In this document: piece by piece, positions 1 to 3,928 of the stretch | Layout of the letters: the number at the start of each line of letters is the position of its first letter | How positions within the stretch are numbered: position 1 is the first letter of the stretch | Source: Escherichia coli | GTDB lineage: Bacteria > Pseudomonadota > Gammaproteobacteria > Enterobacterales > Enterobacteriaceae | Reading direction: 5' to 3' (one strand) | Length of the DNA stretch: 3,928 nt | NCBI RefSeq assembly: GCF_003334315.1 | Contig: NZ_QOWR01000102.1 | Position numbers and translations under genes: made by a program | The notes under the pieces: model-generated | What the model was told of the DNA's origin: nothing | What the model saw: the letters and a program-made list of their open reading frames with translations, nothing else | The model's database searches: none

Positions 1-492
1 ATTCCAGCCGAACGCGAACCTCTGCCTGGCGTAAAATTCTCACACCGGGGCTCCAAGATGCGAACACCACATCTTGTGCCACTCAGCAAACAGGCTGTAG
101 CCATACTGACAGAACTTCAGACATGGGCAGGTGAAAATGGTCTGATATTTACGGGAGCACATGACCCGCGTAAACCAATCAGTGAAAACACCGTAAATAA
201 GGCACTGAGGGGTATGGGATATGACACAACCCAGGATGTCTGTGGGCATGGGTTCAGGGCGATGGCGTGCAGTGCGTTAATAGAATCAGGTTTGTGGTCC
301 CGTGATGCAGTTGAACGTCAGATGAGCCATCAGGAACGCAATGGTGTACGTGCTGCTTACATTCATAAAGCAGAACATCTGGAAGAACGCCGACTGATGT
401 TACAGTGGTGGGCCGATTTTCTGGATGCAAACAGAGAAAAATTTATCAGTCCATTTGAATATGCAAAGATTAATAATCCATTAAAACCGTAA
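1..492 (+). CDS. int: P4-type tyrosine integrase (site-specific recombinase), C-terminal catalytic portion; 5' end lies upstream of the window
   Basis: Frame 1 is open from base 1 (IPAEREPLPGVKFSHRGSK precedes the listed Met at 58) to the TAA at 490-492. The translation carries the tyrosine-recombinase box II pattern HGFRAMACSALIESGLW and the catalytic Tyr context VRAAYIH, plus the C-terminal LMLQWWADFLD tail I recognise from P4-like (IntA/IntB-type) integrases. Only ~164 aa are visible, so the gene is partial in this window. Confidence 0.85.
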   Translation: MPAEREPLPGVKFSHRGSKMRTPHLVPLSKQAVAILTELQTWAGENGLIFTGAHDPRKPISENTVNKALRGMGYDTTQDVCGHGFRAMACSALIESGLWSRDAVERQMSHQERNGVRAAYIHKAEHLEERRLMLQWWADFLDANREKFISPFEYAKINNPLKP

Positions 493-537
493 TCCTCCCG
501 GGCAAATGCCCGGGAACTACTCCAGGATTATTTTTTT
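493..537 (+). terminator. Candidate intrinsic terminator downstream of the integrase gene
   Basis: Perfect hairpin CCCGGG-caaatg-CCCGGG (497-514), flanked by a complementary outer pair AATCCT (491-496) / AGGATT (524-529), followed by a T7 run at 531-537. The 9-nt spacer between inner stem and outer pair makes this a non-canonical geometry. Confidence 0.4.
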
Positions 538-660
538 GTTAAAAAAGGCAAAACGATATTAACTGATGTATTAAATGTTTACCGGATTGCTCCCTGCAGG
601 GGGATTATCAGAATCCGCAGTTATTCGTTATTTATATATATTCAATAAAAAGCAACATCA

Positions 661-694
661 TAAAAAATCCCGCACTCACAGGGTGATGCGGGAT
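661..694 (-). terminator. Candidate intrinsic terminator for the minus-strand phosphoethanolamine transferase gene
   Basis: 12-bp GC-rich stem with one bulge (667-679 pairs with 683-694, 3-nt loop). On the minus strand it is followed directly by a T6 run (complement of the A6 run at 662-667). It lies ~120 bp downstream of the minus-strand stop at 812-814. Confidence 0.45.
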
Positions 695-814
695 AACTGA
701 CGTAAGGAATGCTGCCGGGATTTGGTGGTCCCTTGTGCTGATATGAATACAGATTCTATTCTATACAGAATCCTTTTCAGTACAAGAGACTGTATTACTG
801 TTTGCCATATATGA

Positions 815-2281
815 TTACCTGTGGTCCGGAAGAATCAGAGGCTGCGGTTTCAGACTGTCTGCCGGCACATTTTTCTCTCCGTTAAAAACCATAACGGGTT
901 CATTATCTTCGTCTGTCAGCGGATTGAATGGCAGTATATTTTCGGTACGAATACCGGTCAGCCACTGAAAAATGCCTGCGAAATGACGGGCACTGATTTT
1001 TCTGCTGACGGACTGATGAGACGTGATGTCACTGGCGGTAATAATCAGGGGAACGCTGTAGCCTCCTTGTATATGGCCATCATGATGAACAGGATTAGCA
1101 CTGTCGCTGACCGACAGACCATGGTCAGAAAAGTAAAGCATGGCAAAATGACGGGAGTGCCGGCGAAGGATACCATCAAGCTGACCGAGAAAGTTATCCA
1201 GTTTACTGATGCTGGCGAGGTAACAGGCAATCTTTCGGGGATACTGCTCCAGGTAATGATTCGGCCAGGAGTTAAGTCGGTCACACGGATTCGGATGAGA
1301 GCCAATCATGTGCAGGAATATCACCTTCGGAGAGGATTTATCCGCCAGTGCACGTTCTGTTTCCTGTAACAACAACATGTCATCCGTTTTACGGGAAGCA
1401 AAGCTGCCTTTCTTGAGGAAAACGGTATGCTCCGCATCAGAAGCAATAACAGAGATGCGTGTATCATGCTCCCCCAGTTTTCCCTGATTGGATATCCACC
1501 ATGTGCTGTATCCTGCTTTTGCTGCCAGCGCCACCACGTTGTTGCCGGAGTCAGGGTTCTGCTCATAGTCATAAATCAGTGTCCGGCTCAGGGAAGGTAC
1601 GGTACTGGCTGCTGCCGATGTATAGCCGTCAATAAATAAACCGGGAGCCGTATTCAGCCATGGTGTGGTTGGCACGGGATAGCCATATACCGACATATAA
1701 TCCCTGCGCACACTCTCACCAGTAACGATAACAATCGTGTCATACAACGGTGTTCCCGGCAGGATTTTCCAGTTGTCAGCCCCGTGCTGACTCAGTTGTT
1801 TATAACGCTGCATTTCACGCAATGTGTCAGTTGTTCCCACAACAATTCCTTTAACCATCCGCAACGGCCAGCTGTTTACAGAGCATAATACGAATAGCAG
1901 CAGTGCCAGCCAGTTACGGTGACCGCGGTGGTGTGTCCGCCAGAAAATCACCATGAATACCAGAATCGCGGCACTGACCAGAAAATGATAAACAGGAATC
2001 ATCCCGGTAAACTCTGCAGCCTCATCAGCCGTGGTCTGCAGCAACGCGACAATAAAACTGTTGTTGATTTTACCGTACGTCATACCCGCAGGCGCATACA
2101 GTGCACAACAGAACAGAAATAACAGCACTGTAATGGATGTGAGGGTATTTCTGTGTGCAAGGAGAAGAAGGAGAAACAGAAGCAGCACATTTCCTGTGGC
2201 ATTCTTCTCAGTGTATCCGCATGCAATTGTGATTATTACGGAAATGGATTTGCCCCTATATTTCCAGACACCTGTTATCAC
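815..2281 (-). CDS. Phosphoethanolamine transferase family membrane protein (YhbX/OpgE/EptA-like, sulfatase-fold), 5'-truncated by IS2 insertion; likely pseudogene
   Basis: 488-aa ORF with an N-terminal hydrophobic region (several predicted TM segments, e.g. [47 protein letters not shown]) followed by a periplasmic-type catalytic domain. Motifs align with the EptA/MCR pattern as I recall it: [13 protein letters not shown] (nucleophile position), [12 protein letters not shown] (cf. HQMGNHGPAY) and [10 protein letters not shown] (cf. MLYVSDHGES). The first 12 codons (2245-2281), including a GTG start, lie inside the IS2 right inverted repeat, so the native N-terminus (an estimated 50-100 aa including TM1) is missing. 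Native sequence spans 815..2244. Confidence 0.8.
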
Positions 2282-2285
2282 TTAA
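2245..2285. repeat. IS2 right terminal inverted repeat
   Basis: TGGATTTGCCCCTATATTTCCAGACACCTGTTATCACTTAA matches the ~41-bp IS2 right inverted repeat recalled from the canonical element, with one difference I can see (C for T at 2271). Confidence 0.75.
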
Positions 2286-3161
2286 CCCATTACTGGCCTG
2301 CTGCCGCAGATATTCCCGTGGCGAGCGATAACCCAGTGCACTATGCGGATGCCATTCGTTATAATGCTCGAACGCCTCTGCAAGGTTCTTTGCTGCCGTT
2401 AACCCGTCTGGTTTAGGCATGATACTGATGTAGTCACGCTTTATCGTTTTCACGAAGCTCTCTGCTATGCCGTTACTCTCCGGACTCCGCACCGCCGTGT
2501 TCTTCGGTTCAAGCCCCAACATCCGGGCAAACTGCCGTGTTTCATTAGCCCGGTAGCATGAACCATTATCCGTCAGCCACTCTACTGGAGACGCCGGAAG
2601 CTCGTTGCCGAAGCGGCGTTCCACCGCTCCCAGCATTACGTCCTGTACTGTTTCACTGTCGAAGCCGCCCGTAGTGACTGCCCAGTGCAGTGCCTCACGG
2701 TCACAGCAGTCCAGCGCGAACGTGACTCGCATTTTTTCTCCGTTATCACAGCGGAACTCGAACCCGTCAGAGCACCATCGCTGATTACTTTCTTTCACGG
2801 CCACTTTGCCAGTATGTGCCCGTTTCGATGGCGGTACAGCGGTTTTTCGCTCAAGCAACAGCGCATTCTGGCGCATGATCCGGTAAACACGTTTGGCATT
2901 GATCGCAGGCATACCATCAAGTTCGGCCTGTCTGCGAAGCAGCGCCCATACCCGACGATAACCATACGTGGGCATCTCTCCGATAACATGGTGTATACGG
3001 AGAAGCACATCCGTATCATCTGAGTGACGGCTGCGGCGACCATCTTTCCAGTCATCGGTTCGTCTGAGAATTACGTGCAACTGCGCACGCGACACCCGGA
3101 GACAACGGCTGACTAAGCTTACTCCCCATCCCCGGGCAATAAGGGCGCGTGCGCTATCCAC
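2256..3161 (-). CDS. insD: IS2 transposase OrfB (InsD), DDE integrase-like catalytic domain
   Basis: 301-aa [37 protein letters not shown]...NRCLEI, near-identical to the canonical IS2 InsD I recall, with scattered substitutions. GTG start at 3159-3161 immediately after the A6G slippery site. In IS2 this frame is normally expressed as an InsC-InsD fusion by -1 frameshifting. Confidence 0.9.
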
Positions 3162-3484
3162 TTTTTTGCACGCCCGTATTCAACAGCTTCTTTAAGGAGT
3201 TCATTTTCCATCGTTTTTTTGCCGAGCAGGCGCTGGAGTTCTTTAATCTGCTTCATGGCAGCAGCAAGTTCAGAGGCAGGAACGACCTGCTCTCCTGCGG
3301 CCACAGCAGTAAGACTTCCCTCCTGGTATTGCTTGCGCCAGAGAAATAACTGGCTGGCTGCCACACCGTGTTGCCGGGCAACAAGGGAGACCGTCATTCC
3401 CGGTTCAAAACTCTGCTGAACAATAGCGATCTTTTCCTGTGTAGTACGCCGTCTGCGTTTCTCCGGTCCTAAGACATCAATCAT
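3119..3484 (-). CDS. insC: IS2 transposase OrfA (InsC), helix-turn-helix DNA-binding protein
   Basis: The listed ORF (3119..3529) begins with 15 codons inside the IS end. The canonical InsC start is the internal Met of [47 protein letters not shown]..., placing the start codon at 3482-3484 and giving 121 aa. It overlaps insD by ~43 bp, as in IS3-family elements. Confidence 0.85.
3161..3167 (-). promoter_or_regulatory. Programmed -1 ribosomal frameshift slippery heptamer (A AAA AAG) at the insC/insD overlap
   Basis: The minus strand reads GCAAAAAAGTGGATAGC; the A6G heptamer sits in the insC/insD overlap where IS2 and other IS3-family elements are known to frameshift to make the OrfAB transposase. 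Confidence 0.55.
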
Positions 3485-3529
3485 CTGCTCTCCAATGACT
3501 AGTCTAAAAACTAGTATTAAGACTATCAC

Positions 3530-3928
<399 letters not shown>

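Follow-up and report, generated by a model that had tools for sequence, protein, structure and literature searches.

The window analysed here, a stretch of Escherichia coli DNA of 3,928 bp, is the entire draft contig QOWR01000102.1 of assembly GCA_003334315.1 (100% identity), and its first base falls inside an open reading frame. This raises the question of which gene the contig end has cut, whether that gene marks the edge of a genomic island, and, if it does, which tRNA gene lies beyond the edge and what the island would need in order to move. Because the window is the whole contig, the gene is interrupted by the contig end and not by the choice of window. Taken as a whole, the evidence is best explained by window bases 1-492 being the C-terminal catalytic third of intP4, the P4-type integrase gene that sits at the tRNA-proximal edge of islands at pheV and pheU, which in E. 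coli are two identical genes for tRNA-Phe, and we hold this reading with high confidence.

Frame 1 of the plus strand, read from base 1, meets its first stop (TAA) at 490-492 and comprises 163 sense codons and the stop, close to the approximately 164 integrase codons counted in a first-pass annotation of the sequence. The product is identical to residues 259-421 of the 421-residue protein WP_032249794.1, and the N-terminal domain thus lies outside the window, as that annotation had also stated. Profile searches with the fragment returned NCBIfam PRK09692 (E 2e-25) as well as PHROG 1 and 216, both described as integrase (E 5e-23 and 7e-23). In an alignment with phage P4 Int, residues R238, K277, H341, R344, H368, and Y378 are all conserved, and all except R238 are encoded within the window (Table 1); R238, the first catalytic arginine, lies upstream and is seen in relatives only. 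The first-pass annotation had considered that the frame might instead be an internal piece of a longer, unrelated gene. However, the frame shares its stop codon with full-length integrases, its alignment with them and with P4 Int runs from end to end, and its profile matches are confined to the integrase C-terminal domain. The end-to-end alignment and the domain matches refute the unrelated-gene case, to which we assign a negligible probability.

Table 1. Features of the 3,928-bp window, with positions, strand, and the basis of each assignment.
Feature	Position	Strand	Basis
P4-type tyrosine integrase, 3' end	1-492	+	Translation, profile matches, identity to full-length relatives, phage P4 Int alignment
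Integrase K277	55-57	+	Aligns with P4 Int
Integrase H341	247-249	+	Aligns with P4 Int
Integrase R344	256-258	+	Aligns with P4 Int
Integrase H368	328-330	+	Aligns with P4 Int
Integrase Y378	358-360	+	Aligns with P4 Int
Hairpin (489-531) followed by T-run	489-538	+	RNA fold; begins at integrase stop codon
AT-rich spacer (~38% G+C) between convergent integrase and transferase genes	493-814		Composition, 322 bp
Terminator-like hairpin for transferase gene	669-682	-	Terminator scan
Phosphoethanolamine-transferase-family gene (Sulfatase domain, EptA/CptA-like)	815-2243	-	NCBIfam matches, alignment with intact 499-aa homologue
IS2 (IS3 family; orfA/orfB, programmed frameshift), lacking ~47 bp of far end	2244-3529	-	Relatives' copies
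IS1 fragment, 322 bp, truncating IS2	3530-3851	-	BLAST to IS1 in fetched loci and E. coli genomes
Exactly 77 bases of another repeated element	3852-3928		Match to relatives ends at 3851

The kinship with phage P4 that had been proposed from the fragment is borne out by the full-length integrases of related contigs. The complete protein from one of these (L014), which is 100% identical to the window where the two overlap, aligns with P4 Int (NP_042035.1) at 54.6% identity over 97% coverage (E 8e-153), and the full-length protein in relatives is composed of Arm-DNA-bind_3 (PF13356), Phage_int_M (PF22022), and Phage_integrase domains. P4 Int has the same three domains, the same R-K-H-R-H-Y set, and the same family-specific segment, 'IPAxRE...GV.(F/Y)S.RG.KM'. 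The att core lies 150-200 bp upstream of int both in P4 and in the tRNA-Phe islands; in the phage, the attP core is ≈150 bp upstream, with arm repeats in between. The two proteins differ in that P4 Int is longer, with 440 residues and an extended C-terminal tail as compared with 421 residues for the island integrase. P4 integrates into leuX, not tRNA-Phe.

The sequence identity and the shared att-to-int geometry would also be expected if the gene came from an intact P4-like phage satellite or prophage and not from a degenerate genomic island, but the surroundings of the gene speak otherwise. Unlike in P4, no phage genes lie downstream of the island integrase. Genes for P4 replication, capsid size, and regulation are absent after int in all fetched relatives, where the neighbors are instead the transferase gene, an outer-membrane protein gene, insertion sequences, defense systems, and autotransporters, and the window itself holds only the transferase and stacked insertion sequences. 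Given this lack of phage genes, we reject the satellite reading, which we regard as extremely improbable, and treat the gene as the integrase of a genomic island.

The hairpin that begins at the integrase stop codon has a folding energy of -22.5 kcal/mol (z = -4.7), with an equally good fold in 0 of 200 shuffles, and together with the T-run that follows, it probably serves the integrase gene as an intrinsic terminator. A simple terminator scan misses this hairpin because its inner loop exceeds the scan rules. The first-pass annotation had assigned bases 1-540 to the integrase end; the integrase itself stops at 492, and the rest of that span includes the probable terminator. That annotation had also placed the tRNA gene outside the window, and our search of the window for tRNA genes was indeed empty. 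An Rfam scan of the window found no family.

Beyond the terminator, the spacer between the two convergent genes is an insertion hot spot in relatives, where IS30 is found at window position 538 (L008) and IS1 at 579 (L027-L029) or 774 (L025 and L026). L012 carries an IS3-family element at window 638-645, flanked by an 8-bp duplication, and the insertion at 638-645 in L013 is larger, spanning ≈3.5 kb and containing a gene for a group II intron reverse transcriptase. The transferase gene lacks its first 23 codons, which IS2 has replaced, such that the called reading frame (815-2281) starts with 12 IS2-derived codons and encodes a 488-residue fusion. Many relatives retain an intact 499-residue transferase; in ATCC 8739, the pheU copy is frameshifted and no more than a 75-nt remnant is left at pheV. 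Because the gene is broken in the window, a phenotype is unlikely. The transferase::IS2 junction was found in none of the 5,426 complete E. coli genomes searched. The window IS2 is 99.5% identical to copies in L001, L003, L005, and L006, and a comparison of three full copies set its ends. The stack is nested, with IS2 abutted by the IS1 fragment and the IS1 fragment in turn cut at 3851. We read the final 77 bases (3852-3928) as a k-mer overlap where an assembly-graph edge ends; the element to which they belong shows a weak match of 26 nt close to ISEc8 sequence in EDL933 (L033 2532-2557).

The 488-residue transferase::IS2 fusion is on record in eight contigs, the window and seven others, and provides a marker of the window's closest relatives. 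We examined six of the seven marker-sharing contigs, and four of these (L012, L013, L014, and L015) reach past the integrase. Identity to the window is 100% for L014 (over 3,615 bp) and L015 (over 3,533 bp), and 99.8-100% for L012 and L013 over the aligned segments. In all four, the integrase gene is intact, with 421 codons; the full-length frame of ≈400 residues that the first-pass annotation had proposed looking for is thus present in the relatives. In every fetched locus that extends far enough, the integrase ATG follows the end of a tRNA-Phe gene (GAA anticodon) by exactly 197 bp. The flanking genes identify the locus as pheV in L012 and L013 (yqgA-speC) and as pheU in L014 and L015 (yjdC-dsbD-cutA-dcuA-aspA). 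Window base 1 corresponds to integrase nucleotide 775, which would put the end of the tRNA 972 bases upstream of base 1. This position agrees with the earlier expectation of a tRNA and attachment site just upstream, within 1-1.5 kb, and the variable cargo that relatives carry downstream of int agrees with the earlier placement of island cargo on that side.

Because the contig stops at base 1, the tRNA and the integrity of the integrase in the source strain are extrapolated from these relatives. On this basis, the source-strain integrase is probably intact. The pheU locus is somewhat more likely than pheV, the pheU-type arrangement being slightly favored because the spacer is uninterrupted and the pheU-type relatives are 100% identical to the window. 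Carriers that share the identical 3' end of the integrase gene vary over its 5' two-thirds, with 12-24 differences. The 197-bp stretch from the tRNA to the ATG (for example, L001 7030-7226) is nearly invariant across relatives. A hairpin directly follows the tRNA in this stretch, and a GGGTATA..GGGTATA motif occurs in tandem ≈50 bp ahead of the ATG; these elements might represent arm-type sites for the integrase or its promoter.

Why the contig should stop within this gene is a question that other assemblies help to answer. In at least eight independent assemblies, contigs start exactly at window base 1 and run into differing downstream contexts (including L023 and L025-L029), and one further contig (L017) starts at window base 56. 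Most of the base-1 contigs end 73-77 bases into IS1, and L025 ends ≈130 bases in. This pattern of contig ends bears the marks of 77-mer assembly-graph edges. Window bases 1-77 are perfect integrase sequence and not insertion sequence, and the last 77 bases are foreign. Had the contig bordered an insertion sequence, it would open with bases of that element; as its first 77 bases are integrase, the branch point falls within the integrase gene itself.

The most likely cause of the stop is a tangle in the assembly graph produced by a second, paralogous copy of the integrase gene. Genomes with two integrase copies do occur: ATCC 8739 and E308 each have one at pheV and one at pheU, and CP062889 has an additional copy that is truncated at its 5' end. 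We compared seven paralogous alleles with the window, including the second copies of these three genomes, and none is identical over bases 1-77 with a mismatch at base 78. Instead, all seven differ from the window at base 27, and their longest shared runs extend over bases 28-155 or 28-128. Because no sampled allele fits the 77-mer prediction, a repeat as the cause of the break is something that we infer.

A different explanation for the contig end is that the source integrase is a pseudogene, truncated at its 5' end or interrupted, with a real break in structure at this point (for example, a deletion or the insertion of an IS element), in which case this edge of the island would be dead. Such lesions have parallels, since the CP062889 copy without an N terminus adjoins IS1, RM9088 matches window bases 1-99 only, and PSS-11 retains a 106-bp integrase remnant. 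The contig does end within the gene, and its upstream partner was not found: no recorded protein exactly matched the N-terminal part predicted for the integrase (283 residues, three alleles). A contig abutting an insertion sequence, however, should begin with ≈77 bases of that element, as is seen at the other end of the window and at the ends of L026-L029. Moreover, the same break base recurs in eight assemblies with varied downstream structure, which argues for a shared feature of the graph and not a strain-specific lesion, and the gene is intact in 4 of 4 longer contigs with the same IS2 marker. We therefore consider a pseudogene unlikely, and favor a graph tangle within an intact integrase gene.

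We turn now to the attachment sites and what they imply for mobility. By analogy with P4 Int and the integrases of pathogenicity islands, the enzyme would bind arm-type and core sites and cleave with Y378, and the attP of the circular island would recombine with the 3' end of tRNA-Phe. Integration in this manner would regenerate the tRNA and leave attR, a direct repeat, at the distal island end, and excision would involve the integrase, attR, and a directionality factor. In relatives, the attL core consists of the last 23 nt of tRNA-Phe (TTCGATTCCGAGTCCGGGCACCA). An ungapped search for attR gave false negatives, and we repeated it allowing indels, with up to 4 edits, because the usual attR has a 1-nt deletion according to the literature.

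The direct-repeat check that the first-pass annotation had suggested was run in five related islands and gave a mixed outcome. The attR sequence (TTCGATTCCGAGTCCGG-CACCA) is found at the far end of the E308 pheU island, ≈27.5 kb from attL, and in the BREX-bearing island of PSS-11, where it adjoins yghD. At up to 4 edits, it was not found in the remaining three, namely the pheU and pheV islands of ATCC 8739 and the pheV island of CP062889. The earlier proposition that an intact integrase decides whether the island can be mobilized is thereby qualified: an intact integrase would not decide mobility by itself, with attR absent in three of five related islands. By the same analogy with known integrases, mobility would need attR and an excisionase in addition to an intact integrase. 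Genes of the AlpA family occur in related BREX-bearing islands.

In E308, attR at the distal end of the pheU island (L035 38126-38507) gives way to 133 bp resembling the spacer downstream of the tRNA (92% identity) and then to a decayed integrase remnant (68% identity), directly ahead of cadC. This arrangement is evidence of an older island beneath the present one, as would result from tandem accretion at pheU.

The marker-sharing contigs also show that one module can be found at either tRNA-Phe gene. The integrase, transferase::IS2, and IS1 module lies at pheV in L012, L013, and L036-L038 and at pheU in L014 and L015, with 99.8-100% identity. The presence of the identical IS2-scarred module at both loci implies that its tRNA-Phe locus changed after the insertion of IS2. 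We tentatively propose, as a possibility that falls well short of an even chance, that the module was moved by integrase-mediated excision and re-integration or by homologous exchange or inversion involving the pheV and pheU islands, which lie in opposite orientations. Under the excision and re-integration route, the island would still be active. The pheU contig L015 has the same integrase allele as the pheV contigs L012 and L013, and the allele of L014, also at pheU, has 12 differing positions, all within nucleotides 252-637. This pattern suggests homologous exchange with different crossover points or island relocation, and the mosaic 5' regions of the integrase gene hint at the exchange or inversion route. 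If this is true, the recurrent contig break in the integrase could mark strains that carry both copies.

To place the locus among E. coli islands more broadly, we surveyed the occurrence of the integrase and its surroundings. The integrase segment at window bases 1-200 is present in 3,358 of 5,426 complete E. coli genomes, and the yjdC-pheU-int arrangement occurs in 1,299 of the 5,426 (at ≥80% query coverage). Window bases 1-820 are 100% identical in 18 complete genomes among the matches listed. The identical integrase protein follows pheV in ZH48 and about ten further genomes with very different cargo, and CP062889 has the same geometry at pheV. At pheU, the window-type allele is found in ATCC 8739, and more divergent alleles with the same tRNA spacing are found in E308 and CFT073. 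The 197-bp spacing is likewise kept by divergent alleles in TUM1881, AZ159, EDL933, and ST648. Sampled alleles, including those of CFT073, EDL933, and ST648, are 88-95% identical to the window integrase segment. The cargo of the tRNA-Phe islands is strain-specific, in that carriers of the identical integrase protein differ in what they carry.

The integrase tail of the window is therefore a correct identification of a known and very common feature. Nhu et al. (2024, PLoS Genet) describe a P4-type integrase gene, intP4, that adjoins pheV and is the sole conserved gene of GI-pheV (PMC11537424). The same study reports that GI-pheV cargo is modular and separated by insertion sequences, that the direct repeats are 23 or 19 bp long, and that 34% of the islands are without attR and are shorter (PMC11537424). 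A review lists many islands at pheV and pheU, describes excision by an integrase together with a directionality factor, and discusses cross-talk between island integrases (PMC7545054). The window, taken together with its relatives, resembles GI-pheV and the pheU islands in its integrase gene family, in a site immediately 3' of tRNA-Phe, in a 23-bp attL core, and in modular cargo separated by insertion sequences. We see no substantive difference from those islands, and the combination of allele and cargo in the window is found at pheV or pheU depending on the strain.

P4-like integrase islands at pheV or pheU likewise include she/SHI-1 (PAI pic/set; Shigella and E. coli), PAI V536, PAI I and II of CFT073, and LEE variants, and in some relatives of the window's island, the cargo includes a protease autotransporter like those of pheV and pheU pathogenicity islands. 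Unlike those pathogenicity islands, the window and its closest relatives are without a recognized virulence module and contain a broken transferase gene, insertion sequences, and BREX instead. Past the stack of insertion sequences, the island of this lineage carries a complete type 1 BREX system (brxA, brxB, brxC, a GmrSD-family gene, pglX, pglZ, and brxL; L012 1-7114 and L036 1-14765). A walk toward the distal end of the lineage island by way of PglZ reached brxA, near a contig end; BrxB was too widespread to extend the walk. The pheU island of ATCC 8739, which has the same integrase, carries Druantia-like helicase and methylase genes and a type II Zorya system, and other islands with this integrase carry a 1,363-residue protease autotransporter or filamentous-phage genes. 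The tRNA-Phe islands act as slots for defense and virulence cargo.

Together, these observations assign an orphan contig of 3.9 kb to the tRNA-proximal edge of an island at pheV or pheU, a placement of little import beyond annotation that nonetheless accounts for a short contig ending within a gene. An integrase tail at the edge of a contig is a reliable flag of an island boundary. The useful cargo of this lineage, as seen in relatives, is the BREX phage-defense system. Of mild interest is the presence of the IS2-scarred module at both tRNA-Phe loci, which implies relocation after the IS2 insertion or recombination between islands.

Follow-up and report, generated by a model that had tools for sequence, protein, structure and literature searches.

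Two predicted Rho-independent terminators between the convergent integrase and phosphoethanolamine-transferase genes of an Escherichia coli tRNA-island module, and a constrained transferase 3′UTR

The Rho-independent terminators of E. coli (d'Aubenton-Carafa 1990, TransTermHP) consist of a GC-containing stem-loop and a U-run, are unidirectional and are found after a stop codon. The two elements described here are built in the same way, but the stem of the plus-strand element is split by a 9-nt bulge, and one form of the minus-strand element, type B, has a stem of only 6 bp. The 3′ end of intB in K-12 MG1655 occupies the homologous position behind a homologous integrase (leuX island) and carries the same CCCGGGCAAATGCCCGGG hairpin. 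Its 3′ flank reads AAUUAUUCU, compared to AACUACUCC in the window, by which we mean the whole 3,928-nt stretch of E. coli DNA that was analysed.

Enterobacterial 3′UTRs also give rise to Hfq-dependent sRNAs such as CpxQ, SroC, DapZ, MicL, and SdhX. The region behind the transferase gene resembles their sources in that a conserved stretch precedes the intrinsic terminator of the mRNA itself, whose U-tail has at least 6 residues, whereas the element in the window resides on a mobile island and is restricted to E. coli. Long bacterial 3′UTRs can be regulatory themselves, as exemplified by the 5′–3′ UTR pairing of icaR and by hilD (review PMC7821165). A length of more than 100 nt, above-neutral conservation and a possible pairing with the Shine-Dalgarno region of its own operon liken the transferase 3′UTR to these. 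The pairing at this locus, however, is predicted, overlaps the terminator stem and has no covariation support.

We consider it likely that the spacer between the two genes carries two unidirectional Rho-independent terminators, one per convergent gene. They are ordinary convergent intrinsic terminators of a common island module, previously unannotated, and a constrained 3′UTR is the sole mildly unusual feature of the locus. By itself, this reading amounts to routine annotation in which the two terminators delimit, at their 3′ ends, the integrase gene and the unit comprising an outer-membrane-protein (OMP) gene and the transferase gene.

The island module and its convergent genes

The window represents an E. 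coli tRNA-island module (pheU, pheV or leuX) that is composed of a P4-type integrase gene, a 322-bp spacer and a yjgX-like phosphoethanolamine transferase gene. The integrase and transferase genes are the only convergent gene pair of the window, and the features of this region are as follows.

1–492, plus strand: 3′ end of a P4-type tyrosine integrase gene, stop codon TAA at 490–492 (open reading frame; the RefSeq homologue is a tyrosine-type recombinase/integrase beside tRNA-Phe or tRNA-Leu).
489–537, plus strand: integrase terminator candidate, with an inner hairpin (496–515), an outer stem (489–495 with 525–531), a 9-nt bulge and a T7 run (531–537).
538–660, no strand assigned: AT-rich spacer with no detectable function (32.5% GC; nucleotide diversity π 0.108; no Rfam match).
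661–694, minus strand: predicted intrinsic terminator of the OMP-transferase unit, with a 12-bp stem containing one bulged G (694–667) and a U6 run (667–662).
695–814, minus strand: 3′UTR of the transferase mRNA, with purifying selection that is most pronounced at 695–745 (π 0.043 versus 0.116 at four-fold degenerate sites).
815–2245, minus strand: yjgX-like phosphoethanolamine transferase gene, stop codon at 815–817 (open reading frame; Pfam PF00884; intact homologues of 499 aa carry the annotation phosphoethanolamine transferase).

Among complete E. coli genomes, about a quarter or more contain the module, and they have it directly after tRNA-Phe (pheU or pheV) or tRNA-Leu (leuX). Matches to the spacer were found in 2,574 of 5,426 genomes, and 1,420 of the 5,426 contained at least 80% of its length. 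The spacer of ATCC 8739, at pheU, is 100% identical to that of the window. The K-12 counterpart is the intB-yjgX region, in which the allele is about 89% identical to the window over the spacer and IS2K is inserted at a position equivalent to about 736.

In intact versions of the operon, a gene for a hek/hra-like OMP comes first and is followed on the same strand by that of the 499-aa transferase. This OMP is a 246-aa beta-barrel whose best match, the adhesin Adr model, is below the cut-off. The integrase matches the NCBIfam PRK09692 integrase domain with an E value of 1e-73, which is under the curated cut-off. The transferase falls under the NCBIfam cut-offs for CptA, EptA, EptB, and MCR (the best score is 111 bits compared to a cut-off of 404) and is thus assigned to a separate, uncharacterised yjgX-like subfamily. 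A literature search for yjgX found no RNA elements. In the window, the 5′ end of the transferase gene is truncated by IS2. The 2236–3928 part of the window contains nested IS elements: the IS2 right inverted repeat is near 2236–2280, and the IS2 left end is cut by an IS1 that starts at about 3531.

The element behind the integrase

A hairpin with a T7 run, which the earlier note had proposed for this spacer, is present as a stem-loop extending from G489 to U531. Its GC-rich inner stem, UCCCGGGC/GCCCGGGA, has 8 bp and an AAAU loop, and its AU-rich outer stem is a 7-bp GUAAUCC/GGAUUAU helix with the 9-nt bulge on the 3′ side. The T7 run abuts this structure, and its first T is the closing U531. 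The minimum free energy is −22.5 kcal/mol compared to −11.6 ± 2.7 kcal/mol in 200 shuffles (z −3.98, 0/200 as good), and the 43-nt hairpin that precedes U6–7 contributes −21.9 kcal/mol. Using a d'Aubenton-Carafa-type score (d-score) with modern energy parameters, we obtained +18.8 for this element on the plus strand, compared to −47 when it is read from the minus strand. The window allele hence displays both a stable hairpin and a U-rich tract, the two parts of an intrinsic terminator. A consensus terminator scan missed this hairpin because its stem is interrupted, and found only the inner 5 bp of the minus-strand hairpin described below; its window-wide count of 6, compared to 3.2 ± 1.8 in shuffles, is uninformative by itself.

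About 72 of 79 copies share the same inner helix, although divergence among the 3′ ends of the integrase genes reaches 27%. The outer stem is mismatched in most alleles, but is perfect and abuts the T-run in the window allele and a few others. The T-run itself is interrupted (TTTTCTTT) in most alleles. One and the same A×G mismatch of the outer stem has been repaired in two ways, by a C at 495 in the window and by a T in the allele that accompanies the type B minus-strand hairpin. The inner stem is broken (−10 kcal/mol) in one lineage of six copies, which includes AR_0089 with an integrase annotated as intact. The plus-strand terminator is therefore non-canonical and structurally atypical. The segment 493–564 (spacer positions 1–72) recurs behind the same integrase on O157, O111, and Shiga-toxin-producing E. 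coli (STEC) islands with unrelated cargo; on a STEC pheU island, for example, the hairpin follows the integrase and ISEc8 comes next.

A 3′ end has been mapped at the K-12 homologue of this element. In MG1655 Term-seq data (Adams et al. 2021, eLife; PMC7815308, supplementary file 1), a 'primary' intB 3′ end is listed at 4497967(+) with a mean read count of 969; it comes from the sheet M63 0.4 (M63 medium), is found in one of three conditions and has a low read count (PMC7815308). The sequence window printed there spans −50 to +10, which we verified on the leuX entry (PMC7815308). The end falls between GCCCGGGAAUUA and UUC, at stop+27, which is 5 nt past the inner GC helix and about 15 nt before the T-run. 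As the data describe the K-12 allele, they support 3′-end formation at the homologue of the window's plus-strand element. The 3′-end mapping that the earlier note had suggested places the K-12 end at the inner hairpin rather than at the T-run. Exonuclease trimming and termination at the inner hairpin are indistinguishable with an end at this position.

This position gives some weight to a different role for the hairpin, that of mainly a 3′-end stabiliser: transcription would stop further downstream, at a Rho-dependent site or at the T-run, and the transcript would be trimmed back to the GC helix, which would thus serve as a barrier to exonucleases and not as the terminator itself. The low d-score of the inner stem alone with its poor U-tail (−28 in the window, −5 in K-12) and the imperfect outer stem of most alleles point in the same direction. 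We nevertheless regard this explanation as rather doubtful, considering (i) that a T-rich run (TTTTTTT or TTTTCTTT) is found at a fixed distance in 19/19 variants of the element, (ii) that a perfect outer stem abuts the T-run in the window allele and a few others, (iii) that two different substitutions repair the same mismatch, and (iv) that trimming after true termination is expected to produce the same mapped end.

The hairpin behind the transferase

The minus-strand hairpin with a 12-bp stem and a T6 run, which the earlier note had located at 661–694, was likewise recovered. It has the structure AUCCCGCAUCAC-CCU-GUGA(G)UGCGGGAU (694–667), with one bulged G and a 3-nt loop, and the first residue of the U6 run that follows the stem is paired. 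The hairpin with its flanks folds to −22.1 kcal/mol compared to −9.6 ± 2.4 kcal/mol in shuffles (z −5.25, 0/200 as good), and to −16.1 kcal/mol alone. Its d-score is +15.2 on its own strand, compared to −57 on the plus strand. The transcribed strand therefore carries a GC-containing hairpin and then a U-rich tract, downstream of a gene on the same strand with which the element is co-inherited: where IS elements have replaced the remaining spacer, the segment 651–814 (spacer positions 159–322) is found with the transferase alone.

Folding of both strands, which had been put forward as a check, showed that both hairpins are far better than shuffles (0/200 each). The fold z-scores, the position at the 3′ ends of convergent genes and the conservation indicate that the hairpins are more than chance structures. 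They are two separate elements that are 130 bp apart. The tails in the opposite sense, GGUUUUAAUGG and AACUGACGUAAGG, give d-scores of −47 and −57. As the scores are positive only in each element's own sense, the signals are unidirectional and do not form one bidirectional terminator. The earlier description of a back-to-back terminator pair is supported by these own-strand scores, by the linkage of each element to its gene and by the K-12 intB 3′ end.

Combining these findings, we propose that transcripts of the integrase gene would end at the composite hairpin and T-run of 489–537, after which the stable CCCGGGC/GCCCGGG helix would shield their 3′ end from exonucleases. Transcripts of the OMP and phosphoethanolamine-transferase genes would extend about 120 nt beyond the stop codon and end at the 12-bp hairpin and U6 run (694–662), and the approximately 120 bp between both signals would be unconstrained filler. 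We infer that RNA polymerase terminates at both signals in this strain.

The minus-strand hairpin begins 120 nt downstream of the transferase stop codon. The distance given in the earlier note is thus correct, but its description as unusually far is not: more than 30% of mapped 3′UTRs exceed 100 nt in S. aureus (PMC7821165), and a Salmonella homologue of the transferase (57% amino acid identity) has an unrelated 3′UTR of about 85 nt that is followed by its own 12-bp hairpin with a T-rich tail. A 120-nt 3′UTR is within the normal range.

Variation of the hairpin was examined in 81 metagenome contigs and in RefSeq loci, for which an invariant 20-mer spanning the stop codon served as the anchor. 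The hairpin exists in three forms. Type A, the form of the window, has an energy of −16 to −19 kcal/mol. In copies with an intact gene, it has three polymorphisms: U·G in place of U-A, U·G in place of C-G, and a substitution of the bulged base. Each of them keeps the minus-sense pairing, and two would produce C·A mismatches if read in the plus sense. The K-12/C type carries C·A mismatches in the minus sense in 31/31 copies (two in 29 copies, one in 2 copies), which results in energies of −6.7 kcal/mol with two mismatches and −11.9 kcal/mol with one. This type is found only with a transferase pseudogene, also in 31/31 copies. Type B has lost the outer stem via a 2-nt deletion and has gained a perfect 6-bp inner stem and U7–8; this stem is weak (−5.3 kcal/mol, d-score −24) and accompanies nine intact genes.

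The nine intact-gene copies with the weak type B form indicate that efficient intrinsic termination is not universal, and type B shows that the strong minus-strand terminator is dispensable. Overall, the pattern fits selection for an RNA helix of the minus sense while the gene is alive, an argument in which the strand asymmetry rests on about 5 substitution events. The minus-strand element can be described as a predicted terminator of textbook structure that is lineage-variable, and it turns over but preserves its form. It illustrates, within one species, both terminator turnover, with intact, restructured, and decayed forms, and a terminator state that tracks the integrity of the gene.

The K-12 Term-seq list (PMC7815308) has no minus-strand 3′ end at the hairpin, which is mutated in that strain and belongs to a unit cut by IS2K. 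A Rho-dependent region at 4498119(−) in K-12 was set aside as uninformative for the hairpin because of very low coverage and 800-nt windows that overlap IS2 (PMC7815308, supplementary file 2). A cross-species comparison was also abandoned: a scan of genome contigs for the transferase gave 4 loci, 2 of which are likely contaminant fragments. The nearest divergent transferase homologues (57% and 52% amino acid identity) have unrelated 3′ flanks. With so few loci and unrelated flanks, the variation evidence pertains to E. coli.

Three loci on pheV and leuX islands (L009, L010, and L014), which correspond to approximately 1–870 of the window, have kept the integrase and the complete spacer, but of the transferase coding sequence only the final 55 nt. 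The remaining part of the transferase gene is replaced in them by unrelated sequence beside IS110 remnants. The hairpin is intact in the KP63- and AR_0089-type copies (L009 and L010, with U-runs of 6–10), and L014 has a weak type-B-like stem.

The transferase 3′UTR and the remaining spacer

Nucleotide diversity was calculated for 22 haplotypes with an intact transferase open reading frame. It is 0.116 at four-fold degenerate sites and 0.047 in the whole transferase coding sequence. The values for the noncoding segments are 0.108 in the middle of the spacer (538–660), 0.088 in the minus-strand hairpin (661–694), 0.019 in the 695–745 part of the 3′UTR and 0.061 in its 746–814 part. As the diversity of the middle is about that of four-fold sites, this segment is interpreted as neutral filler. 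The earlier note had described it as AT-rich and devoid of a convincing open reading frame, which agrees with our results. The only open reading frame of 20 or more amino acids in the middle (575–700, 41 amino acids) was rejected as a small protein since it is interrupted by 1-, 4-, and 5-nt indels in homologous copies. An Rfam 15 covariance-model search of the whole window gave no match at E ≤ 1.

The 3′UTR contains 14 variable columns out of 120, compared to 66 of 196 for the four-fold sites (Fisher p 9e-6), and mosaic recombination may be partly responsible for this low diversity. There is no coding signal in any frame of 695–814; a 30-aa open reading frame at 722–814 was discarded as all six frames share the same synonymous/non-synonymous ratio (4–9 versus 14–18). 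RNAalifold with column shuffles revealed no convincing consensus structure of the 3′UTR on either strand: the minus-sense fold has an energy of −15 kcal/mol with a covariation term of −0.36, and its z-score is about −0.3, compared to about −2.1 for the plus sense. The constrained part, which directly precedes the terminator, is predicted to remain single-stranded over most of its length. An anti-terminator pairing between the repeat at 665–672 and 716–723 was rejected, as no variation supports it. Because it is constrained and has neither a coding signal nor an Rfam match, the 3′UTR may be a regulatory 3′UTR or the source of a 3′UTR-derived sRNA, and we infer that it acts at the RNA level.

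In the sRNA version of this idea, the minus-strand hairpin would be both a terminator and the Hfq-binding end of a 3′UTR-derived sRNA whose conserved single-stranded part (about 745–695) is functional. The sRNA would either be processed from the transferase mRNA or originate from an internal promoter near 753–787, and its candidate target is the leader of its own operon. We find this unlikely. The constraint (π 0.019–0.043 versus 0.116 at neutral sites, p 9e-6), the absence of a frame with a coding signal and a layout in which an unstructured conserved stretch is followed by a hairpin and U6–10 are in its favor, as is the retention of the integrase, the spacer and 55 nt of coding sequence in lineages that lack the transferase, with the hairpin intact in L009 and L010. 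Against it, no Rfam family is matched, and covariation lends no support to a consensus structure on either strand. Promoter-like sites do exist on the minus strand, CTGAAA-16-TAGAAT in a scan and TTGTAC-16-TAGAAT/TAAAAT by eye, but the promoter-like −10 element is weaker in type B, and a 14-nt deletion has eliminated it in L014.

The proposed target derives from the minus-sense sequence of 685–704, which can form 19 bp (−25 kcal/mol, with two bulges and two G·U pairs) with the Shine-Dalgarno region of the OMP gene upstream. The partner in the OMP leader is AGUGAUAGCGGAGAUGAUUGA, and the site is about 30 nt upstream of the OMP start (L007, L013). The complementarity is found in 15 of 17 intact operons and is reduced in a minority leader variant. 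However, the 20-nt stretch includes the 5′ arm of the terminator, so that in type A it is mostly locked in the terminator stem, and the idea is post hoc, with a background of about 2–3 sites of the same quality in 280 kb. This predicted pairing might mediate feedback on the OMP gene at its Shine-Dalgarno region.

In its broader form, the proposal is that 695–814, especially 695–745, together with the terminator may constitute a regulatory RNA, either a 3′UTR-derived sRNA or a cis-acting element, on tRNA-associated E. coli islands; we regard this as improbable. If true, it would explain the retention of the element in lineages without the transferase and would link acquired envelope-modification genes to post-transcriptional control, and a 3′UTR expressed as a discrete species would be an island-borne regulatory RNA.

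Finally, the supposition that the palindromes act at the DNA level (as protein-binding sites, recombination sites or IS targets) or exist by chance, with no role in transcription, could draw on CCCGGGCAAATGCCCGGG being a near-perfect DNA palindrome and on the many IS elements inserted at different points of the spacer, but is barely credible given that each hairpin is flanked by a single T-run, in the orientation of its upstream gene, that the substitutions are strand-asymmetric with G·U tolerated only in the transcribed sense, that an RNA 3′ end maps to one of both hairpins, and that the IS elements have inserted at scattered points between 565 and 860 and not at the palindromes.

The spacer is an IS landing zone, as seen in 493–870 of the window and at homologous positions in L002–L008, L057, and L061. 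Insertion points are located at about 565 (ISEc8), 622 (IS1), about 650 (an IS2 end and an IS3-family element), 697 (IS1), 736 (IS2K of K-12) and 860 (IS3 family). One IS2 end, at 683, is inside the minus-strand hairpin, and the transferase open reading frame of that copy is still intact. A K-12-type intB-downstream spacer followed by IS2 insC/insD is also found in the record of phage Ge15 (L103; PP359696.1, 43783–45143), a T4-like phage propagated on MG1655, where it represents either captured host DNA or an assembly chimera.

Follow-up and report, generated by a model that had tools for sequence, protein, structure and literature searches.

An IS2 insertion truncates an island-borne yjgX-like gene of Escherichia coli within its predicted first transmembrane helix

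Introduction

The characterized K-12 protein closest to YjgX, a putative phosphoethanolamine transferase, is its paralogue OpgE (YbiP), the phosphoethanolamine transferase for osmoregulated periplasmic glucans. OpgE is 30% identical over the full length, including the transmembrane (TM) domain (241 bits, E 8e-78), has the catalytic motif residues in common with YjgX, and is similar in length (527 amino acids against 499 for intact YjgX); there is no synteny between the two. EptC/CptA, EptA, EptB, and MCR-1 to MCR-13 have the same superfamily and architecture as YjgX, but they are only 16-22% identical to it. For YhbX, similarity to the protein described here is confined to the catalytic domain.

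K-12 carries a copy of yjgX (b4575) that is annotated as a pseudogene. In the literature we found no work on the function of YjgX; yjgX is mentioned only as a pseudogene used as an integration site in strain engineering, as a control that gave a false positive, and in lists of island genes. The sole phenotypic mention that we found is of a ΔyjgX K-12 mutant that was a false positive in a screen with the defensin HNP-1 (PMC4808223). Island-borne phosphoethanolamine transferase genes of the YjgX/YhbX type have been reported at pheU, pheV, and selC (PMC6174562), and the adhesin genes hes, hek, and hra1 have been described near the integrase of pheV and leuX pathogenicity islands (PMC5539235, PMC6174562).

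The insertion sequence IS2 is able to form hybrid promoters at its target sites (PMC9330008, PMC3299598), and activating insertions are known for ampC and acrEF (PMC9330008). The right inverted repeat (IRR) of IS2 bears an outward -35 element, and the promoter at the minicircle junction requires a spacer of exactly 17 bp (PMC3299598). IS2 also has an indigenous promoter, P_IRL, which has been described as weak; the TGAT of its extended -10 element is nucleotides (nt) 48-51 of IS2, and the site of the OrfA repressor is nt 39-48 (PMC3299598).

Here, we analyzed a 3,928-bp window of E. coli DNA, which is the whole of draft contig QOWR01000102.1 of assembly GCA_003334315.1. The original prediction for this window was of an island-borne phosphoethanolamine transferase gene that had lost its 5' end to IS2 and was more likely a pseudogene than not.

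Results

A transferase gene lies between a P4-like integrase gene and an IS2 remnant

The features of the window are collected in Table 1. The contig starts within the integrase gene, and the part present is 98.9% identical to a 421-amino-acid integrase that adjoins tRNA-Phe in locus L001, an island with an intact transferase allele. Full-length copies of this integrase have Arm-DNA-bind_3, Phage_int_M, and Phage_integrase domains. The transferase gene had been predicted to lie directly downstream of the integrase gene. The two are adjacent, but they are convergent, with the 3' end of the integrase gene at 492 (plus strand) and the stop of the transferase open reading frame (ORF) at 815 (minus strand), so that the transferase gene is not downstream in the sense of transcription. 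The 322-nt spacer between them contains two terminator-like hairpins, one for each gene; a terminator scan match at 682..669 falls within the one that follows the transferase gene.

On the other side of the transferase gene is IS2. Window positions 2245..3529 are 95.3% identical to nt 47-1331 of K-12 IS2K and 98.3% identical to the IS2 copy in locus L002, and both IS2 proteins score above their NCBIfam cutoffs (TnpB, 704 bits against 597; TnpA, 275.8 against 229). The A6G frameshift window is intact. The right end of the element (reverse complement ...GGGGCAAATCCA) terminates at 2245 and the IRR is present, while nt 1-46, with the left inverted repeat, have been replaced by IS1. Given the biology of IS2 transposition (PMC3299598), this copy is a remnant that is expected to be immobile. 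The IS1 fragment is 94.8% identical to IS1A in L001, and in another truncated locus, L004, IS1 extends beyond the equivalent of position 3851. The contig ends inside an IS21-family element, of which the 77 nt present match a stretch of pN373 directly upstream of an IS21-family transposase gene pair. An Rfam scan of the whole window gave no family at the gathering score.

Table 1. Positions of the features of the 3,928-bp window
Feature	Position	Strand	Evidence or remark
P4-like tyrosine integrase gene, 3' part (C-terminal 163 codons)	1..492	+	NCBIfam PRK09692, 1.9e-24
Terminator-like hairpin and T-run, 3' of the integrase gene	489..540	+	RNA fold -22.7 kcal/mol, z = -4.25
Terminator-like hairpin and T-run, ~120 nt 3' of the transferase stop	661..694	-	Fold -17.2 kcal/mol, z = -3.79
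Transferase ORF (chimera), 488 amino acids	815..2281	-	GTG start
yjgX-family native remnant, codons 24/25-499 and stop	815..2244	-	97% amino-acid identity to intact 499-amino-acid alleles
IS2-derived 5' end of the chimeric ORF (GTG + 12 codons)	2245..2281	-	Within the IS2 right inverted repeat
IS2 remnant, IS2 nt 47-1331	2245..3529	-	NCBIfam and alignment to IS2 copies
IS2 IRR	~2245-2285		
IS2 orfB	2256..3161		
IS2 orfA	3119..3484		
Extended -10 element TGATAGTCT of the IS2 indigenous promoter P_IRL	3520..3528	-	Motif match at 3528
IS1 fragment, right end and 3' part of the transposase gene	3530..3851 (start approximate)	-	NCBIfam transpos_IS1, 4.3e-19
IS21-family (IS100-like) element, terminal 77 nt, inserted into the IS1 fragment	3852..3928	+	100% match

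The gene is a yjgX orthologue and not an mcr allele

We asked to which family the protein belongs. Residues 182-435 match the Pfam Sulfatase domain (PF00884) at 1.5e-36, with a weak match to EptA_B_N (6e-5), and the best matches among solved structures found by Foldseek are EcEptC, MCR-1, and NmEptA, each with a probability of 1.00. The catalytic domain superposes on EcEptC with a TM-score of 0.72 (normalized to the target), and the Thr nucleophile and metal ligands align; the full-length YjgX model matches MCR-1 and NmEptA, with which it has the five-TM architecture in common. The motif residues E189, T227, H329, D386, H387, and H400 (window numbering) are all present. Across the family, each of these columns is either invariant or conserved to at least 90%, and they line up with the EcEptC and MCR-1 motifs. 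By its catalytic domain, the protein thus belongs to the phosphoethanolamine transferase family (EptA/MCR/OpgE type, alkaline-phosphatase superfamily), as had been predicted, and its transfer activity is putative.

The subfamily models of NCBIfam were much less well matched. The best of them (CptA, a generic lipid A phosphoethanolamine transferase, EptA, EptB, and several MCR models) all fell far under their cutoffs: 108.1 bits against 404 for CptA, 60.4 against 561 and 39.5 against 660 for the EptA models, and 48.1 against 493 for EptB. The models for MCR-3, -4, -5, -7, -9, -10, and -13 gave 19.8-35.5 bits against cutoffs of 1075-1250. Judged by these scores, the gene is not a colistin-resistance (mcr) allele, in agreement with the original prediction. 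A search of plasmids, prompted by the Shigella flexneri O-antigen transferase Opt as a possible relative, found paralogues of 52-53% identity on large plasmids of E. coli and Salmonella and nothing closer.

The window gene is 91.3% identical in nucleotide sequence to K-12 yjgX over 1,268 nt. Both genes are convergent with a P4-like integrase gene that adjoins a tRNA gene, which in K-12 is intB at leuX; the integrase and intergenic flanks align with those of K-12 at 83-84% identity. From this identity and the matching place beside a P4-like integrase, we take the gene to be the yjgX orthologue. This sharpens the earlier assignment as a YhbX/OpgE-like paralogue, with OpgE remaining the nearest characterized relative. 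The two copies are damaged in different ways. K-12 yjgX is without ~104 N-terminal codons, whereas the window copy is without 23, and the K-12 element IS2K lies in the intergenic region on the 3' side of yjgX, whereas the IS2 of the window lies inside the 5' end of the gene. The decay of yjgX in K-12 and in the window is the outcome of independent events.

IS2 removes the first 23 codons of the gene

To place the junction, we searched 5,426 complete E. coli genomes by megablast with positions 493..2300 as the query. In 1,451 of these, the gene region was present over at least 80% of its length, and among the matches listed the non-IS part was 97.8-98.7% identical. The boundary of homology in the single-piece matches is at 2244-2245, and homology to the intact alleles ends exactly at 2244/2245 in both protein and DNA alignments. 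The intact alleles are 1,500 nt long, encode 499 amino acids, and are annotated "phosphoethanolamine transferase" (4323-5822 in L001; 4321-5820 in L002). Compared with these, the window allele is without the first 69 nt of yjgX and therefore without the first 23 native residues, MNIRKLFCPGDTPRILLFLFFFV. The 476 remaining native codons are uninterrupted. The nearest intact allele differs from the window by 16 synonymous and 5 nonsynonymous codons.

The ORF starts 37 nt within IS2, at a GTG inside the right inverted repeat, and its first 12 codons are derived from IS2, which is what had been predicted to the codon. The last base of IS2 supplies the A of codon 13 (ATT) and by chance restores the native Ile24. 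An in-frame TAA immediately precedes the GTG, which has no clear Shine-Dalgarno sequence, with only a weak GGG upstream as a ribosome-binding site. This 5' end overlaps the end of IS2 orfB and is read in a frame different from that of the orfB codons.

The loss of these residues damages the first TM helix

We then compared the intact protein with the chimera. AlphaFold models the intact protein (mean pLDDT, 86.4) with TM1 at residues 14-31, TM2 at 39-53, TM3 at 57-80, TM4 at 108-127, and TM5 at 135-145; a long bridging helix (149-176) then leads to the catalytic domain. TM1 is modelled confidently (pLDDT 77-93). On this model, the IS2 cut at residue 23/24 bisects TM1 and would leave four TM helices: the native remnant retains TM2 to TM5, the bridging helix, and the whole of the sulfatase-fold catalytic domain. 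The five-helix N-terminal domain by which the catalytic domain comes to lie in the periplasm is modelled in the intact orthologue and is not present in the window allele.

Hydropathy agrees with the model. The strongest Kyte-Doolittle peak of the intact protein (2.94, residues 15-33) is abolished in the chimera, in whose first 30 residues no 19-residue window exceeds 1.0. Eleven hydrophobic residues of TM1 are left, too few to span the bilayer. The protein had been described as lacking TM1; damage to the helix is borne out by the lost peak, but the helix is bisected rather than completely removed. The chimera has four of five TM helices and a basic N terminus (KYRGK). By the positive-inside rule, its catalytic domain is predicted to face the cytoplasm, or the protein to be misinserted, and both outcomes are incompatible with a periplasmic transferase.

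This part of the protein is conserved. When we aligned 21 database homologues (33-96% identity), 20 had a hydrophobic segment across the position of the cut, preceded by a short basic N terminus. One distant cluster representative, P0012 (471 amino acids), starts later.

No consensus promoter is found at the junction

The original prediction noted that IS2 ends supply outward or hybrid promoters. As a general fact this is well founded, but it does not carry over to the junction in the window, where a standard sigma-70 scan of the minus strand near 2245 found no match of 9/12 or better. The best match of a relaxed scan at the junction was 7/12, and none had 17-nt spacing. From its spacing, we infer that TGGAAA in the IRR is the outward -35 of IS2, and the hexamer 17 nt after it is TTCCGT. 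On these scans we rejected a hybrid promoter at the IRR junction, there being no usable -10 at the mandatory spacing. The window gene reads outward from the IRR in the orientation of the transposase, a geometry like that of the ampC and acrEF cases. It differs from them in having no -10-like hexamer at 17-nt spacing, in that the insertion is intragenic, and in the loss of the left end of IS2.

Within IS2, the extended -10 element TGATAGTCT of P_IRL is kept, flush with the end of IS1, and the OrfA repressor site is almost entirely deleted. P_IRL may thus be active in this copy, judging from the elements retained. A terminator scan detected no terminator between orfB and the junction. Read-through from this weak internal promoter is the only plausible source of a transcript for the yjgX remnant, and it is conceivable that such read-through across the junction would be derepressed.

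The truncated block is found at two tRNA-Phe sites

Intact islands lie at tRNA-Phe beside yqgA (pheV) and at tRNA-Leu beside ahr (as leuX in K-12). Their order is tRNA, integrase gene (plus strand), and then, on the opposite strand, the transferase gene with a gene for a 246-amino-acid "outer membrane protein" directly upstream. The position of this gene matches that of hra/hek-like adhesin genes; its NCBIfam adhesin match is below threshold.

The block made of the integrase 3' end, truncated yjgX, IS2, and IS1 is 99.94-100% identical in at least six contigs from different draft assemblies, among them the window itself (L008). In L004 and L005 its neighbours are yqgA-speC, which places it at pheV; L006 and L007 have it at pheU, next to yjdC-dsbD. 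The tRNA-Phe genes of pheU and pheV do not differ. That the same block occurs at both sites indicates that the IS2 insertion is older than the spread of this island variant between them. The IS2/yjgX junction was present in none of the 5,426 complete E. coli genomes. In the six truncated loci (L004-L009), neither the 5' fragment of yjgX nor the upstream outer membrane protein gene was found within 10 kb. Thus, with the 5' end of yjgX and its upstream region absent, the native promoter is gone. The exact 488-amino-acid protein is NCBI WP_242818786.1, "phosphoethanolamine transferase [Escherichia coli]," and NCBI and UniRef list it from E. coli only; one assembly that carries it is GCA_030716655.1. 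The density of IS elements and the lack of the junction in the complete E. coli genomes had hinted at a Shigella origin, which we rejected in view of this listing.

Discussion

We conclude that the window probably holds a dead or dying copy of yjgX whose product is most likely inactive. By homology to EptA, MCR, and OpgE, intact YjgX would be an OpgE-like phosphoethanolamine transferase of the inner membrane, with its N terminus inside, five TM helices, and a sulfatase-fold domain in the periplasm. There, a Thr nucleophile and a Zn site would serve to transfer phosphoethanolamine, with phosphatidylethanolamine as donor, to a glycan or lipid acceptor in the periplasm. Insertion of IS2 after codon 23 cost the gene its native promoter, 5' untranslated region, start codon, and the first half of TM1, and the hra/hek-like gene was probably lost through later rearrangements associated with IS1 and IS21. 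The 488-amino-acid ORF exists only because an in-frame GTG happens to follow a stop codon in the right end of IS2. The remnant is probably not expressed, and any protein made from IS2 read-through would most likely be inactive. With half of TM1 lost, the earlier view that the gene is more likely a pseudogene holds.

The open frame of 476 native codons and the intact catalytic residues are weak evidence against a pseudogene. The truncated copies are essentially identical and thus too recent for decay to show, so the intact frame carries little weight. A dN/dS test of ongoing selection was uninformative, as the 16 synonymous and 5 nonsynonymous differences may be older than the insertion and there is next to no variation among the truncated copies.

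We considered whether the chimera could nevertheless be expressed and active. Transcripts would come from IS2 read-through, the OrfA operator having been removed by IS1, or translation would be coupled to orfB, and the residual hydrophobic stretch with its basic N terminus would insert in the membrane. The open frame and catalytic residues would allow this, as would the retention of the P_IRL -10 element without the OrfA site, and ribosomes do cross the region, since the stop codon of orfB (2256-2258) is 23 nt downstream of the GTG. However, P_IRL is weak (PMC3299598), the GTG lacks an evident ribosome-binding site and is out of frame with orfB, and the few TM1 residues left do not reach a hydropathy of 1.0. 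The block is unchanged at pheU and pheV in several genomes, but identity among copies speaks of recency and not of selection. We therefore consider an active chimera unlikely. A bolder form of this idea is that the IS1-clipped IS2 has been fixed as a derepressed promoter cassette that drives an active, membrane-anchored YjgX' with a basic N terminus encoded by IS2, possibly with altered topology or acceptor, retained as useful cargo while the island moves between pheU and pheV; this we regard as very improbable.

We also weighed two other explanations. If the 499-amino-acid form is over-extended and the true start lies downstream of 2244, at the GTG at 2188 or the ATG at 2083, then IS2 would lie upstream of an intact gene and only the promoter would be lost. 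The GTG at 2188 is in frame and has AGGA before it, and P0012 also begins later. But homologues of 33-66% identity all have a hydrophobic N-terminal helix of like character at this position, spanning the cut, and TM1 is modelled confidently. A periplasmic catalytic domain needs an odd number of TM helices, as in NmEptA and MCR-1, and a start at 2188 or 2083 would remove TM1 or TM1 to TM3, respectively. We give this reading very little credence, and the prediction that IS2 cuts into the gene is upheld. A chimeric IS2/yjgX join made during assembly might be suspected in a short draft contig bounded by repeated elements. The identical junction occurs in independent assemblies, on contigs of 320 kb, 122 kb, 56 kb, and 26 kb, which makes the chance of an artefact close to nil.

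The loss of yjgX function by IS2 insertion is thus what the window probably records. On this reading it is a routine IS-generated pseudogene whose protein is already in public databases: one more IS-inactivated accessory gene in a tRNA-linked island of E. coli, with little biological weight. The annotation of WP_242818786.1 as an ordinary transferase should be flagged as a 5'-truncated IS2 fusion, and screens for mcr-like genes should exclude the ORF. The YjgX family itself is common and OpgE-like, a putative adhesin gene of hra/hek type usually accompanies it, and its intact allele is a worthwhile target for study.

IS2 insertion in yjgX and probable spread of the truncated block

In separate E. 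coli assemblies, two tRNA-Phe loci on the chromosome carry, with 99.94 to 100% identity, the block consisting of the integrase, the IS2-truncated yjgX remnant (yjgX'), IS2, and IS1: pheV in contigs L004 and L005 and pheU in contigs L006 and L007. The integrase region diverges by about 0.6 to 1.3% between the pheU and pheV copies. This pattern suggests that the island moved or recombined between the pheU and pheV sites later than the IS2 insertion.

We also examined K-12, where the IS2 copy IS2K adjoins the yjgX pseudogene, between intB and the yjgX 3' end. IS2K lies at a different site and in the opposite orientation from the window IS2, and K-12 yjgX has an unrelated 5' deletion. Therefore, there are at least two independent IS2 insertions into the small yjgX region.

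Under accession WP_242818786.1, NCBI lists the IS2-chimeric ORF as a regular "phosphoethanolamine transferase" rather than marking it as a pseudogene.

Coordinates of the features
Locus	Position	Feature
Window	1-3851	integrase/yjgX'/IS2/IS1 block
Window	638-645	spacer insertion site in L004 and L005
Window	731-736	equivalent of IS2K site
Window	2001	equivalent near which K-12 yjgX deletion ends
Window	815-2281	chimeric ORF (-)
Window	3520-3928	nested IS debris
Window	3851/3852	IS21-family insertion
L001	5982-6722	outer-membrane-protein gene
L002	5994-6605	outer-membrane-protein gene
L003 (K-12)	2682-5292	yjgX pseudogene and IS2K
L004	1-6873	region of the BREX-type locus
L004	11644-12890	IS3-family element
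L005	5088-8604	3.5-kb insert

Further insertions and neighboring loci

In the window, IS1 stands in place of IS2 nt 1-46. The left inverted repeat and the OrfA operator were lost in this replacement, while the extended -10 TGATAGTCT is still present beside it. An IS21-family (IS100-like) element was inserted in IS1 after this event; in L004, by contrast, IS1 runs on uninterrupted. The nested IS debris reaches the window end.

The integrase-yjgX' spacer of L004 holds a 1.25-kb IS3-family element with TGAAGTGG... ends. At the same site, L005 has a 3.5-kb insert that includes the reverse transcriptase (RVT_1, GIIM) of a group II intron. A BREX-type defense locus (MmeI-type methyltransferase, PglZ, and BrxL with a Lon domain) adjoins the IS cluster upstream of yjgX' in L004, a 320-kb contig.

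YjgX paralogues and the outer membrane protein gene

Large E. coli and Salmonella plasmids encode YjgX paralogues of about 511 aa with 52 to 53% identity (matches H47-H49; clusters P0019, with 1,955 member sequences, and P0020), annotated "lipid A phosphoethanolamine transferase."

Directly upstream of yjgX in the intact islands, on the same strand, is a gene for a 246-aa outer membrane protein; the two likely form an operon. Judging from its position in published pheV/leuX islands, the protein is probably an Hra/Hek/Hes-type adhesin. K-12 opgE, the closest paralogue there, also adjoins a small beta-barrel outer-membrane-protein gene, the convergent ompX. The presence of such a neighbor beside both yjgX and opgE could have arisen by chance or reflect a pairing that recurs.
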